A stretch of 64,000 nt of DNA, taken from the sequence record NC_042013.1. One strand, written 5' to 3'. Below the pieces are notes generated by a model that was not told the DNA's origin, did not search any database, and worked only from the letters and a program-made list of their open reading frames with translations. The position numbers and the translations under genes are program-made. Positions 1 through 64,000 of the stretch are shown here, one piece after another. Every line of letters starts with the position of its first letter. Position 1 is the first letter of the stretch.

Positions 1-169
1 ATCTGGTGTTTCTGTTTCTTTTTCAAATACCGCAACGGTGGATTCCCCGACAACCATCTGATGACTTAGACGATATCCGGCCTCACCCAACTCATTGAAT
101 TGCCGTTGCACGTCTGCGATACCTTTTGTCGTGGCATCATTCATAATCACATTTCGATAATTAAACATA

Positions 170-385
170 TTACCATCCCCCATTTTCAGCATGCAGAACA
201 ACCAATTGCGGTTGTTGTTCAGGTGCGTATTCTTTTAGAAATTCAAGATGTTCCATTGCTTTTTCACGAGCCTCCTCGATTCCACGATCATATTGAACAG
301 CGAACCACGTTTGAATAGAACCCGGTCCAAAACGTTTTTCACCTTTAGGCCAATATACAGAAATAGTATATCCAACAATTTCCAT
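170..385 (-). CDS. hypothetical protein
   Basis: 71-aa ORF coupled (stop/start overlap) to the upstream minus-strand operon. Confidence 0.7.
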   Translation of the reverse strand: MEIVGYTISVYWPKGEKRFGPGSIQTWFAVQYDRGIEEAREKAMEHLEFLKEYAPEQQPQLVVLHAENGGW

Positions 386-603
386 TAAAAAATCCTTTCT
401 ATATAATCAACAAACGATTCTTCATAGAACCGATATTTAATTCCGTGTCGATCTTCATATCCAACTAAATTAGTGTCTACCATAAACACTATCTTGTTCA
501 GAGGAATAAAGGAAGTAGTTTTCGGAATTATATCTGAAATACTTGATACCACATATTCAACCGATGCGGTTTGTTTAATATTCCATATTGCAATTTTAAT
601 CAT
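385..603 (-). CDS. family A (DxxP) small paralogue
   Basis: motifs SISDIIPK and EESFVDYIER. Confidence 0.85.
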   Translation of the reverse strand: MIKIAIWNIKQTASVEYVVSSISDIIPKTTSFIPLNKIVFMVDTNLVGYEDRHGIKYRFYEESFVDYIERIF

Positions 604-851
604 CCAGAAACCCTTTCAAGGAATTCATAGAAATCCTCATTTCTTTGTTTATAATACCAAATATGGTTATACCAAACACGTATGTGATTAATGTCGAACT
701 TTACTTCATTGAAACGTGGATCGAGAACGAAAGGGATAACATCAGTCAATGATTCATAATCAGCCATAAAAACGTTAGGACTGGACATAACCACGCCCTT
801 GCCGCTAACATCAATGACTATATTCTTAACCATTTCGTCTATCGTCATCAT
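600..851 (-). CDS. family A (DxxP) small paralogue
   Basis: SLTDVIPF, NEDFYEFLER. Confidence 0.85.
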   Translation of the reverse strand: MMTIDEMVKNIVIDVSGKGVVMSSPNVFMADYESLTDVIPFVLDPRFNEVKFDINHIRVWYNHIWYYKQRNEDFYEFLERVSG

Positions 852-1066
852 CCAAAAACCTTATCCAGAAATTCATAAAAGGTTTCATCATCATTACGCT
901 GTATAACACCACCTTGAGCAGCACATCCAATAAGTTGATGTTTTATAAAAAACACGTAGTTGTTAATCGAACTAATTTCACTCGTTTTCGGTATGACATC
1001 TGAAATATCCGATATTTCATATGGATAACTTCTTTGAAGTTCGTGATCAAAAATATGTACTTTCAT
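848..1066 (-). CDS. family A (DxxP) small paralogue
   Basis: DISDVIPK, DETFYEFLDK. Confidence 0.85.
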   Translation of the reverse strand: MKVHIFDHELQRSYPYEISDISDVIPKTSEISSINNYVFFIKHQLIGCAAQGGVIQRNDDETFYEFLDKVFG

Positions 1067-1305
1067 TTTCTAGCAACTCTATCTAAAAAACTATAAAAAT
1101 CTTCGGAGTGTCCTTTGTAATGCCATCTATCACCGTAAAAACATCTAATACCCGTCCCTATTTTTACTACCGTAAAACGTTCATCAATTACGATAGGAAG
1201 AACATCCGATATAGAATTATATGTTTCCATATCCCGATGGCGACTACTGAAAATGACTTTATCAGCTTTAACCTCAATTATCAAACCTGCAAATAATGTA
1301 TTCAT
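1063..1305 (-). CDS. family A (DxxP) small paralogue
   Basis: SISDVLPI, SEDFYSFLDR. Confidence 0.85.
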   Translation of the reverse strand: MNTLFAGLIIEVKADKVIFSSRHRDMETYNSISDVLPIVIDERFTVVKIGTGIRCFYGDRWHYKGHSEDFYSFLDRVARK

Positions 1306-1577
1306 TTTCCTAAAACCCTATCGATAAATTCATAGAAGGTTTCACCGTGATTAATCATAGTCAATGACCCGTAGCCGGTATCAATGCCTGCTAATCTTGA
1401 AGCAACAGACAAATAAGCAAAAACAATTTTATTATCATCAAAGGTAAACGGAATAAGATCAGAAATATGACTTCCAGAAAGACGATATGAATTCGTTCCA
1501 ACCCCGGTTGCATAACACGAATTATCCTTGTAGTAAATTACAACCGGTATGTCGTTGGAGAATTCAAAAAAATCCAT
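1302..1577 (-). CDS. family A (DxxP) small paralogue
   Basis: HISDLIPF, GETFYEFIDR. Confidence 0.85.
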   Translation of the reverse strand: MDFFEFSNDIPVVIYYKDNSCYATGVGTNSYRLSGSHISDLIPFTFDDNKIVFAYLSVASRLAGIDTGYGSLTMINHGETFYEFIDRVLGK

Positions 1578-1579
1578 AA

Positions 1580-1762
1580 TTAACTCTTATAGATATAGAA
1601 GCTATCTTCGGTACGCGATACCTCCACTTCATCAAAATCAAGAGTTGCGGTAATCGTAACATATTGCGAATCACCACTATAGGAACTGTCGGTGTCGACC
1701 TTAATATTGACCCGCAGGTGTTCCTTAAGAAATTCCATCATTTCATTTTTATCAATTGCCAT
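1580..1762 (-). CDS. hypothetical protein
   Basis: 60-aa ORF with GGAG RBS upstream. Confidence 0.75.
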   Translation of the reverse strand: MAIDKNEMMEFLKEHLRVNIKVDTDSSYSGDSQYVTITATLDFDEVEVSRTEDSFYIYKS

Positions 1763-1773
1763 AATGTAACTCC

Positions 1774-1914
1774 TTATTCAACCTCAACCCAATGATCTTC
1801 AGTCCCGTTAGCACTGATTACCATTTCAGAACCATCATCAAATTTGATAAGGATCATTCGCTCGTACTTTTCGACTTCAACAATCGTCTTGCCAACACAT
1901 TCTTCAAGCTTCAT
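1774..1914 (-). CDS. hypothetical 46-aa protein (below ORF-track cutoff)
   Basis: read manually: MKLEECVGKTIVEVEKYERMILIKFDDGSEMVISANGTEDHWVEVE; AAGGAG RBS; follows promoter at 1933-1974. Confidence 0.75.
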   Translation of the reverse strand: MKLEECVGKTIVEVEKYERMILIKFDDGSEMVISANGTEDHWVEVE

Positions 1915-1932
1915 AACAAAAACTCCTTCAAC

Positions 1933-1974
1933 GTTTCGATGAAGGAGTTATACACTAATCAAAAATAATGTCAA
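1933..1974 (-). promoter_or_regulatory. sigma70-like early promoter, conserved phage motif copy 1
   Basis: minus strand TTGACATTATTTTT...TATAAC-N6-ATCGAAAC. Confidence 0.75.
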
Positions 1975-2251
1975 CATTTAATTCGGTAATCGCATTTTGA
2001 AGAAATTCCTCAAATGTTTCACCTTTTATATGACGCCAATATCGCGACCCAAAACCATTATAAATGAAAGTTGCCCCGTCAAACTTTAACTGAAAATGTT
2101 GACTCGATATTTTTAGGTTGAATGGATATATATCAGATATATCTTTAACCTTATTCCATTTTCTATCAGCAATAAATTGAATTCCAGAAATTGGACTCGA
2201 TCTTATCGCGTAATGTTTTGAAGTCTTAGCTATCGCCTCGCCAAGAGTCAC
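1955..2251 (-). CDS. family A (DxxP) small paralogue
   Basis: DISDIYPF, GETFEEFLQN. Confidence 0.8.
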   Translation of the reverse strand: MTLGEAIAKTSKHYAIRSSPISGIQFIADRKWNKVKDISDIYPFNLKISSQHFQLKFDGATFIYNGFGSRYWRHIKGETFEEFLQNAITELNVDIIFD

Positions 2252-2496
2252 GTGAGTACATTCCTATATTTTCCAATCAAATAAGAACGAACGCTACCCG
2301 GTGTAACCGCAATACTATATCCACCTTCAGGACAAACACTCCCTGCGCCACAGCCACAGTCTTTCCACATCTGTTCACCAATTTCATCCTTAGGAACGGT
2401 AAACGATTTAATGTCATCACCTTTCACATGAACGTGTGTCTTGCCAACAGAATACGAGAATGTTTTGTTATTAATTTCAAGATTCCTGTAAGTCAT
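2248..2496 (-). CDS. hypothetical protein, homologue of 53095-53289
   Basis: start refined to MTYRNLEINNKTFSYSVG; shares L.I.N..FSY.V and V....VR..I/L with 53095-53289. Confidence 0.7.
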   Translation of the reverse strand: MTYRNLEINNKTFSYSVGKTHVHVKGDDIKSFTVPKDEIGEQMWKDCGCGAGSVCPEGGYSIAVTPGSVRSYLIGKYRNVLT

Positions 2497-2779
2497 TATA
2501 CATCCTTTCAAATACGTCAATCGCTCGATTATAGAATTCATAAAAAGTTTCGCCATCGGTATTATATACAACATCATTGGCTTGGATATATGAACCGTGA
2601 TCCGTACTAAAACGCATCCTTCCAATATATGAAGGAATATAAACATCAAATGGTAAAATATCAGATAATGTATTGTACGTCAACCTATTATGGAATTTAT
2701 CATCTATAACGGTAAATATTCCATTTAAATACCAAACTCTCATTCGTGTTGATTTTAAAATATCAAATAAGTCCATCAC
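2477..2779 (-). CDS. family A (DxxP) small paralogue
   Basis: TLSDILPF, GETFYEFYNR. Confidence 0.85.
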   Translation of the reverse strand: MMDLFDILKSTRMRVWYLNGIFTVIDDKFHNRLTYNTLSDILPFDVYIPSYIGRMRFSTDHGSYIQANDVVYNTDGETFYEFYNRAIDVFERMYNDLQES

Positions 2780-3047
2780 GTATCCCGTCTATAAAATCAT
2801 AAAAAGACTTCGTTACTAATTTTATTTTCTTCTTTTTATATGAGTTGAAATTTTTATAATAATCATCAGACGACCCAAATTGGAAATATAAATGTGGAGA
2901 CGATATATCCACACTTGCAACGGGTAATATATCCGAAACATCACTGGCCATTATTGGACCACTACTACGCCCATCATACATAACAAACAGACTATGATGA
3001 TATATAAGAATAACGTTGTTTTTAGATAAGTAGTCACGCAACTCCAT
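2763..3047 (-). CDS. family A (DxxP) small paralogue
   Basis: DVSDILPV, KSFYDFIDG. Confidence 0.85.
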   Translation of the reverse strand: MELRDYLSKNNVILIYHHSLFVMYDGRSSGPIMASDVSDILPVASVDISSPHLYFQFGSSDDYYKNFNSYKKKKIKLVTKSFYDFIDGIRDGLI

Positions 3048-3306
3048 AATTTATCCTGTCTATAAAATCATAAAATAGTTCATCACGATCAATGATACTT
3101 TTTGCTGAAGTATTAATTACTCCATAATAATCATAATGGGAACCAAATTTAAATTCGATGGTATTAGGGGATACAAACGGGACGATATCCGAAATTTCTT
3201 TTTGCGTGGAAAGTGTTCGGAGAGGAAATCCAGCAACTAACGAAGCTCGATTGTCGATGTAATATAAAACACAATCATATTTTTGTAGATATTCCCGTAA
3301 TTCCAT
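3034..3306 (-). CDS. family A (DxxP) small paralogue
   Basis: EISDIVPF, DELFYDFIDR. Confidence 0.85.
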   Translation of the reverse strand: MELREYLQKYDCVLYYIDNRASLVAGFPLRTLSTQKEISDIVPFVSPNTIEFKFGSHYDYYGVINTSAKSIIDRDELFYDFIDRINYGVA

Positions 3307-3574
3307 CTTCTATCCAATCAACAAATGCGTATAAATCAAGATGTCTACTATTCCAATGTACATCATCGTCATCCGTATGGGAATAATAATCGATACCTGA
3401 TCCGAACTTAAAATTCACATCCACCAACGGTTCCATATGAAATGGGATAATATCGGACAACGTGGTTGAATGATGTTTCGTAATCCGAGAAATAGACTTA
3501 TCCGTTAATGCGAATCCTCGAGCATTGTAATATAGATAAAAATCATGCTTTTCTAATAAATCACGCAATTCCAT
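3275..3574 (-). CDS. family A (DxxP) small paralogue
   Basis: TLSDIIPF, FKFGS shared with neighbours. Confidence 0.85.
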   Translation of the reverse strand: MELRDLLEKHDFYLYYNARGFALTDKSISRITKHHSTTLSDIIPFHMEPLVDVNFKFGSGIDYYSHTDDDDVHWNSRHLDLYAFVDWIEDGITGISTKI

Positions 3575-3858
3575 TATGACAATACCCTATCTATAAAATC
3601 ATAAAACATTTCGTCGTCGCCAGCATACACCCAAGGTGATCCGTAGATAGATACAAATGTTCCATATGTATAACTTATTCGCAAGATACTAACAGTGTTT
3701 GGTAATTGAATATCATATGGAACGAGGTCGGATAATTTAGGAGACGAAACAGTGAACCCGTGCATATGCAACATCGAATAATTAAAGTCCACAGCGTCAT
3801 AATAGATATACCAAGGAGCATTGCTGGTTAGCTGGTGTAAATCCATCACGTATCCCAT
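3574..3858 (-). CDS. family A (DxxP) small paralogue
   Basis: KLSDLVPY, DEMFYDFIDR. Confidence 0.85.
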   Translation of the reverse strand: MGYVMDLHQLTSNAPWYIYYDAVDFNYSMLHMHGFTVSSPKLSDLVPYDIQLPNTVSILRISYTYGTFVSIYGSPWVYAGDDEMFYDFIDRVLS

Positions 3859-4157
3859 CTGGTTTTGTAATTAGCAATTGCTCGATATATCAATTCTTGT
3901 ACGTTTTCACCATCCCGTAAGATGTATGTATCGATCATTCCGTGAATGTCTCCACACCTAATACTGAAACCATACATGTCCCCCATTAGAATTTCACTTA
4001 TATTTTCAGGTACATCAATAACAAACGGAATTAAATCGGTAAGATCATTTGATACAATACGACCACCGATCATTTCCACAGTGAAACTATTCATGTGATA
4101 TAACAAAAAAGTATAAGTGTTTTCTGTTTGAGAAATTATGAAATCTTTTAATTCCAT
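3846..4157 (-). CDS. family A (DxxP) small paralogue
   Basis: DLTDLIPF, GENVQELIYR. Confidence 0.85.
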   Translation of the reverse strand: MELKDFIISQTENTYTFLLYHMNSFTVEMIGGRIVSNDLTDLIPFVIDVPENISEILMGDMYGFSIRCGDIHGMIDTYILRDGENVQELIYRAIANYKTRWDT

Positions 4158-4424
4158 TTATACCTCTTTACCAATAGCTCTCAATATTAACGCCTTAACA
4201 TTTTCTCCTTTGTGTGAATAATAATATATATTATCAACATAAATGTAGTGTTCATCGTTCTTGTATAATCTCATTGCTAATATTTCAGGAGGCAAGTTCA
4301 ATTCTACCGGAACTAAATCAATAATAGTGTCAGCAGATAACGGCATACCACCTATGGTATGCATAGAAAATTTATTATTAAAATAAGTTATGATATATCT
4401 TTCCGTGAAATACTCAATTTCCAT
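4158..4424 (-). CDS. family A (DxxP) small paralogue
   Basis: TIIDLVPV, GENVKALILR. Confidence 0.85.
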   Translation of the reverse strand: MEIEYFTERYIITYFNNKFSMHTIGGMPLSADTIIDLVPVELNLPPEILAMRLYKNDEHYIYVDNIYYYSHKGENVKALILRAIGKEV

Positions 4425-4717
4425 TATACGGCTCTTTTCAGAAACTGACCGATGTCTTCTGTTTTATCAGGGTCTTTATAATCAAGGCTGCGAATTTCCC
4501 CATCTATCTTGTATACCGCATACGTTCCATACTTGGGACTAAAACGTGCAGTTAGTATATGGGCCGGAAAATCAATAACAAAAGGGATGATGTCAGATAG
4601 TTGATGACTACTTACGTCATCGAATATTTCATTTTCGTGAACGGAACTGAAAGTATTGTCTTGATAATACAAGAAACCATTGGAACTCATTCGTTCTAGG
4701 AATTCAAAAAACGTCAC
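4424..4717 (-). CDS. family A (DxxP) small paralogue
   Basis: QLSDIIPF, TEDIGQFLKR. Confidence 0.85.
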   Translation of the reverse strand: MTFFEFLERMSSNGFLYYQDNTFSSVHENEIFDDVSSHQLSDIIPFVIDFPAHILTARFSPKYGTYAVYKIDGEIRSLDYKDPDKTEDIGQFLKRAV

Positions 4718-4998
4718 GGCCTTATCCTTCCTAAAAATTCATAGATATCTTCTTTTCCATCCCAATCTACCGCCTCACCAAATTGATCAGATACAAAGGT
4801 AGCAAATCTAATACTAAATTGCGCGCTGCCTGTTCCCTTTGGTAATTCAAAATCAAACGGCATTAAATCTGAAATATTTTTCGCATCAAATTCACTACCA
4901 TTAATCATATAGTTAGACAAGGTAAATTCGTCTTTAGTATACCAAATAAGAATTTTGCAATTTTTTAACAGTGTAAAAAAATTCACGTTCACACCCAA
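4714..4998 (-). CDS. family A (DxxP) small paralogue
   Basis: NISDLMPF, KEDIYEFLGR. Confidence 0.85.
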   Translation of the reverse strand: MGVNVNFFTLLKNCKILIWYTKDEFTLSNYMINGSEFDAKNISDLMPFDFELPKGTGSAQFSIRFATFVSDQFGEAVDWDGKEDIYEFLGRIRP

Positions 4999-5258
4999 CT
5001 CGTAAGCGTTTTAAAATCAACCTTATGATATTCACCATTTCCATTACGTTTTATCATATATGAATTCATAGTAGGATCGTGGCGAACGTATATGAAAACG
5101 GGCGATATTTCAGCAACAACCGGTAATAAATCACTTAGCTTATTACTTGTAAATGTTTTGGTATTAGGGAACCTATCAGTTTTTAAGAAAATTGTATACT
5201 CCTCCTCATCGTATTGAAGCATCATATTATTTTTCGCTAAACATTCATCAACGTTCAT
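4989..5258 (-). CDS. family A (DxxP) small paralogue
   Basis: KLSDLLPV. Confidence 0.8.
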   Translation of the reverse strand: MNVDECLAKNNMMLQYDEEEYTIFLKTDRFPNTKTFTSNKLSDLLPVVAEISPVFIYVRHDPTMNSYMIKRNGNGEYHKVDFKTLTSWV

Positions 5259-5526
5259 TTCTTACCCCTTTTAATGCACGAAGAATAAATGCCTCAAATA
5301 CTTCATTTTCTTCTCTAAAATACGTACGCCTACTTGTATCAACATAACTACCATACTTTTCACTCAAACGATAGGAAAAAATATAGTAGGGCATCTCAAT
5401 ACTAAACGGAATAAAGTCAGAAAGTAGGTGATTGTTATCGTAATTTTCATTTCCAATGATATAATCACATCCATTGAAAAAGAGTGATACATCTGGATGT
5501 TTTTCGAATAAATCAAACAGCCTCAT
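5248..5526 (-). CDS. family A (DxxP) small paralogue
   Basis: start refined to MRLFDLF; LLSDFIPF, NEVFEAFILR. Confidence 0.85.
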   Translation of the reverse strand: MRLFDLFEKHPDVSLFFNGCDYIIGNENYDNNHLLSDFIPFSIEMPYYIFSYRLSEKYGSYVDTSRRTYFREENEVFEAFILRALKGVRNER

Positions 5527-5824
5527 ATTTGGAACACCTGTCGATGAAATCGTAAATAGTTTCCCCGTCAAACGGTTCTATGAAAACATTTCCAATTTGA
5601 ACGTTTGATTTAAAAATTCCACCAAATCTTGCAAAGGTTACGTTATCTGGAACTTGGAAATCAAATGGGACGAAATCAGATATGGAATCTATGTTGGAAT
5701 GCTCAAAAGAAATTATTCCCTTAATAACTAACATGTATTGTTCTGAAGACGATAATTTCATAATAAAATTATCGTAAACTTGACCATCCCCTTTCATTCT
5801 GTCCATAAATTCAAACAAATCCAT
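5513..5824 (-). CDS. family A (DxxP) small paralogue
   Basis: SISDFVPF, ARFGG, GETIYDFIDR. Confidence 0.85.
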   Translation of the reverse strand: MDLFEFMDRMKGDGQVYDNFIMKLSSSEQYMLVIKGIISFEHSNIDSISDFVPFDFQVPDNVTFARFGGIFKSNVQIGNVFIEPFDGETIYDFIDRCSKYEAV

Positions 5825-6111
5825 TATTGTAAATTCTCCATAGCCCTTTTTAGGAAAGCCTCTACTGTTTCACCCTCTTGACGATAAAGATTTAAATTCT
5901 TTTTATCAGAGAGATAAGAGCCATATCTACCGCTAAATCTTCCACTTCTGGCTTGAGCGGGAATGTTTAAAACGAATGGAGCTATATCAGTAAAATCAAC
6001 AGATTTGCTACCATAATCATCTATCTTTTCGAACACAACCATAAACACGTGACCATCATAAAATATGAATGCATCTTCGCTAACGGCATCAATAAAATCA
6101 AAGAACTCCAT
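5824..6111 (-). CDS. family A (DxxP) small paralogue
   Basis: DFTDIAPF, GETVEAFLKR. Confidence 0.85.
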   Translation of the reverse strand: MEFFDFIDAVSEDAFIFYDGHVFMVVFEKIDDYGSKSVDFTDIAPFVLNIPAQARSGRFSGRYGSYLSDKKNLNLYRQEGETVEAFLKRAMENLQ

Positions 6112-6390
6112 TTACACATCCCTTTTAAGAAAATCATAAACATTTTCATTTGGGTAAGGTATACAAAAGTTTCCACACGTTAATCTAAAATACGTTCCAT
6201 TTTTACCACCAAATCTTGCATACTTAACATGTTTTGGTATATCAAAGACGAACGGTATTAAATCTTGGAGGTTGGGGGTATCAAGAGCCGTAACGGGATA
6301 CGAATTTTCTGGAATTCTTGAATACCTCGAGCCATCGAACCAAATAAACTGTTTGTCCTCATATTTTTTTATGAAATCGAAAAAGTCCAT
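6112..6390 (-). CDS. family A (DxxP) small paralogue
   Basis: NLQDLIPF, ARFGG, NENVYDFLKR. Confidence 0.85.
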   Translation of the reverse strand: MDFFDFIKKYEDKQFIWFDGSRYSRIPENSYPVTALDTPNLQDLIPFVFDIPKHVKYARFGGKNGTYFRLTCGNFCIPYPNENVYDFLKRDV

Positions 6391-6677
6391 TAACCAAACC
6401 TTTCGTTAATACGATCAATGTATTGATAAAATGTTTCATTCGGTAATCGAAGATATTCATCAAATTCGATATCAATGTATATGTCGCTATGGACGGAATT
6501 GAATCTTGCCCGCGTAGTTTTAGATGGCAACGTAAAAGCAAAGGGAACGATATCGGTAAAGTCGGAAGATTGAAAAGTACGATTTCCGTCGAGAAAGGTA
6601 ATTAATTCCCCCTTCGTATAGAACAGATAACAATATGTAACGCTTGATTGTTTTTTGAGTAACTCAAACAAGTCCAT
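6390..6677 (-). CDS. family A (DxxP) small paralogue
   Basis: start refined to MDLFELL; DFTDIVPF, NETFYQYIDR. Confidence 0.85.
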   Translation of the reverse strand: MDLFELLKKQSSVTYCYLFYTKGELITFLDGNRTFQSSDFTDIVPFAFTLPSKTTRARFNSVHSDIYIDIEFDEYLRLPNETFYQYIDRINERFG

Positions 6678-6969
6678 TTGTGATAATCCCATTTAGACGA
6701 TGCATAAAATCATATATGTTTTCATCTTTGTTAGAATATATAACCCCATCAACGCCCCGCAGATAGGCAGCAAAACCATCATCTACGACACTAAAGGATA
6801 AGAACTTATCATTTAATTTTATGTTAAATGGTATTACATCAATTAGATTGCCTCCCATTACTGTGATAGTTAAGTATCGCCCGGTGGCATTACTCCCGAT
6901 AACATCAAATGCAATGCTATCCCAAAACACTTCTCGGTTGACGTTTTTCAATAATTCTTGAAGTTCCAT
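6664..6969 (-). CDS. family A (DxxP) small paralogue
   Basis: NLIDVIPF, DENIYDFMHR. Confidence 0.85.
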   Translation of the reverse strand: MELQELLKNVNREVFWDSIAFDVIGSNATGRYLTITVMGGNLIDVIPFNIKLNDKFLSFSVVDDGFAAYLRGVDGVIYSNKDENIYDFMHRLNGIITNGLV

Positions 6970-6999
6970 ATTCCTATCCTAATCAATCAGATTAAGATA

Positions 7000-7167
7000 T
7001 CATGTATCGGATGGCTTATCAATGGTTATAGATACTTCAGTTGGGATATCTTCATTTTCTATAAGATTGCTGGCATCTTGGATACGCTTAAAGATTTCTT
7101 CTAATGACATATCCTTAATATCAATTTTGCCGAGTACTTCGTGAATCTTCTGATAGTTGTCAGACAT
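7000..7167 (-). CDS. hypothetical 55-aa acidic protein
   Basis: read manually: MSDNYQKIHEVLGKIDIKDMSLEEIFKR...; GGAG RBS. Confidence 0.65.
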   Translation of the reverse strand: MSDNYQKIHEVLGKIDIKDMSLEEIFKRIQDASNLIENEDIPTEVSITIDKPSDT

Positions 7168-7241
7168 TGTAATTCTCCATACAAAAAAACTGGTAAGATG
7201 ATCCTACCAGTTTAATTCATTATCTTCCATATTTTTATTAG

Positions 7242-7319
7242 TGGCGCGAATGACGGGACTCGAACCCGCGACCTCCGGCGTGACAAGCCGACGCTACTGA
7301 CCAACTGAGCTACATCCGC
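7242..7319 (-). tRNA. tRNA-Asp(GUC)
   Basis: full cloverleaf, loop TT-GTC-AC, TTCGA T-loop, encoded CCA. Confidence 0.95.
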
Positions 7320-7375
7320 ATTTTTGTTATTTATAACATTTAAAAATTAAAACGTCAATAACATTTTTTAAAAAT

Positions 7376-7470
7376 CTATGAGGGGGAGAACTGGTCAACC
7401 GTCCCACGTACCCTCAATAGACCAACTTGACGACCCTAGCTGACCAATTGCTATCGGTACTTGTCAAGTT
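7376..7470 (-). ncRNA. candidate structured RNA: two hairpins with complementary (kissing) loops
   Basis: AACTTGAC/GTCAAGTT and TGAGGG/CCCTCA stems; loops ATTGGTCA and TGACCAGT pair over 8 bp. Confidence 0.5.
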
Positions 7471-7483
7471 TCATTCAAACTTG

Positions 7484-7561
7484 TGGCGATTCCTGTAGGA
7501 CTCGAACCTACGACCTACTGCTTAGAAGGCAGTCGTTCTATTCCAACTGAACTAAGGAACC
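7484..7561 (-). tRNA. tRNA-Arg(UCU)
   Basis: cloverleaf, loop CT-TCT-AA, encoded CCA. Confidence 0.95.
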
Positions 7562-7685
7562 AATGAAAAGATATTAACAAATACAAACATATGGGTCAAT
7601 ATCTTTTTTATATATGTATTGTTTATTTATATTGAAAAACATCTAATAAACGTATTAATATTAAATTTTTTATGGATATTATTTT

Positions 7686-8147
7686 ATGAGCTTTTTAGAT
7701 GTAGTTAAACAAAATACAATCGTAAATGAAAACGGCTGTTGGGATTGGCAAATGTCATTCTCTAGTAATGGATATCCTCAAAAAAAGTATGATGGAAAAA
7801 TACGCAGTGTTCATAGATATCTGGCCGAAGAACTTGGGATAATAACAAATCTTAAAGAGGTAGTGCGTCATAAATGCAATCGCCCGTCTTGTTGTAATCC
7901 AGAACATTTAATCTCGGGAACCCATAAAGATAATTATCAAGACTCGATAGATGTATATAAAAATGCAAATATCAAAAGTCGTGGCGTATGGATTATCAAT
8001 AATAAAACATATGATACCATACGCCACGCGTCTAAAGAAACGGGATTACCGCAACAAACTATTATAAATCATACACATAATGGTGTTTTTGATACTGCAA
8101 CCTATCGTGATAATTGTATACGTAGTGGGCGAACTCCTAAAGTGTAA
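7686..8147 (+). CDS. free-standing HNH endonuclease with C-terminal NUMOD1/HTH-like domain
   Basis: CWDW...GY...HR...VVRHKCNRPSCCNPEHL..GTHKDN His-Cys HNH signature; C-terminal YDTIRHASKETG. Confidence 0.85.
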   Translation: MSFLDVVKQNTIVNENGCWDWQMSFSSNGYPQKKYDGKIRSVHRYLAEELGIITNLKEVVRHKCNRPSCCNPEHLISGTHKDNYQDSIDVYKNANIKSRGVWIINNKTYDTIRHASKETGLPQQTIINHTHNGVFDTATYRDNCIRSGRTPKV

Positions 8148-8585
8148 TTACCCAAACTTCTTTTTCAATCGAAGATATGTAGCATATTCTGGATCGATGA
8201 TCTTTTCATTCGCCTCATCCGCAGCTTTTTGGGATGCAAGAAAATCTTCAATTGCTTTGTTTTCCAATCGAGTCTTTTCCACACGAAGCTTCGTATCAAT
8301 ATTTGTAAAGTCGTCAAGTGCAACAGGATAATCATAAGGTGCCTTTTCAAACAATTCATTTGTAAACAAATCCATTGTTGGCAGGCCATCAACCAGAATT
8401 TCAACCAACGTAGTGTCGGCATAATACGTCATTGGTTTACTATCTTCATCGTCTTGATGAATTCTAATTGCTTTATTGTAAAGAGACCCAATGAACTCAA
8501 CAACCTCGTCTTCGTCATAAAACAAATTGGCTGTGTCAAAACCGCTACCAGAACGACTTTCACTCAAAATAGTGTACAAGGTCAT
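8148..8585 (-). CDS. hypothetical protein (paralogue of 8598-8990)
   Basis: shared N-terminal Y/T-I...F..E.EVVE and C-terminal Y..LKK.FG. Confidence 0.8.
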   Translation of the reverse strand: MTLYTILSESRSGSGFDTANLFYDEDEVVEFIGSLYNKAIRIHQDDEDSKPMTYYADTTLVEILVDGLPTMDLFTNELFEKAPYDYPVALDDFTNIDTKLRVEKTRLENKAIEDFLASQKAADEANEKIIDPEYATYLRLKKKFG

Positions 8586-8597
8586 TTTTGAATCCTT

Positions 8598-8990
8598 TCA
8601 CCCAAAACGTTTCTTAAGTTCTTCGTAAGTCTTACGATCCGCCTTTTCGCGTTCTTCAGCAGCACGTTCCGCCGCCAGACGTTGTTCCTCGAGTTTCTTG
8701 ATTTTAGCTTCCTGACGGACCAGCTTGATTTTTTCATCCGCAAGGATTTTCATTCGTTCTGCGAAATCCGAAACAGATTTTGCAGCTTCTGCATGTTCAG
8801 GTTGCCAGTTATAATACTTGTCTGGAATACCATCAATGAGAAAATCGAAATCGAATTCGTCGTAACCATCTTTATTTGCACTACGCTTAACGATGTGTTC
8901 GACAACATCGTTTTCATTTTCAAATGCAGCGATATCTTTGATACTGCCATCATCGCCAGTATGAATAACCGTATAAGTATGAATCGTCAT
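8598..8990 (-). CDS. hypothetical protein (paralogue of 8148-8585)
   Basis: C-terminal YEELKKRFG; directly after promoter copy 2. Confidence 0.8.
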   Translation of the reverse strand: MTIHTYTVIHTGDDGSIKDIAAFENENDVVEHIVKRSANKDGYDEFDFDFLIDGIPDKYYNWQPEHAEAAKSVSDFAERMKILADEKIKLVRQEAKIKKLEEQRLAAERAAEEREKADRKTYEELKKRFG

Positions 8991-9007
8991 TATGTTCTCC
9001 TGAAATC

Positions 9008-9049
9008 GTTTCGATAATGGAGTTATACATTATTCAAAAATAATGTCAA
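9008..9049 (-). promoter_or_regulatory. sigma70-like early promoter, conserved motif copy 2
   Basis: TTGACATTATTTTT...TATAAC-N6-ATCGAAAC. Confidence 0.75.
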
Positions 9050-9057
9050 TGAACATT

Positions 9058-9438
9058 TTATATAGCAACACATATTGGGGCAAGTTCGTTATATAATTCT
9101 TTTTCCACGACTATATATAATTTATTTGTATCGGTGAAATATATACATAATTGTCCACCAACGGTGTAATGCATTTTGGCAATCGCTATAAAGAAATCCA
9201 ATACTTCAACCGAGGTTCCGCACGTATCATCAAATCCAAAGTCATAGTTATTATGAACCAAATATTTTTTGATCCATTTAATCTCTATAACTAATTGATC
9301 ATCCCTTAATAAATCAATAACATCCTCGTAGGTGGCATAACGGTGATAATCTGTTCTGCAACTGTTTTCTGGTTGAATTTTTAACATTTGCAAAGTGAAT
9401 TGTGCACGTAGGAACATATCAATAGGGTTAACCAGCAT
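9058..9438 (-). CDS. family B (C-terminal YxEIAPxC) paralogue
   Basis: KELYNELAPIC. Confidence 0.85.
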   Translation of the reverse strand: MLVNPIDMFLRAQFTLQMLKIQPENSCRTDYHRYATYEDVIDLLRDDQLVIEIKWIKKYLVHNNYDFGFDDTCGTSVEVLDFFIAIAKMHYTVGGQLCIYFTDTNKLYIVVEKELYNELAPICVAI

Positions 9439-9798
9439 TCACACCTCCACGCATAGTGGTGCAATCTCATTATATAATTCCCGTGCACATACGAGATACA
9501 TTTTGCGAGAAGACTTTTCGTAAATGAATTTAATTGGGAGATTAGTCATGATAGTTGCAACAAATATTTTGTATAAGAAGTTTTTAACAGGACTGGTTAT
9601 ATCAAACCCCCATCCGTTTTCCTCCCAAGGAACATAGTGTTTATATAAAATGGATAGCTCGATGGCGTTATCTTTGTCCTCTATCGAAAGAAAATCTCCA
9701 AACGTCATATAAGAACCGAGTGGATTGCGTCCAGTATGATTTCTGGCTTGATTATAAGCCTCATACGCTACGAGGAATGGTTGTTTTACAAGTGGCAT
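9439..9798 (-). CDS. family B paralogue
   Basis: RELYNEIAPLC. Confidence 0.85.
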   Translation of the reverse strand: MPLVKQPFLVAYEAYNQARNHTGRNPLGSYMTFGDFLSIEDKDNAIELSILYKHYVPWEENGWGFDITSPVKNFLYKIFVATIMTNLPIKFIYEKSSRKMYLVCARELYNEIAPLCVEV

Positions 9799-10185
9799 CT
9801 ATGTGTTCCAAACTGGTGTAAATTCGTCATAAAGTTCTTTATCCAATACGAAATACATATTATCAAAGCTTTCCATACAGAAAATAATTTCAACCTTCCT
9901 GTTTTTTGCTTTTTTTAACGCAATAGCATATAACCGTGTGAATAAATTAAAAAGAATAAAATAGTCTGCTTCCATAAAATCCACACTACCATTATTCGAG
10001 TGTTTAACAAGTTTACGATTTTTATTAAAGGGTAACTTATATTTGTTATCAGGGACAGCTTGTGGGACTGAAGTTGAAAATATATCTAACCCGTCTGAAT
10101 TATCAACAGCCGCGCACAAATGACTATATGCTCGTCTTGATATAGCAGTAATATCTATTTCGAGTTGTTTATAATTAATTGACAT
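9799..10185 (-). CDS. family B paralogue
   Basis: KELYDEFTPVW. Confidence 0.8.
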   Translation of the reverse strand: MSINYKQLEIDITAISRRAYSHLCAAVDNSDGLDIFSTSVPQAVPDNKYKLPFNKNRKLVKHSNNGSVDFMEADYFILFNLFTRLYAIALKKAKNRKVEIIFCMESFDNMYFVLDKELYDEFTPVWNT

Positions 10186-10547
10186 TATGACGCCTTAAAA
10201 CAAACGGGTGCAACTTCAATATACATTTCCTCATCAAGATAAAAATTAATAACGTTGTTATCAAGCGTTACCATTATGAATGTATTGTTCTTTTTTTCTG
10301 CCGCAATACAAAAAACATCTGAAAAGAAATTCAACAAATTCTCATAGTTTTCACCATACGCCACGCATAGCTGACCCTCCACTGTTTGTAATTCAATAGT
10401 GTTTACCGGTACTTGAATTAGACCGGTTTTAGGAGGACTGTTTTGCGAATGATAAACTTGGAGGACGTGGCCGTAATGCTCTCTTACCAAAAAGTAGGCA
10501 TCTTGTGAAACCATCAATGGATCGCAAAAATCTTGTGTGTTTAGCAT
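10185..10547 (-). CDS. family B paralogue
   Basis: EEMYIEVAPVC. Confidence 0.85.
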   Translation of the reverse strand: MLNTQDFCDPLMVSQDAYFLVREHYGHVLQVYHSQNSPPKTGLIQVPVNTIELQTVEGQLCVAYGENYENLLNFFSDVFCIAAEKKNNTFIMVTLDNNVINFYLDEEMYIEVAPVCFKAS

Positions 10548-10879
10548 ACGGGAGCAATTTCGTCATATAGAGGTTTTTCACAAGAAAAATACATATTAAA
10601 TTCTCCATTATATAAAAATGTTAATGTATCCCGTCGATCATATACCAAATTAAATATCTTGTCAAAGAACATATATGCGCAGTGTTGATCCTCTATAGCA
10701 ACACCGTACTTAAGAATGTTATCATAACGCTGACTGGTTATTTTGAAATGTTTAATCGGAATAACGTTTTTATTATTAACGTACCGTTCAAATTTAACGT
10801 GTGATTGTAGGCCCAATGACAACCGAATATCATTGTTCAAAAACGTCGCAATAGTCATTACGTCCACAAAGTATTGCAT
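10541..10879 (-). CDS. family B paralogue
   Basis: KPLYDEIAPVC. Confidence 0.85.
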   Translation of the reverse strand: MQYFVDVMTIATFLNNDIRLSLGLQSHVKFERYVNNKNVIPIKHFKITSQRYDNILKYGVAIEDQHCAYMFFDKIFNLVYDRRDTLTFLYNGEFNMYFSCEKPLYDEIAPVC

Positions 10880-11232
10880 ACCGGTGCTATCTCCTCATAC
10901 ATTTCTTTAGAACAGCAAAAATACATATCATAATCTTTTGTCATAACGAACTCTATAGCGTCATTATTCATGTATGCCAGCATGTAAATTTTGGAAAAGA
11001 ATTCATATACCTCCATTTGGTGTTCACGTGGAACAGAACGATCTCTGACAAAATCATTCAGCACTATTGTACGTGTTGAATCGTCTAATGTGATTTTATC
11101 AATAGGGACAACACATTCAAATTTATCCGTAATAATATCATTGTGAGTTACCAATGAATAATCAATAGGTAAATGCGCGATGTATTGGTCGTTGATATGA
11201 TTTGATATATAGAACGGACTTAAATTAGACAC
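10858..11232 (-). CDS. family B paralogue
   Basis: KEMYEEIAPVC. Confidence 0.85.
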   Translation of the reverse strand: MSNLSPFYISNHINDQYIAHLPIDYSLVTHNDIITDKFECVVPIDKITLDDSTRTIVLNDFVRDRSVPREHQMEVYEFFSKIYMLAYMNNDAIEFVMTKDYDMYFCCSKEMYEEIAPVCNTLWT

Positions 11233-11567
11233 GGAGCTATCTCCTCATACATTTTAGGCGAACATCCAAAAAATGCCTCGTGTTCATCTGTTACTAAAAA
11301 TGTGATAGGGTCTTTAAGTTGATAAACGATATTGTATACGTTTGAAAAAAATGATAAAACGAATTCAAAATCATTCCCATCAAATCCTAATTTTTTATTA
11401 CCACCATCAACATAATACGTTATTAATGGTAAATGTTTAATTTGGACAACTCCATATGCGTGTACCGGTAACCCGTTTTTATGATTCACATAATCGGTAT
11501 TATGTTTTTTAACGAACGTCTCATTCACCAGCCTAGATGCCGTAAAAATATTCACATGCATAGACAC
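11220..11567 (-). CDS. family B paralogue
   Basis: PKMYEEIAPCL. Confidence 0.85.
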   Translation of the reverse strand: MSMHVNIFTASRLVNETFVKKHNTDYVNHKNGLPVHAYGVVQIKHLPLITYYVDGGNKKLGFDGNDFEFVLSFFSNVYNIVYQLKDPITFLVTDEHEAFFGCSPKMYEEIAPCLI

Positions 11568-11890
11568 GGCGCTATCTCCTCATACATTTTATCTGAACAT
11601 TCAATCCCTATTTGAAAATCAGGTGTGATTATCAAATACATAACACAACCCTTATCATATAACAATGTATATATTTTGGTTAATAAGTTTATAACGGAAT
11701 TTTCATCATCATAAGGCACACCTGTATCTCCCCATTTGCTTGTGACAATAGGTATATACCGAGTAATATCAATATAATTATCATGACGCATCTGTCTTGT
11801 TTCTTTACAAGAAACTCGTCGGGGAGAATTAAATTTTAACGAGACGGAATGCTCTACATAATCGGAAATGTGTTTAGGATGAATAGCCAT
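11552..11890 (-). CDS. family B paralogue
   Basis: DKMYEEIAPCLC. Confidence 0.85.
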   Translation of the reverse strand: MAIHPKHISDYVEHSVSLKFNSPRRVSCKETRQMRHDNYIDITRYIPIVTSKWGDTGVPYDDENSVINLLTKIYTLLYDKGCVMYLIITPDFQIGIECSDKMYEEIAPCLCM

Positions 11891-12225
11891 TAATTTACCT
11901 CACATAGTGGTGCAATCTCGCTATACATAAAATCAGAACACATAAAATATTCGTCACCATCTTCCAGAGATATGAAATATATCTTTTCGCGATTTTCGTA
12001 TGCAAGCGTATAGATGGTATTAAAAAACGCCGCGATTAAAGGACATTTGATGAGGTTCAAACATCCTTTATCTGAACCAACCTTAATGATATTTTTTGGT
12101 TTTCTTGGAATGTTGGTTGTATTCACAACATAATCGAAACGCTCACGTACGACTTTCTTGTACTTTACAAGATATGCAGCGTGAATAGATATAGTAAAAA
12201 ATGATACTTTAGGTGAGGCCATCAC
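11890..12225 (-). CDS. family B paralogue
   Basis: DFMYSEIAPLC. Confidence 0.85.
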   Translation of the reverse strand: MMASPKVSFFTISIHAAYLVKYKKVVRERFDYVVNTTNIPRKPKNIIKVGSDKGCLNLIKCPLIAAFFNTIYTLAYENREKIYFISLEDGDEYFMCSDFMYSEIAPLCEVN

Positions 12226-12614
12226 AAATATTTCTGAAGTTCGGCCTTGGCGTTATCATATTTCAATGATGCACTAACAGCCTCTCGCAATGCCGCATTC
12301 ATATCATTTTTTGCTTTGTCAACAGTAGTCTGGACACGAAAACGATGTGCCGCATTAACTGGATCAGCATCAAGGAGAACACTCATCGGCAAAACAACTT
12401 TACGGCTTTGAGAGCAGCAACGAACCTCGTAAATCATATTGATTGTCAGTTCACCACGATATTCATTAATGGAAACAATCTCGTCATCAATCGAACCTTG
12501 ACCTGAAGCTTTTGCAATAGGATTAATGAATTCACGAAACGCATAAACAGGTGGGCGCTTGCGAGTATCGACTTCATTAATCGCGTCTTCAATCAATGCC
12601 TTAACGTCCATCAT
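12222..12614 (-). CDS. hypothetical protein
   Basis: 130-aa ORF, GGAG RBS, operon-coupled. Confidence 0.75.
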   Translation of the reverse strand: MMDVKALIEDAINEVDTRKRPPVYAFREFINPIAKASGQGSIDDEIVSINEYRGELTINMIYEVRCCSQSRKVVLPMSVLLDADPVNAAHRFRVQTTVDKAKNDMNAALREAVSASLKYDNAKAELQKYL

Positions 12615-12622
12615 AGTTCTCC

Positions 12623-12940
12623 TTACTTTCCGATATTAGGTGGGTAATAAACACTTCGATATTGATAGGACGTTGTAGTACCCAACACCTCAGTTGTCAA
12701 TGTTGATGATTCGGACAGGGAAATATAAACAACTTTCACCGCGTCCTTATCAATTTTACATTCCAATTTATAATTGCGATTTGACAAATTATAAATGTCA
12801 CAAATTCCCTCAACCAACAGTGAGACGGAACCAAGACGATCATTATGAACCATGTATCGTCCGATTTCCATTTTATCGCCCGCTACTGCTGTTGTCGAAA
12901 ACGCCAGCAAACAACCAATAGCAATCAGTGACTTACGCAT
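12623..12940 (-). CDS. exported hypothetical protein
   Basis: start refined to MRKSLIAIGCLLAFSTTAVA (signal-peptide-like, AVA cleavage motif). Confidence 0.7.
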   Translation of the reverse strand: MRKSLIAIGCLLAFSTTAVAGDKMEIGRYMVHNDRLGSVSLLVEGICDIYNLSNRNYKLECKIDKDAVKVVYISLSESSTLTTEVLGTTTSYQYRSVYYPPNIGK

Positions 12941-13003
12941 TAAAAATCCTTCCACTAAAATCAATTAATGGAAGGATATCATGTTTTCAAAAATAGTCAA
13001 TTA

Positions 13004-13327
13004 CTATTCATCCTCGTCTCTTAGAAGAACGTCCCCTACTGTTTCCCAACGATCTTCATCATAATTCCAATGACGTTTATCATAAATCTGAAGGAATAGT
13101 GTGTAACCAAAAAGGGAAATATTCAATGATGGGCCAGCATGATCTTGGCGATGGAAATGAATATCCAAATCAAAGTCAAACAAATCATAAGCTGCAAAAC
13201 GGTCGAGTTGAATATTGTAGGCTTTATTTTCTGTTAAAAGGTTTTCACGATGAAAATAAGGAACCGTGATATAATCCCCTTGTGGATCATAAAAAGGGTT
13301 TGGGAGGGAGAACCGTAATTTAAACAT
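13004..13327 (-). CDS. hypothetical protein
   Basis: 107-aa ORF just downstream of tRNA-His. Confidence 0.75.
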   Translation of the reverse strand: MFKLRFSLPNPFYDPQGDYITVPYFHRENLLTENKAYNIQLDRFAAYDLFDFDLDIHFHRQDHAGPSLNISLFGYTLFLQIYDKRHWNYDEDRWETVGDVLLRDEDE

Positions 13328-13349
13328 TTTTTGATACCTTCATAACAAA

Positions 13350-13424
13350 TGGTACTTGGACGGGGAATTGAACCACGATCTCCGGTGCCACAAACCAGCG
13401 TACTAACCATTGTACGATCCAAGC
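13350..13424 (-). tRNA. tRNA-His(GUG), no G-1, A73 discriminator
   Basis: GCTTGGA/TCCAAGT acceptor, loop TT-GTG-GC, base -1 is T, ends ACCA. Confidence 0.92.
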
Positions 13425-13450
13425 ATATGTTATGAATATAGCAAAACTAT

Positions 13451-13714
13451 TTATACGTTGTCAACAAATTTAATCTTAACAACTTCTAAATATTTTTCCG
13501 GCGATGTTTCAAACTTTCGCAATGCGTCGAGATTGTTATTATTGTAAGGGAGACTTTCTACATCGCATACGTGATCGTGCACGTCACCATTCCAAAGATT
13601 TTCAAGATTTTTTGGTGGAGATGCCCACGTGGAACCAGCATCCTCTACAACTTTAGAATGACCCGGCGTGCGAACAATCCACTTATTAGTACCTACAAGA
13701 CGAATGCCAAACAT
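13451..13714 (-). CDS. hypothetical protein
   Basis: 87-aa ORF between tRNA-Ser and tRNA-His. Confidence 0.6.
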   Translation of the reverse strand: MFGIRLVGTNKWIVRTPGHSKVVEDAGSTWASPPKNLENLWNGDVHDHVCDVESLPYNNNNLDALRKFETSPEKYLEVVKIKFVDNV

Positions 13715-13747
13715 TTGAAAGGTTCCTTATGAATGTTGTACTCATGA

Positions 13748-13776
13748 AAAAAGGATAGGTTTTACCCTATCCTTTT
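13748..13776 (-). terminator. intrinsic terminator after tRNA-Ser
   Basis: AAAAAAGGATAGG/CCCTATCCTTTT hairpin with T-tracts. Confidence 0.7.
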
Positions 13777-13787
13777 AACTACCCCTG

Positions 13788-13879
13788 TGGAGGATGGGGT
13801 GGGATTCGAACCCACGGTACGCTCTCACGCACGCTAGTTTTCAAGACTAGTTCCATAAACCGGACTCGGACACCCATCC
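13788..13879 (-). tRNA. tRNA-Ser(UGA)
   Basis: cloverleaf with long variable arm, loop CT-TGA-AA, encoded CCA. Confidence 0.95.
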
Positions 13880-13904
13880 ATGATAACAACAAGGATGAGG
13901 ATTG

Positions 13905-14023
13905 CTTGAGTGGCAGGGCTCGAACCTGCGACATTCTGATTACTTTTAGAGGCTTCAGAATCGAACTGAATAGTTACCTTTGCCTCTTACAGTCAGACGC
14001 TCTACCAACTGAGCTACACCCAA
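13905..14023 (-). tRNA. interrupted tRNA, Asn-type body, 46-nt insertion in the anticodon loop
   Basis: TTGGGTG/CACTCAA acceptor, perfect D arm, TCTGA/TCAGA anticodon stem, ATGTC variable loop, GCAGG-TTCGAGC-CCTGC T arm; removing 13988-13943 gives loop CT-GTT-AA; no CCA. Confidence 0.85.
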
Positions 14024-14050
14024 ACAATCCGCATCGCTTATTGTTTGTAT

Positions 14051-14079
14051 AATATACATTGTTATTTATCTGGCGTCAA
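14051..14079 (-). promoter_or_regulatory. sigma70-like promoter (with overlapping TAAATA) for the interrupted tRNA-Asn
   Basis: TTGACG-17 nt-TATATT; TAAATA at 14063-14068. Confidence 0.7.
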
Positions 14080-14101
14080 CATTTAAATTTATTAAAAGGA
14101 C

Positions 14102-14130
14102 AAAAAAATACCCCCTGACGGGGTATTTTT
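14102..14130. terminator. bidirectional intrinsic terminator
   Basis: AAAAAATACCCC-CTGAC-GGGGTATTTTT. Confidence 0.7.
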
Positions 14131-14292
14131 ATTAGATTGGTGTGTTAAGGAATGTGCAATCTCTATCATTAACGAGGATATCCATTAGTGTTTGTGCCGT
14201 TGATGATAATGGTTGTGTTATTCTTATAGTTTGATTTTGGTAAAGATGTTTACCATTACCTATAAGGGTATTTACGAAAAAATGCCTATTTT

Positions 14293-14616
14293 TCAAACAA
14301 TTGCAAAACGAATGCGATTAGATGTGTTAAGAATCTTAACATAATTCATACAAAATATTTTTTTATCAGTTGCTACCAGTATTTCCATAAAACCGGTAAT
14401 CACGTCATCAATTTTAGAAACGGACCTTGACACAACATAATAAGGATTATCCTCAAACACAAACGTTGGCACGGATACAGAATAAACGCGGTCTATATAT
14501 TTCTCTTGAATAATCTTTTCAAAATTTTTAACGACACCGATTTCTAGTTCGGACAGTTCATCGGATACAATTGAATATGTGTTGCAAAACATCTCAAGAT
14601 TAAATGGCTTGATCAT
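14293..14616 (-). CDS. family C (PF..NFEKI.QEKY.DR) paralogue
   Basis: MIKPFN...VKNFEKIIQEKYIDRVY. Confidence 0.85.
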   Translation of the reverse strand: MIKPFNLEMFCNTYSIVSDELSELEIGVVKNFEKIIQEKYIDRVYSVSVPTFVFEDNPYYVVSRSVSKIDDVITGFMEILVATDKKIFCMNYVKILNTSNRIRFAIV

Positions 14617-14941
14617 GTAAATTCCCTATATAATGAAAAAACGCATACGACCCAAAAACTCTTTCATACTTATACATGTATAATTTTTTATCGGTAGTGA
14701 TCATAATTTCCAAGCTATTTGTAATTACCATCATTATATCAGGGACGGACGTTGCTTTGAAATTTAGTGATGAGTATATACCTACATTAGCTTCTAATAA
14801 ACTAAAAATTCGATCAGAATATTTTTCTTGAACGATTTGTTCAAAGTTTCTTAAAATATCAATATCTTTTTCTAAGAATTTATCAACATTCCGATAGGGA
14901 ATATTAAAAAATTTTGCCGCGCAAAATGGGCCTATCTTCAT
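14600..14941 (-). CDS. family C paralogue
   Basis: LRNFEQIVQEKYSDRIF. Confidence 0.85.
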   Translation of the reverse strand: MKIGPFCAAKFFNIPYRNVDKFLEKDIDILRNFEQIVQEKYSDRIFSLLEANVGIYSSLNFKATSVPDIMMVITNSLEIMITTDKKLYMYKYERVFGSYAFFHYIGNLHDQAI

Positions 14942-15291
14942 AATGGTTTCTCCGCAAATCGGATGAATGGCTGTGTTGAAATACCAATACGAAAATCATA
15001 TAAAAATAAAACAACGTCAGATGTTACCATTTTTTCCATGATCCATAAAATAGCAGCATCGACATCTGGAACGTATGTTGCTAACCATTTAATCTCGATG
15101 TCTCTATTTGCTTTCACCCTATCCACAGTGAATATACGATGATCATACTTTTCACGAATTATTTTCTCTAAATTTTTTAGTTTTGCTTTTTCCGCAGACG
15201 TGAAATTAGGATATGGAATTTTTAACATAGGTTTTTTGGATGGTTTATCATCCTCGCCAATGAATACTTTAAAATCAAATCTGCTAATCAT
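14938..15291 (-). CDS. family C paralogue
   Basis: LKNLEKIIREKYDHRIF. Confidence 0.85.
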   Translation of the reverse strand: MISRFDFKVFIGEDDKPSKKPMLKIPYPNFTSAEKAKLKNLEKIIREKYDHRIFTVDRVKANRDIEIKWLATYVPDVDAAILWIMEKMVTSDVVLFLYDFRIGISTQPFIRFAEKPL

Positions 15292-15623
15292 ACTATCATA
15301 TACCTAAAAATTTTCCTGCCAAACAAATTTTCGAATCGAGAGAGATATATCCAACTATCAGTTGATACCATAACGTTCATAATAAAAACAATCATCGTTT
15401 CTGCATCTGGAATTGTTCGACCAGTAAATGGGACTTCTATGCCACCAATATCCAACGCCAACGTATATTCAGGTATCACCCAAACACGATGTGCATATTT
15501 TTCTTGGACAATCTTTTCAAAATTTTTGAGAACACCAAAATCCTCCAAAGAGCATTCTCGCTTTATCCCTGTATATTCATCATCTATCTTTATGAAATCG
15601 TGTACGTTAAATGTTACTAACAT
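15288..15623 (-). CDS. family C paralogue
   Basis: LKNFEKIVQEKYAHRVW. Confidence 0.85.
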   Translation of the reverse strand: MLVTFNVHDFIKIDDEYTGIKRECSLEDFGVLKNFEKIVQEKYAHRVWVIPEYTLALDIGGIEVPFTGRTIPDAETMIVFIMNVMVSTDSWIYLSRFENLFGRKIFRYMIV

Positions 15624-15625
15624 TA

Positions 15626-16003
15626 TTATACTGCCTTATATCTCAATATTCTCTCGTTACTTAACGTTTCGGCAAATTGATAGAATACTAATGTACTGGA
15701 GGTTTCTACAATCTCTTGTATAAAAAGTCCAACATACTGACTACACAAATATGGACCACCGAGGGAAAGTAAATCGAAACTGTTTGCATATATATCAATT
15801 TCATAATCTTTCCCATCATAGATAAATGTTGGAGTCAATGTAGAAAAAACTCGATCTGAATACTTTTCATCTACTATTTTTTCAAAATTTTTCAATACAG
15901 CGACTTCATCGTCACTTAATCTATTCTCGAGACTAAAATTATTCAAGAGACTCCTGTCACCTGAACAATCTAACAATAAGGTAATATTAAATGGGACTAA
16001 CAT
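15626..16003 (-). CDS. family C paralogue
   Basis: LKNFEKIVDEKYSDRVF. Confidence 0.85.
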   Translation of the reverse strand: MLVPFNITLLLDCSGDRSLLNNFSLENRLSDDEVAVLKNFEKIVDEKYSDRVFSTLTPTFIYDGKDYEIDIYANSFDLLSLGGPYLCSQYVGLFIQEIVETSSTLVFYQFAETLSNERILRYKAV

Positions 16004-16004
16004 C

Positions 16005-16334
16005 TCAAACCACCGTATGTTTTAGGATTCTATATCCTTGTGGCGTAATAGCATATTGCAACAAGAATATTTTTTTCTTGGTACAAATAAGGGTTTCCAT
16101 GAATTTAGGAATCAAATATATAAGTGCAGGAGATGCTTTTAATCCGGTAAAATAAACATCGTCATTTAGAATAAACTCATTGGATGTTAGGGAAAAAACT
16201 CTATCTTCATATTTTTCTTGAACGATCTTTTCAAAGTTTTTTAAAAGACCATATTCGTACGGTATTACGCCAACAGAGGTTGTCGACGTTATCGTTTTAT
16301 CTACAAACATTTCCGCACTAAATGGAACTATCAT
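16005..16334 (-). CDS. family C paralogue
   Basis: LKNFEKIVQEKYEDRVF. Confidence 0.85.
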   Translation of the reverse strand: MIVPFSAEMFVDKTITSTTSVGVIPYEYGLLKNFEKIVQEKYEDRVFSLTSNEFILNDDVYFTGLKASPALIYLIPKFMETLICTKKKIFLLQYAITPQGYRILKHTVV

Positions 16335-16516
16335 TACATCATAATCAAAAGAAGAAGAAAATATACAAACAAACCAGCCATTGCACCAATAAATCCAGTC
16401 ATAATTGAAGTTGACGGAATAGCGTCAGTTTGATTCTTAATGTAAGGCCACATTCCATAAAGATAACCGATAATTCCACCACAAATAATAAACGGGATAA
16501 AAGCAAAAATAGTCAT
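16334..16516 (-). CDS. small membrane protein (2 TM)
   Basis: start refined to MTIFAFIPF; two hydrophobic glycine-rich helices. Confidence 0.65.
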   Translation of the reverse strand: MTIFAFIPFIICGGIIGYLYGMWPYIKNQTDAIPSTSIMTGFIGAMAGLFVYFLLLLIMM

Positions 16517-16518
16517 GA

Positions 16519-16713
16519 TTAATATCCTAACACAAACATAATAATAGCAATGATAATTCCAGCAGGGATATAACCAAATATCGTTATTAGCGGTATAGCG
16601 CCCCGTGTGGTGCTTGTCGAGGATGTGATGGCCCATAGTGACACCCCAAAGGCTGCGCCGTATCCTGCCCCCGTTAAAGCGTATTGAAGTAAGCTTAGAA
16701 ACGTATCAATCAT
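16519..16713 (-). CDS. small membrane protein (2 TM)
   Basis: start refined to MIDTFLSLL; two hydrophobic segments. Confidence 0.65.
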   Translation of the reverse strand: MIDTFLSLLQYALTGAGYGAAFGVSLWAITSSTSTTRGAIPLITIFGYIPAGIIIAIIMFVLGY

Positions 16714-16849
16714 TATTTTCAGTCTCCGCAACTTCCTTCTTTAATTCTTTCTTAAGGATAGCACGAACAGGTGTTCCATCCTTCTTATGATAGGTGGAAC
16801 TGCTATGAGAACCGTCATTAATCTTTCGATAAAGAGCGTCTTCAGACAT
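16706..16849 (-). CDS. hypothetical 47-aa protein
   Basis: read manually: MSEDALYRKINDGSHSSSTYHKK...; GGAGG RBS. Confidence 0.65.
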   Translation of the reverse strand: MSEDALYRKINDGSHSSSTYHKKDGTPVRAILKKELKKEVAETENND

Positions 16850-16901
16850 GTTTACCTCCATTCATTGTTAATGGATAATTATAACATACCAACGATCTAT
16901 G

Positions 16902-17714
16902 TCAAATATTTTTCCAATAATTATTAAATGCGTTCACTTTGCGATTGTCATCATAGCTAACGATGTCAGACGGCATAAAATATGAATATCCGTGATAGTT
17001 TTCTCCATAATGATATTTGTGAATAATGGTCGATTTGTTTAAAAAGATACTACCCTTATCTTTTGCTACAGACGATAAAACATAGTACGATTTACTATCT
17101 AGGCTGGAGGCATCAGCAAACCAAAACATCACCCCTTCATCAACCCTAACATGAACCGAATCTTTTGGAACATTGATATCAAGGATTATAAATTCACTAC
17201 CGTTTCCATACATCTTCTCAAGATAAGAATATCTTTTCTTATCAATAGGAACTATCCTGCCTTTGATGTGTGAATATTCACCATTCAACGGCGTACGAAA
17301 AGAATCGTCATAAGGCGTTAGCTTCCAAAACTTATTAAATTTCTCCATAGATGGTGAATTATACGAATCATTACGCAAATAATATTCGGTATTGTTAAAT
17401 GATATTTCGAATTCACCAAAAGAGGTTAAGCCAATAAATGCACCACCTTTAGTGTCAACATTAGTCTTTATAGGATGACCAACGGTAGTTATATATATCC
17501 CCTCCGCGCCCGCCCAATATTCATCATCTTCATCAATTAAGCGAAACAACACAGCACCGTTTTCTAGACGTGTACAATTAGCCCCTCGAGGTGTCTTTAT
17601 TTTAAGAGCAACAAATTCTTTACCGTAACGAATAGAATACATCAACAATTCTTCGTCGCAATCTTTAGATACCCGGTTTTTAATATGCGGGAAATATTCA
17701 AGAATCTTCATCAA
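16902..17714 (-). CDS. family D protein (internal two-domain repeat), paralogue of 18857-19654
   Basis: PHIK.R, YG.E.VAL, FIILD..VP..VRVDEGV.FWF, FN.(F/Y)WK twice. Confidence 0.85.
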   Translation of the reverse strand: MMKILEYFPHIKNRVSKDCDEELLMYSIRYGKEFVALKIKTPRGANCTRLENGAVLFRLIDEDDEYWAGAEGIYITTVGHPIKTNVDTKGGAFIGLTSFGEFEISFNNTEYYLRNDSYNSPSMEKFNKFWKLTPYDDSFRTPLNGEYSHIKGRIVPIDKKRYSYLEKMYGNGSEFIILDINVPKDSVHVRVDEGVMFWFADASSLDSKSYYVLSSVAKDKGSIFLNKSTIIHKYHYGENYHGYSYFMPSDIVSYDDNRKVNAFNNYWKNI

Positions 17715-18123
17715 TTGATCTTTCTTTCAGAGCATACAGAATCGTCCATTCATAAATTATTTCATCCATCCCAACACCAACAACTATAGATGTGATACTA
17801 AAAATATGAATGTCATAATCAGTATTCGTAAGTACATTCACTACTTTATTCAAACACTCATTAAGATTATAGGATACTGACGCGTCCAGTTTATAGCCGT
17901 AGCTGTTGATATAAAAATCAGAACATTCTACATAATCTTGACCAAGGTAATGAATAAATTTTTTAGGAACGCAAAAAACTCGCGGAGGAGAGAACCCATC
18001 CACGAATTTTTTAAAATTTTCAAGTATTTTTTTATTTTTAATTAGCTGAGTATATTCCACCCCAATTCGATCACCCTCGGTGGTAAAATATAAATCGGAC
18101 GCATACCTAAGGCAAAACTTCAT
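17698..18123 (-). CDS. family C-related protein
   Basis: ILENFKKFVDGFSPPRVF. Confidence 0.7.
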   Translation of the reverse strand: MKFCLRYASDLYFTTEGDRIGVEYTQLIKNKKILENFKKFVDGFSPPRVFCVPKKFIHYLGQDYVECSDFYINSYGYKLDASVSYNLNECLNKVVNVLTNTDYDIHIFSITSIVVGVGMDEIIYEWTILYALKERSIDEDS

Positions 18124-18344
18124 CGATTTTCCTTAATGTAATCGGTTATCTTCTTGCAATCGCGATGGCTGAAACCTTCCATAAGAAGGCAACTATCAAC
18201 GTATTTCACCAAACGATCATTGTCATTGATGATTTCAGGGATTTGAGTCAGAGTGCTAATCATACTATTAGCCTTCCAGAGTTTGATATGACCAGAAGAA
18301 AGAGAATTTGCAAAAACTTGAAATTCCGAACCAGATACCTTCAT
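18120..18344 (-). CDS. hypothetical protein
   Basis: first ORF after promoter copy 3; GGAG RBS. Confidence 0.7.
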   Translation of the reverse strand: MKVSGSEFQVFANSLSSGHIKLWKANSMISTLTQIPEIINDNDRLVKYVDSCLLMEGFSHRDCKKITDYIKENR

Positions 18345-18362
18345 GATCTATCTCCTCAACAC

Positions 18363-18405
18363 GTTTCGATGATGTTGTTATAACCCTATCTAAAAATAAT
18401 GTCAA
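18363..18405 (-). promoter_or_regulatory. sigma70-like early promoter, conserved motif copy 3
   Basis: TTGACATTATTTTT...TATAAC-N6-ATCGAAAC. Confidence 0.75.
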
Positions 18406-18411
18406 CTCTTT

Positions 18412-18798
18412 TTATTTTATCTCAAAAAAAGCAACCCTGATTTTTGTGTCAACGACCTCTTTCTTAAAATAACGATAAAGTACGTTGCGCAATTTATTAT
18501 CCCCAACATAGCTTTCTACATTAGTGATTGCCAAAAAAACATAATCATCAATGAGTGGGGGGATGATACGAGTAAAGGGAGAGGGCGATAGTCTGCCGCG
18601 ACTGACCAAATCCATAGTTTCCATATGATCAATGAATTTACCCATTTCAATTTTAATCACACGAACATCCGTGTTTTTAAAATGTTCGTGTAGATCAGCT
18701 AGTTGGGTTTCCAACTTAAAATACCCATCCGACTCAATAAAAGAAACTTCGCCGGAATTAACAATGTGATCCAACAGACCGGTAAAAGTAAATTCCAT
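18412..18798 (-). CDS. hypothetical protein (possibly distant family C)
   Basis: 128-aa ORF with AAGGAG RBS. Confidence 0.75.
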   Translation of the reverse strand: MEFTFTGLLDHIVNSGEVSFIESDGYFKLETQLADLHEHFKNTDVRVIKIEMGKFIDHMETMDLVSRGRLSPSPFTRIIPPLIDDYVFLAITNVESYVGDNKLRNVLYRYFKKEVVDTKIRVAFFEIK

Positions 18799-18856
18799 CT
18801 AAATCTCCTTTAATGTATTTTGCTATTTTCAAAAAATACACTATTCAAAAATAAAG

Positions 18857-19654
18857 TCAACCCTTTTTTATATTCCTCCAAAAATTAACGAACTCAGTAT
18901 AAGAGTACTCATCATCTAAAGAGTTATCCCAAGTTAAACGCCATCCCATTTCACGTTTCTTAAAAACCCCGTAATCACTATGAAAAATACGAAGTTCAGG
19001 ATTAGGATGATTATACTGTGTCGTCAAGAAAAACGTGGGGTATGATTGAATAGAGGTATGATCAAAATCAAACCAAAATAATACACCCTCATCAACCCTA
19101 ATATGTTCAACCTCCACAGGGACATCCATATCCAAAATGATAAAACCATTACCATATAAAGACGCAAGGGAAATATAACGTTCTTGTGACACTTTCACAC
19201 GTGCAGCACAAATATTGACAAATGACATTCGATTCTTAGAATTATAACATTCGTCAAATGGATACAATTTCCAAAAGTCATTAAAGCTTGTAACGTTTCG
19301 CGTTATATCAGACGAATGCCACATTCGGTAGATTCCTAACCCACCAAGAGAAATTTTCCCGAAATGACCATTTTCAATTCTAGCATATGCGGAGATATCA
19401 TAAATACTTTCAAATTCATGAAGATATGATGTCAAAACATATTCATCCGGTGAAGCAGTCGCCCGATATTTTTTTAATTGAAATGAACGAAAAAGATACC
19501 CACCGTTGTACTCTTCCGCAAAGGCACCATCCTCAATTTCAACATCAAGGGCAACAACCTCACAGCCGTACTTTAGCTGAAACATCAACTGATCCGAATC
19601 ATCCATTGGGATAATACGATATTTGATATGAGGATGATTTTCAAGGATTGTCAT
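18857..19654 (-). CDS. family D protein, paralogue of 16902-17714
   Basis: HPHIKYR, YGCEVVAL, FIILDMDVPVEVEHIRVDEGVLFWF, FNDFWK and FVNFWR. Confidence 0.85.
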   Translation of the reverse strand: MTILENHPHIKYRIIPMDDSDQLMFQLKYGCEVVALDVEIEDGAFAEEYNGGYLFRSFQLKKYRATASPDEYVLTSYLHEFESIYDISAYARIENGHFGKISLGGLGIYRMWHSSDITRNVTSFNDFWKLYPFDECYNSKNRMSFVNICAARVKVSQERYISLASLYGNGFIILDMDVPVEVEHIRVDEGVLFWFDFDHTSIQSYPTFFLTTQYNHPNPELRIFHSDYGVFKKREMGWRLTWDNSLDDEYSYTEFVNFWRNIKKG

Positions 19655-19857
19655 TCAGGACGAATTCCTAGATACGTGTAACCCTTACCAAAGGTAACAC
19701 TATAATTCAAAGACGTTTTGCCATCCAACGTAAAGTGAACATCCGTCACGTGAGGATTATTGACAATACGATGTGCAACATATCCTTGCGTTTCAAGACC
19801 GTTAATAAAACGTTCAGCCTCTTTCTTCGTCACTTTAAGTTGGATGGCGAGTTTCAT
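19651..19857 (-). CDS. hypothetical protein
   Basis: operon-coupled 68-aa ORF. Confidence 0.7.
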   Translation of the reverse strand: MKLAIQLKVTKKEAERFINGLETQGYVAHRIVNNPHVTDVHFTLDGKTSLNYSVTFGKGYTYLGIRPE

Positions 19858-20084
19858 TCTTTACCTCCAATGTCGTTGTAAACTTTCAATGCTTCTATAT
19901 ACGATGTTTCCTCAGAATACAATCGGTCATCGATCTTTATTTGATACGTAATTATTCCTTGCGTATGAACAACCACGCAAACCATTGTAACAATACAAAC
20001 GTTAGATTTGTACATTACAACCTTACTGTCAACATCAACTTTACTGATCTTGATGTTTTCAATAAAAGAATCCCAATCAGTCAT
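19854..20084 (-). CDS. hypothetical protein (paralogue of 20455-20643)
   Basis: C-terminal SY.EA...YN.I motif shared with 20455-20643. Confidence 0.7.
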   Translation of the reverse strand: MTDWDSFIENIKISKVDVDSKVVMYKSNVCIVTMVCVVVHTQGIITYQIKIDDRLYSEETSYIEALKVYNDIGGKE

Positions 20085-20314
20085 TGCAAATTCCTTTTTT
20101 GTAAGATTTCATTAAGTCTATCTTTATATTTTGCAACCTCCACACAATATTCATCTTCAGTGATTTCCGTCGCTAAATCTTTTTCAAAATGAGTCCAGTT
20201 GGTCGCATGAAAATAACGATAACCAGAACCTGTATCAACTATTAACCAATGATCACGATTCCATTGAACAATACTATAAGGCTTTCCGTAAGGAGATTTG
20301 TAATCTTCAAGCAT
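20081..20314 (-). CDS. hypothetical protein
   Basis: start refined to MLEDYKSPYGK. Confidence 0.7.
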   Translation of the reverse strand: MLEDYKSPYGKPYSIVQWNRDHWLIVDTGSGYRYFHATNWTHFEKDLATEITEDEYCVEVAKYKDRLNEILQKRNLQ

Positions 20315-20316
20315 TT

Positions 20317-20448
20317 TTATTTTACCCCTGTTCCATTGCAAGAAACACACTTAGGAGAACCAGCACAATCATAATGACCAGAACCATTGCACGCAGTGCA
20401 CTTCTTTTCAGTAGCCTTAGGTACAATCTTGAAACGCTTAGCCATCAT
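20317..20448 (-). CDS. 43-aa DnaJ-type CxxCxGxG zinc-finger microprotein
   Basis: read manually: MMAKRFKIVPKATEKKCTACNGSGHYDCAGSPKCVSCNGTGVK. Confidence 0.75.
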   Translation of the reverse strand: MMAKRFKIVPKATEKKCTACNGSGHYDCAGSPKCVSCNGTGVK

Positions 20449-20454
20449 AATCTC

Positions 20455-20643
20455 TTATACAATATTGTTATAATGTGAAATTGCGTCGTTGTAAGTATCA
20501 CCCGCACGTTTAAGTTCACCACCTTGTGTGACGAGATATACCGTGTCATTTTCAATATGGTTTATTTTACACGTCAACTTAACACGAACATAGCGATTAT
20601 TGACTACAACATCCTTGCTTACAAGTACAATTTCGGTCTTCAT
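20455..20643 (-). CDS. hypothetical protein
   Basis: start refined to MKTEIVLVS; GGAG RBS; after promoter copy 4. Confidence 0.7.
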   Translation of the reverse strand: MKTEIVLVSKDVVVNNRYVRVKLTCKINHIENDTVYLVTQGGELKRAGDTYNDAISHYNNIV

Positions 20644-20660
20644 CACAATCTCCATTATTA

Positions 20661-20702
20661 GTTTCGATGATATAGTTATACACATCTAAAAAATAATGTC
20701 AA
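20661..20702 (-). promoter_or_regulatory. sigma70-like early promoter, conserved motif copy 4
   Basis: TTGACATTATTTTT...TATAAC-N6-ATCGAAAC. Confidence 0.75.
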
Positions 20703-20744
20703 TGACTTATATAAAAAAAGCCCCAATCAAGGGGCTTTTAGTGT

Positions 20745-20915
20745 TTAAAGAATACCGGGAACGTATTTCAGTAAACTCAATATCGCGATGATAACAATAA
20801 TAAGCTTGGCGATCTTAGATGCAGGGTTTCCTAATCCAAGCATATCAACCAAATAACAACACAATACCGCAACCAAAAATACAATAAGAATAGAAATCAA
20901 AACGGATACCGTCAT
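20745..20915 (-). CDS. 56-aa two-helix membrane protein
   Basis: read manually: MTVSVLISILIVFLVAVLCVYLVDMLGLGNPASKIAKLIIVIIAILSLLKYVPGIL; GGAG RBS; terminator 20714-20739 downstream. Confidence 0.7.
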   Translation of the reverse strand: MTVSVLISILIVFLVAVLCCYLVDMLGLGNPASKIAKLIIVIIAILSLLKYVPGIL

Positions 20916-20974
20916 AATAAATCTCCAATTAACCTATATTAACTTTTGATTAGATCATTTGGTTCCATCAGACA

Positions 20975-21007
20975 TAAAAAAACTCCCCACAAAGGAGGAG
21001 TCTTTTT
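20975..21007 (-). terminator. intrinsic terminator ending the 21-kb RNA unit
   Basis: ACTCC-CC/GG-A-GGAGT hairpin followed by T-tract on minus strand. Confidence 0.65.
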
Positions 21008-21010
21008 GCT

Positions 21011-21441
21011 TGGCATGAAGGTAGCCGAAAGTGTGAGGATCGAACTCACGCATACCGGCTCAAAACGCAAATGCTATGCCGGGTGCTCTACCACGTACTG
21101 ACTTTCACAAATCCACCTTAATAATGCTTTTCGTTTTTGCGTTCAATCACTGGGCCTGTTTGGCATTGCACCAACTCAATGTTTTTAAAGCCTTTGCGTT
21201 TGTTACCCGCAAACCTAATGACAAAACTTACTAAGCATTCTATATATGAACCGCTACTCACTTTCCTCTGAGCTAACTTTCGATAAAAGATTTTCGAACT
21301 AAAAGCATTTCCCATCCTAACGACCTACTAAGGGGTATCCGTAGATAATGCCTTGGTACTAGTCCTTTAGAACTTCTGTGCGTCAATCCCAATTCCCTCA
21401 AGGGGTTTCAGTCAAGAACTGCCGTAATCCGAAAATCTTTA
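21011..21441 (-). ncRNA. candidate large ornate ncRNA (about 430 nt) ending in a tRNA-like domain
   Basis: own promoter and terminator; 11-bp AAAGATTTTCG/CGAAAATCTTT and 12/13-bp AATGCTTTTAGTT/AACGAAAAGCATT long-range helices plus many local hairpins. Confidence 0.6.
21025..21107 (-). tRNA. tRNA-like element with 18-nt expanded anticodon loop
   Basis: TGAAAGT/ACTTTCG acceptor, degenerate D arm with TGGTA, CCGGC/GCCGG stem, GTGAG-TTCGATC-CTCAC T arm, no CCA. Confidence 0.7.
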
Positions 21442-21444
21442 GGT

Positions 21445-21473
21445 AATATACGGGACACAAACCCGTTTGTCAA
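21445..21473 (-). promoter_or_regulatory. sigma70-like promoter of the 21-kb RNA
   Basis: TTGACA-17 nt-TATATT. Confidence 0.75.
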
Positions 21474-21562
21474 CAACTATTTTTATGTTTTTTACGAAAA
21501 ATATTTTATTTACTTTATACATATGTTATTATGTAGTTTAATAAAATACATGGTAATTTAAA

Positions 21563-22327
21563 ATGCATAATCGTAAGTCAAAATACACAAAAGAATTATT
21601 AGAACCAATCGTAAAAGAATCTCATTCAATGGCTACGGTTTTAAGGAAATTAAATTTACACCCTACAGGCGGATGTCATCAATATCTAAAAAATAAAATA
21701 ATCAATCATGGAATAGATATGTCGCATTTCACCGGCCAAGGGTGGAATAAAGGTTTAACAGCCGAAACCTCCGATGGAGTTAAAAGATCGCGTGATGCAA
21801 ATGCATATACTGATGAACAAATTTTATGTAAAAATTCTCCGCAAACAAGGTCAAGCCAGCTAAAATCTTTGATGATCAAAAACGGAAGAGAATATATATG
21901 CGAAAATGGTCATCCAGCAGAATGGATGGGACAGCCAATGACATTACATATTGATCATATTAATGGCGAGCGTACGGACAACCGCTTAGAAAACTTACGG
22001 TTCCTATGCCCTAATTGTCATCAACAAACGGACACGTGGGGTAGCAGAAAAGTAAAGTATAAATCAAAACGAGAAACTAAAACATCCACACCTAAAATTA
22101 AAAAACAATATACGTGTATAGAATGCGGAACGGTATCGCATCGGCGTGGTCGATTTTGTAGTAAAGAATGTGTCAATATCAACAGAAACAATAGATATCC
22201 ATTAGGGAATGTTCCAAAAGAAGATATCATTGCGAAATTAAACGAACTTGGGAATAATTATCTACAAACAGGTAAATTCTTCGGTGTATCTGATAACGCA
22301 ATTAGAAAGCGTTTGAAAACAAAATGA
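21563..22327 (+). CDS. free-standing HNH endonuclease with C-terminal Cys4 finger/HTH
   Basis: LHIDHINGERTDNRLENLRFLCPNCHQQT; CIECG...CSKEC. Confidence 0.9.
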   Translation: MHNRKSKYTKELLEPIVKESHSMATVLRKLNLHPTGGCHQYLKNKIINHGIDMSHFTGQGWNKGLTAETSDGVKRSRDANAYTDEQILCKNSPQTRSSQLKSLMIKNGREYICENGHPAEWMGQPMTLHIDHINGERTDNRLENLRFLCPNCHQQTDTWGSRKVKYKSKRETKTSTPKIKKQYTCIECGTVSHRRGRFCSKECVNINRNNRYPLGNVPKEDIIAKLNELGNNYLQTGKFFGVSDNAIRKRLKTK

Positions 22328-22328
22328 A

Positions 22329-22418
22329 TGGTACGGGTGGAGGGACTTGAACCCCCAAGCCTGCTAAAGAGGCGCGAGTACCTAAAACTCGTGCGTAGAC
22401 CAATTCCGCCACACCCGC
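22329..22418 (-). tRNA. tRNA-Leu(UAG)
   Basis: long variable arm, loop TT-TAG-GT, encoded CCA. Confidence 0.93.
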
Positions 22419-22458
22419 ATAACATTTCATTTGTAATCTTACTGACGTAAGATTGTTG

Positions 22459-22530
22459 AGCGGGTAGTGGGGACCGATCCCACGGCCTCTGACTTGGAAG
22501 GACAGCGCTCTACCATTAAGCTATACCCGC
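22459..22530 (-). tRNA. tRNA-Gly(UCC), atypical T-loop
   Basis: GCGGGTA/TACCCGC acceptor, U73, loop CT-TCC-AA, T-loop ATCGGTC, 3' CAA instead of CCA. Confidence 0.8.
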
Positions 22531-22538
22531 ATATAAGC

Positions 22539-22613
22539 TGGATCAGGGTGGATGATTCGAACATCCGACATCGAATACCAAAAATTCGCGTTCTACCACT
22601 GAACTAACCCTGA
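22539..22613 (-). tRNA. tRNA-Gln(UUG)
   Basis: cloverleaf, loop TT-TTG-GT, encoded CCA. Confidence 0.92.
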
Positions 22614-22666
22614 ACAACTTATGTAGTATTTATATCAGAACATTGCGTCGATTGCAACTATTATTT

Positions 22667-23029
22667 TTATTTAAATTTGTCTTTACCTTTTCCGTTTTCG
22701 TATGGGCTTGCGATATTATAGAAATCTTCTGGTCCGATTTTCTGTGCGCCTATTTGGTAGTATGCGCTATCGAAGAAGTATGCTGTACCTTTTTCACCAA
22801 GATCATCATAGATTGTTTCGTATAGGATACGTTGCACCCATCCGAGCATAATTTGTTTTGTCATGATTTCTGGTGAAACGTTTGCTCTTTCGTTTCCTTC
22901 AATGATATCGTTGACATAAATCGAATCGTTTACTTTTCGTTGAATGACCTCGCGTACTTCCTCCATAAACTGGTTAAGGCTATCATCGAGCATTTGTCTT
23001 GCTTTGATTTCCTTTTGATCTTCGGTCAT
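22667..23029 (-). CDS. hypothetical protein
   Basis: 120-aa ORF, AAGGA RBS. Confidence 0.75.
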   Translation of the reverse strand: MTEDQKEIKARQMLDDSLNQFMEEVREVIQRKVNDSIYVNDIIEGNERANVSPEIMTKQIMLGWVQRILYETIYDDLGEKGTAYFFDSAYYQIGAQKIGPEDFYNIASPYENGKGKDKFK

Positions 23030-23030
23030 T

Positions 23031-23468
23031 TTAATTCCTTTCTACAGCAAAGTTTATATCCCAACTTATTTTGCAATCCTCGTCATTCATATTAATCCCT
23101 ACTATACGTGAAAATATGCTCTGAAGATATAGATTTTTTTCATTATCGTTTAACAAATTTTGGAATACTTCTTTTATTGCGTCGAGGGAATTACGTCTTA
23201 CATTACATAACCTTACTGGTTTACCATTTATGGACGCGGCGTCGTGTACGACATAAAGATCATTTTTGTATTTGATAATTTGTCGATCCAGATTAAAAAT
23301 TCTTTTGGGATATTCTGTTTGTAGTTCATTGATCATTTGTTTGAGATGATCTGCCATTAGATTTCCGGTATATATTAGGACTTGATGTCCTGATTTCATA
23401 ATACCTCTTGATTTATGTTGATCATCTATAAAAGGTTCTATGAATTCATCGAAATCAAACGGACGCAT
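23031..23468 (-). CDS. family C-related protein (long form)
   Basis: start refined to MRPFDFDEF; ELQTEYPKRIF. Confidence 0.75.
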   Translation of the reverse strand: MRPFDFDEFIEPFIDDQHKSRGIMKSGHQVLIYTGNLMADHLKQMINELQTEYPKRIFNLDRQIIKYKNDLYVVHDAASINGKPVRLCNVRRNSLDAIKEVFQNLLNDNEKNLYLQSIFSRIVGINMNDEDCKISWDINFAVERN

Positions 23469-23874
23469 ATATTGGTTTCCATTTATAAAAAATACAAAAA
23501 TCTGAATCAATATGAACTGAATAGTCGAAACCAAATATGGTTACTTTTTTATATTTTAGTAAAAGTTTAGTTAAGAAATATTTAAGTTCAGAGATTCGCA
23601 TATTATCGCCAAATAATAACCCGCAATCGCATCCGTTCATTTTTACGGCTGTCGGTGCTACGTTATATGGTACGCCTTGATAAAATACTTTCTGACGTGG
23701 AATTGAAAATAATTTATCTGGATATTCATTTTTCAATTCCGTCAACATATTTTCAAATTCTTGATAGGAAGCGTGTGGGACACCCAATGACCGCATTGTG
23801 TCTCCGTTATACCGGATATCCATCACTCCTACTTCCATGATTTCTGGAATATCAAAATACTCATCCCCACGCAT
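23455..23874 (-). CDS. family C-related protein (long form)
   Basis: ELKNEYPDKLF...Y.V.P..VKMNG. Confidence 0.75.
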   Translation of the reverse strand: MRGDEYFDIPEIMEVGVMDIRYNGDTMRSLGVPHASYQEFENMLTELKNEYPDKLFSIPRQKVFYQGVPYNVAPTAVKMNGCDCGLLFGDNMRISELKYFLTKLLLKYKKVTIFGFDYSVHIDSDFCIFYKWKPIYASV

Positions 23875-24316
23875 ATGTTATATTCCAATTCAATCTGATT
23901 TTTGTTTTTGCATTTGAGTTAGGTGCTGGATGTGTGCGTGATATTGACCATACGCTAATGCTATAGACTATGATTTTTGTTTCTTGATTTTTCTTGATAG
24001 TGTCTTCACAATCTTCTTGGAACTCTGCACAATTCTGATATGTGTACATTTGAAATTTGCGTTTACGACCATTTAGATTGATATGGTCTGGAAGTACTGC
24101 AAATTTTTTATTGTCACAATATATGAATGATTTATGAAAACCATATATGTTGTTTGGGAATTTTTTGTTTAGGTATTGGCATAGCTCATCAATTTCACTG
24201 ATGATTATCTGCTGGAAATCTGAACTATTAGGCCAGAACCCGTACGGCATCCGTCTTCCCATACAGTCATCATAACAACGTTCGATTAAATCATTTGAAT
24301 TTAGTTCAATTATCAT
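23861..24316 (-). CDS. family C-related protein (long form)
   Basis: LNKKFPNNIY...F.V.P.HINLNG. Confidence 0.75.
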   Translation of the reverse strand: MIIELNSNDLIERCYDDCMGRRMPYGFWPNSSDFQQIIISEIDELCQYLNKKFPNNIYGFHKSFIYCDNKKFAVLPDHINLNGRKRKFQMYTYQNCAEFQEDCEDTIKKNQETKIIVYSISVWSISRTHPAPNSNAKTKIRLNWNITYAWG

Positions 24317-24330
24317 ATGATTTCCTTTAG

Positions 24331-24945
<615 letters not shown>

Positions 24946-24954
24946 AGAAAGTCC

Positions 24955-25096
24955 TTATTCATTTGATGGTCGCTGTGTCCGAGAACTCTATTAACTGTTC
25001 TCATTCCGGTGACGCGGCGATCTATTTTCGAATGGTTCGTCACAACCGTGTTCGATTATTGATCCTGTTATAGAACAGCGACCATCAAATGAATAA
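24955..25096 (-). ncRNA. candidate structured RNA closed by a perfect 22-bp terminal helix
   Basis: TTATTCATTTGATGGTCGCTGT inverted repeat (24955-24976/25075-25096); inner GTGACG/CGTCAC and GAGAAC/GTTCTC hairpins; potential pseudoknot. Confidence 0.6.
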
Positions 25097-25104
25097 AGAA
25101 AGTG

Positions 25105-25213
25105 TGGTGCCTCAGAGGGGATTCGAACTCCTGACCTGCGGGTTATGAAAACTTTCCTCGAAACCTACCGAAAATTTTCAAAACCGCTGCTCTACCAACT
25201 GAGCTACTGAGGC
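25105..25213 (-). tRNA. interrupted tRNA, Met(CAU)-type, 33-nt insertion in the anticodon loop
   Basis: GCCTCAG/CTGAGGC acceptor, A73-CCA, perfect D arm, TTCGAAT T-loop; removing 25180-25148 gives loop TT-CAT-AA. Confidence 0.85.
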
Positions 25214-25232
25214 ATATTGCGTTTCTTTATTG

Positions 25233-25268
25233 TATTTATAATATACACGATGTTATTATGAACGTCAA
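25233..25268 (-). promoter_or_regulatory. tandem sigma70-like and late (TATAAATA) promoter for the interrupted tRNA-Met
   Basis: TTGACG-17 nt-TATATT; TATAAATA at 25240-25233. Confidence 0.75.
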
Positions 25269-25295
25269 TAAAGAAAATGCAATTGAGAATTAAAA

Positions 25296-25904
25296 ATGAC
25301 GAAAAAACTAACCCCCGCTGAATGCGGAAAATTAGGTGCCATTGCTACTAAAAAATATATAGATCAACAAAACGAACAAAAACTATTAGCATATGATTTA
25401 AGCCCCACCCTTTGCAAAAACTGTTCAATAAAACTGGAATATGCAAAACGCCATAATAAATTTTGTGGCTCGTCATGTTCTGCAAGTTATAACAATGTTT
25501 TAAAAACTAAAAAAGTCAGTAAACAGTGCAAACATTGCAATAGCAGCATAAAATCAAAAGCAATTTATTGTTCACTGAAATGCCAACACGCATATGAATG
25601 GTCCGTAAAGAAGGAAAATTTCATCAACGGTTTGTTTGAAGAATATGGTCACAAAGTAATCAAAAAACTGATTATTGATATCAAAGGTTATAAATGCGAC
25701 GGATGTAATATTACCGAATGGAAAAATGCGCCTATCGTTCTTGAACTAGAACACAAAGATGGTATTTCATCCAACAACCATATAGATAATGTTTGCTTAT
25801 TATGTCCAAACTGTCATTCCCAAACACCTACGTATAAAGGCAGGAATAAAGGAAATGGTCGTCATATTAGGCGAGAACGATATCGGGATGGTAAAAGCTA
25901 TTAA
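25296..25904 (+). CDS. free-standing HNH endonuclease with Cys-rich repeats
   Basis: LELEHKDGISSNNHIDNVCLLCPNCHSQT; two CxxC...CSxxC units. Confidence 0.9.
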   Translation: MTKKLTPAECGKLGAIATKKYIDQQNEQKLLAYDLSPTLCKNCSIKLEYAKRHNKFCGSSCSASYNNVLKTKKVSKQCKHCNSSIKSKAIYCSLKCQHAYEWSVKKENFINGLFEEYGHKVIKKLIIDIKGYKCDGCNITEWKNAPIVLELEHKDGISSNNHIDNVCLLCPNCHSQTPTYKGRNKGNGRHIRRERYRDGKSY

Positions 25905-25907
25905 TAG

Positions 25908-25983
25908 TGGTGCACCTGACTGGAATCGAACCAGTGACACTCGCATCTTCAGTGCGATGCTCTACCAACTGAGCTACAGGTGC
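25908..25983 (-). tRNA. tRNA-Phe(GAA) copy 1
   Basis: cloverleaf, loop CT-GAA-GA, encoded CCA. Confidence 0.95.
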
Positions 25984-25984
25984 G

Positions 25985-26058
25985 TGGCTTGGGATAATGG
26001 ATTCGAACCACTACCAACGGAGTCAGAGTCCGTTGTTCTACCGTTAAACTAATCCCAA
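25985..26058 (-). tRNA. tRNA-Gln(CUG)
   Basis: loop CT-CTG-AC, U1-A72, G73, encoded CCA. Confidence 0.93.
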
Positions 26059-26073
26059 ATAAATTTTAAATTG

Positions 26074-26151
26074 TGGTCAGGGTAGCTGGATTTGAACCAG
26101 CGTTGCCACATTCCAAGTGTGACCGGATAGACCAGACTTCCTTATACCCTG
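26074..26151 (-). tRNA. tRNA-Pro(UGG) copy 2 with A37
   Basis: C1-G72, loop CT-TGG-AA, encoded CCA. Confidence 0.88.
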
Positions 26152-26154
26152 AAG

Positions 26155-26229
26155 TGGTGCGCGATGAGAGGATTGAACTCCCGACATCCTCGGTGTAAAC
26201 GAGGCGCTCTCCCGCTGAGCTAATCGCGC
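26155..26229 (-). tRNA. tRNA-Val(UAC)
   Basis: loop TT-TAC-AC, encoded CCA. Confidence 0.95.
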
Positions 26230-26267
26230 AAGATGATAGATTTAAGGTATCTATCAAACCTTTAGTA

Positions 26268-27680
26268 TTATTCTTCTACGAATGGTTGCCCATTATATAT
26301 TGACATATTATAGCAGGCATTATTGTCAAAGTTAAGATTCGGCAATACAACTTGCTTACCTATTGTAGTATTATCTCCGCTTGCGAACATCCAAGAAAAG
26401 ACCTTAGAATCTGGAATGAATACCATATCATTTAGGTTAAACGACATACCGGATTGAATTCCAATATACAATGATGTGGTTGGTGTTGAATCAACTCCTC
26501 GCGATGCGAACAATATAATTTCACCTTCATAATTTGCAGGGTATGCTCTTGTATCATAATTAGGCGCACCTGACGAAGCTGTTCTGCTACCTAATCCACA
26601 ACTGATATTTCGTTGTTCGGTTGTTTTAATTTTTATCTTTACGGCGAAGTTGTTATTTTCTTTGAAAAAGTCTGCATCAAGCATTCCATTAAATGTAATC
26701 AACCCGTATCGATCTTCTACTGTTACCCAACCATCTTCATCAACTTTCATTGCTTGAACGAAGTTACGAGTTGGATTAATCTCGGCATAAGTATATTCTA
26801 CTGGACCTTGTGTAATTACGCTTGACGCGAATTTAGTTGTATATCCCGGTGGGCTTTGAATAAACTCATTAGGGATAACGCCGCTGGTTGCCATTGAAAA
26901 TTTTGGTGAACCTTGTTCTGTTCCCATAAATTCTCTAATTACGGTAGTTCCCATAATACCGGAAAAGCTTTTTTCCCAAGCAATAATGTCGTCGCCAAAC
27001 GAACCAAACTCGTTAATACGTAGGCCACCATATCCAAGGTCGGCTCCGGTTACTTCAACGGTAAGGTTAGCTTCTTCGATTGTCATATTACGACCTGCAG
27101 CTTGGATAAGCATAACGTCGCCGTATTCTGCTTGGTCGAGAATTTCCAAAGGTTCGCCGCCGTGTTTGATGGTTACCGTAATAGGTCCGGTTTTGTTTGA
27201 AATCTGTGCGGCCATAACCATAACGACGTCTGGCGCAGCCAATTGGAATGACTTGCTTAATGTATTGAAACCGTTTGGTTCAGTAACAAAAACGTCCATT
27301 GGGCCGGGAACTAAAACGGTTGGTTCAACGAACATAGAATAGAACGTTTCGAGTTCGATATCAGTATTGCGTTGATTATTGAAAACGTACCATTGTTCAG
27401 AACGGCCATTCCAGTTTACGGTATTTTCTTTGATCCATTTAACTGGCAGAACTTCACCGTCTTGGTTACGTCCCATAACGTTCATTTCGTTTTCAGCCAA
27501 TTCCTCGGTTGGTTTGATAACAAGTCTGAAGCGTTTAACTACGCCATTATGAAGAACGCTATAAAGATTGTTGGTGTGCTGACGAATTAGTGGAACCCAC
27601 GCGATTGCGCCATTATGAAAAATTCGACCAACTATTTGAAGTTCGCCTTTGAAATACTTTTTATTAAGGGGTCTTCCCAT
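26268..27680 (-). CDS. probable virion structural protein (MGRP-type N-terminal domain)
   Basis: MGRPLNKKYF N-terminus shared with 50882-51862; TAAATA at 27713-27718. Confidence 0.7.
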   Translation of the reverse strand: MGRPLNKKYFKGELQIVGRIFHNGAIAWVPLIRQHTNNLYSVLHNGVVKRFRLVIKPTEELAENEMNVMGRNQDGEVLPVKWIKENTVNWNGRSEQWYVFNNQRNTDIELETFYSMFVEPTVLVPGPMDVFVTEPNGFNTLSKSFQLAAPDVVMVMAAQISNKTGPITVTIKHGGEPLEILDQAEYGDVMLIQAAGRNMTIEEANLTVEVTGADLGYGGLRINEFGSFGDDIIAWEKSFSGIMGTTVIREFMGTEQGSPKFSMATSGVIPNEFIQSPPGYTTKFASSVITQGPVEYTYAEINPTRNFVQAMKVDEDGWVTVEDRYGLITFNGMLDADFFKENNNFAVKIKIKTTEQRNISCGLGSRTASSGAPNYDTRAYPANYEGEIILFASRGVDSTPTTSLYIGIQSGMSFNLNDMVFIPDSKVFSWMFASGDNTTIGKQVVLPNLNFDNNACYNMSIYNGQPFVEE

Positions 27681-27733
27681 TGTAGTCTCCCAATCGTTTA
27701 TACAACTTCTGGTATTTATGGGAATGGAGTGAT

Positions 27734-27810
27734 TGGTACGCCTGACCGGACTCGAACCGGCGATTTCCTCATTGAAAGTGAGGTGCCTTAACCAACTTGG
27801 CCACAGACGT
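27734..27810 (-). tRNA. tRNA-Glu(UUC)
   Basis: loop CT-TTC-AA, encoded CCA. Confidence 0.93.
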
Positions 27811-27849
27811 AAAACGATTTTGAAAAGATCGAAAAACTTTTTTTTGTAG

Positions 27850-27921
27850 TATCGAGAGTAGGATTTGAACCTACGACCAACACCGTATGAAAGTGCCGCT
27901 CTACCGCTGAGCTATCCCGAT
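27850..27921 (-). tRNA. tRNA with CAU anticodon (Ile2/lysidine or Met)
   Basis: loop TT-CAT-AC, A73, 3' CTA rather than CCA. Confidence 0.85.
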
Positions 27922-27924
27922 ATG

Positions 27925-28000
<76 letters not shown>

Positions 28001-28064
28001 AAGGTGCGTGATTATGGGTCACACGCTTACCTCCTATGTTTTTATGAGTTAGGTAACTCCGTTG

Positions 28065-28146
28065 TTGGTGGTGTTGGATTCGAACCAACGTGGCTTAACA
28101 CTACGGATTTACAGTCCGTCCCAATCGACCGCTCTGGCAACCACCA
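28065..28146 (-). tRNA. tRNA-Tyr(GUA), bacterial long-variable-arm type
   Basis: ACGGA-CT-GTA-AA-TCCGT, long variable arm, A73, CCA not encoded. Confidence 0.88.
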
Positions 28147-28160
28147 AGGTTGAAGGTATG

Positions 28161-28240
28161 TGGTGCGCGGAGATGGACTTGAACCATCGACCTCACCATT
28201 ATCAGTGGTGTGCTCTGACCAAAAACTGAGCTACCCGCGC
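28161..28240 (-). tRNA. tRNA-Ile(GAU)
   Basis: loop CT-GAT-AA, encoded CCA. Confidence 0.95.
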
Positions 28241-28315
28241 ATAGTAATGAATTTTGGCATCCATTACGCCTTCGGTTTTAAGTCCGATAACTTTTTGAAA
28301 ACTTAACGTTTTCAG

Positions 28316-28393
28316 TGGTCAGTGCGGCTGAATTCGAATCAGCGTTCTCTACAGCCCAAGTGTAGCGGATTAACCAGACTTTCCCACGCACTG
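28316..28393 (-). tRNA. tRNA-Pro(UGG) copy 3
   Basis: C1-G72, loop CT-TGG-GC, encoded CCA. Confidence 0.88.
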
Positions 28394-28402
28394 TTATTAT
28401 TT

Positions 28403-28624
28403 TTAAACCAATTCCCAAGAACCATCGTCATCAACAACGAGTGCCATCGCCATTGGATCAGAACAATTGATTTCTACAACGGTATCTTCTGGATACCCTT
28501 TTTCATTGATAAGAATTTCAGCAACAACGCGATTCAACGTTTCGTCGCTTGGTTCAACAAAAAACCTCATTCTTGTTTGGAGCATCTTGGTAATCTGTTC
28601 ACGATCTGCACGAACTTTATACAT
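28403..28624 (-). CDS. hypothetical protein
   Basis: 73-aa ORF with AGGAG RBS and own TTGACA promoter. Confidence 0.7.
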   Translation of the reverse strand: MYKVRADREQITKMLQTRMRFFVEPSDETLNRVVAEILINEKGYPEDTVVEINCSDPMAMALVVDDDGSWELV

Positions 28625-28697
28625 TTGTTACTCCTTTTTCAATTTAACATTATTTGTGATATACACCTCCTTAACAATAATGTCAATAACTTTTTTG

Positions 28698-28773
28698 TGG
28701 TGCAATCGATCCGGTTCGAACGGATGACCTTCACATCTTCAGTGTGACACTCTACCAACTGAGTTACGATTGC
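28698..28773 (-). tRNA. tRNA-Phe(GAA) copy 2
   Basis: loop CT-GAA-GA, encoded CCA. Confidence 0.93.
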
Positions 28774-28789
28774 ATTTAGTTCATTTTAG

Positions 28790-28867
28790 TGGCGTACCCG
28801 GTAGAAGTCGAATCCACAACCTCTGGTTCCGTAGACCAGCGCTCTAGTCCAGTTGAGCTACGGGTAC
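28790..28867 (-). tRNA. tRNA-Arg(ACG)
   Basis: loop CT-ACG-GA, encoded CCA. Confidence 0.95.
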
Positions 28868-28871
28868 ATAG

Positions 28872-28943
28872 TGGAGAATACCGGAATCGAACCGGTCGGG
28901 CTACAATCTTGCAAGGATTGTCCGCTTACCCAGAGCATTCCCC
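28872..28943 (-). tRNA. tRNA-Ala(UGC), shortened D arm
   Basis: GGGGAAT/ATTCTCC with G3.U70, A73, loop CT-TGC-AA, ACCGG-TTCGATT-CCGGT T arm; no CCA. Confidence 0.75.
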
Positions 28944-29061
28944 ATACTTGGAAGGATTGTCTTCTTCACAATCCTTCCTATACGAAAATTAATTTAATCG
29001 ACTTGCAAATGTCGATTAATGATGACCTAACAATTTCAAAAAACAGTCCAATGGACAATAA

Positions 29062-29090
29062 AAAAACCGGGTAATTTCTTACCCGGTTCC
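29062..29090 (-). terminator. intrinsic terminator
   Basis: AACCGGGTAA/TTACCCGGTT hairpin with T-tract on minus strand. Confidence 0.7.
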
Positions 29091-29117
29091 GTTTCATCTT
29101 ACTATGTGATTTAAAGT

Positions 29118-29246
29118 TTACCTTTTATCACCCGTATGAGAGTCGGAACCGGAAATCGGATACCAAAACATCGCCGCTTCTGCGCGCACGAAGACGTTGC
29201 GTTCAATCGCAATAATCTCTGTTGTGGGCTGCATAGGGTTAGTCAT
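29118..29246 (-). CDS. 42-aa peptide
   Basis: read manually: MTNPMQPTTEIIAIERNVFVRAEAAMFWYPISGSDSHTGDKR; AAGGA RBS; TAAATA upstream, terminator downstream. Confidence 0.6.
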   Translation of the reverse strand: MTNPMQPTTEIIAIERNVFVRAEAAMFWYPISGSDSHTGDKR

Positions 29247-29345
29247 TTGGTTAAATCCTTTAGATTTGTGTTACAAAGTTATTTATCATTTATAAACGAT
29301 AAAAATCAGATAATCAATAAAAAAATTCATTTTTTTGTAATTTTT

Positions 29346-29738
29346 TTATAGAACCGATGCATAACGTACGATGTGACGATGAACAAGGTCAAATGTATCT
29401 GGATTGATTGCCGAAGTTGAACTGATTTCGAGCAAAATAAGGGTTTCGCCTTCTTCAAGATGGTTGTTAAGGGCTTTGAAAATTTCAGATGTCGTTTCTG
29501 CTCTACGGGTTTTGATTTCGAATTCTTTTCCATTATAAAAACCGATAGGTGCTGTTGCTCCAACGATACGGCTTTCAAAACCGTTTGCAACTGCGGTATT
29601 ATACCACGTTGTGGTTTCAACGATTGTCTTAATTGGAATAGTAGCTGGAATTCCAGATATAGTCGCCTCATTCTTTTTGATATGGTATTCAAAAAGGTCA
29701 ACGACATTAAATGTTTTAGTTGTTGTTTCTTGATGCAT
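29346..29738 (-). CDS. hypothetical protein
   Basis: 130-aa ORF, GAGGA RBS. Confidence 0.75.
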   Translation of the reverse strand: MHQETTTKTFNVVDLFEYHIKKNEATISGIPATIPIKTIVETTTWYNTAVANGFESRIVGATAPIGFYNGKEFEIKTRRAETTSEIFKALNNHLEEGETLILLEISSTSAINPDTFDLVHRHIVRYASVL

Positions 29739-29807
29739 GATTATTTCCTCAAATTAACTATAATGAAGTTATCATATGAGGTGTAATTAGTGCAATATAA
29801 AAAGACG

Positions 29808-30022
29808 AAAAAAGCAGGCTTGTCGACAGCCTGCTTCCCGTAATTATGACTTGATTAGGGTCTTATTTACGACGATCAATTAGAACCGCCGATGCAAAGT
29901 ATCGTCTTGCATGGGTACGTTCGGTTTCATTTTACAATCCACCCCGAAAAAAGGTTGCGAGAACGTTCTAGTTCCTCGAGACTACCATAATGTTACCGCT
30001 AATCACTTCAGCTTGTTATGAT
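29808..30022 (-). ncRNA. candidate 215-nt multibranched ncRNA
   Basis: TTGACA-17-TAGATT promoter (30057-30029), AGCAGGCT/AGCCTGCT terminator, 10-bp end-to-end helix, no ORF above 16 aa seen. Confidence 0.5.
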
Positions 30023-30053
30023 TTTTATAATCTACCGAAATTTACGTTATGTG

Positions 30054-30239
30054 TCAACTATATTCTTCAACGTGGCAGCCTTTTTCTTCAAGCGTTTTGA
30101 TATCTTCTTTTCGGCGCGTTATGGCTTCAGACTTGGTAGTAATGTACCCGTATGCCACAAATGATGGAGTTGACGAACCTATAGACTTAAACCATCCCCA
30201 ATTACCTGAACGTTTTTCAACTGGACCAAAATAATACAT
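30054..30239 (-). CDS. hypothetical protein
   Basis: 61-aa ORF with GAGGA RBS. Confidence 0.65.
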   Translation of the reverse strand: MYYFGPVEKRSGNWGWFKSIGSSTPSFVAYGYITTKSEAITRRKEDIKTLEEKGCHVEEYS

Positions 30240-30384
30240 TTTTGTTTCCTCTTAATATTAGCATTCTACTATATATAGTACATTTGTAGTTGTAAAAGCA
30301 ATATTAATAGTAAACTACGAGGTTAATTTTTAGGCATATTTCTTTAAATACCTATGGATGAGGTTTCTATAGGAGGAAATTACA

Positions 30385-32745
30385 GTGAGTACTAACCCTA
30401 CTGGCGGATATGTTCGTGTTGTCGGTTCTACTAAGAATGACAGTGATACACACAAAAGTTTAATCAATTTATTTGATATGAATAAAGGCGTACTTACCTT
30501 TAAAGCTCTTGAAGCTGGTGATGGTATTACATTAACACTTGTTGACGCAGACCCACGTGTTAATGATGGCCGTAAAGTTATTAGAATTGATTCTAACGGT
30601 GGAGGAGGAACAGCAACTGGTAGCTCTTGGTTGAATTATGTTGGTCCACCGTCAACAAGTGATGGTATTGACAACGATTTTAGTTTTGATCCTGAAACAG
30701 GTACGATTTATATTAAAAAAGACGGAGAGTGGAGTTCTATTGGTTTTCTTACAGGTACTAAAGGTGATACCGGACCTGTTGGTCCAGTAGGTCCAAGCGG
30801 TCCACGAGGAGTTAAAGGTGATAAGGGGAATGACGGTACTACTGGTGTTGCAGGTCCAATCGGACCCCAAGGGATTGCAGGTCCAACTGGTTTAGATGGC
30901 GCTGCGGGTATTCAAGGCCCAAAGGGTGATAAGGGGGATAATGGTCCAATTGGCGAGAACGGTTCACAAGGACCACAAGGTATTCAAGGTATTGCTGGAC
31001 CACAAGGATTACAAGGAGATGTTGGTCCCGCTGGAAATCAGGGAGAAACCGGAGCTACCGGACCACGCGGTCTTCAAGGAGAACAAGGATTAGCAGTTGT
31101 TCCTGACGAATATGGTATTTTGAACGAAACTAAAATTACAGAAATAGAAACATCTGGTATTGACCGTGTATTGTTGATAAGAGCTAACGGTGATGAACGT
31201 ACCGATACGGCAAATCCTGCATCTATTTCCGGTAATATGTCAAGTCATTTGGTTCGTTTCAATTCTGGTAGTAATCAATGGATGGATTTTGGACCAATAA
31301 CGGGGATTAAAGGAGAACAAGGCCCACAAGGCGAATCTGGTATTGCCGGTCCTTCCGGTTCTGCTGGTATCCAAGGTATTCAAGGTGTTGAAGGCCCACA
31401 AGGTATCCAAGGTGAAGCCGGTATTCAGGGAGGACGAGGAGAAACTGGTCCTCAAGGTGAAGTTGGTGAGATTGGTCCTGCTGGTCCACAAGGCATCCAA
31501 GGCCCAAAAGGTGATAAGGGAGATACCGGAGAAAAAGGTTCCGATGGTAAAGGCTATGAGGCTAATGAATTTGGAATTTTTGATGAGACTAAAATCTCTG
31601 AAATCGAACAACTTGCAGTCGATTGGACGTTTCTTATAACCGAGGGTGGCGATCAACGATTAAATAATCTCGTTCCAGCTGACATCGCAGGTGATCGTAG
31701 TGGGAGCCTCGTTGGATATGTTGCTGCTGATAATAAGTGGTATAGTTATGGCAAAGTAACCGGTATTGAAGGACCACGAGGAACGGCTGGCATTAATGGT
31801 ACAAACGGACGTGATGGTCGCGATGGTCGAGATGGCAGAGATGGACGTGACGGTCTTCAAGGAAGAGACGGTCTTCAAGGTCAAACCGGAGTTGCAGGAC
31901 AACGCGGTGAAAACGGTATTGACGGAACAATTGGGCCACGAGGCCCACAAGGCGAAGCTGGTATTGACGGAAATAATTTGAATGTTAAAGGTCACGTTCC
32001 AACTATTGATGACTTGCCAACAGAAAACTTACAAGACGGTGATGCTTTCCTCGTTGCGGACGTATTTTATATTTACTACGATGGTCAGTGGAGAGGGACT
32101 GGTATTGTTCAAGGTCCAAAAGGAGCCAAAGGCGATACCGGAGATATAGGTCCACAAGGACCGCAGGGAGATATTGGTCCTAAAGGCGATCAAGGCGTTC
32201 CCGGTCTACAAGGAATACCCGGTATTCAAGGAGAACAAGGTATTCAAGGTCCAAAAGGTGAGGATGGTCAACAAGGTTCGCCGGGTGAAAATGGTACTAA
32301 TGGTTCCTCTGTAGAATTTATTAACGGAGTAGAGGTAATAAACGGAGAGGTCAATCTTACCGCTGCAAACGTTGGTGCTCGACCAGATGATTGGACACCT
32401 ACGTGGGATGAAGTACGTGATAAACCAACGTCTGCCACAATCCCTCAATTAGTATATTCTGATCTTCTAGGTTCAAGAGCAAATAACATTTGGTATACAA
32501 ATGCTGGGCAAAGAGAACGTATTGTAAATGTTAGCACGAACTACATAACTTCAAGTTCATCATCTATGATACAAATGCGTGCTACAGGGACGACCGAACC
32601 AGTATTCTCTGTTAGAGGGCAAGCAGCAGGAACTGGCTCTACAAACCAAGTCATGCAAGCACACGTCCCGGCAGGGTGGCAGTATAGGTTTGTACCGGGG
32701 ACGAATCGTCAAATTAACACTTGGTTTGAGGGTGATTACGTATAA
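30385..32745 (+). CDS. collagen-like (Gly-X-Y) tail fibre/whisker protein
   Basis: four G-X-Y tracts, two related globular spacer domains, C-terminal beta domain (RERIVNVS...VPAGWQYR); TAAATA at 30345. Confidence 0.85.
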
Positions 32746-32765
32746 TACCTAATTATGTTATTAAT

Positions 32766-32793
32766 AAAAAAGGGGCTTCGGCCCCTTTTTTAT
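32766..32793. terminator. bidirectional intrinsic terminator
   Basis: AAAAAAGGGGC-TTCG-GCCCCTTTTTT. Confidence 0.85.
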
Positions 32794-32834
32794 TTCAATG
32801 TAAATAATATTATATATTAACTTTTGGTTTTGTT

Positions 32835-33416
32835 TTGCGCATTTTTTTGTGGTTATTAATCATTTCATCGATATTAATTAAATCATCTTACGATGAACCT
32901 GTAACGATATCTGGAAGAACCGACGATACGTTATATTTCTACAACAATCTTACTAACTACATTATAATATCAACCGGAACGGGGGGTAACTTAGATGGTA
33001 TGATTGAATTTAGAAAAACTTATCCAGAATTTAACATAATTATAGATGGTGACTGCTATTCGGCGTGTACGTTATTATTAGGAATGAAAAACGTATATTA
33101 TACTGAAAATGCATCTTTCTATTTCCATTCATCGTACAATCTAACGTGTGGTCTGTTTTTTTCTAAAACAGTAGGTCTATCACAAAAAGGTAATATGACG
33201 ATGATGGAGGTATTTGATATCCCTATCAGAAAATGGATACGAAAATCAAAAGCATATGAAAGCTTATCATTTACCAAATTACCAAACGAATTATTAGATG
33301 GTTACAAGGCAAGTTTCATCCCATCATCTCTATTACCAAATTATAAAAGGGATGGTCGTTCAGGTTTGGATTTCATCAAATATACAGCGGACGATGTTAG
33401 GTGTCCATCAATGTGA
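32835..33416 (+). CDS. membrane-anchored ClpP/crotonase-fold-like protein
   Basis: N-terminal hydrophobic anchor; GTGGNL, IDGDCYSACTLLLG, FYFH. Confidence 0.55.
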   Translation: MRIFLWLLIISSILIKSSYDEPVTISGRTDDTLYFYNNLTNYIIISTGTGGNLDGMIEFRKTYPEFNIIIDGDCYSACTLLLGMKNVYYTENASFYFHSSYNLTCGLFFSKTVGLSQKGNMTMMEVFDIPIRKWIRKSKAYESLSFTKLPNELLDGYKASFIPSSLLPNYKRDGRSGLDFIKYTADDVRCPSM

Positions 33417-34008
33417 TATCTAATTGTTCTTTGTTGAGTTCAACCAAAATTTCGGTTTCATAATCGCCTGCCTCCAGCAATTTTTGTGCAAGTACCTTTT
33501 CTTTTAAAGATCGCTGTTCTTTTAGATAAGTGGCATGTAATGATAATTGAAAATTCACATCCTCATTTTCTGGAATTTTTTTCAACGTTGTCATGCACGG
33601 GCTTAGCATATAATTAAATGAGTTGATATCACTCCTGATGATACTAATCTCATCTTTGATTCGTTTGATATTGGTTGTATCAGCTTTATCAATGAAATCT
33701 ACATTTCTGTATGCTGCTTTTAAAACGGTGTCTCCTTTAACGAACTTTTTCCATTTGTATAAAAAAATCAGGTCACTGGACTCGTCATAGAATTCTATAA
33801 TATGACCGGCTAATGGCTGCGGAAGAACTGTAAACGTACTCTTAATAAATTTGTGTGATGGATGGGTAGAATATGCATAAACTTTGAACCCCTTTTTACC
33901 AAACGCTTCCTCCAATGCATTCAAGTCAAACTGCCCACGAATGCTACTTTTTGAATACCCATTACCACGTGGAGAATGTCTACCATCACTTAATACAAAA
34001 ATAGTCAT
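33397..34008 (-). CDS. hypothetical protein with C-terminal coiled coil
   Basis: 203-aa ORF, GAGG RBS. Confidence 0.75.
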   Translation of the reverse strand: MTIFVLSDGRHSPRGNGYSKSSIRGQFDLNALEEAFGKKGFKVYAYSTHPSHKFIKSTFTVLPQPLAGHIIEFYDESSDLIFLYKWKKFVKGDTVLKAAYRNVDFIDKADTTNIKRIKDEISIIRSDINSFNYMLSPCMTTLKKIPENEDVNFQLSLHATYLKEQRSLKEKVLAQKLLEAGDYETEILVELNKEQLDITLMDT

Positions 34009-34101
34009 ATGTTAACCTCTATTGATATGAAATAGTATCAAACTTGTCATTCGTTTTGCAATAAATATTTGTATATTAATTCGTTCTAAAAGGTAACAAC
34101 T

Positions 34102-34953
34102 ATGCCATATCAAGGGTCAAAAAGTAGTGAGGATATTACGTATTCATCTGAAGAAAAGAAAGGCGTCATAACCAAAGTTATTGCCCGTATCACCGGTATC
34201 ACATCAGGTCGATACACCAAACTTGGACGTAATCTTAAAAAGATTGAGCAGCTTGAAAAAGAAATTAAAGTTCTCAAAGCCGAGGTAAAAACTGATACTA
34301 AAGAGCTTATTCAAGATTTGTTTAATGCAGATGATATTGCACGCACTCGCGTAGTTGAAACCGTTGGCTTCCTTTTCGAATTGACAAAAGACCCTGCGGT
34401 TACTGTTTCTGTAAAGTACCAAAAGGTTCTCGAGGAAATGGAAAAGCATCTAACCCCTGAATTAATTGTTGTTCTTGAATCTATCAAAACAAAATTCACA
34501 ACACCAGCGTCTCCTAAGTCTCCTGCTCTTTCTTATGTTGATAAGGGCGGAATGAACGAGGCATCTAATGGTATCGTAGACAAGATCAAATCATTCTTTT
34601 CACGTTTCTTGAAAACAACCGAACGTTGGGCGGTATCATATGATAATAAGCTCGACGCATTGAAAGCAGAGATTTCAACGGTACAGGAAGAATTTTCAGA
34701 AATCAAAGAAGACGCTATTGAATACGCAAATGCTATTGTTGAAAAAGCCGTTGCGGATGCTGCTTCCGTATATGCTTCTAAGGTTAATGAATCTAACGCA
34801 TTTGATGCAACAGTAAATCATTACATCGCAGAAATTTCTCATAAAACGGCACTATCTTTTGAACCGTGGAAGAGAAAGCTTGTTGAGCATGTAGTAAAGG
34901 CCGAATTAAAGAAATCCGGCCTCGTTGAAAAAGCTGTTGATAATAAGCTTTAA
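34102..34953 (+). CDS. probable late/virion coiled-coil protein
   Basis: 283-aa ORF; TAAATA at 34062. Confidence 0.7.
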   Translation: MPYQGSKSSEDITYSSEEKKGVITKVIARITGITSGRYTKLGRNLKKIEQLEKEIKVLKAEVKTDTKELIQDLFNADDIARTRVVETVGFLFELTKDPAVTVSVKYQKVLEEMEKHLTPELIVVLESIKTKFTTPASPKSPALSYVDKGGMNEASNGIVDKIKSFFSRFLKTTERWAVSYDNKLDALKAEISTVQEEFSEIKEDAIEYANAIVEKAVADAASVYASKVNESNAFDATVNHYIAEISHKTALSFEPWKRKLVEHVVKAELKKSGLVEKAVDNKL

Positions 34954-36263
34954 TCGTTAGAAATATTAACAACCCTTACGAAGAGGACATCTGTCAAAAT
35001 TGGATCAGAGTCCTCTTCATTCACTCTGATAAGCAAGATGACGTTATCACCTTCTTCTTTTTCATCCAAATGGAATACTGATGATGCTTCCTTGAATTCC
35101 AAGCTGGACGAACCGACCGCGCAATGGAAAATATACTTTCCACTTACAACCGTTTCATAATGTTTATCCATCTCGTCATTATTATCTGGATCGGTGATTT
35201 CAAAACCCAAAGCGCCGGATAGTTCAAAGGTATTGTTTACAAGCTTTTCATATGGAATGTCCATAAACGAAATCTTAGCGTCATCAACGTTTTCAATACC
35301 GAAATATTCTTCGACTTCATCAATCATATCATTGTAGATGTCACCGAGAAGAACATTTTCTTCAGTATTCAGCACTTCCGCACCTTCCTCGGCAGTATAC
35401 TGCTTTGTTGGAATTACATAAAGAACGGGATGCGGTTCCGAATGTGTTGCGTTGGTACGTTCTGCAAGCGCTTTGCTAAATGCATCCATAGAAAACACAG
35501 GCTTTTCATTTTCTGTATTTCCCTCGTTAGAATTAGGTTCTTCGCCGGTTACATTCAGAATAGCAGCCTTGAATGCTTCTGGAGAGAATTTTGAAGGTGG
35601 GAGTTCAGTAGGTTCGTCATCATCCTCTGTGAACATATCTCCAGCCGTTGTGTTTTCAGAATCATCCTTAGAAGGGTCATATTTGACACCTACGAAGTTT
35701 CCGTTGAAAATATCATTAGGATCATCAGACGTTGACTGATTGATCAAATTAATATTTCCATCAAAGGACGCAAACGATTCACCTGTAAGCTCGTCGCGGG
35801 CAATACGATCAGCCGCATTCTTCATTGACATTTGCTGCATTTCAATTGGTGCAATCTTGCTGATATCAATACCCGCAAGTTCGGCCATAGTTGGCGCAGA
35901 ATACGATTCTGGATTATCATATGCTTGATGATATCGAGCAACTTCTTCTTCGAGTTCGGTTGCCTTCTTCATAGAATCAACCTTGCTATAAACGATGTTT
36001 GAAGCTTGGATGGTAATCTGATATTTGGCAATAAACGCGTCCCGATCTTTTTCAGACTTATGAACAAAGATATCAAGAGCATTACGAAACGGTTTAAAAT
36101 CCGCGAGTGTGAGGGACATAATCGCGTCCGATTCTTCGTGGCTTTGAACGAGGGAATCCTTTTTCAAAATTTCTACGAAGTTACGAAGGTCGCCTACTGT
36201 ATTGGCAGCTACAACAACGGTTGCTGGTTCATCTTCATATTCGGTCACAAAACCATAAATCAT
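34950..36263 (-). CDS. large acidic hypothetical protein
   Basis: 437 aa, D/E-rich low-complexity linker between two predicted domains. Confidence 0.8.
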   Translation of the reverse strand: MIYGFVTEYEDEPATVVVAANTVGDLRNFVEILKKDSLVQSHEESDAIMSLTLADFKPFRNALDIFVHKSEKDRDAFIAKYQITIQASNIVYSKVDSMKKATELEEEVARYHQAYDNPESYSAPTMAELAGIDISKIAPIEMQQMSMKNAADRIARDELTGESFASFDGNINLINQSTSDDPNDIFNGNFVGVKYDPSKDDSENTTAGDMFTEDDDEPTELPPSKFSPEAFKAAILNVTGEEPNSNEGNTENEKPVFSMDAFSKALAERTNATHSEPHPVLYVIPTKQYTAEEGAEVLNTEENVLLGDIYNDMIDEVEEYFGIENVDDAKISFMDIPYEKLVNNTFELSGALGFEITDPDNNDEMDKHYETVVSGKYIFHCAVGSSSLEFKEASSVFHLDEKEEGDNVILLIRVNEEDSDPILTDVLFVRVVNISND

Positions 36264-36298
36264 AAAATTCTCCTTATCTGGTATTCATCAATTGCAGA

Positions 36299-36697
36299 TT
36301 AACAGTTACAGCAAGGATTGTCAACAGGTTCTTGAAATAGAAATTTGAAATAATTGATTTCATTTTGCATGTTAAGGATGTTTACATAGAATGGTTGCGG
36401 AGTCCATTTTTCTGGTCCAAAATGTGTATCCGTTAACAAGATAGATCGTTCTTGACGTGTTAGTGAAAATATGTCCACTAACGGTTTTGAATAAAACATC
36501 TGTTGACCATATGGTTTTAATGAGAACCAGCATTTCAAACTAAAATCTTGATTTCCACGTCCTACCTGTTGAAAACGTAAAAGCATCGGATTGGTTGGCT
36601 CGATACGAAATATATATGCACGACCAGACATAATAGTATAATAACCATCATCATCATAATGATTAATGATTTCTGCATAATCTGGAATAGTAGTCAT
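36299..36697 (-). CDS. hypothetical protein
   Basis: 132-aa ORF; TAAATA at 36719-36724. Confidence 0.7.
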   Translation of the reverse strand: MTTIPDYAEIINHYDDDGYYTIMSGRAYIFRIEPTNPMLLRFQQVGRGNQDFSLKCWFSLKPYGQQMFYSKPLVDIFSLTRQERSILLTDTHFGPEKWTPQPFYVNILNMQNEINYFKFLFQEPVDNPCCNC

Positions 36698-36750
36698 GCG
36701 TGTTACCCCTTTTATAGTTATTTAGGGGTAACAATAATTCAAATCATCTA

Positions 36751-37338
36751 TTATTGTGGTATCGAATATGGCGTTTCGAATGTATCGATTATAAATTTGT
36801 TTTTATAAACAATCATATCATAATACCCCGCCATTTTAATCATAAATGGGATATAATCTGGTTCTGTCTTAAACAACAAACCGCCAAGTTGGTATAAAAT
36901 TTCCACGTCATAATTTTCTTGATATTCTTTTATAGGTGTTAAATCATAATTCTCGAATGTGTAAATTGATTTAAAAAACACCAGCGTACCTTGATCATTA
37001 ATGCCGCCATTAGTATATAACTTTTTTAATATTCTATGTTTTCGGCTACCGATTACTTTAATAATTTCGTAGTGGGACTTCACAGAATTTATAATATCAT
37101 TGACTTGTATTATTCCGTCATCGTGTTCGAATACCGCGTTTTGAAGTGCGCTATAATCCTTATGATGTTTCATACAATGAAAAATTTTGTCAATTAAAAA
37201 TCTTAATGACATTTCTTGACGTATTTTTTCGTCCGGTTCTTGGTATAGAGCATACCCAAATTCATTCATATATGTAGCACGAACGATTTTCCCTGATTCA
37301 GAAATAACATTCCCAACGACGCTATCTGGTATATTCAT
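36751..37338 (-). CDS. hypothetical protein
   Basis: 195-aa operon-coupled ORF. Confidence 0.75.
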   Translation of the reverse strand: MNIPDSVVGNVISESGKIVRATYMNEFGYALYQEPDEKIRQEMSLRFLIDKIFHCMKHHKDYSALQNAVFEHDDGIIQVNDIINSVKSHYEIIKVIGSRKHRILKKLYTNGGINDQGTLVFFKSIYTFENYDLTPIKEYQENYDVEILYQLGGLLFKTEPDYIPFMIKMAGYYDMIVYKNKFIIDTFETPYSIPQ

Positions 37339-37597
37339 CTTGTAATTTTCTCATCATATAATGCACAACATTTTCGTGTTTAATGTTGCATCCATTTGCT
37401 AATTTGAAACGCAAGCTATCTGATTTGTTTTTAAAAAAGAAAAATCCCCTACTTTCATACCAGACGCCGGGAATTCCAACATTATACATTTGACCAATGT
37501 TTTCAACACACCATACGATACAGCCGACAACATTACCCTCGACCTTATAGACGTGTGGGAATTCGTGTGGGATGTTAGGGGATTTTATTTTTTGCAT
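37322..37597 (-). CDS. small protein with F..E.D...F.L.F-type motif
   Basis: FFFKNKSDSLRFKL; similar motif in 37599-37802 and 50215-50517. Confidence 0.65.
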   Translation of the reverse strand: MQKIKSPNIPHEFPHVYKVEGNVVGCIVWCVENIGQMYNVGIPGVWYESRGFFFFKNKSDSLRFKLANGCNIKHENVVHYMMRKLQDEYTR

Positions 37598-37598
37598 A

Positions 37599-37802
37599 TC
37601 AGCTAAACTTCGTCGCAAACGCAAGGCTTTCGGCCTCGTCGTTGAATGCAATAAGATTGAAATCAGGAAGATTAAGAAGATCAGATTCCTGCTCTTTTAC
37701 CCATTCCTTAACTTCTTCAACGTGCCTCACGTCATAAAAAATATGGTTCTTGTACTTCTTGCCACCAAACTTAAATTCTTTCTTTACGATTTCAATGATC
37801 AT
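37599..37802 (-). CDS. small protein with F..E.D...F.L.F-type motif
   Basis: IAFNDEAESLAFATKFS; GGAG RBS. Confidence 0.7.
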   Translation of the reverse strand: MIIEIVKKEFKFGGKKYKNHIFYDVRHVEEVKEWVKEQESDLLNLPDFNLIAFNDEAESLAFATKFS

Positions 37803-37916
37803 AACAATCTCCTTTTTTCAGATACCGATATTATATTCGATCTTTTTGGATTTGCAACAATAAAAACCTATTTTTTAATTTACCTAAATACCATACGTAT
37901 ATGAAAGGGATTTGTT

Positions 37917-38213
37917 ATGCCGGGTGCAGCAAGATTAAGTGACGTGTCGACAGGCCATAATTGTTATCCATCAAGACCTAATATTCAAGCGTCGACGGAT
38001 GTTTTTATAAACAACCGTGGTGCACATCGTCAATCAGACGCGTGGGCAGTTCATTGCAGAAAGTGTTTTCCGAAGAAATGCCACGGCGGGAACCTAGCCT
38101 CAGGTTCTCCCACCGTGTATACTAATAATCTTCAGCAAGGAAGAATCGGTGATCCTGTCAGTTGCGGAGATAGAGTCGCATCCGGTTCAGGTGATGTTAT
38201 TGTTGGTCCGTAA
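37917..38213 (+). CDS. PAAR-repeat baseplate spike-tip protein (T4 gp5.4-like)
   Basis: MPGAARLSD...VFINNRGAHR..D...H...H.G....GSPTV..N....GRIGD..SCG...ASGS.DV; TAAATA at 37885. Confidence 0.92.
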   Translation: MPGAARLSDVSTGHNCYPSRPNIQASTDVFINNRGAHRQSDAWAVHCRKCFPKKCHGGNLASGSPTVYTNNLQQGRIGDPVSCGDRVASGSGDVIVGP

Positions 38214-38496
38214 GAGACATCATCAACAATACGGTATCGATTTCCTCGTAAAGATTATCTAATTCATTTTGATTGTTGTTTTTTGCAAGAAAGAAAAACC
38301 CATCAGACGTGGTATGGCACGTTGTTGCTTCAGGAACAATACCAAGATCGATTACCTCATTAGCAACCCTTTTATTAAAGGCATAGTCGGATGTGTCTGT
38401 TGATACACGAATGGTGTCGTATGTCCTGAATTGGTCGGCTTCTCCGAATATGTAACGAACGGTAAACATACCACGACTTTTGGTTTTTTCTTTCAT
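38197..38496 (-). CDS. hypothetical protein
   Basis: 99-aa operon-coupled ORF. Confidence 0.7.
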   Translation of the reverse strand: MKEKTKSRGMFTVRYIFGEADQFRTYDTIRVSTDTSDYAFNKRVANEVIDLGIVPEATTCHTTSDGFFFLAKNNNQNELDNLYEEIDTVLLMMSLTDQQ

Positions 38497-38864
38497 ACGG
38501 CTATATCCATTAACTCGGTTATCACGTTTTTATTTTCTTCCGCGATTTGGATGTAAAAAGGCGGTTGTATATTTAACCCTGTAGTCCTCATTATGTCAAT
38601 AATTTTATCGAATATTTCTTGATACAGTTCAATGTTTCCGTTTTGGATACTCATTTGACCGCAAAACAATTCACCGTATCGTGGTGGTAAAAATTCTATG
38701 GGAGCAGCCATTTCTTTATCGATACTCGATATGAACAAGTTAAGTTCGTCATTTCCTTGAACTAGTTCCATCTTTTCTTCAATTTCTTGGTGATTGCCAT
38801 ATACCGGCGCAACGAAGGTGATGATGTCATTTTCATGATTGAAAGTCATATTGATAAAACGCAT
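38493..38864 (-). CDS. hypothetical protein
   Basis: 123-aa ORF, AAGGA RBS. Confidence 0.75.
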   Translation of the reverse strand: MRFINMTFNHENDIITFVAPVYGNHQEIEEKMELVQGNDELNLFISSIDKEMAAPIEFLPPRYGELFCGQMSIQNGNIELYQEIFDKIIDIMRTTGLNIQPPFYIQIAEENKNVITELMDIAV

Positions 38865-38954
38865 TGTCGTTTTCCTTGTTGTGTTAGTGATGCAAATCTA
38901 ACATGCTGAAAACGCATTCGTTCCAAATAAAAATTAAAAAAGAGTTAATGAGAT

Positions 38955-39066
38955 TTTTAAGGAGGAGTAAAGGAAGGTGGCGTTCCCCCAAGAAACATAG
39001 AACCTGCGACATCCAACGAGGATAGGAGGACTCGGGTATCAAGCGTGGTTCAAACCACCTTCCAAT
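38955..39066 (-). ncRNA. candidate sRNA/leader with anti-Shine-Dalgarno (UCCUCCU) motifs
   Basis: TTGACT-17-TATAGT promoter (39101-39073); GGAAGGTGG/CCACCTTCC closing stem; CGAG-TCCTCCTATC-CTCG hairpin; CTCCTCCTTA tail. Confidence 0.5.
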
Positions 39067-39146
39067 ATGAAAACTATACAAAAATAAGTTTCGGGAGTCA
39101 ATATCTTTTTAACAAAAAAGCCAGCCTCGAAAGGCTGGCTTTTGCA

Positions 39147-39602
39147 TTATTTCCAATTCTTCTCGGCTTCATCAAGAACAGCATACATAATGGTATACTT
39201 CTTCATTCTTTCAAAATCCTTTTCCCTAAGACCCTTCAATCTCGTAAGGTCCATGTTATTGGTGATATCCGCTTTTTTAACCCGAATAGCATCAATGTTG
39301 GTAAGAATCCCTTCAAGGTATTCCTCGTGCGTTTGGCCGGGAACTTTTGTAAGAAGTCGAACCGCATCAATAATACGATCAGTCATGTTGTTTTCACGAA
39401 GTTTCTGATAGGTGCCTTTGGTGTATTTGCAATCTTCGATATAATCGTGAAGGAGGGCAATACACATCAACTCTTCATCGTTGGACCTAAGTAGGTTCAT
39501 AACTGCAAATACATGAAGAAGATATGGGTTACCACCTTTATCATATTGACCATCATGACCGGTTGCGGCGAGAACGCTGGCAATGTTAAGAAGATGTTTC
39601 AT
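39147..39602 (-). CDS. HD-domain (p)ppGpp hydrolase-like protein (SpoT-HD/Mesh1/small alarmone hydrolase family)
   Basis: H.GQ.DK.G.PYLLHV..V ... ALLHDYIED ... V.LLT ... VKKADI..N. Confidence 0.85.
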   Translation of the reverse strand: MKHLLNIASVLAATGHDGQYDKGGNPYLLHVFAVMNLLRSNDEELMCIALLHDYIEDCKYTKGTYQKLRENNMTDRIIDAVRLLTKVPGQTHEEYLEGILTNIDAIRVKKADITNNMDLTRLKGLREKDFERMKKYTIMYAVLDEAEKNWK

Positions 39603-39665
39603 GGTTATTCTCCTTCTGTTGATAGTTAGAGAATATATGTCATTTAAAAAGAAGTCAAATACTTT

Positions 39666-40502
39666 TTAAGCTTTTACTATGTAAAAATAAATCATATCAG
39701 GGTCTACAGTAACTTTAACTTCATAACCAAGGGATTTAAGTTTCGGTTCAAACTTTTTGATCATTTTTTGATACGTTTTACCCAAACTCACGTCACCATA
39801 GTTTTCACCGGAAAAATCGATAGATTTTGGTTTTTCGTTTTGTATGAATTTAGTAATTTCTGAAATTACAGTTCCGAGGACTTTAAGAGAATCCGATAAT
39901 TTTGCCCCTATGCCGGGAGTAAACATATCATCTAAACCTTTTCCTACAAATCCATAATCAACAACATATTCATCAGGATCATCAAAATTTTCATAGAAAC
40001 TAAGGAAATATTTTATATCATTTACCGTGAAATAAACTGTTTTTTTGTTCATTCCCATTTCAGGTTCGCTAACCGTTGCAACTGAATCGAATGCCTCTAC
40101 TTTAATTTTCTTACCGGGATATACAGGGTCTCTGCCAAGAGACAAACGGACAGCATCCTCGTCGGATACATGGTCTGGAGCATCGGCTATTGCTCTAAGT
40201 CTTTTATGATATTGCATATCCTTTGGTTCTTTTTCACCAAATGGACTCTCCGCATCAAAATGATATCCATTAAATTCAACCCAAGAATGACCGGGGAATG
40301 TGCCGTCCGTATAATCCGTTGTTGAATTAACAACTTTTGCATTTGGTCCAAGTTTTTTAGCTAGTTTATTGGCAAATCCCCAACACCATCCGTTATTAAT
40401 TTCCCAAGCATCCTCACCGAATTTTCTAACCTCATTTCGAATTAATTTCGATATTTCGCTTCTAGTTAAGGACTTATTTTCAAGAAGATCATTCCAACGC
40501 AT
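39666..40502 (-). CDS. probable internal-head/virion protein, ELFD-repeat family
   Basis: MRWNDLLE start; C-terminal half matches the repeats of 40504-41394. Confidence 0.7.
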   Translation of the reverse strand: MRWNDLLENKSLTRSEISKLIRNEVRKFGEDAWEINNGWCWGFANKLAKKLGPNAKVVNSTTDYTDGTFPGHSWVEFNGYHFDAESPFGEKEPKDMQYHKRLRAIADAPDHVSDEDAVRLSLGRDPVYPGKKIKVEAFDSVATVSEPEMGMNKKTVYFTVNDIKYFLSFYENFDDPDEYVVDYGFVGKGLDDMFTPGIGAKLSDSLKVLGTVISEITKFIQNEKPKSIDFSGENYGDVSLGKTYQKMIKKFEPKLKSLGYEVKVTVDPDMIYFYIVKA

Positions 40503-40503
40503 A

Positions 40504-41394
40504 TTACACCTTTTTATATCCGTAAATTACTTCTTGATCTTTTGGCGCAATAATAAAGTGTTCCGTTCCATCATTGTTTTTACTGTATATCTGATAACCT
40601 TCTTTATCTAAACGAGAAGCTGCACGTTTTGCCATTGCGATATAAAGTTTGCCTAATCCGTGGGAGTCTTCCCCGTCAAACGTTACCATATATGGGGTTT
40701 GGGTTTTAATGAACTGTAGCAGATAGCTTGTCACAATCGATAATACTTTCAATGCATTACCTTTTTCACGTGGTGGGATGTATGAATCGTGACTGCCTTT
40801 TACTTTAAGGCCGTATTCATATGACCACGAATTGTCTCCGTGATGAACGAAGTTGGCAAAATACTTCTGACCGTCAACCTCAAATTCATAATACTTATGA
40901 CCACTGGTTGATAAATTTTTTGGTAATTTATGTGGTGTATCGAATAATTCTGTTAGATTTTTCTTGATAACAAATGATGCTGCACCGCCGAGGTCATGTT
41001 CTACAACGGTGTATCCTAAAGCCTCGAGGCGTTTATTAAGTACACGCGCCATTGCTGAATATAAAGAACCGAGACCAACATTTTTGTCACCAAAAAAACT
41101 GATCGTATCCGGTTTATTTCCTTTAATAAAACGTTCAACATATGCCACTACATATGATAAAATTTTCTTACCGTCTATATCTTTAGTTCTTTTAGGCGTA
41201 TATGATACTTTATCATAATCGTCCAAATACCCGTATGATACGCGCCAGTTTTTTCCAGAGCTTTTGTCAAAATCAATTCGATACTCTTCTCCATCAACCT
41301 CAAATTTATATCGTTTGAGGTTGTGAAGACCACGGGTATCATTTGTGAATTTTTTGGGTTTAGTATCAAATAATTCAGACAGTAGCATAACCAA
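40504..41394 (-). CDS. probable internal-head/virion protein with two ELFD repeats
   Basis: two copies of ELFDT...Y.FEVDG..Y...YG...K.LS.V...FIK...P....F.G...GLG.LY.AMA; TAAATA at 41416-41421. Confidence 0.75.
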   Translation of the reverse strand: MVMLLSELFDTKPKKFTNDTRGLHNLKRYKFEVDGEEYRIDFDKSSGKNWRVSYGYLDDYDKVSYTPKRTKDIDGKKILSYVVAYVERFIKGNKPDTISFFGDKNVGLGSLYSAMARVLNKRLEALGYTVVEHDLGGAASFVIKKNLTELFDTPHKLPKNLSTSGHKYYEFEVDGQKYFANFVHHGDNSWSYEYGLKVKGSHDSYIPPREKGNALKVLSIVTSYLLQFIKTQTPYMVTFDGEDSHGLGKLYIAMAKRAASRLDKEGYQIYSKNNDGTEHFIIAPKDQEVIYGYKKV

Positions 41395-41418
41395 AATACC
41401 TAATTATAATATAGGTAT

Positions 41419-41856
41419 TTATTTAATAGGAAACTTATCAACCTCCGCAAGCAACGCGTCCAGTTCTTCTTCCGTTTTGTTGCGAATTTTTTGAAGCATA
41501 TCCTCTTTTTCACGAAGTCTCTTTTTGAGATCGTCAATTGTCGAATCGAGATTCTTAATCACAAGTTTTCCATAATAAGATTTTGTCAACCCGTGATAGT
41601 TGAATAATTCAATACTTGCATTTGAGAACTCTCCATCACTATTGGATGAGTTCATGTAAATCTGAAAAGAGTAATCCCAAAAATAACGAACAAAGATGTT
41701 TTCGCCAATATCGATAAAATTTTTAACACGAAACATAATTTCGCCGTCAACATCATTGATCTTATCTTCAAGACGCCTGATAGTCTCAACCTTTCGATGA
41801 ATTCTCCAGTTCATCTTAGTTTTATAAATGTATTTCTTAATCTTTTCAAACATCAT
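41419..41856 (-). CDS. hypothetical protein
   Basis: 145-aa operon-coupled ORF. Confidence 0.7.
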   Translation of the reverse strand: MMFEKIKKYIYKTKMNWRIHRKVETIRRLEDKINDVDGEIMFRVKNFIDIGENIFVRYFWDYSFQIYMNSSNSDGEFSNASIELFNYHGLTKSYYGKLVIKNLDSTIDDLKKRLREKEDMLQKIRNKTEEELDALLAEVDKFPIK

Positions 41857-42122
41857 TTTCTCCTTAACTTCACCCTCGTTTGTAGATGGCGCAATAACGA
41901 ATTTGCCTCTACCATGAACACTATACTATGAGGAATAATATGCATCCTTAGATCATACATATTAAATTGTTTCATATTAAAGTAGTCTTCCATTTCATTC
42001 ATAATGCTTTTAGGTATCATACCCTTTTCATATGGTCGGCACTGATCTTTAAGAGAAGAATAAATCTCATTCAATTCTTTATCTTGACGGATTTTATCTT
42101 CAAGTATCTCCTCTGGTGTCAT
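41853..42122 (-). CDS. hypothetical protein
   Basis: start refined to MTPEEIL; AAGGA RBS. Confidence 0.65.
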   Translation of the reverse strand: MTPEEILEDKIRQDKELNEIYSSLKDQCRPYEKGMIPKSIMNEMEDYFNMKQFNMYDLRMHIIPHSIVFMVEANSLLRHLQTRVKLRRK

Positions 42123-42337
42123 TTTGTTTTCCTTATCAAAAAGAAAACCGGCCAACATATAACCGGCAACAGTAACATTAAACTGATCAATAGTGTTTCT
42201 GCCGTGCCGACCTTCTTTCCAACCTCCTTTTCAATTTCTGTTAACTTTACCAAAAATTCATTTGTTCGAATAATGGAAATGACCATATACAAACCAACCA
42301 TATAATATAAGAATGTCATGATGTACAAAAACGTCAT
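42119..42337 (-). CDS. small two-TM membrane protein
   Basis: start refined to MTFLYIM; ends ..WP.F.... like its neighbour. Confidence 0.65.
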   Translation of the reverse strand: MTFLYIMTFLYYMVGLYMVISIIRTNEFLVKLTEIEKEVGKKVGTAETLLISLMLLLPVICWPVFFLIRKTK

Positions 42338-42573
42338 TTCCCGCCCTTTATAAAATAATACGGCCACGCTGCGATAGTGAAAACTATGATGATAGAAATG
42401 ATAACCATACCATAGTTGATTTCTTCTTGAAAGAGGTTGTTTTCAGTTTCCGAGTCGATGATTTCTTTTGTTGATTGCGCTAAGAAAATAACAACAACAA
42501 AAGCGATACCGATTGAAAAATAAAAAGCGATTACCGGTAATATAATCGGTAAAAGGTCGGCAATTAACGACAT
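42334..42573 (-). CDS. small two-TM membrane protein (paralogue of 42119-42337)
   Basis: Y.SIG helix 1, AWPYY helix 2. Confidence 0.7.
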   Translation of the reverse strand: MSLIADLLPIILPVIAFYFSIGIAFVVVIFLAQSTKEIIDSETENNLFQEEINYGMVIISIIIVFTIAAWPYYFIKGGK

Positions 42574-42947
42574 TCTTCATACACCGCAAGCGTTTTGGAA
42601 AAATGACTTAGATTGAACGTATAGGTAAGTCCGTCAGAAAAAACACTAAATTCGTCAACCGTTAGAAGATCGTTCAAAAGATTCACGTCATCCGAATACG
42701 CAACAACCGCGTCTGGTGTGTTTCTAACATTCATTTCATAAACGGTGTTATCAAATTGAATTTCAACTGGCGAACCATACGGAATAGAATCTACGTGAAA
42801 GTAGAAAGACGTATTGGCTGGATCAATGTCGATAATGACAGTTCCATTTGAAGACATGATTGCGCAAGTATCATTGGTCTGAATAACATCCCAATTACCG
42901 AATGACGCAAGTACGGTGGTTAATGCTAATACTGAAGGGATAAACAA
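42564..42947 (-). CDS. exported hypothetical protein
   Basis: signal-like N-terminus then FGNWDV....TC. Confidence 0.7.
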   Translation of the reverse strand: MFIPSVLALTTVLASFGNWDVIQTNDTCAIMSSNGTVIIDIDPANTSFYFHVDSIPYGSPVEIQFDNTVYEMNVRNTPDAVVAYSDDVNLLNDLLTVDEFSVFSDGLTYTFNLSHFSKTLAVYEECR

Positions 42948-43003
42948 TTGTGGTACTCCTAATCTGTTTCATTAAAAGTACCACAACTGATTGTTAAGTC
43001 AAG

Positions 43004-43336
43004 TCATTTCTTCTTTTTCTGAAGTTTATCAACTTGCTCAATGTACGATTTGACTGCCATTTTAAGTCTTAGAATTGAACCGGATAGTTCCAATTCAAAT
43101 TCATTCGCATAAAACTTTTCGTGATATGCGATATCGTTCTTGATTTTGTAATGATTAGAAATTTTATAAAAGAAATCTTTTAGTTTCAATAAATCTATTT
43201 TACGTGGTACTGCAAATGTTACACTAATGGTAGCAAATGATTCGTCGGAATGTTTTTTTAATACATCGAAAGCTTGAGTAAGATCAAACTTACCGAGGTT
43301 GGAGTTAGAGTTTTCACATAATTCAATGTAACGCAT
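43004..43336 (-). CDS. probable late/virion protein
   Basis: MRYIELCE start resembling MRWNDLLE; TAAATA at 43368-43373. Confidence 0.65.
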   Translation of the reverse strand: MRYIELCENSNSNLGKFDLTQAFDVLKKHSDESFATISVTFAVPRKIDLLKLKDFFYKISNHYKIKNDIAYHEKFYANEFELELSGSILRLKMAVKSYIEQVDKLQKKKK

Positions 43337-43396
43337 GGTGCTTAACCTATTAATAAAGTATACGTAATATTTATAGGAAAAGAAAAAGGCGGGTTG

Positions 43397-44110
43397 TTAC
43401 CCGCCTTGTGGTGCACCGATTGGAATACAAGATGCCGAAAGCATTTTTGGATAAAAGTCAAAATTCCGCATCAGTGTCTTGGCACGAATACTGTACGATG
43501 TCACTTTACACTTATTCAATCCCGGCGCAACTGCGGCTGCTACGTAATCAGGATAGAACAAGTTACCCTTATGAACGAGAGACCATATATGATTGAATAT
43601 CGTTGGTTCTACACGAAAATAGAAACCTGTTTCCTCATCCAATGGCAACGAACTATTACCGAGAACCGAATGCACGTTTCCTTCTGGATCGATTTCCTCA
43701 CTCTTGGTAAGATAAATTTCTTCATCAACCTTTGATGTAAATGCGTACATAGTTGTATCAAACGCAAGAACAACAATAGTTGTAGCAAACACATAACCAA
43801 CAAGAACAGTAACAACCACAGTTATGCCAGCGCGGGTTTTTGAGAATCGTAGATTTTCAAAGTCATCACGATAATACACAACGTATGACCAAATCCTGCG
43901 ATATACATTGAAAATTTTACCAACCGGCCAACGGAAAACTTTGAATACAGGATATCCGATGTTTGCCCACACCCATTGCAATGCCCATACAAATTGCCAT
44001 ACAAAGCGATATAGGCGGTTCATATCTTCTTTAGATCGCTGGAACCTCGACTCGGATTTGGCCTTTGCAAGCCGTTCCTCGGTCATTTTTTGAATGGTAT
44101 ATTCGTCCAT
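43397..44110 (-). CDS. membrane protein with C-terminal extracytoplasmic domain
   Basis: start refined to MDEYTIQK (AAGGAG RBS); TM segment GITVVVTVLVGYVFATTIVVLAF. Confidence 0.75.
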   Translation of the reverse strand: MDEYTIQKMTEERLAKAKSESRFQRSKEDMNRLYRFVWQFVWALQWVWANIGYPVFKVFRWPVGKIFNVYRRIWSYVVYYRDDFENLRFSKTRAGITVVVTVLVGYVFATTIVVLAFDTTMYAFTSKVDEEIYLTKSEEIDPEGNVHSVLGNSSLPLDEETGFYFRVEPTIFNHIWSLVHKGNLFYPDYVAAAVAPGLNKCKVTSYSIRAKTLMRNFDFYPKMLSASCIPIGAPQGG

Positions 44111-44124
44111 TTTCACTCCTTTAA

Positions 44125-44200
44125 AGTATGGATAGCGTTCTCCTCTAAAGAGGAGATTTAGTTTAGGAATAACATAGCCGCGCTCCGGCATTAGGGAAAC
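44125..44200 (-). ncRNA. putative omegaRNA/IS605 right-end remnant
   Basis: TCTCCTC-TTTA-GAGGAGA hairpin with CTTTAG core (44156-44139) and GCCG/CGGC hairpin directly 3' of the tnpB-like ORF. Confidence 0.4.
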
Positions 44201-44202
44201 TC

Positions 44203-44952
44203 TTAAGTTTTGATTTTAGCAACAAAATCTTCTAATTTCAATACCGATTTTCCTCTTTTTTCTATTTTTGTTATCGTATTGGTTTTCATGATTTCATTGA
44301 GTGTATGGTGCATCCAATGTCGGATTCTGTTTCGTTGTTTTTCAAACAAAATGCTACGTTTTTCTTTGTTAACTTTTTTGGCAATGTGTTTGAAATAAAA
44401 TCGGGTTATCTCTGGAGGCATAATAATAATGGTTCCATCTGATAGATGTAATGAATGACCGACTATTGTTATTGACAACGGCGGTTTTTGGACTGGCGCG
44501 TCATCAACGTGGTATTTCATTTTCAACTGAACATACCATTTTCCATTTCTATTGTAAAAGGAACCACCGTCAATTTTTACGTCTTCAAACCTTACCGTTT
44601 TATGAAAACGATGTAATTTGAATTTCATTTCCTTCAGGGAGTCTACTGAAATCTTTCTATTCACACCAGAACCGTCGATTGTGAAGTTTTTAAATAGTAC
44701 CTCATAATCCCAATTACCGAGTTGCCCAATGATTGACTTGATACTACGTTCTGGCAAATCATCGATATTGAAATTTTCTTCAATGTATGTCTTAAGAATT
44801 TCTCGGCCTTCACTACCCCTGATGTTCAAAGGGATAATGTATTTGACGGAACCTTGTGAAATTTCCCTAAGCTGGTTGATCCAATTTTCAAGAACAATTA
44901 AATGGTTCTTTGAAGGATAACATCTAAAATGATGAACTCTCTTAAGATACAT
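44203..44952 (-). CDS. tnpB: truncated, catalytically degenerate TnpB-like protein (IS200/IS605 OrfB derivative)
   Basis: HHFRCYPS...LEN (HTH start), GKWYVQL, LSITIVG...LSDG at RuvC-I, QRNR..W.H...I....I..IE; RuvC-I Asp absent, no Zn finger or RuvC-III. Confidence 0.62.
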   Translation of the reverse strand: MYLKRVHHFRCYPSKNHLIVLENWINQLREISQGSVKYIIPLNIRGSEGREILKTYIEENFNIDDLPERSIKSIIGQLGNWDYEVLFKNFTIDGSGVNRKISVDSLKEMKFKLHRFHKTVRFEDVKIDGGSFYNRNGKWYVQLKMKYHVDDAPVQKPPLSITIVGHSLHLSDGTIIIMPPEITRFYFKHIAKKVNKEKRSILFEKQRNRIRHWMHHTLNEIMKTNTITKIEKRGKSVLKLEDFVAKIKT

Positions 44953-44960
44953 GGCACGCC

Positions 44961-45443
44961 TTAAATTGTTTCGATTTCTAGTTCTTCGAACGTATACCTG
45001 AATGTAACATACTCTCCACGGCAACCATATGGATTGGATTTTATACTTTCAATGGCCTGTTCGAAATTGTCTTTCATATCTCTATAATATTGAAGTTCGG
45101 TTTCGGTGTCTGTTATTAGTTTTTTTGTTAACTTACGTTGTTCTTCGGGCAGGGCAGACAACACGTTAATAGTTTGTTGCGCTTTGGTTATATTTTCCAA
45201 CGCATTTTGCAAAAAACCATTATATTTTTCAATCGCGTCGTCAATATATGGTTGACTAATTTTTTCACAATATTCACGAATCTTGTCAACCGATTCCGAC
45301 TGAACGACTTTACTCAAAAAACCGTCCGTGACGTCGAGATTTTGAGGAGTTGATTCGCACCAGCGATCACCCCTGTATTGTTTATAAATTTTAAAAATTT
45401 TCATATCCGGTCTCTTTAAAGAATAGACTCGGGGGATCGCCAT
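44961..45443 (-). CDS. hypothetical coiled-coil protein
   Basis: 160-aa ORF in operon. Confidence 0.7.
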   Translation of the reverse strand: MAIPRVYSLKRPDMKIFKIYKQYRGDRWCESTPQNLDVTDGFLSKVVQSESVDKIREYCEKISQPYIDDAIEKYNGFLQNALENITKAQQTINVLSALPEEQRKLTKKLITDTETELQYYRDMKDNFEQAIESIKSNPYGCRGEYVTFRYTFEELEIETI

Positions 45444-45655
45444 TCCTGCGAGCGAACTCGCCTGATCTTCATTTCGGAAAGTTCAAGATTAGGGAACTTG
45501 CGTTCTACCTTAGAAAACACCTCGGAGCGATAAGTGTCAGTGCTAACAAATACGTGGGTGACAAGGCGACGAAGGTTGCCCATTTCAGTCTTCCGGTACG
45601 TTTCAACCGTAACCTTCATTTTGTTCTTACCATATGCGCCACGAAGTCCAGACAT
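45416..45655 (-). CDS. hypothetical protein
   Basis: start refined to MSGLRGAYG; AAGGAG RBS. Confidence 0.6.
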   Translation of the reverse strand: MSGLRGAYGKNKMKVTVETYRKTEMGNLRRLVTHVFVSTDTYRSEVFSKVERKFPNLELSEMKIRRVRSQEWRSPESIL

Positions 45656-45723
45656 GTTTCTCTCCTTTTTAAAAATCAATAAACATCTTTTATCAGAATA
45701 TAGAAAGGGTGTCAATGCGTATA

Positions 45724-45756
45724 AAAAAAGAAAAAGGGGCTAATAAGCCCCTTTTA
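45724..45756. terminator. intrinsic terminator after clpB-like gene
   Basis: AAAAGGGGCT-AATA-AGCCCCTTTT. Confidence 0.75.
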
Positions 45757-47742
45757 TTACTTATAAACAACCTCAAGGCTTTTGGTTTCTGCGGAATTTC
45801 GAACTTCCAAATCCCCACCTTTACCCTCGATTACCAATTCGGCAATGATTGGTTCAAGGTTAGCCTGAATATAACCCGGCAAACCACGTGCTCCAGTTGC
45901 TGGATCATAATGATGTGCACAGAATTCTTCAATCGTTTCGTCTGTAATTGAAAGGTTGATACCATTTTCAACATACGTAGAAATAAGATCGTTAAATTCG
46001 CGGCGAATGATCTTTGCGATATGTTCCGCCTTCAATGCATTGAAGCAAACGATATTCTGACGACCAGCAAAGCGGTTCAGGAATTCGTTGCGGTAAGTAT
46101 CGTTCAAATCAGCGATAGCCAATTCAGATGCTTCTTCGAATGTCATTGACGTATCCAAGAAACGGGGTTGTCCGATATTGGTAGTCATAATGATAATCGA
46201 GTCGCTAAAGGAAACAACGCGACCTACGTTATCCGTCAAACGTCCATCAGAAAGAATTTGAAGGAAGATATCGAAAATAACTGGATGAGCCTTTTCGATT
46301 TCATCAAAAAGAAGAATTCGATTAGGGTTAGAACGCATTGCGTTAGTAAGTGCACCACCCATTTCAAAGCCTTCGAAACCGGGAGGAGAACCGATCAACT
46401 TAGAAACAGAATGCTTTTCCATATATTCTGACATGTCGAAACGAGTCAGTGCCTTCTCAGAGTCAAGAAGTGCAAGGGAAAGAACCTTTGCAATTTCTGT
46501 TTTACCCGTACCAGATGGTCCGAGGAACATAAACGACGCTTGTGGCTTATCCTTATTACGATTGCCAACGCGTGCTACCTTAATAGCATTTGCAAGTTTC
46601 TTGACAACGTGATCCTGACCAAAGATACGACCTTTAAGGATATCCTCGAGATTACGAAGCTTGTCTTTCTCATCCTCGCCAAGCTTATTAGCGGAGATAC
46701 CGGAAATTTTAGCAAACTCACGAAGTACGTGGGCGCGGTCAAGTTTAAGAGACGCGTTGATGTCAAGCTCGATTGCGTGATATTTGTCCGCGTTTTCCTT
46801 AACATATTCCTCAAGCTTTCGAATATCCGTTCGAACGCGAACGACTTCGGCAGGTTCTGAGAACTGATAAGTTGACGGTTCTTTTGACGCAAGAATTTCT
46901 GCAATCTTATCTTCAAGTTTATGAATTTCGAGTTCGGCATCTCGTTGTTCACGATACAGAACATTCATTCGTTGCTTTGTTTCTGGATCGATATTCTTAT
47001 GTGCTTCAAGAGCGTAAGATGACATAGCACGATCAAGGAGAGTTGTCGTACGTTCCGGTTGTGCACGAGAAAGACCTGGGTCATTAACTCGATACTTAGA
47101 TGTCATTTCAATTGCAGCGCGTTTCGCGTCGTCGTCAATTGCAATCTTGTAATATTCAGAAATACGTACTGCAATATTGTCAACAATCTTTTCAAGTTCG
47201 CCGTTCTTCGGTTCATCAACCAGAAGCATCGTAAATGATTCACGAATGTTTCCATGATAGGAAAGAACATATTCAAGATTTTCTTCTCGCACTTCGAAGA
47301 TAACCTGTGTAGTATCTTCCTTTACCATTGAGATAAGGGCATTGATGAAATGGGACGCGCCATTTGCTCGTGCATTTTCAATAAAGTCCTTAGTATTTTC
47401 TACGATAAGAACAGAATTTGGCGTACGCTTAAGAACGTTTACAATCTTGGTAAATTCAGAATTGATATATTCCATATCACCGGTCGCAAACAATGTAGTG
47501 TAATCAAACCAATAAAGGCGCTTTGAAATAATATCAAATGGTGCAGATGGGTCTTTCTTCGCATACTCAAGGCCAATGCAAAGTGTCGAACAACCAACGC
47601 CACCGGGACCAACGAGAAGAACAGAATTTGCCTTCTTGCGTGTGAGGATAGAGAACATACGTTCCATTTCATCTTCCATCCCGATAAGGGCGAAATTCGG
47701 AAACTTCTTAATATATTCAGAGCCTGTAATCAAATAAGACAT
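45757..47742 (-). CDS. clpB: ClpB-like Hsp100 AAA+ ATPase lacking N-domain, NBD1 degenerate
   Basis: NBD2 GPSGTGKTE, RFDMSEYMEKHSVSKLIGSPPG, LFDEIEKAHP, GARGL; NBD1 GPGGVGCS; coiled-coil middle domain. Confidence 0.9.
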   Translation of the reverse strand: MSYLITGSEYIKKFPNFALIGMEDEMERMFSILTRKKANSVLLVGPGGVGCSTLCIGLEYAKKDPSAPFDIISKRLYWFDYTTLFATGDMEYINSEFTKIVNVLKRTPNSVLIVENTKDFIENARANGASHFINALISMVKEDTTQVIFEVREENLEYVLSYHGNIRESFTMLLVDEPKNGELEKIVDNIAVRISEYYKIAIDDDAKRAAIEMTSKYRVNDPGLSRAQPERTTTLLDRAMSSYALEAHKNIDPETKQRMNVLYREQRDAELEIHKLEDKIAEILASKEPSTYQFSEPAEVVRVRTDIRKLEEYVKENADKYHAIELDINASLKLDRAHVLREFAKISGISANKLGEDEKDKLRNLEDILKGRIFGQDHVVKKLANAIKVARVGNRNKDKPQASFMFLGPSGTGKTEIAKVLSLALLDSEKALTRFDMSEYMEKHSVSKLIGSPPGFEGFEMGGALTNAMRSNPNRILLFDEIEKAHPVIFDIFLQILSDGRLTDNVGRVVSFSDSIIIMTTNIGQPRFLDTSMTFEEASELAIADLNDTYRNEFLNRFAGRQNIVCFNALKAEHIAKIIRREFNDLISTYVENGINLSITDETIEEFCAHHYDPATGARGLPGYIQANLEPIIAELVIEGKGGDLEVRNSAETKSLEVVYK

Positions 47743-47813
47743 TTATAACCTTTCTATTTTAAAACGTGATTACATAGCACCGTTTCCGGTGCTATGTCAA
47801 TTGTCAAAAGGTA

Positions 47814-49445
47814 TTAGAAACCAAATGCATTTGTATTGGTATTCTTATTATCCTTTGCGGGTGCCATAGAAGGATCGGAATGAACCGCCTTCGCGTCGTT
47901 AATGTCAGCCTGCAAGGACTTTGCGATGTCACCAATCTGGTCAAGGTTGCTACGCATTTCCTTAACAGCTTCGCGGCGAATGTCGGTCGTATTGCGAAGG
48001 ATTTCACCATATTCTTCAAGATCACCGATTGCCTTAAGAATATCGTCATTGATTTCATTCGCACCAAGCGCAACTCGCATTGCTTCCTTATGTGCAATGT
48101 TATTCGTTGCGTCAGTCATAAGACCAAGGGTGTCCTTTGCGATTGCGGCGGATTCACCAATTGCCGCCTGACCAACCGCTGTAAGTGCAACGGAAAGTCG
48201 GTCTGCAACACCAGCAACACCCTGTGTGTGCATCTTACGAACCTTATCAAGCTGTGAAACGTTAGCATCCTTCATCGTAGTAATACGAACGGTCTGGCTT
48301 CCAAGATCAGCGAACGAAAGGGCGGTATCGGCAACGGTCGCAGAAACAAGGGTTGCGTGTTCGTCAATATCGCGAAGCGAATTGTCTTTCTGCATCTTCT
48401 TAACCATGCTATCGCCAGCTTCAATCGAGTCTACCTCGGCACGCTTCTTCTGAATTTCAGTTTCCGCAACCTTCAAGCCCTCACCCATAATTGCCATAGT
48501 TGACGTGATAGAGGTGTTTGCATCAAGAAGACGCTCGATCTGACCGTTCATATCAAGAAGATTAGAACGAACGGAAGAAAGGCTTTCGTCGGAAATTTCA
48601 ATAAATTCCTGTGCCTTAAGAACCGACTTCTTCTGGTTCTCACGATGCTGTTCAGCCGAAAGGTCAAGCATATTACGAACAATACGCTTTGCATTTTCGT
48701 ATTCTTCATTTTCATGTGTCTTTGCAGACCATTCTGCCGCAAACGTTTGACGCTTGGTTTGCATTTCGTTCGCGGATTGATTCAGAAGTTCAATCTTGGA
48801 TTCGAGTTCAGCAATCTTACGAATTGCCTCAGCCTTCACGCCGCCAAAACCAAAGAACGAACGCTGTTCGCGAAGTTCTGCGATGTCGGCAAAAAGCATA
48901 TTGATTTCAGCACGGCTTTTACGAATGCTTTCATCCATTTCGGCAAGCATATTCTTATGTTCGTCTTCCTCGCGACGATCTGAACGAATTTCTTCGAACA
49001 GTTCGGCGGTCTTGCCTTCCTTACGAACAACATGCATCGCGTCAATGATTTCAAGAATAGGTTCCATTGCATCATTGAAGTCGAGAAGGCCAGTATTCAT
49101 ACGGTCATAGACCTGCTGAAGCTGTGCAAACGTATCGGTATTGGTAAGGGCGATGATTTCAGACGCCATTTCCTTACGAAGAACCTGCTGATATTCAGAA
49201 AATTCCTCAAGCTGGCGAACGCGCTCACGGTTTTCTTCCTTAGTACGAATTTCAGACATTGCCTTGGCAACTTGCTGAACCTTTTCTTCAGGGGTAAGAG
49301 ATGTGGATGACATCACCTGAAAGAATGGGTTGTTGGCAATAGATGGCTTTTCCTTCTCCGTGCGAGAAGTTGCACGCTTTACATTGGTAATATCAGAAAC
49401 AGACGTAGATGCTGCTCGTTTTAGGGCTGCTGCATTATTCGACAT
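47814..49445 (-). CDS. long coiled-coil protein, TelA-like C-terminal half
   Basis: 543 aa helical; amphipathic SFFGFGG; C-terminal ALTA..Q.....D.TN.I.......D...L....R..A pattern recalling TelA. Confidence 0.5.
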   Translation of the reverse strand: MSNNAAALKRAASTSVSDITNVKRATSRTEKEKPSIANNPFFQVMSSTSLTPEEKVQQVAKAMSEIRTKEENRERVRQLEEFSEYQQVLRKEMASEIIALTNTDTFAQLQQVYDRMNTGLLDFNDAMEPILEIIDAMHVVRKEGKTAELFEEIRSDRREEDEHKNMLAEMDESIRKSRAEINMLFADIAELREQRSFFGFGGVKAEAIRKIAELESKIELLNQSANEMQTKRQTFAAEWSAKTHENEEYENAKRIVRNMLDLSAEQHRENQKKSVLKAQEFIEISDESLSSVRSNLLDMNGQIERLLDANTSITSTMAIMGEGLKVAETEIQKKRAEVDSIEAGDSMVKKMQKDNSLRDIDEHATLVSATVADTALSFADLGSQTVRITTMKDANVSQLDKVRKMHTQGVAGVADRLSVALTAVGQAAIGESAAIAKDTLGLMTDATNNIAHKEAMRVALGANEINDDILKAIGDLEEYGEILRNTTDIRREAVKEMRSNLDQIGDIAKSLQADINDAKAVHSDPSMAPAKDNKNTNTNAFGF

Positions 49446-49899
49446 TAGAATTTTCCTTTTCTTTGAGTTCAGTCATTAGTGCTGTGATTGCTTCTTCAAC
49501 AATCTCATCAATAGTTTTACCCGTTTCAAGGGCGCGCTTTTGAAGATAATTACTTGTATCTTCATCAAGATCAAGATTCAAAATGACGTTGGTATCATAC
49601 GCAACCCCATTAAGAATTGATTCAGCTTTCTCGACAATATCATCATACGCGTCGGTTGTATAGATGGTATTACCAGAAATTTTTTCAAAATGTTCGTGGA
49701 GATTGCGCTGTTCTGGACTGTCGCAATCATATCCGAAATAACCGTAGGTTTTTCCAGAAAGAAGATCAGACGCGATCACAACCGAATCAATTACAGTAAT
49801 AACGCCCGTAGATGTTTCGTATGTTTGCGCATTAAACGTGCTCAGTTGATCGTACGGATGATTACCAATTTTAGTAGGGGAGTGGTTTTTAAACATCAA
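49435..49899 (-). CDS. protein with C-terminal ribbon-helix-helix-like domain
   Basis: LNLDLDEDTSNYLQKRALETGKTIDEIVEEAI. Confidence 0.6.
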   Translation of the reverse strand: MMFKNHSPTKIGNHPYDQLSTFNAQTYETSTGVITVIDSVVIASDLLSGKTYGYFGYDCDSPEQRNLHEHFEKISGNTIYTTDAYDDIVEKAESILNGVAYDTNVILNLDLDEDTSNYLQKRALETGKTIDEIVEEAITALMTELKEKENSNVE

Positions 49900-50213
49900 A
49901 TTTCACCTTCTTCTATGATTTCATACTTGATCAGTTGTTTGATATCATTGATATATTTTTCAAACAATGGAATATCATCGGGATTTTCAAACCAAAAGGT
50001 TACATCTTTATCAGAGGTTCCGTCAAGGGCAAACGTGTTACTGTTGTAATGATCAGCACTGACAGTGACGTTGCCTTCAACACCGGTATAAAGAAATTCC
50101 AAAATGAACCTATTTTTAGGGATTAAGTTTTTATCATTGTGGAAAACAAACGGATGCGTTGTTCCAAAAAACTCTTTTAATTCTTCTTTATTTTTATCAA
50201 GATAATAAAGCAT
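49896..50213 (-). CDS. hypothetical protein
   Basis: start refined to MLYYLDKN. Confidence 0.65.
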   Translation of the reverse strand: MLYYLDKNKEELKEFFGTTHPFVFHNDKNLIPKNRFILEFLYTGVEGNVTVSADHYNSNTFALDGTSDKDVTFWFENPDDIPLFEKYINDIKQLIKYEIIEEGEI

Positions 50214-50214
50214 T

Positions 50215-50517
50215 TTATACCGCCGAGAACATATCAGGGAAACGCAGTGCAAACATAGTCGCTACCGATTCTTCATCCGTCATAATCTGAAGATAAGTAA
50301 TGTCGGTATTAACATCTGTATCAGTGATATATTTCATAAAAGGAGGCAATCGGATAGATGCGCCGTCGATCCCCTCACACATTTCTATAATCAAAGAACA
50401 AACTTCTTTGGTAATTTTACCGCTCAATGTAAAATTATGGGTAAAACGTTTCATGTTTTCTGTATCTGCCAATGAGACATATTCAATCATATTAATTAAT
50501 TTCCCTATATAAACCAA
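50215..50517 (-). CDS. small protein with F..E.D...F.L.F-type motif
   Basis: TDEESVATMFALRFP. Confidence 0.7.
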   Translation of the reverse strand: MVYIGKLINMIEYVSLADTENMKRFTHNFTLSGKITKEVCSLIIEMCEGIDGASIRLPPFMKYITDTDVNTDITYLQIMTDEESVATMFALRFPDMFSAV

Positions 50518-50824
50518 ATCGTGGTGTTTCGGTCATTTCTTGTCCCGTATACTTAAAATACATTTTACGCATATTGTCAAGAGCTTCATCTGGAAAATTA
50601 TAAGGAGGACGATGATTTATTACGTTGGAATATCTGGTAGTATGGTCATGTATATAATTCAATGTATAATATGAACTTTCACACCAACTCATCATGACTT
50701 TATCTTTACAATCCCGATATCTCGAAAACCAGTCAATATCATTATAGTCCTCTTCATCAAGGACGTGACTAAGCGGGTTAACATTAACTCTATGGGAAAT
50801 CATATATGTAAAAATAACAGACAT
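50492..50824 (-). CDS. hypothetical protein
   Basis: 110-aa ORF in operon. Confidence 0.65.
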   Translation of the reverse strand: MSVIFTYMISHRVNVNPLSHVLDEEDYNDIDWFSRYRDCKDKVMMSWCESSYYTLNYIHDHTTRYSNVINHRPPYNFPDEALDNMRKMYFKYTGQEMTETPRFGLYREIN

Positions 50825-50881
50825 AAAAAAACCGCTCCTTTTGAGAGCGGTTTTATTTTAAAAAGGATATTAAGTCAACCC

Positions 50882-51862
50882 TTATTCTGGTTCACCTTCA
50901 GGTTCAGTATTTAGAATTTCGTCAATAGCGTCTACGATAGGAAGAATACCGTGGAATTTCTTATCAGAAATTGCATTACGAACTGCGAGCAATTCGGTTG
51001 CGAGTGATGAAAGTTCCGAAGATAACAACTCTGTAACCTGCTTAAGAACAGTTGTGTACTTTTCAGTAGCAAGTTCGTCTGCACGTGTAATTGCCGCAGC
51101 AACACCAGATGCACGAAGGCCAGCAATCATTGACTGACGATCACCAGAAACGATTGTTGCCGTTGCAAGTGCTTCTGCGAGCTTCTTAGCAGAAGTTGCG
51201 TCGTCAACCGCAGTAATGAAAGCAAACTTATGCTCTTCAGTTTCAACGTGAAGCTTAATCCAACCCTTTAGAACGTCAAGGTTCGGTGCATCACCATAAA
51301 TCTGTGTCCATTCAGCAACACCATCGCCTACAGCTTCTTCACGACCGGAACCTACAGGAATTTCGTCAAACAATTCTTTAGTGTCTGAATCCATTACTTT
51401 CAAGCCTTCTTCGCGAAGGATAGTAACAACAGCAGAACCAGAACCAGAACCAGCATCTGTAATGGACTGTAGAATTTCAATTGCTTCAGCGGGTGAAACA
51501 TATGCTTCAAACGGAAGGATAGCCTCGCCAGTACCCTCAATGTTCCAGTTATAACGGTTATCGTCATAAGTCTTAACAGTAAGGTTATAGATTGTGCGAG
51601 CGTATTCTTCTGGACCGCCAGCGGTAGGAAGAACCATAATTACACCTTCGCCAGCCTGTGTTGGCATAGCATCAACCAACTGGATAATACCCTTACGGCC
51701 TTCAGCATTTGCAACGTGATAACGACGCGTACCGGACTGACGAGTAATGAAGAAACCTTCTTCGGGCGCGGTAGAATCGTCAAGCCAAACATACGACACT
51801 ACTAACTGATGACCAATCTTTGCTGGATCACCGATAAACTTTTTACTAATAGGTCTACCCAT
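50882..51862 (-). CDS. probable virion structural protein (MGRP-type N-terminal domain)
   Basis: start refined to MGRPISKKF (AAGGAG RBS); TAAATA at 51894-51899; terminator 50826-50857. Confidence 0.75.
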   Translation of the reverse strand: MGRPISKKFIGDPAKIGHQLVVSYVWLDDSTAPEEGFFITRQSGTRRYHVANAEGRKGIIQLVDAMPTQAGEGVIMVLPTAGGPEEYARTIYNLTVKTYDDNRYNWNIEGTGEAILPFEAYVSPAEAIEILQSITDAGSGSGSAVVTILREEGLKVMDSDTKELFDEIPVGSGREEAVGDGVAEWTQIYGDAPNLDVLKGWIKLHVETEEHKFAFITAVDDATSAKKLAEALATATIVSGDRQSMIAGLRASGVAAAITRADELATEKYTTVLKQVTELLSSELSSLATELLAVRNAISDKKFHGILPIVDAIDEILNTEPEGEPE

Positions 51863-51922
51863 AATTTTTAACTCCTTGTGGGACATATATGGGTATTTAT
51901 CTTATGAAGGTAAAAGACCGTC

Positions 51923-52066
51923 TCAAACGAGACGGCCATTACGTGCAAGGTGATGGATTTCGCTACGCGATACTCCAATATCCTTCAAAGATTCATCCGA
52001 AAGACGGCTAAGTTCAGTTGTAGTCTTTCGATATGCATTCCAACGCTTGATAGTGCTAATTAACAT
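51923..52066 (-). CDS. DUF1127 (YjiS-like) microprotein, 47 aa
   Basis: read manually: MLISTIKRWNAYRKTTTELSRLSDESLKDIGVSRSEIHHLARNGRLV; matches W..YR.T..EL..LSD..L.DIG.SR.EI. Confidence 0.88.
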   Translation of the reverse strand: MLISTIKRWNAYRKTTTELSRLSDESLKDIGVSRSEIHHLARNGRLV

Positions 52067-52170
52067 GATAGTTCTTTCTTTTTTTGTTTAACTTACATAT
52101 ATGTATATAGCACTAAAATGTGCTTATTAGTTATGCAAATTGAACAAATCAAAGGCAACAAATATGCATA

Positions 52171-53076
52171 TCATTTAATAGCACACAGTTCCTCAATAAG
52201 TTTATCAATCTCTTGGAGAGAACCCGCATGAATCTTCATTGTTACGTTCTTAGATTGAATCTCAGCAACTTTCTTTTTAATGGCACAAATCTTATCAATG
52301 ATCTTATTTTTATCAATACCATTAGCGTCCAATATAACTGGCTTGTCATATGATTCACAAACGTCTCGTACTAATTTACGAACTTTTCTTTCTTCCTCTT
52401 GGGCTTGTTCAAGAGTTGGGAAAATTGCATAATCTGAACGTGCCGTAATAAATCGATTGTTTCTGTTTGTAAAGATTGACGTCGACTCATATTTTGCCCA
52501 CTGAAGATCGTTATTCATTACGAACTTCGGATTGCCTGCCGTCACCTTGCGGAATTCGTCAACAGCCGCCAAAGAACCCAAAAATTTATAAGGGCCTTTA
52601 TTAAAAAATGACGCCTCACCAAGAATGAAAGAGGTTTCAATAAAATCGGAACCGGTGTCCTCCATAGACCCAATGATTTTGTAATCAACCTTGGCTTTAG
52701 TTGGAGGTGCAGCAACTTTAACCTGTTCCATCGATTCGAATACTTCCAAACGTGATCTGTAATGAAACTCAGTTTGGAGGTCAGGGTATTCATATCCGTT
52801 GCTTGTCCTCGGAAGTTTGGATAGTTCGGACATTAGCTTGTTATATTCGTCCAAAGGTACGACATTGCCATTAGAATCAATAAAATGATCCAATACAGGT
52901 TTATTGGTCTTAACAACATAAATGTTATCAATGGAACTAACGACTCGTTGTTCATCACCAGTTGGATTATATATATTTCCATCAATTTCGTAGGTCTCAT
53001 AAATTCTCAACTGAATGAGATACTTATTTTCACCCAAAATGATAGCACTGGAATAATTAAGATTCTTAATATACAT
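52171..53076 (-). CDS. hypothetical protein
   Basis: 301-aa ORF, AAGGA RBS. Confidence 0.8.
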   Translation of the reverse strand: MYIKNLNYSSAIILGENKYLIQLRIYETYEIDGNIYNPTGDEQRVVSSIDNIYVVKTNKPVLDHFIDSNGNVVPLDEYNKLMSELSKLPRTSNGYEYPDLQTEFHYRSRLEVFESMEQVKVAAPPTKAKVDYKIIGSMEDTGSDFIETSFILGEASFFNKGPYKFLGSLAAVDEFRKVTAGNPKFVMNNDLQWAKYESTSIFTNRNNRFITARSDYAIFPTLEQAQEEERKVRKLVRDVCESYDKPVILDANGIDKNKIIDKICAIKKKVAEIQSKNVTMKIHAGSLQEIDKLIEELCAIK

Positions 53077-53094
53077 CGAGTCGTCCTTTTTTTG

Positions 53095-53289
53095 TTAAGC
53101 GTAATCAACCGACGACAGGATAAACTCACGCACATTCTTAGATGTAACACGATACTTGTTATAAGAAACTTCTGTACCAATGTTGGCATTAAGAACGCCG
53201 ATAGTCGCACCTGATGGCAGCTTAATATCCGTCATCGTTGGACGAACAGTATAAGAAAATTCCAAATTGTCAATAATAAGCGTCTTCAT
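53095..53289 (-). CDS. hypothetical protein, homologue of 2248-2496
   Basis: MKTLIIDNLEFSYTV; GGAG RBS. Confidence 0.7.
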   Translation of the reverse strand: MKTLIIDNLEFSYTVRPTMTDIKLPSGATIGVLNANIGTEVSYNKYRVTSKNVREFILSSVDYA

Positions 53290-53368
53290 TTTTTACTCCC
53301 TTGTTAAAAACAAAAAATCCGAGGTGGAACCCCGGATTTATCATAATGACAGAAAATGTCAATAGATT

Positions 53369-53620
53369 TTATTCCTCTAGGTATTCCTTTAGTTTGTCTA
53401 CTTCTTTTTGGGATAGCACAATATCAAGATAATGATAATCGATTGTGTTAATGCCAAAAATATATTTCACCCCAAGAATAAGACGTTTATACCAAGGACG
53501 AAAATGTTGCATTTGGTAATATACGTTTACGCAGCCATCATCGTCTTTGTCGAAACAAACACCATGACTCATATCACCGCAATCACACCAAAAAACTTTT
53601 CTATTCTCAGACATAAGCAA
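53369..53620 (-). CDS. hypothetical protein
   Basis: F.C.C.D..H N-terminus, W..RL..G.KYIFG. Confidence 0.7.
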   Translation of the reverse strand: MLMSENRKVFWCDCGDMSHGVCFDKDDDGCVNVYYQMQHFRPWYKRLILGVKYIFGINTIDYHYLDIVLSQKEVDKLKEYLEE

Positions 53621-53644
53621 CCTTTCTCGTTGAACGAGTATTTA

Positions 53645-53947
53645 TCATTTATTCTTATACGTTTCTTCAAACAATGTCAATGGCATTGATATAGGAAATT
53701 TGTTATTTTTAATATGAACATATGTATATAAATTACTTAACGATATTTCGACTCCGAATACTTCCGTACCTAAATCAATATCACTTATGCTATATGGAAC
53801 CAAATCTTCCAGATTATCCGATTTTATCCACGCACTATTAGTTACTACAAACATATATTTTGCGTTTGGCCAGAATACGTCTTCATATATTCCTGAATTC
53901 CGCGTCAATATCCATATTTCACACATAACTAAATCGTTCCAATACAA
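53645..53947 (-). CDS. family A (DxxP) paralogue, cluster 2
   Basis: DNLEDLVPYSI. Confidence 0.75.
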   Translation of the reverse strand: MYWNDLVMCEIWILTRNSGIYEDVFWPNAKYMFVVTNSAWIKSDNLEDLVPYSISDIDLGTEVFGVEISLSNLYTYVHIKNNKFPISMPLTLFEETYKNK

Positions 53948-54281
53948 AGGTGTTTATATCTTCTTTTCCATACCGATCATTATTGTATAAAATGTTTGAT
54001 GATAAATTTTTGTTACCCCATTGAAAATTAGCCCATTTGATATCGCTAAAATCAAAACGGTTGAACGGAACCGGTATAATATCTCCCAACGAACTATGCA
54101 CTGCTTTAAGTCGCGGCAACCTATCATCGCTATAGTATTTCCATATACCAACAATAAAAACACTACCGATATTATGTACATCATATTTTTTGTAATGAGT
54201 ATAGTTGTCATGACGTTCGGTTAAAATATCTATAGTAATACCACTATTGTATGATTTTAACAATTCATCGAAATTATACAT
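53919..54281 (-). CDS. family A paralogue, cluster 2
   Basis: start refined to MYNFDELL; SSLGDIIPVPF. Confidence 0.75.
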   Translation of the reverse strand: MYNFDELLKSYNSGITIDILTERHDNYTHYKKYDVHNIGSVFIVGIWKYYSDDRLPRLKAVHSSLGDIIPVPFNRFDFSDIKWANFQWGNKNLSSNILYNNDRYGKEDINTFVLERFSYV

Positions 54282-54582
54282 AATATTTCTCCAAAATCTC
54301 GTATATATCAGACGCCTCAAATATTTCAAGTTTACCAGAACGATCAGAGTATTTGCATTTATAAGGTATATCTCCCAAGTTTATTTGAAAAGCAGCGATT
54401 TTATCAAAGTTTAACGCAGGAACAGATATCGGTAATAAATCATTCAGGTTCGCTGAGGAATGGACTACATTAAAATTAGTATCGCTTATTCTAAAAATAT
54501 TCCCATCATTACCATTACTATAGCTCAAATAATGACGATGATCAGGGGTAACGATGGTTAATACGATGTCTTTTATGATCAT
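54274..54582 (-). CDS. family A paralogue, cluster 2
   Basis: ANLNDLLPISV. Confidence 0.75.
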   Translation of the reverse strand: MIIKDIVLTIVTPDHRHYLSYSNGNDGNIFRISDTNFNVVHSSANLNDLLPISVPALNFDKIAAFQINLGDIPYKCKYSDRSGKLEIFEASDIYEILEKYYV

Positions 54583-54857
54583 TTTCTATCCAATACTAAA
54601 AATTCTTCGACTGTGAGGTAATAATTTTTTGCAGATGTGTCGTTTCGTATAACCTGAATAGTTGGGTCTTCAGAATGATATAGGCGTGCTATCTTAATAT
54701 TTTTCCACACTGCTTCTATTTGAAACGGTAACAAGTCTGACAAAACATTAGACGTGTATTGATGACCACTTTTACTGGATAGATGATAAACCGGCGTACC
54801 TGAATTAAACATGTACAGGGTTTTTGCATTTTTAAGTAAATCAATTACTGTTGTCAT
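54579..54857 (-). CDS. family A paralogue, cluster 2
   Basis: NVLSDLLPFQI. Confidence 0.8.
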   Translation of the reverse strand: MTTVIDLLKNAKTLYMFNSGTPVYHLSSKSGHQYTSNVLSDLLPFQIEAVWKNIKIARLYHSEDPTIQVIRNDTSAKNYYLTVEEFLVLDRK

Positions 54858-55207
54858 TTTTTAAAACCTATCAGATTATATGTTTTGCTTATAAGATATA
54901 TGTCATTTTTTGTAATACTAATCTGACCTAACGGATATTTTTTAACAAGATAATCTATACGTTCTTTTGTGTATTCATCACTTACAGGGAAATAATCAGA
55001 TATCGTTCGTGTATGGGTTCCTGCCGTTATTAAGAATATCCTATTGTTAACGAGAATGGTTATATCATCAATAATTCCGCCATTCCTTAGAAAATGTTGA
55101 ATGTCGCAAAACATATCATTTACATCATCTTTTATGATTTTGCCTTCTTTGGTGTAATTCCATAGGATGTGGTAGTATATATACCGAAACCACTTAATTA
55201 TTTTCAT
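54854..55207 (-). CDS. family A paralogue, cluster 2
   Basis: RTISDYFPVSD. Confidence 0.7.
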   Translation of the reverse strand: MKIIKWFRYIYYHILWNYTKEGKIIKDDVNDMFCDIQHFLRNGGIIDDITILVNNRIFLITAGTHTRTISDYFPVSDEYTKERIDYLVKKYPLGQISITKNDIYLISKTYNLIGFKK

Positions 55208-55524
55208 ATATTGATAACCTCCAATAAGTTGAAATCAGAGTCATGAAATCTAATAGAATTTTTAAAAATACTAATACGATCTGTAAAGGGAACAGAAGAA
55301 CGAAGTTTATACAAGATCGTAATAGTGTCCTCGTTATTGATGGGCAACAAGTCTGATATATCATTTGTTCTATTAGCAGATAGTTTTCTTCCTTGAATAA
55401 AAAATGATACTTTATTAACATCAATAGTAAGATAGTCGGTATGCTTCCCTCGGTAATATTCTGGAAATAGAATGGTCAGACCAGCATTGAATAATTTACA
55501 AAATTTTATAATTTTCTGCGACAT
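55204..55524 (-). CDS. family A paralogue, cluster 2
   Basis: NDISDLLPINN. Confidence 0.75.
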   Translation of the reverse strand: MSQKIIKFCKLFNAGLTILFPEYYRGKHTDYLTIDVNKVSFFIQGRKLSANRTNDISDLLPINNEDTITILYKLRSSVPFTDRISIFKNSIRFHDSDFNLLEVINI

Positions 55525-56265
55525 TTACAATTTCCTCAATACGATTTCCGGTTCCATAGCATACCAACCGGAGGCATATATAGGATTTGTCTCCATTAGT
55601 TTCCATTTACCATCAACCATAGCCAAATCCATGACAAATGGTCGGGTTGTTTCAAATTTGGATGCAAACCGTTGTGCAACCCTTATGATACCAAGGTCAT
55701 CAACCATCACTCGATGTTGTTCACCGTTTTTTCTATAAAAGCTTGCACCAACAACCTCACCATCAATAATCCAACAACGGATTTCTGCATCAATTGTTTT
55801 CAAAGGAGAAATCCAAAATGTTGCATTTTCTATTTGCCTGTCTTTGATATGATCTTGCCATTTTTCCAAATCATATACACCACCAACGACCGCCTTATCC
55901 TCATTCAACGGACGAATGTGATATAGATGATCAAAATGAATGTTAGAACCGAGGTGTTCTCTTCCGTCACTATTAACAACGTCATCGCCAAAAATATCAA
56001 GCCATTTATAGACATCAAACAGTTCATTGAACGCGTTTACGTTTTTAAATTGATTGCTTTCAGTAGCACGCTTTACCCATCCAACTGAACCATAAGGTAT
56101 CCTATGGTTGGACGGGTGATTAAGCAATTCTTCCCAAGTGTCAAACGAGAAATCGCCAGCAAGTGACGCGTCTATAAAATCAACGTTATTGTCACGACAA
56201 TATTGCGCAACAGGACCAGTGATCCGATCCACCAGATTGTTTTGCAATACGAATAAGACACTCAT
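55525..56265 (-). CDS. ATP-grasp domain protein (DUF4343/R2K-like)
   Basis: HIRP..EDK...GGV, EIRCWIIDGEVV..S.Y, FVMDLA....WKLMETNP...SG.Y. Confidence 0.8.
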   Translation of the reverse strand: MSVLFVLQNNLVDRITGPVAQYCRDNNVDFIDASLAGDFSFDTWEELLNHPSNHRIPYGSVGWVKRATESNQFKNVNAFNELFDVYKWLDIFGDDVVNSDGREHLGSNIHFDHLYHIRPLNEDKAVVGGVYDLEKWQDHIKDRQIENATFWISPLKTIDAEIRCWIIDGEVVGASFYRKNGEQHRVMVDDLGIIRVAQRFASKFETTRPFVMDLAMVDGKWKLMETNPIYASGWYAMEPEIVLRKL

Positions 56266-56337
56266 TAAAAAATCCTTGTTTTAGATAACGCATTGCGATA
56301 TCTTATACACAAGTTGTCTATTTGTAAAGGGTTTTAA

Positions 56338-56646
56338 ATGTCGTTGACATTTTACAGTAAAAAGTTACCAACCGGTTTTCGAACCCAACTGTCCGTCTTA
56401 TTAGATGAGAAATCGTACAACGAATATGACCAATTAGGATATTTTTGGATTTATACTGATGGGTCTGTGGTTATGTTTAGCCCATCCGTTTTTGATTTCA
56501 TACCATTTGAAATTGATACAAGCGAATGGGGTAAGATCGGAATTTACCCTATACATAATGAAGTTCAATTTATCAGTAATGAACACTTTGTTCGTCGGCT
56601 TGATGAAAATATTTTCGAAATATTCAAAGGGATGGAAAAAGTATGA
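56338..56646 (+). CDS. family A paralogue, cluster 2
   Basis: PSVFDFIPFEI, DENIFEIFK. Confidence 0.8.
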   Translation: MSLTFYSKKLPTGFRTQLSVLLDEKSYNEYDQLGYFWIYTDGSVVMFSPSVFDFIPFEIDTSEWGKIGIYPIHNEVQFISNEHFVRRLDENIFEIFKGMEKV

Positions 56647-56957
56647 TTCTTGATGAATTGATATCACTTATAGAGAACGGTAACGTCTCTCTGGAGTATC
56701 TTTTGATTAACAATAGAAAATTCAAAAAGAAAAAAGGTAAATGGCGTTACATAGTACGTGCAAATGCAAAAACGGTTGACTGCGTGTATGAATATGAAAA
56801 CATATTCGAGTTTCTACCCATCACGGTTGCTGTTAAACAAGATATTTACCAGATTTGGATTCACGAAGGATTAATAGAAATATATTACAATAACGATGAT
56901 ATGGATAGTATTCATATTGAATTAACAACGGAGAATTGGAAAAAATGTCTATCTTAA
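56643..56957 (+). CDS. family A paralogue, cluster 2
   Basis: ENIFEFLPITV. Confidence 0.7.
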   Translation: MILDELISLIENGNVSLEYLLINNRKFKKKKGKWRYIVRANAKTVDCVYEYENIFEFLPITVAVKQDIYQIWIHEGLIEIYYNNDDMDSIHIELTTENWKKCLS

Positions 56958-57268
56958 AAATTTTAACCGATTCATACTTTGTTAATAATAATGTAGTGTT
57001 GTACATTACCGAAAAAAGCGACCTTTTTGAAACGTTTTCAACAACTAAATCAAAAGTGTTACTCGTAAGAAATACAGACATTTCTTATAGCGTCAATCAT
57101 ATAGATTTTGATGATATCAGTGAAATCTTTCCAGTATGTCACATATCAGATGAAGTTAAATCATTTACGATTATTAACAACGTTATCAATATAGTGTTAA
57201 CCGAGGATAGGGTTATGGTTCCTCTTGATGACGCCGCAATTGATCTGATATTCAAATATCAGCTATAA
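56936..57268 (+). CDS. family A paralogue, cluster 2
   Basis: DDISEIFPVCH. Confidence 0.7.
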   Translation: MEKMSILKILTDSYFVNNNVVLYITEKSDLFETFSTTKSKVLLVRNTDISYSVNHIDFDDISEIFPVCHISDEVKSFTIINNVINIVLTEDRVMVPLDDAAIDLIFKYQL

Positions 57269-57566
57269 CAACATCAATCTCTTTAAATGCGTCGTGGATG
57301 TTCTCTATGTTGAAATTCATTAAACATAGATCATTGACTGTGGATGAGTAATAATTGTTCCTGACGTATGTTATCTCAAACCCTTGACACAAATTGATGT
57401 CATTTTCAAAAACGTATGGGATGTAATCGGTTATGTCAACTATGTCTTTTTCTACAATAGTCTCATTGACCAATAAAAGATTAGTTGTTGGTTTGTCCTT
57501 GAAGAATTTTTTATATATTGGAAAATTTGGGTTATTAGTGTTAACATATCTCAGTTTAAATAACAT
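57252..57566 (-). CDS. family A paralogue, cluster 2
   Basis: VDITDYIPYVF. Confidence 0.75.
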   Translation of the reverse strand: MLFKLRYVNTNNPNFPIYKKFFKDKPTTNLLLVNETIVEKDIVDITDYIPYVFENDINLCQGFEITYVRNNYYSSTVNDLCLMNFNIENIHDAFKEIDVVIADI

Positions 57567-57622
57567 ATCTTAATACCTTTGGTAATGTTTAAATATACCG
57601 TATCACCTGCAAGGAATTCAAT

Positions 57623-57952
57623 ATGAAAGAGTTTTTCGATCCGGCTTCATATATATTTACGTATATTAGCGCGTCATACGACCGTTTCGATTATGAGATA
57701 GAAGCTTATAGTGAGGATGTGGCCGAAATACTTAGAAACAATGGGTTTGCTTGGAAATTCAACTTTCATAAAGAGTATTTGTGCACTAATATCAATAAAG
57801 TTCTTCCATATAATAATGCAAAGTTTAAAGATGAGATTCATCTCGTTTCGTGTTCGGTAACAGGGTTATCTTATCGAACTAAGGACGGCTGGACAATCGT
57901 TCCTGATAAATTTTCATCAAATTTTTTTAAAGATCGCCTAGTGTACCTTTGA
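57623..57952 (+). CDS. family A paralogue, cluster 2
   Basis: TNINKVLPYNN; AAGGA RBS. Confidence 0.7.
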   Translation: MKEFFDPASYIFTYISASYDRFDYEIEAYSEDVAEILRNNGFAWKFNFHKEYLCTNINKVLPYNNAKFKDEIHLVSCSVTGLSYRTKDGWTIVPDKFSSNFFKDRLVYL

Positions 57953-58277
57953 AATTTTTGAAAAAATCCTCCAGACCTTCATATCGGACATTATAATACA
58001 TATCGTCATATCCAATCTCTGTTAAACGAAGGTTGCTTTTGTTTTTTTCATTAAACGAAAAGTTTACAGAATGAAATCTTGTCAAATCGATATCTAACAC
58101 AATTGGTAGCAAATCGGATAGTTCATTTGCAAAATATGAATCACCGGATACAATACACCAATAATGGTTCCCTTCAGGAACAAAATTTTTGGAACGTTTA
58201 AGAGAATTCACGTGATTCAACCACGATGGGCTGTCTGAAGTGGTATAAAAAAATGATGCTACTCGTTTCATCCACAT
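57927..58277 (-). CDS. family A paralogue, cluster 2
   Basis: NELSDLLPIVL, EGLEDFFKN. Confidence 0.8.
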   Translation of the reverse strand: MWMKRVASFFYTTSDSPSWLNHVNSLKRSKNFVPEGNHYWCIVSGDSYFANELSDLLPIVLDIDLTRFHSVNFSFNEKNKSNLRLTEIGYDDMYYNVRYEGLEDFFKNFKGTLGDL

Positions 58278-58597
58278 ATGTGTTCCAATACTTGTTTCAT
58301 GTGTTCATAATATACGGTTGTCTCTACACCGTTGACGTAAATATTCACCCGTATTTCACCTTGGCGATACATATGATCGGCCCTAATTCTACCAGTATGG
58401 GTTGGTTTATATCCCTCTAAGTCTGGATGGATTTCTGAAAGATCATTGACACGAAAATAAAGATATCTCTCAGTTAGCTCTTTATTAATGATACCAACCT
58501 CCCACGTCCATTTCGACTTATTCTTATCCATTGGCTTACTTTTAGGTGAGCCATATGGAACGTAAAAGGATGTTAATGTGACTATTTTATCGAGCAT
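58268..58597 (-). CDS. family A paralogue, cluster 2
   Basis: NDLSEIHPDL. Confidence 0.7.
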   Translation of the reverse strand: MLDKIVTLTSFYVPYGSPKSKPMDKNKSKWTWEVGIINKELTERYLYFRVNDLSEIHPDLEGYKPTHTGRIRADHMYRQGEIRVNIYVNGVETTVYYEHMKQVLEHICG

Positions 58598-58742
58598 GAT
58601 GAATCCTTACAATACGGTAATCGCCGGAAGGACGTCTCCCGGCGATCTTCTTTCTATCGTATTGCTTTTTAGATTTCACGACTTTCATTTTGAATGTTGA
58701 TTGACGCAAAACCAAAGCAACGGGGTTGCGCTTTTTAGCCAT
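58587..58742 (-). CDS. basic 51-aa ArfA-like peptide
   Basis: read manually: MAKKRNPVALVLRQSTFKMKVVKSKKQYDRKK...; AAGGAG RBS. Confidence 0.6.
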   Translation of the reverse strand: MAKKRNPVALVLRQSTFKMKVVKSKKQYDRKKIAGRRPSGDYRIVRIHHAR

Positions 58743-58828
58743 ACCTGTTCTCCTTTGGTTGCATTAGTATTTACAATTCTTATATCACATGATAATATGA
58801 ATAATCAAGCCCGTGTTAGGTTAATCAT

Positions 58829-59107
58829 ATGATGGTCTACAAATATTTTTTTAGAGATAGAACCCTTGAATACAACCGCCATATAAAAATGGGGAAACAC
58901 GATTTTCTGTCTCAATGGTCTATTAAAACCGAACTACCTCGCCCGCGTAAAGGGATCAGTACGTTGTATACGAAAGATTACACGAAGCAATTTCCTTTTG
59001 TAATCGACACCAAAGATTACAACTATATCCATATTTCCTTTCAAGGGTTTCGCATTAACAATGGCAAAACCATTTCATTTGATGAATGGGATATGTATTT
59101 TGGATAA
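58829..59107 (+). CDS. family A paralogue, cluster 2
   Basis: KDYTKQFPFVI. Confidence 0.7.
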   Translation: MMVYKYFFRDRTLEYNRHIKMGKHDFLSQWSIKTELPRPRKGISTLYTKDYTKQFPFVIDTKDYNYIHISFQGFRINNGKTISFDEWDMYFG

Positions 59108-59360
59108 CGTCAAAGACTATATAGTAAACAGTATTCAAACGTTTTCTTTATCTCGTCATAAAGGCGGATACCTTAGAATTCATCCTCATGGATACAGATA
59201 CAACTTCAAAAACATCGAAGAATTATTTCCGTTTAAAGAAAATTTACCTGATAACATCTATTCATTGTTTATCTTTAGCGATAAAACGATGTATGCTAAA
59301 AGATCAGATGAGTTCAACTACGATTACAACATTGAAGAATTTAAAAGGTGGTTGTTGTGA
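59061..59360 (+). CDS. family A paralogue, cluster 2
   Basis: KNIEELFPFKE. Confidence 0.7.
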   Translation: MAKPFHLMNGICILDNVKDYIVNSIQTFSLSRHKGGYLRIHPHGYRYNFKNIEELFPFKENLPDNIYSLFIFSDKTMYAKRSDEFNYDYNIEEFKRWLL

Positions 59361-59701
59361 AAAATTTAACTAGTATAGAATTTTTTAAAGCTGATTGCGA
59401 TATGTACCGGGGTGCATACCCGTACATGACCGATGAAATGATAAATGATATCCGCCGTCAGGGTTATGGATGGGATATCTGTATAACCCTTAATGACATA
59501 GATACGTATTATTTTGTTGTAAATTTGGAAGACGTTCTTCCAGTAAAAATAGGAAAAATACCTGAAGACTCATATTATAAAATATCTTTCAGACAAGGGA
59601 AAATTATTGATAGGAGGAATATCTCTTACCCCCTATCATCTACAGAAACTATGTTCGGTTTTAAAATTCAGACGATGCCATATCATCAAGATATTCCATA
59701 A
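59348..59701 (+). CDS. family A paralogue, cluster 2
   Basis: VNLEDVLPVKI. Confidence 0.7.
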   Translation: MVVVKNLTSIEFFKADCDMYRGAYPYMTDEMINDIRRQGYGWDICITLNDIDTYYFVVNLEDVLPVKIGKIPEDSYYKISFRQGKIIDRRNISYPLSSTETMFGFKIQTMPYHQDIP

Positions 59702-59939
59702 GCTCGGTAAATGATTCGAACTTTCCACAATAAACCGTCTCTCTACGCAACTCATATTGACCTTTTGAGTATATGATCTTATAAACTTTGTTGTTTTTAA
59801 AATTATCCCCTATCGGAAGGTAATCAGTGACACTGTTAGCATATTGCGCGTGGCCTGATTTGTCTATGATCATAAATGTATAATAATCAAAATCCGTCAA
59901 AATTTTTTTGAAGGAAAATGTATAGGGACGGTCGTTCAT
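59661..59939 (-). CDS. family A paralogue, cluster 2
   Basis: start refined to MNDRPY (GGAGG RBS); NSVTDYLPIGD. Confidence 0.75.
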   Translation of the reverse strand: MNDRPYTFSFKKILTDFDYYTFMIIDKSGHAQYANSVTDYLPIGDNFKNNKVYKIIYSKGQYELRRETVYCGKFESFTELMEYLDDMASSEF

Positions 59940-60033
59940 CGCGGTTGTCCTCCACTGCGTATACAAGTATTTAGAGGTTGACCGTCGCATTCGATGTGTT
60001 TATACTACAAACATCTATTTTTAGGAGTTTGTT

Positions 60034-60378
60034 TTGATATTAACAATTCACATATACGACCGACGAATGTTTGATGTGAACCGATTTCGGCGGTCAAGTA
60101 CAATATGGTTATTCGATGACGATTGGGATGACTATATCGTATATGAGGTTTATGCTGAAAAGGGTATATCTCCTAAAGTTATCACAGACGATATTACCAA
60201 ATTACTACCTGTAAAGATTAAAGTTGAAGAAGCATTTGCTAGAATGGTGTTAATAAACCTCTTCATATCTGGTGACATGTGTTCCTTTTCTTATACCGGT
60301 GATTCTAAATCATTTCATACTGGTAATAAATCTTTTCATCAATTGATAAATTATATTACGGATTCAACACATGAATGA
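60034..60378 (+). CDS. family A paralogue, cluster 2
   Basis: DDITKLLPVKI; AGGAG RBS. Confidence 0.75.
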   Translation: MILTIHIYDRRMFDVNRFRRSSTIWLFDDDWDDYIVYEVYAEKGISPKVITDDITKLLPVKIKVEEAFARMVLINLFISGDMCSFSYTGDSKSFHTGNKSFHQLINYITDSTHE

Positions 60379-60613
60379 TATGCCGATTACATACGTTATG
60401 TTCTCCAGTACGATGAATATTCATTCACAAACCACGGTGTCTGGTAGAATTTACATTGAACGTTTTGATGATATATTGCCTATCAACAATATAGATTACC
60501 GTTTGTTTTGTAGATGTTTCAAAAACAAATATAATGTTGATCATATAGATTTTTACAATATTCCCGAATTGGTCGATTATATATACGACGCACACGAGAA
60601 TAAAGACAAATGA
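60371..60613 (+). CDS. family A paralogue, cluster 2
   Basis: ERFDDILPINN. Confidence 0.75.
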   Translation: MNDMPITYVMFSSTMNIHSQTTVSGRIYIERFDDILPINNIDYRLFCRCFKNKYNVDHIDFYNIPELVDYIYDAHENKDK

Positions 60614-60894
60614 TAAATTTCAACGGTAATTTTGCTCTACATATACGAAAACTTACCACAAAAAAAGATGTAACTTCTTTTTTTGTAAATTTACCGTATG
60701 ATGCTGGCAAGCGGCACGCGTTCGCGGTTGACATCTTAAAGAAAAGTGGTCAATATCATTTTTATGAATCATATGACCTTACCGATTATCTTCCTATAGT
60801 CATAGATTATAAAAATATAAAGACATCATTTATAATAGAAAATGATATACATTTCGCAGATTTTCTTAAAAAGGTAAAATATAACAATGAGTAA
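60610..60894 (+). CDS. family A paralogue, cluster 2
   Basis: YDLTDYLPIVI. Confidence 0.75.
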   Translation: MINFNGNFALHIRKLTTKKDVTSFFVNLPYDAGKRHAFAVDILKKSGQYHFYESYDLTDYLPIVIDYKNIKTSFIIENDIHFADFLKKVKYNNE

Positions 60895-61201
60895 TTGGAA
60901 AATTTACTTCTTCGACAAAACAGATTGGACGTTTGAGCTTAAACATCTTCCTATGGTGGAAGACAAGTTATATGGCATCGCCTACGATTACATAGGTAGT
61001 CCACATTTTACGCTCGAAACATATGACATTGAAGATTTTATACCATTCAGTTTCGTAGTTAGTACCCCGATTCATATGATTAGCATCTTTGATGGAGAAG
61101 GAAGGACAACAGATAATCTTATGGTTCATTGTACCTTTACAGAAAATAAAGATTCTATAGTGATACCATTAAAAACTTTCATTGATAAATATTGCGAATA
61201 A
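60887..61201 (+). CDS. family A paralogue, cluster 2
   Basis: YDIEDFIPFSF. Confidence 0.8.
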   Translation: MSNWKIYFFDKTDWTFELKHLPMVEDKLYGIAYDYIGSPHFTLETYDIEDFIPFSFVVSTPIHMISIFDGEGRTTDNLMVHCTFTENKDSIVIPLKTFIDKYCE

Positions 61202-61228
61202 AAAAGGGGCTTTGATGCCCCTTTTTTC
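61201..61228. terminator. bidirectional intrinsic terminator
   Basis: AAAAAGGGGC-TTTGAT-GCCCCTTTTTT between convergent genes. Confidence 0.8.
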
Positions 61229-61877
61229 ATGCATCAAGAAATTGACGCCACTTAATGAAATACGATTCCAGTTGGTCACTACGTGCGTGCGTTCCGTAAT
61301 GATATAGGCGGAAATCTTTCTGATTTTGGATTTTATCAGCAATCAACATTTCTCTAACATCCGGCAACAGAAACCCAACCGCATTACCGATATCATTCAA
61401 ATCCCAATTGTCTGTTGATGGTTTGCAAAGATATGAATTTGCGGTGCGGCGATATTCCATTGCAAGAATAACCACGTTCATATCCACCAATGTATCCGAA
61501 TTTAGGATTTCCTCGAGGTTCGCATCACCTTGAAATACGGGATGAACAATATATGCTCTAATGGCACGATCAGATGCTCCGCGTTCAACCATAATAGCGA
61601 TACCCTCATCAATATGATTCATCAAAGGCACACCTGAACGTTTGGTGGTATCATTCTTGTACAAATCCTTGATGATTTTATACTCTACTGTATTTCGGTA
61701 ATCCATTGGTTCTATTCCTCGTTCAAAACGTGATTGTGCATAGAGAATTCGTGCACTCTCAAGTGCATTAGGGAAAATGGATGGATATTTTCTCCCCCAT
61801 TTCCATAAAGATGCGGCGCGATTTTGAATATTTGATTTAGGCAATGATAGCGGTTTTGATTTGTTATTTTTTGACAT
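61227..61877 (-). CDS. HD-superfamily-like protein with HP in place of HD
   Basis: start refined to MSKNNK; RSGVPLMNHIDEG ... VHPVFQ ... LIADKIQN. Confidence 0.6.
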   Translation of the reverse strand: MSKNNKSKPLSLPKSNIQNRAASLWKWGRKYPSIFPNALESARILYAQSRFERGIEPMDYRNTVEYKIIKDLYKNDTTKRSGVPLMNHIDEGIAIMVERGASDRAIRAYIVHPVFQGDANLEEILNSDTLVDMNVVILAMEYRRTANSYLCKPSTDNWDLNDIGNAVGFLLPDVREMLIADKIQNQKDFRLYHYGTHARSDQLESYFIKWRQFLDA

Positions 61878-62332
61878 TACGCGTCTTCCAAAATATCTGC
61901 CCAATGAACATTCAAGTTAGAACGTTGGGCGGCGACGATATCACCATCATTTTCGATATATGCTTTATGAATCCAAACTGGATTAGTGATGATGTGGAGG
62001 GCATACGTTACGTCCGATGGGTCTACCTTTCCATACAAAGGTGCAATCAATGTCATTGCATTCGTTTTCAATTCTTGAAATGAAGGGGGGATAATTGTCT
62101 CATCTTCGTTGATGATTCGAGCCGAATTGTAATATGTAGAACCATCATCGCTTACATGATAATAAACATCAAAATGTTTGTCATAGTCAGGATAATCTAC
62201 GCCATCAAGGGCAATATCATCAAGATTATAACCATATGACGATTTACTCACTACACGATTAGAAACCTTTGGAATTTCTGAAAAACTATTTGCAATAGAG
62301 AGAACAGTTCCAGTATAGGTTGAAATTTTCAT
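61877..62332 (-). CDS. hypothetical protein
   Basis: 151-aa ORF, TAATG-coupled to next gene. Confidence 0.75.
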   Translation of the reverse strand: MKISTYTGTVLSIANSFSEIPKVSNRVVSKSSYGYNLDDIALDGVDYPDYDKHFDVYYHVSDDGSTYYNSARIINEDETIIPPSFQELKTNAMTLIAPLYGKVDPSDVTYALHIITNPVWIHKAYIENDGDIVAAQRSNLNVHWADILEDA

Positions 62333-62336
62333 ATAC

Positions 62337-63182
62337 TTACCTTTCGTTAAAAGCGTCGTATTCTTTCAATAGATCGCTGACCATGTTATCAAAATGCTTG
62401 CATTGTTTTTGTTTTTTAGTTTGCATAACGGGTAATGCCAGAATCCTCTTATGGTTGTCAATAGCAATAGACCTGAAATCGGTATTATATCTCTGAGTGT
62501 TTTCATCGATAAGGATATTAAAATATGTGATCAGTTTTGATGACATTCTCATATTGCAATATTCATTGGCTACAAGAATACCGGCCATTGACTGAACAAA
62601 TGAAAGTGGCGGAACCGACATTGGTTTATGCCATTTACCATCGCGAAATATATTAGTCGGAATTGCCAATTCTTGAATCGCCTTGATATCCAAATATGAA
62701 AAACTGTCTGGAGAAGACTGTGTAGCGAAAATGATAAAATCATCGCTATATCCAAGTTTCGACATATATGATCCAATAAGGGCATTGCCTACTGACGCTG
62801 TAACGGGGATGTTGTTTACCATATCATATGCACCGTGGAACCCAACGGTTGCTTCTGTAGAGACGCCTCTAGCTTTTCCAGCAATCCAGATAAATGCACA
62901 TCCTGAAAGACATTCATCTTCATCAAGAACATTGGTAGCGTATCCCTTTTCACGAATATACTTTCCAATTTCCATTGATTCCCACAAAAGTCCACCTTCG
63001 CTTTTAAGGATGACGTCGACATTGTCTCCAAGTTTCAAGTTTTTGAATTTAACAGAATCACCTGAAACGATTTCGCCATCAATGACAACATTTTGATGAC
63101 CGTTCTCAAGATTGAAAACAGTTATATCAGCAGCCAATGCGGGGAATGCGATAAGAGAAAACAGAACCGTCCAAAATTTCAT
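62337..63182 (-). CDS. exported COG3904-like ClpP/crotonase-fold protein
   Basis: signal peptide; IDGEI..GD, L.SEGG......IG..IR, CLSGCAFIWIAGK.R, VGFH. Confidence 0.7.
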   Translation of the reverse strand: MKFWTVLFSLIAFPALAADITVFNLENGHQNVVIDGEIVSGDSVKFKNLKLGDNVDVILKSEGGLLWESMEIGKYIREKGYATNVLDEDECLSGCAFIWIAGKARGVSTEATVGFHGAYDMVNNIPVTASVGNALIGSYMSKLGYSDDFIIFATQSSPDSFSYLDIKAIQELAIPTNIFRDGKWHKPMSVPPLSFVQSMAGILVANEYCNMRMSSKLITYFNILIDENTQRYNTDFRSIAIDNHKRILALPVMQTKKQKQCKHFDNMVSDLLKEYDAFNER

Positions 63183-63267
63183 ATAAACCCCCTTTTTAAA
63201 ACTTAGATATGACTACTTGATATTAACAATTTTGTCAAGTATGATACTAACAAATTAGGAGATTGAT

Positions 63268-63567
63268 ATGAAGGCTGGCCCGATTACTGACGATATAAAA
63301 TTGATGATTATTATGATAATCGATTCCGAAGATAAGTCGTTTTATATGGATAATAGTAACGACCTGTTTTATATCGAAAATGACAATCCGAAGTGTGTCA
63401 AAAAACACCTCAAACCTCTTTTGGATAATTATGATATTTTTTGGCGTGACAATAACAGGTGGTGGCGTTTAGTACGTAATGAAAGGTATGTAACCCATAT
63501 TGATTCATGTACCGATTACGATATGATAAAATTACATTTAAAGGAATATTATGATCAAACTAACTGA
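63268..63567 (+). CDS. family F small paralogue
   Basis: ITDDIKLMIIM N-terminal motif; AGGAG RBS. Confidence 0.7.
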   Translation: MKAGPITDDIKLMIIMIIDSEDKSFYMDNSNDLFYIENDNPKCVKKHLKPLLDNYDIFWRDNNRWWRLVRNERYVTHIDSCTDYDMIKLHLKEYYDQTN

Positions 63568-63811
63568 AGAGATCATGCTAACAATGATCCTTAAAACCTC
63601 TAATACAGTCGAGATGGAATGGGTTCGTGACGGATTCAATGATGGTCGTTTTTATTTCGAAGAAACACCAGAACCAGTACGACCATCTTTTAAGGGCTAT
63701 TATGATATTGTGTTTGATGATATGAATATCTTTTTTCGAATGACGTCCAACGATAATTTAGCCTATGTATATTTTATCGAGGATAGTTACTTTTTGGAGA
63801 TAGTAAAATGA
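63551..63811 (+). CDS. family F small paralogue
   Basis: LTEEIMLTMILKT. Confidence 0.7.
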   Translation: MIKLTEEIMLTMILKTSNTVEMEWVRDGFNDGRFYFEETPEPVRPSFKGYYDIVFDDMNIFFRMTSNDNLAYVYFIEDSYFLEIVK

Positions 63812-64000
63812 AAAGACTCGAAAAGGTAGAAGACGACGTTTTTCTTTCTATAATTATGTCCACCCATAACGATATTGATAAACAATGGTTGTTCACTAAT
63901 AAAGACTATCTCTATTATCACCTAGAACCAGTTGATTACCCTGAAAACTTTTTTTCAATTTTCCCTGCCGGTGAAATATATTTTATATATGATATCTTGG
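63808..64000 (+). CDS. family F small paralogue (runs off window end)
   Basis: MKRLEKVEDDVFLSIIMST; ATGA overlap with previous gene. Confidence 0.65.
   Translation, partial: MKRLEKVEDDVFLSIIMSTHNDIDKQWLFTNKDYLYYHLEPVDYPENFFSIFPAGEIYFIYDIL

Follow-up and report, generated by a model that had tools for sequence, protein, structure and literature searches.

An interrupted tRNA-Asn gene in Agrobacterium phage Atu_ph07

We analyzed a 64,000-nt stretch of DNA (hereafter, the window), which is identical to positions 310001-374000 of the genome record NC_042013.1 of Agrobacterium phage Atu_ph07, a 490,380-bp jumbo myovirus. On the minus strand, positions 13905-14023 of the window match the Rfam tRNA model (RF00005, model positions 1-71) from end to end at 57.2 bits (gathering score 29, E 3e-11), and a block of 47 nt in the anticodon loop is left unaligned. 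Default ARAGORN finds 21 tRNAs in the window, but this gene is not among them and none is for Asn or Thr. When introns are allowed, ARAGORN finds the gene and calls it Tyr(gta). The gene consists of a 5′ exon (13989-14023, minus strand; nt 1-35, namely the acceptor, D arm, anticodon stem and C32 U33 G34 U35), a 46-nt insert (13943-13988) and a 3′ exon (13905-13942; U36 A37 A38, anticodon stem, variable loop ATGTC, T arm, acceptor and G73). CCA is not encoded: G73 is followed by CAA. A sigma-70-like promoter (TTGACG-17-TATATT, 10 of 12 matches) is located at 14051-14079 (minus strand), about 27 nt upstream. The 5′ leader (14024-14045) and the 3′ trailer (13883-13904) form a predicted duplex of about 20 bp that extends the outer acceptor stem (-23 to -24.5 kcal/mol, z -7.4). 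It should be mentioned that the preliminary description had noted only about 11 bp of this extension. tRNA-Ser(UGA) follows at 13788-13879 and is probably on the same transcript.

The outer body possesses U1-A72, G73 and a 5-nt variable loop. To identify the body, we compared it with 546 distinct phage tRNAs in which the anticodon loop was masked. The best match is tRNA-Asn and no tRNA-Tyr appears near the top. Furthermore, the related Sinorhizobium phage Phosso has an intact tRNA-Asn gene, and alignment with this gene places the insert exactly between CTGT and TAA, that is, between nt 35 and 36. Removal of the insert therefore gives the anticodon GUU. No intact tRNA-Asn gene exists in the window or, in a piecewise scan of the whole genome, elsewhere in the phage. 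The preliminary description, which had assigned the gene to tRNA-Asn and the insert to an elbow without an anticodon arm, is supported. The alternative registers giving GUA (Tyr) or GGU (Thr), which it had also noted, do exist.

Two further genes of the phage are interrupted at the same place. One is located at 25105-25213 (minus strand; Rfam 54.7 bits) and has a 33-nt hairpin-type insert (25146-25178; fold z -4.0) and a promoter at 25240-25268. The other lies outside the window at record positions 68156-68280. The motif TTGAC[GA]-17-TATATT stands before both genes. In the body comparison, the former matched an amber suppressor and Thr-UGU best and never Ser, and the latter matched Lys-UUU best. 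Phosso has intact Thr-UGU and Lys-UUU genes, and alignment with them places the inserts between TTTG and TAA and between CTTT and TAA, respectively. Removal of the inserts gives UGU and UUU. The genome paper reports tRNAs for all amino acids except Asn and Thr, and its supplementary table lists three over-long genes without comment: tRNA-Tyr-GTA (119 nt), tRNA-Ser-TGA (109 nt) and tRNA-Gln-TTG (125 nt). When these are re-read with the boundary between nt 35 and 36, they become Asn, Thr and Lys-UUU, and the phage then covers all 20 amino acids. The piecewise scan showed no other Asn, Thr or Lys-UUU gene. The codons AAT, AAA and ACA are the most used of their boxes (43.7, 42.9 and 22.5 per thousand, respectively). 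The same correction probably applies to many large phage genomes, because bacterial-mode tRNA finders skip these genes and eukaryotic-mode finders assign the wrong anticodon.

Predicted mini-tRNA fold of the insert and related inserts in viral contigs

When the 46-nt insert is folded alone, it forms a 6-bp stem stacked on a 5-bp arm with the loop UUCGAUU. The energy is -11.6 kcal/mol (z -2.4), so the fold is only weakly better than chance on its own. The insert begins with an acceptor-like 5′ strand AAGAGGC (13982-13988), of which the first layer is an A·A mismatch. This is followed by the linker AAAGGTAACTA (13971-13981) with a D-loop-like GG, the T-arm TTCAG TTCGATT CTGAA (13954-13970) and the acceptor-like 3′ strand GCCTCTA plus the 4-nt tail AAAG (13943-13953), which stands in the place of N73-CCA. 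No Rfam family other than tRNA reaches E 10 over the insert. Hammerhead, twister, pistol and hatchet ribozymes were not detected in 13000-15000 at E up to 10, nor in the window at the gathering score.

To test whether the insert belongs to a wider group, we performed two pattern scans of IMG/VR, which asked only for a tRNA D-arm and T-arm set too far apart, and then applied a structural filter. These scans returned many interrupted tRNA genes. Some are eukaryote-type tRNA-Tyr and tRNA-Ile introns of giant and algal viruses. In contrast, a large group from big phage contigs carries tRNA-shaped inserts. We applied one rule to this group: the 3′ junction lies 11 nt after the inner T-stem (7 acceptor positions, N73 and 3 more) and the outer loop is 7 nt. 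In 17 of 20 sequences, this rule puts the 5′ junction exactly at the first layer of a 7-layer inner helix, so that the insert equals inner tRNA positions 1-76, as the preliminary description had claimed for this gene alone. In those 17 sequences, the rebuilt anticodon fits the body: GUU with U1 and G73 (Asn), UUU with G1 and A73 (Lys), and UCU with an Arg-type D arm. Two more targeted scans raised the set to about 40 distinct cases. However, the targeted scans used a pattern that fixes the tail at 4 nt, and only the earlier scans are unbiased for this feature. When a 7-nt outer loop was imposed, a 4-nt tail gave 6.0 paired layers, as compared with 2.2-3.6 for other tail lengths, although the set is partly pre-selected. 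All Asn-reading nested genes have U1 and G73, except for that in contig L233, which has G1. The inserts range from complete nested tRNAs ending in CCA to 43-51-nt mini-tRNAs. For example, a tRNA-Asn lies inside tRNA-Lys in contig L031, a tRNA-Phe inside tRNA-Arg in L127/L220, and a 77-nt tRNA inside tRNA-Arg in L184. The outer insertion point varies between nt 34 and 35 and nt 36 and 37 (between nt 33 and 34 only in the doubtful fit of L224, or by eye in L192), while the inner geometry stays fixed. Therefore, we rejected an endonuclease that measures from the outer tRNA body.

We aligned 16 homologous or analogous mini-tRNA inserts from other viral contigs. In this alignment, 92.6% of cells are paired and 15 of 17 pairs show changes on both sides. 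The covariation score is 1.02, against 0.205 in shuffles (0 of 500) and 0.09-0.21 when partners are slid. The pairs of the acceptor-like helix (columns 10-16/49-55) all covary. The equivalents of G53, U54, C56, A58 and C61, and the first G of the linker, are invariant. A MAFFT alignment of the inserts alone was out of register at the 5′ end and was not used. The closest relatives of the Atu_ph07 insert are in L155 (a 285-kb contig) and L284 (208 kb). They share the linker AAAGGUAA, the loop UUCGAUU and the tail AAAG. Both stems differ: the acceptor-like helix is re-paired by compensatory changes in both contigs, and the T-stem in L155. The tail AAAG is also shared with contigs L176, L246, L285 and L174. 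The leader-trailer duplex is present, with different sequence, in L155 and L284, but it is not shared by nested genes in general. L284 also has a Lys insert orthologous to that of the third Atu_ph07 gene. A covariance model built without the Lys insert of Atu_ph07 finds this insert at 29 bits (E 4e-4) and finds nothing else in the phage or in the tRNA region of Phosso. In contrast, the Thr gene and its relatives (L039, L227 and L152) carry plain hairpins with 2-3-nt tails and no T-arm; homologous inserts of the Thr type occur in L039/L095.

The class is nearly absent from cellular genomes. In 596 Gb of bacterial and archaeal genomes, the pattern gave 120 hits, which were almost all chance, as expected for 15 fixed bases. 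One convincing nested gene (L330) is on an 11-kb MAG contig, and one hit (L386) is a duplication of a tRNA 3′ half of the integration type. An exact 40-mer of the insert hit only Atu_ph07 itself in IMG/VR, and a BLAST search of the locus against isolated phages found only matches to the neighbouring tRNA-Ser. Megablast of 34 of the 38 nested genes (4629 nt of the 6140-nt concatenate) against 50,697 isolate genomes found nothing. Thus, among these isolates no other cultured phage carries close copies, and Atu_ph07, which infects the genetically tractable strain A. tumefaciens C58, is the one cultured member that we could find.

A proposed pathway for removal of the insert

We then examined whether the phage encodes enzymes that could join the exons. 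The protein gp261 matches PF09511 (E 2.9e-29) plus the tRNA-specific C-terminal domain T4_Rnl1_C (PF20819; E 3.6e-7), both above the curated cut-offs, and a tblastn search with T4 Rnl1 finds gp261 at 6e-23. A second ligase, gp086, matches PF09414, is called a 2′-5′ ligase in the genome paper, and lies 1 kb from the Lys gene. In contrast, tblastn detected no relative of T4 Pnkp in the genome (best E 0.4), although a divergent kinase cannot be excluded and two metallo-phosphoesterases (gp267 and gp626) are annotated. A search for relatives with gp261 returned only itself, and tblastn of gp261 and gp086 against the fetched viral loci showed no ligase next to nested tRNAs.

Based on these results, we propose that this gene, the phage's only tRNA-Asn(GUU) gene, is transcribed from its own promoter as a precursor, from which the mini-tRNA is removed as an intron. 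RNase P may recognize the inner elbow and cut at its position +1, leaving U35 with a 3′-OH. RNase P is known to measure the acceptor/T-stem stack from the elbow, and the geometry fits: 5 + 7 stacked layers measured from the T-loop end exactly at the 5′ junction, and U is at position -1. An unidentified endonuclease may then cut after inner position 76 and leave a 5′-phosphate on U36; the candidates are RNase E/G, an RNase BN/Z-type enzyme or a phage nuclease. These are the ends that ATP-dependent ligases join without healing, and the apparent absence of Pnkp fits them. The halves may stay together through the outer tRNA body and the leader-trailer duplex, which could alternatively delay maturation of the outer ends, and gp261 or gp086 may seal them into the 7-nt loop CUGUUAA. 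However, in the absence of RNA data, that splicing occurs at all and every enzyme assignment are inferred, and we consider this pathway only somewhat more probable than not (about 0.55). The mismatch at the inner 1.72 pair is atypical. The tail AAAG, with which leader nt 32-35 can partly pair, is not CCA, and both should weaken cleavage by RNase P. No known enzyme is expected to cut a CCA-less substrate precisely after position 76, since RNase Z normally cuts after N73. Moreover, the hairpin-type inserts of the Thr genes look more like RNase III products or 4.5S-type RNase P substrates, and one mechanism may not cover all inserts. The preliminary description had inferred only the RNase P cut: it offered no enzyme for the 3′ cut or for ligation, and included neither the two sister genes nor the wider class.

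The main alternative, although a less likely one, is that the intron gives tRNA-Asn but is removed by other enzymes, such as a dedicated phage endonuclease, RNase III or RNase E acting on the helix formed by nt 32-35 with the tail, or a cyclic-phosphate nuclease followed by healing, with sealing by gp086, gp261 or a host RtcB. In this case, the mini-tRNA shape would serve folding or protein binding. The hairpin-type inserts of the Thr genes have a 2-nt 3′ stagger typical of RNase III products; in CCA-less mini-tRNAs, C32-U33 pair with the last two tail bases next to a 3-nt bulge UAA; metallo-phosphoesterases are annotated; and HNH genes sit next to two of the three genes. However, the continuum to complete tRNAs with CCA and the exact 1-76 boundaries are what tRNA end-processing predicts, and a sequence- or duplex-specific nuclease does not predict them. 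Furthermore, the pairing of nt 32-35 with 73-76 is not conserved; for example, ACCA tails do not pair. It is also possible, but unlikely, that the RNA is not spliced and that the chimera, the released mini-tRNA or the halves act as a decoy for anticodon nucleases or other tRNA-targeting defences, as a regulator or as a store of tRNA halves. The inserts are mostly in ANN-decoding tRNAs (Asn, Lys, Thr, Ile and Arg-UCU), several of which are probably targets of known anticodon nucleases, and an interrupted anticodon loop would be immune to such nucleases. This reading cannot be excluded without RNA data. However, a perfect 7-nt loop with an anticodon matching the body can be rebuilt in nearly every case, and the three genes fill exactly the gaps in the tRNA set of the phage for its most used codons. 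A decoy would not need that.

Two other readings are very unlikely. A canonical intron between nt 37 and 38 of the bulge-helix-bulge type would give tRNA-Tyr(GUA), as called by tRNAscan-SE in the genome paper and by ARAGORN, and one 3-nt bulge (UAA) does lie next to a 4-layer helix C32-U35/A73-G76 with 3 of 4 pairs. However, the body is class I, whereas bacterial tRNA-Tyr is class II, and the window has a proper tRNA-Tyr at 28064-28146. In addition to the body matches and the alignment with Phosso, there is no second bulge: in the minimum free energy fold, the UAA bulge is followed by 2 bp and a 3x3 internal loop. The central helix is not conserved in relatives. The same logic would make a class I tRNA-Ser of the sister gene. 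A dead gene, destroyed by insertion of a tRNA fragment as in a recombination or integration scar, might be suggested by duplications such as L386 and by the intact genes of Phosso, the closest isolate. However, compensatory changes keep both inner helices in 16 lineages, the exons remain perfect tRNA, the gene has its own promoter, orthologous inserts occur in L155 and L284, and there are three such genes and no intact substitute.

Comparison with other interrupted and tRNA-like RNAs

Literature searches found no mechanistic study of such inserts. The only precedent that they found is the "enigmatic", highly conserved introns in tRNA genes of Lak megaphages (PMC6784885; repeated in PMC8346664), one of which, in tRNA-Thr(TGT), "itself may encode a tRNA". 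The Lak introns are also short inserts in tRNA genes of very large phages that are missed by bacterial-mode tRNA finders, and the true boundary of this Thr intron is offset from the predicted canonical site, as here. They were reported from uncultured metagenomic genomes without mechanism, rule or covariation. The new elements here are a minimal version without an anticodon arm, three interrupted genes in a cultured phage, the 1-76 rule, covariation support and a testable pathway. As a more tentative proposal, phages of bacteria may have a third way of splicing tRNA, in which the intron is a tRNA mimic that recruits RNase P at its 5′ end and a 3′-end nuclease after position 76. Exon joining of nested tRNA genes would then be a physiological task of the long-puzzling phage Rnl1/Rnl2-type RNA ligases, beyond repair of host-inflicted tRNA damage. 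Full nested tRNAs would give two tRNAs from one gene, and the mini-tRNAs would be their reduced descendants, kept only as processing handles.

Archaeal and eukaryal tRNA introns (bulge-helix-bulge, EndA/Sen endonuclease, RtcB or Trl1 ligase) are also short, non-catalytic and in the anticodon loop, and are removed by proteins with the exons then ligated. Here, however, the position is between nt 35 and 36 rather than nt 37 and 38, the boundaries are set by the intron's own tRNA-like geometry, and the expected ends are 3′-OH/5′-P rather than cyclic phosphate/5′-OH. Group I introns, which seem to be the only type so far established in bacterial tRNA genes (cyanobacterial tRNA-Leu, Agrobacterium tRNA-Arg and Azoarcus tRNA-Ile), also lie in the anticodon loop, but they are longer than 200 nt and have a catalytic core. 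In mitochondrial tRNA punctuation and MALAT1 mascRNA, an embedded tRNA or tRNA-like fold likewise appears to define the sites cut by RNase P and RNase Z. In those systems the flanks are not rejoined, whereas here the flanks are halves of another tRNA that must be ligated, and the 3′ boundary is after position 76, not after N73. In the anticodon-loop repair of T4 (PrrC damage, Pnkp healing and Rnl1 sealing), the ligase is of the same family as gp261, whose proposed substrate is also a nick in a tRNA anticodon loop, but the break proposed here would be programmed processing of the phage's own precursor. In the split and permuted tRNA genes of Nanoarchaeum equitans and Cyanidioschyzon merolae, tRNA halves are also joined after transcription, but these genes rely on bulge-helix-bulge-like motifs formed by leader and trailer sequences and on the archaeal or eukaryal endonuclease.

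Two further interrupted tRNA genes in Atu_ph07

A second interrupted tRNA gene is present at 25105-25213 (-) of the window. This gene has a class I, Thr-type body (G1-C72, C2-G71, A73, CCA encoded), which is split between nt 35 and 36 by a 33-nt hairpin insert, AAAAUUUUC...GGAAAGUUUUCA (25146-25178). The last two bases of the insert pair with U34-G35, giving a 2-nt 3′ stagger. This gene was published as 'tRNA-Ser-TGA 109'. Homologous hairpin inserts occur in the viral loci L039/L095, L227 and L152. Furthermore, in Phosso (locus L003), there is a 'tRNA-Pyl(cta)' (31732-31807), which is an amber suppressor, and its D arm and anticodon stem are nearly identical to those of the interrupted Atu_ph07 Thr gene. 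Phosso also has an 86-nt tRNA-Asn (9817-9902) and an 83-nt tRNA-Thr (41179-41261) with long extra arms.

A third interrupted tRNA gene lies outside the window, at Atu_ph07 record positions 68156-68280 (23157-23281 (-) in L004, a locus from this phage). This gene is Lys-UUU with a 48-nt mini-tRNA insert (T-loop UGCAAAU, tail ACAG), and was published as 'tRNA-Gln-TTG 125'. It is located between an HNH gene (gp090) and, 1 kb away, the gene for the RNA ligase gp086. An orthologous insert occurs in the viral contig L284.

Leader-trailer duplexes

In the tRNA-Asn gene, a leader-trailer duplex of about 20 bp, formed by 14024-14045 and 13883-13904 (-), extends the acceptor stem (z -7.4). The homologues in the viral contigs L155 and L284 share this duplex with different sequence. 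Thus, the duplex covaries. The flanks of tRNA-His at 13350-13424 form a weaker one (z -4.5). In contrast, the other 20 tRNAs in the window score z -2.1 or weaker. Similar flank pairing is visible around several Phosso tRNAs.

RNA ligases and factors tied to tRNA charging

In the genome paper, gp086 (21520-22164 (-) in L004) is listed as a '2′-5′ RNA ligase'. However, gp086 matches PF09414 (ATP-dependent RNA ligase) at 5e-25. Therefore, together with gp261 (20671-21864 (-) in L310, the locus carrying this gene), the phage has two ATP-dependent RNA ligases. No T4-type polynucleotide kinase-phosphatase was found by tblastn. The phage also encodes a 235-aa threonyl-tRNA-synthetase-like fragment (gp705, record 483864-484571) and a small GatB/YqeY-like 'tRNA amidotransferase' (gp656, record 453147-453605). 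These are factors tied to Thr and Asn charging, the same two amino acids whose tRNAs are interrupted.

Other unusual tRNA genes

About thirty genes, in IMG/VR loci such as L141, L052, L099, L117, L128, L059, L106 and L184 (about 5825), have perfect tRNA acceptor, D and T arms. However, the anticodon arm is replaced by a hairpin, which is followed by a conserved ACAGCAA motif and an A-rich tail. No 7-nt anticodon loop can be rebuilt in these genes, and we do not recognize this class. In one nested gene, the outer anticodon is CAU, the inner helix pairs 7 of 7 and the tail is CAAG; the contig may be a binned phage. In contrast, the locus L386 is a tandem duplication of a tRNA 3′ half, which is typical of an integration site, and is not an intron.

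Follow-up and report, generated by a model that had tools for sequence, protein, structure and literature searches.

A conserved gene for a structured RNA with a tRNA-shaped domain in an unannotated region of Agrobacterium jumbo phage Atu_ph07

The locus, its signals and its relatives

The window analysed here, a stretch of 64,000 nt from record NC_042013.1, carries on its minus strand, in a region of Agrobacterium phage Atu_ph07 without GenBank annotation, an RNA unit bounded by a sigma-70-type promoter and an intrinsic terminator (Table 1). The promoter, TTGACA-17-TATATT, has 11 of 12 matches and is the best promoter-like site within 3 kb. Transcription would start at about 21440-21436, and the two signals together predict a transcript of ~460 nt. 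Both had been proposed in a first-pass annotation of the window, and each of the features which it listed was found in place on the minus strand. The RNA gene closes off a tRNA cluster (Gln-Gly-Leu). Beside it is a homing-endonuclease slot, which is occupied by an HNH gene in Atu_ph07 and its relative L021, by a 169-aa ORF in L005 and L006 and by a ClpP gene in L020, and is empty in L007 and L008.

Table 1. Features of the RNA gene and its surroundings (window coordinates)
Feature	Position	Strand	Remarks
Sigma-70-type promoter	21445..21473	(-)	-35 TTGACA 21473-21468; -10 TATATT 21450-21445; spacing 17
5' domain, three-armed, ~155 nt	21286..21440	(-)	folding z = -2.2 and compensatory pairs
Closing helix P1, ~25 bp	P1a 21440-21425/21301-21286; P1b 21423-21420/21307-21304; P1c 21418-21414/21313-21309	(-)	
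Hairpin P2	21392-21385/21374-21367	(-)	
Arm P3	21364-21351/21333-21322	(-)	tip variable
tRNA-shaped frame, 257-259 nt	21025..21283	(-)	RNAalifold consensus and frame scan
Acceptor, 7 bp	CGAAAGU 21282-21276 / ACUUUCG 21032-21026	(-)	invariant
U8 A9, then D arm	D arm 21273-21256	(-)	G18 G19 in loop; D arm invariant
~190-nt elaboration, four hairpins	21063..21249	(-)	occupies site of 17-nt anticodon arm; nearly invariant
hp1 (predicted)	21255-21234	(-)	loop AUAUAUA
hp2, long hairpin (predicted)	~21227-21141	(-)	
hp3	21124-21088	(-)	GNRA loop GUGA or GUAA
hp4 (predicted)	CCGGC 21082-21078 with GCCGG 21059-21055	(-)	loop length varies
T arm	21033..21049	(-)	GUGAG-UUCGAUC-CUCAC in six sequences
3' trailer and intrinsic terminator	20976..21024	(-)	stem 20997-20983, then U-run
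65-aa ORF, judged non-gene	21118..21315	(-)	AGGA abuts AUG, zero spacing
HNH homing-endonuclease gene, context only	21563..22327	(+)	Pfam HNH_3/HNH

Relatives were reached via neighbouring proteins in ENA and Logan assemblies. The RNA unit was thereby found in 10 metagenomic contigs from Atu_ph07-like phages, giving nine distinct sequences with that of Atu_ph07 included, and all homologues recovered were close relatives. A blastn search against 50,697 phage records returned Atu_ph07 itself only; exact 21-23-mers from the T arm and D arm found Atu_ph07 only in IMG/VR and nothing in JGI metagenomes, and an IMG/VR scan seeded with the 470-aa neighbouring protein found Atu_ph07 alone. Neither nhmmer nor a covariance model detected a counterpart in the 40-kb tRNA region of the Sinorhizobium phage Phosso, the closest isolate in the phage collection searched. 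The RNA was missing from the syntenic site of L016 and L017, so that it is either dispensable in these two or located elsewhere.

Flanking genes are ~77-90% identical in the relatives. Within the RNA, the 155 nt from 21305 to 21151 were identical in the first five sequences and contain a single substitution across all nine (21192 G>A, by which a G-U pair becomes A-U), while the segment 21062-21025 is 62-66% identical in three relatives and the remaining RNA 91-100%. Wherever the contigs reach, the promoter hexamers are invariant and six spacer positions vary, the sole exception to promoter constancy being one base changed just upstream of the -35 in L006. The terminator stem has been rebuilt in L006 and L026 as a longer CUCC(C/U)CC...GGGGGAG hairpin with another loop. 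Five pairs are compensated overall, three in the T arm, one in P1b and one in P3. A promoter kept with a drifting spacer, a compensated terminator and covariation together form the pattern of an RNA gene, and the conservation and covariation among the nine sequences bear out the earlier proposal of a stand-alone structured non-coding RNA with its own promoter and terminator. Selection need not be the whole cause of the near-identity of the core, part of which could stem from recent recombination between mosaic relatives. We conclude that this stretch of the Atu_ph07 genome is a real, conserved gene for a structured RNA of ~420 nt.

Architecture of the RNA

In the 5' domain, P1 opens into a junction bearing the hairpin P2 and the arm P3. 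Pair 21421:21306 in P1b changes from C-G through U-G to U-A among the relatives, and pair 21356:21328 in P3 from C-G to U-A. The tip of P3 reads UAUC-UACG-GAUA in most sequences and UAUCU-GCAA-AGAUA in L006 and L020, an exchange of a UNCG for a GNRA tetraloop; in L026 the tip is deleted cleanly, leaving an 8-bp stem.

The perfect 11-bp helix described in the first-pass annotation (21440-21430 with 21296-21286) is present, and extends to 16 bp once G-U pairs are counted; a perfect helix of this length was reached by 7 of 200 dinucleotide shuffles. At least two helices with 12 of 13 positions paired occurred in none of 200 shuffles, against three in the real sequence, and long helices thus exceed chance expectation. 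One of the three, 21309-21297 with 21135-21123, had been taken to cross the 11-bp helix in a large pseudoknot. It exists in Atu_ph07, but two independent, uncompensated substitutions break it in relatives, and the covariation of 21306 is with 21421, its partner in the competing helix P1b; the pseudoknot is thus not supported. The proposed stem GCG-GTTCA/TGAACGC is likewise broken by uncompensated substitutions in relatives. The folding energy of the RNA as a whole is unremarkable (z = -0.86); z is -2.2 in its 5' domain, and the central insert, at +0.6, folds no better than shuffled sequence.

Three nucleotides after the 5' domain begins a second domain with the frame of a tRNA. For its acceptor the RNAalifold consensus selects a long-range pairing; position 73 (21025) is G or A across the relatives and can pair with U21283, giving an acceptor of 7-8 bp. 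A 5-nt variable loop ending in C48 is followed by a T arm with U55, C56 and G53:C61. This arm reads AUUGG-AUCGUCC/AUCGUUC-CCAAU in L005, L006 and L026, where three pairs are altered on both sides and none is broken, and positions 54 and 58 switch from U...A to A...U. A scan for frames with a 7-bp acceptor, U8, a D arm with GG and a T arm with U55, C56 and G53:C61 found this frame in every relative scanned, and it was the sole frame longer than 120 nt in ~190 kb on both strands. The earlier suggestion of a tRNA-like 3' end stands, but the 5' partner of the acceptor (21282-21276) is not beside the T arm and lies ~250 nt upstream.

The acceptor, D arm and T arm, with their tertiary-contact nucleotides, are all present, as are the 4-5-bp D stem with a GG loop and the 5-nt variable loop ending in C of a class I tRNA, and a covariance model of this RNA recognises ordinary tRNAs by skipping its inserts. 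In contrast to a class I tRNA, however, ~190 nt stand in place of the anticodon arm, CCA is not encoded and position 73 is G or A. No register yields a conserved 7-nt anticodon loop, as flanks and loop length vary, and the Rfam tRNA model RF00005 (cut-off 29 bits) had no match in the region at gathering threshold or at E = 10; two insert-bearing tRNAs in the same window score 55-57 bits with it. Similarity to typed tRNAs was uninformative as to the isotype of the frame. Because the nucleotides that would close an anticodon loop vary (UG to CA, G to A, and a U-run of 4 to 6), the ARAGORN isotype differs by relative (Ala, Lys or Glu) and Rfam gives no tRNA match, the RNA does not decode.

Within the insert, the GNRA loop of hp3 changes from GUGA to GUAA in three sequences, and the U-run in the loop of hp4 is 4, 5 or 6 nt long. 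Since the interior of the insert is invariant, the helices of hp1, hp2 and hp4 are thermodynamic predictions. GCCGG has two candidate partners, 21253-21250 and 21082-21078, with all these positions invariant. Complementarity between the hp2 loop (GCGGGUAACAAAC) and the anticodon arm of spliced tRNA-Thr was considered and dismissed; the extended match is confined to Atu_ph07, and the hp2 loop is invariant, whereas the tRNA-Thr stem differs between relatives.

Two tRNA genes of Atu_ph07, that for tRNA-Thr and one probably for tRNA-Asn, carry short inserts at position 35|36. The two insert-bearing tRNA genes have promoter-like sequence of a similar kind, with a full TTGACG-17-TATATT before 25213 and, before 14023, a TATATT -10 at the least. 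Two Atu_ph07 tRNA genes are probably annotated with the wrong isotype.

Alternative readings of the locus

The locus is probably a self-contained gene of Atu_ph07-like jumbo phages whose product, a non-coding RNA that is stable and structured, is built on a tRNA scaffold. Against this reading we weighed a divergent tmRNA-like RNA, which would be cleaved by RNase P, enter stalled ribosomes through its tRNA-like domain and offer a short reading frame in its insert. A tRNA-like frame with a large insert is the general shape of tmRNA (SsrA), which likewise combines an acceptor/T-arm module with a large structured, possibly mRNA-like insert, and RNase P processing would also be shared. Phage-encoded tmRNAs are known in huge phages (PMC7162821, PMC12484599), and one has been reported in the relative AP-J-162 (PMC11242549). 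Atu_ph07 also encodes ClpX, ClpA, ClpP and ClpB, and in L020 the RNA gene directly follows the ClpP gene. With its threshold lowered to 80%, ARAGORN reports 21296-21024 as a tmRNA whose tag would be AKALKTLSWCNAKQAQ. At the default and 90% thresholds, however, it is silent, and the 80% call is noise, as this setting gives 10 calls across the window and 35 in a 40-kb stretch of Phosso. A candidate tag frame of 16 codons, GCA AAG GCU ... CAG UGA (21198-21147), has only synonymous substitutions, two in number, but the same two are equally G-U to A-U changes in hp2, and the tag lacks the typical hydrophobic degron at its end. Position 3:70 is A-U in all nine sequences, whereas alanyl-tRNA synthetase requires G-U; relaxing the cut-off to E = 10 brings up none of the Rfam tmRNA families, and SmpB is absent from the published gene table of Atu_ph07. 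The RNA thus differs from tmRNA in lacking G3:U70, a typical tag, a match to a tmRNA model and an ARAGORN call at normal stringency, and in having a canonical D stem, and we regard the tmRNA reading as very unlikely.

Quite as doubtful is that 21107-21024, at the 3' end, is an ordinary tRNA gene whose anticodon loop contains an 11-nt insert, preceded by a leader of ~330 nt. The intron search of ARAGORN does call tRNA-Ala(AGC) with an 11-nt intron here at the default threshold, the local CCGGC/GCCGG stem is perfect and invariant, and the phage has other insert-bearing tRNA genes. Three relatives, however, have A instead of G in the 5' strand of the local acceptor, so that pair 2:71 is lost, and this strand sits instead in the hairpin whose GNRA loop changes from GUGA to GUAA. 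The distal acceptor strand never varies, and its complementarity is perfect. Moreover, the anticodon called by ARAGORN and the loop length shift between relatives, the Rfam tRNA model gives no score, and the supposed leader is the most conserved portion of the RNA and shows covariation.

The complete frame might also be that of the precursor of a decoding tRNA with anticodon CAU, interrupted by a giant intron of ~185 nt that is self-spliced or removed by the system acting on the short inserts. Agrobacterium carries a group I intron in a tRNA gene; in Atu_ph07, UUCAU directly follows the 5' strand of the anticodon stem, and tRNA-Thr and the probable tRNA-Asn are interrupted at 35|36. Yet no group I intron model (Intron_gpI) matches up to E = 10, no register combines a canonical 7-nt loop, nucleotide 26 and U33, and the would-be 3' half of the loop varies between relatives. 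The intron of this reading would be invariant, with identity in its exonic T arm down to 62-66%, the opposite of the usual pattern for introns, and no relative has an uninterrupted version, unlike tRNA-Thr. We consider such a precursor highly improbable.

It is extremely unlikely that the locus is a small protein gene, or the debris of a decaying tRNA pseudogene that has no RNA function. The weak 65-aa ORF (21315-21118) pointed out in the first-pass annotation is indeed there and is intact in all nine sequences, and clusters of this sort can contain tRNA-like fragments, Phosso having one that lacks annotation. The ORF, however, has no usable ribosome-binding site, and its substitutions are six non-synonymous to one synonymous. 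Debris is not expected to exceed neighbouring genes in conservation, nor to show five compensated pairs, tetraloop swaps and a preserved promoter and terminator.

Membership of, or distant kinship with, the large ornate phage RNAs GOLLD or ROOL, as first suggested, has next to no likelihood. These too are large structured phage or prophage RNAs of unknown function, found in the same setting beside phage tRNA genes, and GOLLD can embed tRNAs. The Atu_ph07 RNA is however smaller (~420 nt) and differs in its organising principle, the tRNA frame, and a scan of 20900-21560 with Rfam 15 gave no match at gathering thresholds and, up to E = 10, only three chance-level snoRNA/sRNA matches of 11-15 bits, with none to GOLLD, ROOL, OLE or HEARO. 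A HEARO or OMEGA RNA was dismissed, as the HNH gene lies on the plus strand and is not a constant neighbour, L007 and L008 lacking it and L005, L006 and L020 having other genes in its place. RNase P RNA was dismissed too; its models had no match up to E = 10, and although the RNA contains GAGGAAAGU and ACAGAA, the order of these motifs is wrong. The earlier alternative of a new class survives, and the Atu_ph07 RNA is a new family, unmatched among known large RNAs.

T4 RNA C and a possible role for the RNA

Among known RNAs, T4 RNA C (species 1), rather than GOLLD or ROOL, is the nearest analogue. Like T4 RNA C and RNA D, the Atu_ph07 RNA lies at the distal end of a tRNA cluster, on the tRNA strand and beside a homing-endonuclease gene, the order being Gln-Leu-Gly-...-segB-Arg-rnaD-rnaC in T4 and Gln-Gly-Leu-HNH-this RNA in Atu_ph07. 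The RNA C family has a covarying acceptor-like stem formed from the two ends, a canonical T arm before its 3' strand and hairpins between, and an acceptor-like stem, a T arm and extra hairpins in a T4-type phage tRNA cluster were found for both RNAs. In contrast, RNA C is 139 nt long and has no D arm, and its acceptor-like stem is interrupted by two U-U mismatches. The tRNA-shaped domain of the Atu_ph07 RNA measures 257 nt and includes a canonical D arm; to it are added a 5' domain of 155 nt and a separate promoter and terminator.

A covariance model of RNA C, built from seven sequences of five genera, did not report the Atu_ph07 region with default filters or with filters off. The reciprocal model of the Atu_ph07 RNA gave RNA C 3.5-6.8 bits, under many ordinary tRNAs and no better than random tRNAs, and pairwise similarity to RNA C reached z = 2.9 for T4 only and stayed below 1 for three other genera. 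Motifs that appear shared by eye (GAGGAAA, GAGUAGCG and GGC-UUUAAAAA-AUUGAGU) were therefore rejected as a sign of homology, both covariance models having failed; the similarity is specific to T4 and does not fall at conserved positions of the family. In architecture and position the Atu_ph07 RNA corresponds to T4 RNA C at three times its size, but homology between the two is not demonstrable.

Judged from its shape, the tRNA frame would make the transcript a substrate for the tRNA maturation machinery. RNase P would cut at 21283/21282, 3' trimming would follow, and the CCA-adding enzyme which Atu_ph07 encodes (PMC6102473), gp18, would then act. The 5' domain would remain attached, or be released as a second RNA. 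The frame itself could serve as a stable, L-shaped scaffold, and the invariant insert would be the working part, displayed there to a conserved partner that belongs to translation or to tRNA metabolism. The constraint, a single substitution in 155 nt where neighbouring genes differ by 10-23%, implies that this partner is important and specific.

A bolder reading, which we hold to be unlikely, takes the RNA as the founding member of a natural class of tRNA-scaffolded functional RNAs in jumbo phages, in which the frame recruits maturation enzymes, and possibly EF-Tu or the ribosome, and the insert does something new. One option would then be a tmRNA-like RNA that enters ribosomes and is not charged with alanine; another would be an RNA cofactor that removes the 35|36 inserts from tRNA-Thr and tRNA-Asn.

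The genome record of Atu_ph07 is thus corrected by an RNA gene missing from its annotation. Stable, tRNA-like RNAs of unknown purpose, such as T4 RNA C and RNA D, have long been known in phage tRNA clusters, and the role of RNA C has been unknown for decades (PMC3014915, PMC9697503). The present locus extends this theme to a distant jumbo-phage lineage in a much larger and better defined form, with a complete tRNA frame carrying a 190-nt insert that hardly varies, and with a further structured domain 5' of the frame. Because Atu_ph07 can be grown on A. tumefaciens C58, the RNA is open to deletion, probing and pull-down. If the RNA is indeed the founder of such a class, and if T4 RNA C works likewise, this would offer a first functional handle on a 50-year-old orphan.

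The locus and its relatives

The query region was identical (100%) to Agrobacterium phage Atu_ph07 (MF403008.1, 490 kb; record position = window position + 310,000), where GenBank has no annotation under the RNA. The majority of Atu_ph07 tRNA genes lie in the window, 21 called by ARAGORN and two insert-bearing genes found by Rfam, and the RNA shares their minus strand, with the Gln-Gly-Leu tRNA genes (22613-22329) immediately upstream and an HNH gene between. The interval from tRNA-Leu to the RNA promoter (21500-22330) is a mobile-gene hot spot: it contains the HNH endonuclease in Atu_ph07 and the metagenomic contig L021, a 169-aa ORF in L005 and L006, and in L020 a ClpP gene directly upstream of the RNA, and it is empty in L007 and L008. 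Contig L007, from a close relative, also carries a TnpB/Cas12f-like ORF (OrfB_IS605, 18449-19648), with none at the matching place in Atu_ph07. The window further encodes a published tail fibre of 786 aa that contains collagen triple-helix repeats (30385-32745, plus strand), and a ClpB-like AAA+ protein (45757-47742, minus strand); ClpX, ClpA and ClpP are also in the published Atu_ph07 gene table.

At the DNA level, Atu_ph07 was the sole match in the phage collection, IMG/VR and the JGI metagenomes. Relatives of the neighbouring 265-aa and 56-aa proteins were found in ENA and Logan assemblies (73-99% identity) on contigs syntenic with Atu_ph07, ten of which carried the RNA region (91.6-98.4% identity in the four first measured). 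With Atu_ph07 these gave nine distinct sequences, and the covariation that the first-pass annotation proposed to check for among homologues is seen in them as compensatory pairs. Two contigs (L016:1-395 and L017:1-271) keep the downstream 56/57-aa gene but have no RNA beside it, which makes the RNA gene a presence/absence module.

Features of the locus and identity of Atu_ph07 to two related contigs
Feature	Position	Strand	Remarks
HNH endonuclease gene	21563-22327	opposite to the RNA	between tRNA cluster and the RNA
Promoter TTGACA-17-TATATT	21473-21445	minus	11/12 positions match; best promoter-like site in 3 kb
Terminator	stem 20997-20983 + T-run	minus	found by search
5' domain			identity to L005 100%, to L006 91%
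Segment	21283-21151		L005 100%, L006 100%
Segment	21150-21063		L005 93%, L006 95%
Variable loop, T arm, acceptor 3' strand	21062-21025		L005 66%, L006 62%
Flanking genes			L005 77-96%, L006 81-88%
tRNA gene published as Ser(TGA), 109 nt	25108-25213	minus	orthologue is uninterrupted tRNA-Thr(UGU), L006:1415-1490
tRNA gene published as Tyr(GTA), 119 nt	13905-14023	minus	class I variable loop; 46-nt insert
Counterparts of the 119-nt gene in relatives	L005:11420-11537; L007:16436-16553

Conservation, covariation and the tRNA frame

The promoter and terminator proposed in the first-pass annotation are both present. The promoter hexamers were invariant in every contig covering them, the one exception being, in L006, a base immediately 5' of the -35, while six spacer positions varied; the terminator has been rebuilt in L006 and L026 through compensating changes. 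A stretch of 155 nt (21305-21151) showed a single substitution among the nine sequences, 21192 G>A in L020, which converts a G-U pair into A-U. The T arm changed from GUGAG/CUCAC to AUUGG/CCAAU through double compensation at three pairs, every pair being kept, and T-loop positions 54 and 58 swapped from U...A to A...U. Within the 5' domain, pair 21421:21306 passed from C-G through U-G to U-A and pair 21356:21328 from C-G to U-A. At the tip of its P3 arm most sequences have a hairpin capped by UACG, L006 and L020 one capped by GCAA, and L026 a deletion after which a perfect 8-bp stem remains; hairpin 21113-21100 keeps a GNRA loop, either GUGA or GUAA. Promoter and terminator upkeep, the near-invariant core, the compensatory pairs and the tip and GNRA loop swaps are jointly the hallmarks of a folded, functional RNA.

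The tRNA-like domain noticed at the 3' end proved to be a covarying T arm within a frame of 257-259 nt. A generic tRNA-frame scan found this frame in the window and in all four relatives scanned, and recovered ordinary tRNAs and a 118-nt insert-bearing tRNA. About 190 kb was covered on both strands, and no other frame exceeded 120 nt. RNAalifold pairs the acceptor strands CGAAAGU (21282-21276) and ACUUUCG (21032-21026), and U21283 can additionally pair with position 73 (G or A). Beyond the 5' acceptor strand the frame continues with U8 and A9, then a D arm (GCUCA/UGAGU, loop containing GG), then A26; the T arm is preceded by GCCGG and by a variable loop of 5 nt that keeps its first U and last C while its middle three nucleotides change. 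A possible 8-bp loop-loop pairing (21070-21063/21201-21194) is invariant. Position 54 is A in the window's tRNA-Gly(UCC) (22460-22530, minus strand); its T loop, AUCGGUC, is unusual and resembles the variant form that the RNA has in L005, L006 and L026.

The perfect 11-bp helix noted earlier is present (16 bp counting G-U pairs), and a perfect helix of that length was reached in only 7 of 200 dinucleotide shuffles. A 12/13 complementarity also exists, the real sequence having three such helices and none of 200 dinucleotide shuffles two or more. The pseudoknot drawn from it (21309-21297/21135-21123) was not supported, with two independent uncompensated substitutions and an overlap with helices P1b and P1c of the 5' domain, one breaking change being the compensating partner in P1b. 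Substitutions in two lineages also disrupt the proposed GCG-GTTCA/TGAACGC stem. Folding energy was unremarkable for the whole RNA (z = -0.86); the first 158 nt scored z = -2.2 and the central 184 nt z = +0.6.

The 65-aa ORF (21315-21118) is open in all relatives; its six non-synonymous vs one synonymous substitutions favour the earlier non-coding view, and no ribosome-binding site was found at proper spacing. Another frame, GCA AAG GCU ... CAG UGA (21198-21147, minus strand), has only two substitutions, 21192 and 21150, both G>A and synonymous, each also turning G-U into A-U in a predicted hairpin, and they thus fit a coding and a structural reading equally.

Inserted tRNA genes and alternative readings

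A 33-nt insert separates anticodon position 35 precisely from position 36 in the gene at 25108-25213, and L007:3471-3580 is interrupted there by 38 nt of unrelated sequence; both inserts are too short for group I introns. In the 119-nt gene, where positions 26 and 44 vary in concert (G/A to A/U), the insert is flanked by CUGU and UAA and so lies at this site too; it contains a T-arm-like hairpin, and the whole insert is invariant in three relatives. If splicing took place as in the Thr gene, the product would be tRNA-Asn(GUU). Atu_ph07 is reported to lack two isoacceptors, those for Thr and Asn.

ARAGORN called a compact tRNA-Ala with an 11-nt intron at 21107-21024. This reading is disfavoured, however, because acceptor G2, which sits in the GNRA loop, is A in three relatives, the 'anticodon' switches among Ala, Lys and Glu from one relative to another, and loop length varies. 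A decoding tRNA with a giant intron was rejected: no group I signature was found, no register yields a canonical anticodon loop, the relatives have no uninterrupted allele, and conservation is lowest in the T arm, whereas the 'intron' does not vary. For tmRNA there was no Rfam match, an ARAGORN call appeared only at a threshold dominated by noise, and pair 3:70 is an invariant A-U. Rfam gave no family at gathering thresholds and only chance-level matches up to E = 10, which leaves the suggested GOLLD or ROOL kinship, OLE, HEARO and RNase P RNA unmatched; the HNH gene next to the RNA is not conserved.

Comparison with T4 RNA C and proposed role

In T4 the tRNA cluster ends with segB, tRNA-Arg, rnaD and rnaC. 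RNA C sequences collected from five genera fold into an acceptor-like stem formed by the two ends, a T arm and hairpins between, with compensatory change in ten pairs; cluster position and architecture therefore match those of the RNA. A covariance model of RNA C missed the RNA, a model of the RNA scored RNA C below ordinary tRNAs, and pairwise similarity was notable for T4 itself only. On these comparisons RNA C, whose role is still not known (PMC3014915, PMC9697503), is the closest known system, with homology not demonstrable. In Escherichia phage G4507, the 3' part of a T4-type RNA C gene (L015:265-358) is a 94-nt tRNA-Lys(ttt) in GenBank, which shows how tRNA-framed RNAs get mislabelled. 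Sinorhizobium phage Phosso has an unannotated tRNA-like element (L004:22230-22310) about 170 nt past tRNA-Met, with a CAU loop, good T arm, encoded CCA and degenerate D arm, and neither Rfam nor ARAGORN calls it.

The RNA of Atu_ph07 is a conserved transcription unit made up of two structured domains; its tRNA frame is complete, and its insert is under strong constraint. We regard it as highly probable that this is a true gene for a structured RNA built on a tRNA frame. RNase P would cleave at the acceptor 5' end, with 3' trimming and with CCA addition by gp18, the CCA-adding enzyme encoded by Atu_ph07 (PMC6102473). The RNA may serve as a scaffold on which the insert is offered to a conserved partner, one acting in translation or tRNA metabolism, and this full account, processing and scaffold function included, seems to us somewhat favoured.

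Follow-up and report, generated by a model that had tools for sequence, protein, structure and literature searches.

A truncated, nuclease-dead descendant of TnpB kept under purifying selection in Agrobacterium phage Atu_ph07

Does a small reading frame in a lytic jumbo phage encode a domesticated TnpB, and does its product still work with a guide RNA? TnpB is the ancestor of Cas12, and the TldRs (TnpB-like nuclease-dead repressors), which descend from it, are a newly recognized class of natural RNA-guided transcription factors, found so far in prophages and chromosomal operons. An earlier note on the DNA analysed here, a stretch of 64,000 nucleotides (the window), had proposed that a 249-aa reading frame is a TnpB which has lost its nuclease, and that a hairpin directly 3′ of it is an IS605-type end encoding an omegaRNA. 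In what follows we consider the protein, the selection acting upon its gene, and the RNA.

Agrobacterium phage Atu_ph07 (genus Polybotosvirus; NC_042013; 490,380 bp) is the source of the window, which matches its bases 310001-374000 at 100% identity. In the paper on its genome the phage is lytic and of jumbo size, has no integrase and gave no recoverable lysogens, and a transposase is not mentioned; the prophage setting to which the earlier note had pointed therefore does not apply. The reading frame under study is FDI40_gp489, which begins with ATG, is annotated as “hypothetical protein” and lies within a long series of small genes on one strand. The gene order is gp492 (ClpB-like ATPase), gp491 and gp490 (both ORFans), gp489, and gp488 (ORFan), and the neighbours also include an HD phosphohydrolase. 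No transposase domains are found among these neighbours and none is annotated in the window, nor are there a tnpA gene or IS ends, in agreement with the tnpA absence first noticed by eye. The gene is present as a single copy and occupies an identical position in all relatives. Family searches with gp488 were without a match, and in phage records tblastn with gp488 and gp490 matched Atu_ph07 alone, so that deeper synteny was not obtainable. The coordinates of the features are collected in Table 1.

Table 1. Features of the gp489 locus, in window coordinates.
Feature	Position	Strand	Basis and remarks
gp489 ORF (249 aa + stop), truncated nuclease-dead TnpB homologue	44203..44952	-	WED, REC, RuvC-I and RuvC-II only; translation, alignment, profile and structure matches
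FRCYPS, N-terminal WED strand, residues 9-14	44911..44928	-	aligns with FRIYPS of P0003; P13 invariant
GKWYV, WED strand before RuvC-I, residues 137-141	44530..44544	-	same in P0003; W139 invariant
Degenerate RuvC-I strand LSITIVG, residues 159-165	44458..44478	-	catalytic Asp absent
W213-M-H215, helix between RuvC-I and RuvC-II	44308..44316	-	W and H invariant; RHWMHH versus KHWQH in P0003
E231, counterpart of RuvC-II catalytic Glu, kept	44260..44262	-	aligns with invariant E279 of P0003
Sigma-70-like promoter match TTGAAA-17-TAAAAT with TG	44213..44241	-	consensus scan, 10/12; in last gp489 codons, toward gp488
Spacer gp489-gp488, 92 nt	44111..44202	-	two conserved blocks flank indel-prone stretch 44164-44168; 7-relative alignment
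GC hairpin GCCG-GAGCG-CGGC	44177..44189	-	invariant in 7 relatives
Hairpin TCTCCTC-TTTA-GAGGAGA	44139..44156	-	7 bp stem, 4-nt loop; no U-tract after, sense strand
gp488, downstream gene	43397..44110	-	annotation; 237 aa, one clear hydrophobic segment; ATG 44110 preceded by AAAGGAG

The protein is a very diverged descendant of TnpB. An exhaustive phmmer search with gp489 of 1.84 billion representative proteins gave three matches, these being its own 96%-identity cluster, a 399-aa protein (P0003; E 4.4e-4) and a 2481-aa cadherin-repeat protein (P0002), the last of which was judged spurious. Neither this search nor a word-indexed protein search found relatives beyond the cluster and P0003. The latter is a TnpB carrying the Pfam domains HTH_OrfB_IS605, OrfB_IS605 and Cas12f1-like_TNB, and BLASTP reveals that its residues 1-280 are collinear with residues 1-232 of gp489 (25% identity). 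The same register is recovered with 105 of the 120 TnpBs of the P0003-like family. Of the 465 ORFs read in six frames from the window, a profile of 27 TnpBs built without gp489 matched gp489 alone (E 7e-4), and hhalign of gp489 against TnpB gave a probability of 69.5% (E 4e-5).

The curated libraries are less responsive. NCBIfam guided_TnpB aligns its profile positions 120-290 (of 389) with gp489 residues 85-230 at E 4e-4, and the score of 19.7 bits is far below the cut-off of 100. PHROG 506 “transposase” matches at E 0.007. Pfam yielded no family for gp489 at E≤1, OrfB_IS605 appearing at E 1.4-2.5 across all 11 variants of the protein; phmmer against PDB sequences gave a single chance match; and the short, weak PADLOC matches (E 0.002-0.003) were considered uninformative. 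A scan of IMG/VR found the phage itself only, and a scan of the JGI metagenomes was without a match. The homology thus is sub-threshold in curated libraries, yet by sequence comparison all methods agree in direction.

Structure predictions point the same way. The ESM Atlas model of gp489 (pLDDT 0.77) matches TnpB clusters with TM-scores of 0.59-0.66 over ~210-228 residues, and this is independent evidence because it does not depend on the alignments made here. AlphaFold without an alignment gave an unusable model (pLDDT 36); with a TnpB-containing alignment the pLDDT rose to 59 overall, with the WED and RuvC parts at 70-82 and REC below 50. In the PDB, each of the top 24 Foldseek matches of this second model is a TnpB, Cas12f, Fanzor or LaTranC protein, the best being ISFba1 TnpB (E 3e-4), and in BFVD the leading matches after gp489's own entry are viral TnpB/Fanzor-type transposases. 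Since the AlphaFold alignment included TnpBs the Foldseek result is not independent, and the poor quality of the model keeps its TM-scores low (0.2-0.33). The top structural neighbours of the model are the ISDra2 and ISFba1 TnpBs and Cas12f (8BF8, 8EXA, 8H1J, 8IAZ, 7WJU, 8J12), structures matched at E 1e-56 by the TnpB family that served for comparison. Unlike gp489, from which the last ~100 residues are missing, these proteins possess a complete RuvC domain as well as a TNB/zinc finger, and their omegaRNA or sgRNA is defined.

Alignment with P0003 places every motif that had been picked out by eye in register, and so supports the proposed TnpB likeness. In an alignment of 29 sequences the invariant residues are, in gp489 numbering, P13, R115, W139, G173, W213, H215 and E231. 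The RuvC-I motif of the TnpB family is an invariant G-I-D-R-G, for which gp489 has S-I-T-I-V-G (LSITI---VG versus LSVGIDRGV in P0003); the position of the catalytic Asp falls in a 3-residue gap (BLASTP, MAFFT) or on a Thr (HMM alignment) and is never acidic, just as had been claimed. The LSDGT which follows is aligned to LSSGT of P0003. At RuvC-II, IEK of gp489 stands against LEK of P0003, a retention of the Glu that the earlier note had not recorded. Since gp489 stops 18 residues past E231, the zinc-finger/TNB domain and RuvC-III are missing, again as proposed; what has been lost comprises the lid, the zinc-finger/TNB domain and RuvC-III (~100 residues), including the region of the third Asp. 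A profile scan of the whole window, in every reading frame, found no remnants of TNB or RuvC-III. Judged from this sequence, gp489 cannot have RuvC nuclease activity.

The nearest full-length relative of gp489, P0003, is a protein of the sister phages. Its gene is a 1.2-kb insertion that separates their homologues of gp443 and gp442 and lies approximately 31 kb downstream from their counterpart of gp489. Atu_ph07 has the empty site at about window 12952-12978. P0003 retains D193, E279, D368 and the zinc-finger cysteines, and no tnpA is found nearby. It may be compared with the solo TnpBs (IS1341-type; tnpB without tnpA), being located, like an ordinary gene, in an intergenic gap in the same phage lineage as gp489; unlike gp489, a dead and shortened protein found in all relatives seen, it is 399 aa long, intact and variable in its presence. 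The lineage thus contains an intact TnpB of variable presence together with a dead one which is fixed. The score of gp489 against P0003, 49 bits, is clearly above that against any bacterial TnpB (36 bits or less). The difference is consistent with gp489 having arisen from a TnpB that these phages themselves carried, although the AT-rich composition which the two proteins share may contribute to it.

The gp489 cluster contains 11 distinct variants, 88-98% identical, each exactly 249 aa in length. In a comparison of the DNA of seven of them, pairwise dN/dS is 0.11-0.21 at dS of up to 0.41, neighbouring genes being in the same range; the deficit of non-synonymous changes is highly significant by Fisher's test (p 1e-8 to 1e-15). 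Contigs from four further metagenomes (≤9% diverged) contain indels solely at spacer positions 44164-44168 and of one base at 44953, just upstream of the start codon, and none within the gp489 reading frame. The gene order is unchanged at all of the six further loci, gp489 is carried by every relative seen, and in one of these gp490 has been lost through a 376-bp deletion while gp489 has been retained. Neutral decay is excluded over the sampled divergence, and the earlier note's choice of domestication over decay, for which it had named dN/dS and frameshifts as the check, holds. Since gp489 is under purifying selection in the phage lineage, it probably has a new, non-cutting job.

Divergence is uneven along the gene. 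The first 600 nt are more diverged than the neighbouring genes, and the last ~190 nt show few differences from the sister phage, equal to the divergence of the flanking genes. Synonymous variation among the seven relatives is found in 4 of the last 24 codons versus roughly 35% of codons elsewhere, a comparison that carries no formal statistic. An overlapping RNA, read from the few differences at the 3′-end of the frame, was considered and rejected, the divergence there matching that of the flanking genes.

The 92-nt spacer between gp489 and gp488 contains both of the hairpins which the earlier note had described, GCCG/CGGC and TCTCCT...AGGAGA. We take ATG 44110 rather than ATG 44191 as the start of gp488, because frame-breaking indels of 1-2 nt occur between both ATGs in the relatives. 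Both blocks of the spacer are conserved to the level of coding sequence. All three substitutions found in the stem of the 44139-44156 hairpin in relatives are C-to-U in the 5′ arm, and these keep the pairing (G.U) in a sense-strand RNA only. Its loop is TTTT in five of the seven relatives, giving a core of CTTTTG and not CTTTAG. It is the sole C-TTYA-G hairpin with a stem of at least 5 bp in the 128 kb searched. Folding of the gp489 3′ region is not unusual compared with shuffles (z -1.9 and -0.8), and covariation is seen in 1 of 63 predicted pairs. Both hexamers of the promoter match are invariant in the seven relatives, the match being one to consensus only. With such invariant hexamers, the simplest reading of the spacer is a gp488 promoter plus a structured leader. 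Contigs over this region are also present in two metagenome runs marked “RNA?”, from which transcription does not follow.

For comparison with genuine omegaRNAs, 80 bacterial loci of the P0003-like TnpB family were fetched, the approach being that of the TldR paper. In 44 of these we find, in this order, GGAAUC, a covarying stem of 7-9 bp whose loop is CUUCAG or CUUUAG, GAGGAUGUCAA and the guide; this series is the strongly conserved 3′ end of the omegaRNA of the family. Around the 44139-44156 hairpin neither of these conserved flanks (GGAAU, GAGGAUGUCAA) is present. A covariance model of 143 positions from the 44 loci (R1) scores the hairpin at 5.9 bits (E=5, rank 14), and a second model of the 45-position terminal module (R2) gave no match at E≤10 in the window and six relatives. 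Both models also miss the locus of the intact phage TnpB, P0003, so that their sensitivity at AT-rich phage loci is doubtful and their lack of a match here is weak evidence of absence. Rfam gave no relevant match at the gp489 locus; it is not a general test for omegaRNA because among 20 TnpB loci it picked up nothing but HgcC, at two loci and below threshold. Local DNA alignment of the gp489 and P0003 3′ regions scores no better than shuffles, the two being equal. Searches for guide targets of 12-14-mers of 44060-44260 elsewhere in the window were at chance level; a single 14-mer (54045) was discarded as a target, being on the non-coding strand and at a different spacing.

The CTTTAG core remarked upon by the earlier note is thus correct in one respect, a CUUCAG or CUUUAG loop indeed closing the omegaRNA of the nearest family, and fails in the other, the loop being CTTTTG in most relatives. 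With the flanks missing, the covariance models at noise level or without a match, and the loop unconserved, the hairpin is not supported as an IS605 end or omegaRNA. Furthermore, the 92 non-coding nucleotides are shorter than a canonical scaffold of ~100 nt plus guide, unless the RNA were to overlap the reading frame. The spacer and its hairpins suggest a guide-RNA remnant only weakly, and are most simply read as a promoter-proximal leader of gp488, which accounts for them at least as well as an omegaRNA does.

TldRs are TnpB-derived proteins in which the RuvC triad is degraded, many of them truncated at the C-terminus; the truncated, RuvC-dead members remain able to bind guide RNA and DNA and to act as repressors of promoters, and their guide RNA is encoded adjacently as a scaffold of ~97-100 nt plus a guide of 9-16 nt (Wiegand et al., bioRxiv 10.1101/2023.11.30.569447; Xiao et al., 10.64898/2026.09.22.753285). 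In TnpB, Cas12f and TldR alike the WED/REC/RuvC core cradles the scaffold of the guide RNA and reads the TAM and the heteroduplex. The resemblance of gp489 to this class lies in its TnpB origin, its degraded RuvC, the truncation of the C-terminal RuvC and zinc finger seen in many TldRs, the absence of a transposase and of IS ends, and a fixed non-transposon neighbourhood; some TldRs are also phage-borne. By its predicted protein and by its gene context gp489 would therefore be classed with the TldRs. There are differences as well. The gene resides in a virulent jumbo phage of 490 kb instead of in a prophage or a chromosome; the TldR clades are found beside fliC/fliC-P, oppF or csrA, whereas gp489 is beside ORFans and a ClpB-like ATPase; no adjacent scaffold of ~100 nt was detected at gp489 with the covariance models, whose sensitivity is doubtful; and gp489, known here from sequence alone, has diverged beyond detection by Pfam. 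That gp489 is “more reduced” than TldR, as had been suggested, is not established, since published TldRs include C-terminally truncated forms without RuvC and zinc finger.

Proteins of similar length are found among the short TnpB-like clusters of the ESM Atlas (238-310 aa), which are the nearest neighbours of gp489 in language-model features (0.95) and structure (TM 0.6-0.66). Many are from Uroviricota, several are mostly viral, and some are labelled IS605 OrfB fragment; all are uncharacterised. They differ from relatives in the usual sense in that they are tied to gp489 by neither an alignment nor an E-value, the exhaustive phmmer search containing no such relative at E≤1e-3. Since the Atlas lists many TnpB-like clusters of 240-310 aa, short TnpB derivatives may be common in phages, and unstudied.

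How might such a gene have arisen, and what might it do? Ancestry, catalytic death, truncation, a fixed place in the gene order and purifying selection are the demonstrated part of the answer. An RNA-guided TnpB nuclease gave rise to gp489 through loss of the RuvC-I Asp, the zinc-finger/TNB domain, RuvC-III and the transposon context, and Atu_ph07-like jumbo phages retain the product as an ordinary selected phage gene. Because the surviving core of WED, REC and partial RuvC is that which holds guide RNA and target DNA in TnpB, Cas12 and TldR, gp489 is most likely a non-cleaving nucleic-acid binder, for which the leading candidate role would be RNA-guided regulation, in the manner of the TldRs, of a gene of the phage or its host. 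We regard this overall account, a selected, dead TnpB descendant which likely binds nucleic acid and is a TldR-like candidate, as the best explanation and favour it with moderate confidence.

Our verdict on gp489 is an independent, TldR-like domestication of TnpB in a virulent jumbo phage; that it is guided by an RNA is plausible, and is proposed more tentatively. By analogy with the TldRs, RNA guidance is the leading specific model for gp489, though we think it would more probably prove wrong than right. In its most explicit form gp489 would be a working RNA-guided or RNA-scaffold-binding regulator and the smallest TnpB derivative of its kind, consisting of the WED and REC parts and two-thirds of RuvC, and would employ a miniature RNA at or after its own stop codon, with the GC and CUUUAG-type hairpins as a collapsed omegaRNA 3′ end, and bind a DNA target or the gp488 leader. 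We consider this version unlikely.

About as likely as the TldR-like model is a binder without a guide, possibly of the gp488 leader. Here gp489 would be a selected TnpB-derived protein lacking a guide RNA, which might be an adaptor, a protein that binds DNA or RNA by itself, or one that binds the hairpins of the gp488 mRNA leader and so tunes expression of this downstream gene, the hairpins being leader or processing elements of gp488; as a whole this reading is possible, and we would still not expect it to be the right one. Three RNA-model searches without an omegaRNA signal are in its favour, although covariance models that fail at P0003's own locus are insensitive. The promoter match would start transcription at about the gp489 stop codon, making the spacer the 5′ UTR of gp488, but it is a match to consensus only. 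The stem substitutions are consistent with a hairpin in sense-strand RNA, and without RuvC-III the RuvC fold is incomplete; against this, every characterised TnpB descendant has an RNA partner.

Two further readings dispense with a domesticated TnpB altogether. That the resemblance reflects chance or the composition of AT-rich phage proteins, gp489 being an unrelated ORFan, might be argued from library scores that are all sub-threshold, from a best match (P0003) encoded by a sister phage whose codon bias is the same, and from the failure of the single-sequence AlphaFold model. Independent profiles, mostly of GC-rich bacterial TnpBs, match the same region in the same register, however; the residues invariant in the family (P13, W139, G173, W213, H215 and E231) coincide; and the Atlas structure match owes nothing to an alignment made here, so that we rate this reading as improbable. 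Least probable is a neutrally decaying IS200/IS605 remnant with the hairpin as its leftover right end, since the truncation, the lost Asp, the absence of tnpA and a stem-loop of the form that ends the omegaRNA of the nearest TnpB family, the only one in the DNA searched, are set against constraint equal to that of neighbouring genes, variants of equal length with indels outside the frame, fixed synteny, and the lack of a TNB or RuvC-III remnant in any frame.

Should a selected, dead TnpB descendant of this kind indeed bind RNA and DNA, the ecological range of such regulators would be wider, 249 aa would represent a natural lower bound on the portion of TnpB that is needed, and a very small scaffold for programmable binding would be available. 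If it is RNA-guided, TnpB domestication would reach into the gene control of lytic phages, beyond prophages and chromosomes. A gene as clearly selected as gp489 escapes Pfam and is annotated as hypothetical; even without RNA guidance, therefore, cryptic TnpB derivatives lie concealed among phage ORFans, and one phage lineage can carry a mobile, intact TnpB alongside a fixed, dead one.

In sister phages of Atu_ph07, represented by contigs of 215-498 kb, the homologues of gp443 and gp442 are separated by an insertion of 1.2 kb, the product of which, P0003, is an intact TnpB of 399 aa with D193, E279, D368 and the zinc-finger cysteines all retained. Among full-length proteins this is the nearest relative of gp489, the truncated, nuclease-dead TnpB homologue of Atu_ph07. 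No tnpA accompanies the P0003 insertion in the sister phage. The counterpart site in Atu_ph07 (window 12952-12978) is empty, lacking the TnpB insertion; its 27 nt form a hairpin, the loop of which recurs as the reverse complement adjoining the insertion in the sister phage.

Across 20 TnpB loci no Rfam model recognises the omegaRNA of the P0003-like family, except for HgcC (RF00062) matches scoring below the gathering score. At two of these loci, L023 and L027, the matches partially overlap the tnpB ORF at its 3′ end, extend downstream of it, and roughly coincide with the position of the omegaRNA.

Coordinates of the features discussed
Feature	Location	Strand	Remark
P0003 tnpB insertion	L006:10005-11237		sister phage
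HgcC (RF00062) match	L023:2365-2485		below gathering score
HgcC (RF00062) match	L027:2365-2489		below gathering score
gp460, HNH endonuclease gene	window 21563-22327	opposite to tRNA genes	amid tRNA array
gp465, HNH endonuclease gene	window 25296-25904	opposite to tRNA genes	amid tRNA array
Canonical intrinsic terminator (GC stem, U-tract)	window 43386-43407	minus	after gp488
Canonical intrinsic terminator (GC stem, U-tract)	window 45732-45755	minus	after ClpB-like gene

The window also holds 21 tRNA genes (7242-28943), every one on the minus strand, with small ORFs and two HNH endonuclease genes scattered between them. Elsewhere, Atu_ph07 and its sister phage differ at 50-129 positions per 200 nt in a hypervariable stretch (window 39553-40152) that comprises the 3′ portion of gp482 together with the gp482-gp481 spacer, versus 0-21 in most other 200-nt windows of the same 12.7-kb locus; the gp482 protein has 278 aa in Atu_ph07 and 300 aa in the sister phage.

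The true start of gp488, the ORFan 3′ of gp489, is the ATG at 44110, just preceded by AAAGGAG. The ATG at 44191 chosen by some gene callers (264 aa) is ruled out because relatives have 1-2 nt indels between the two ATGs. One relative (L015, run X5) is missing 376 bp spanning the ORFan gp490 (corresponding to window 45000-45377), and retains both gp489 and gp491. No terminator was found between gp489 and gp488, and gp491-gp488 may form a transcription unit bracketed by the two terminators listed.
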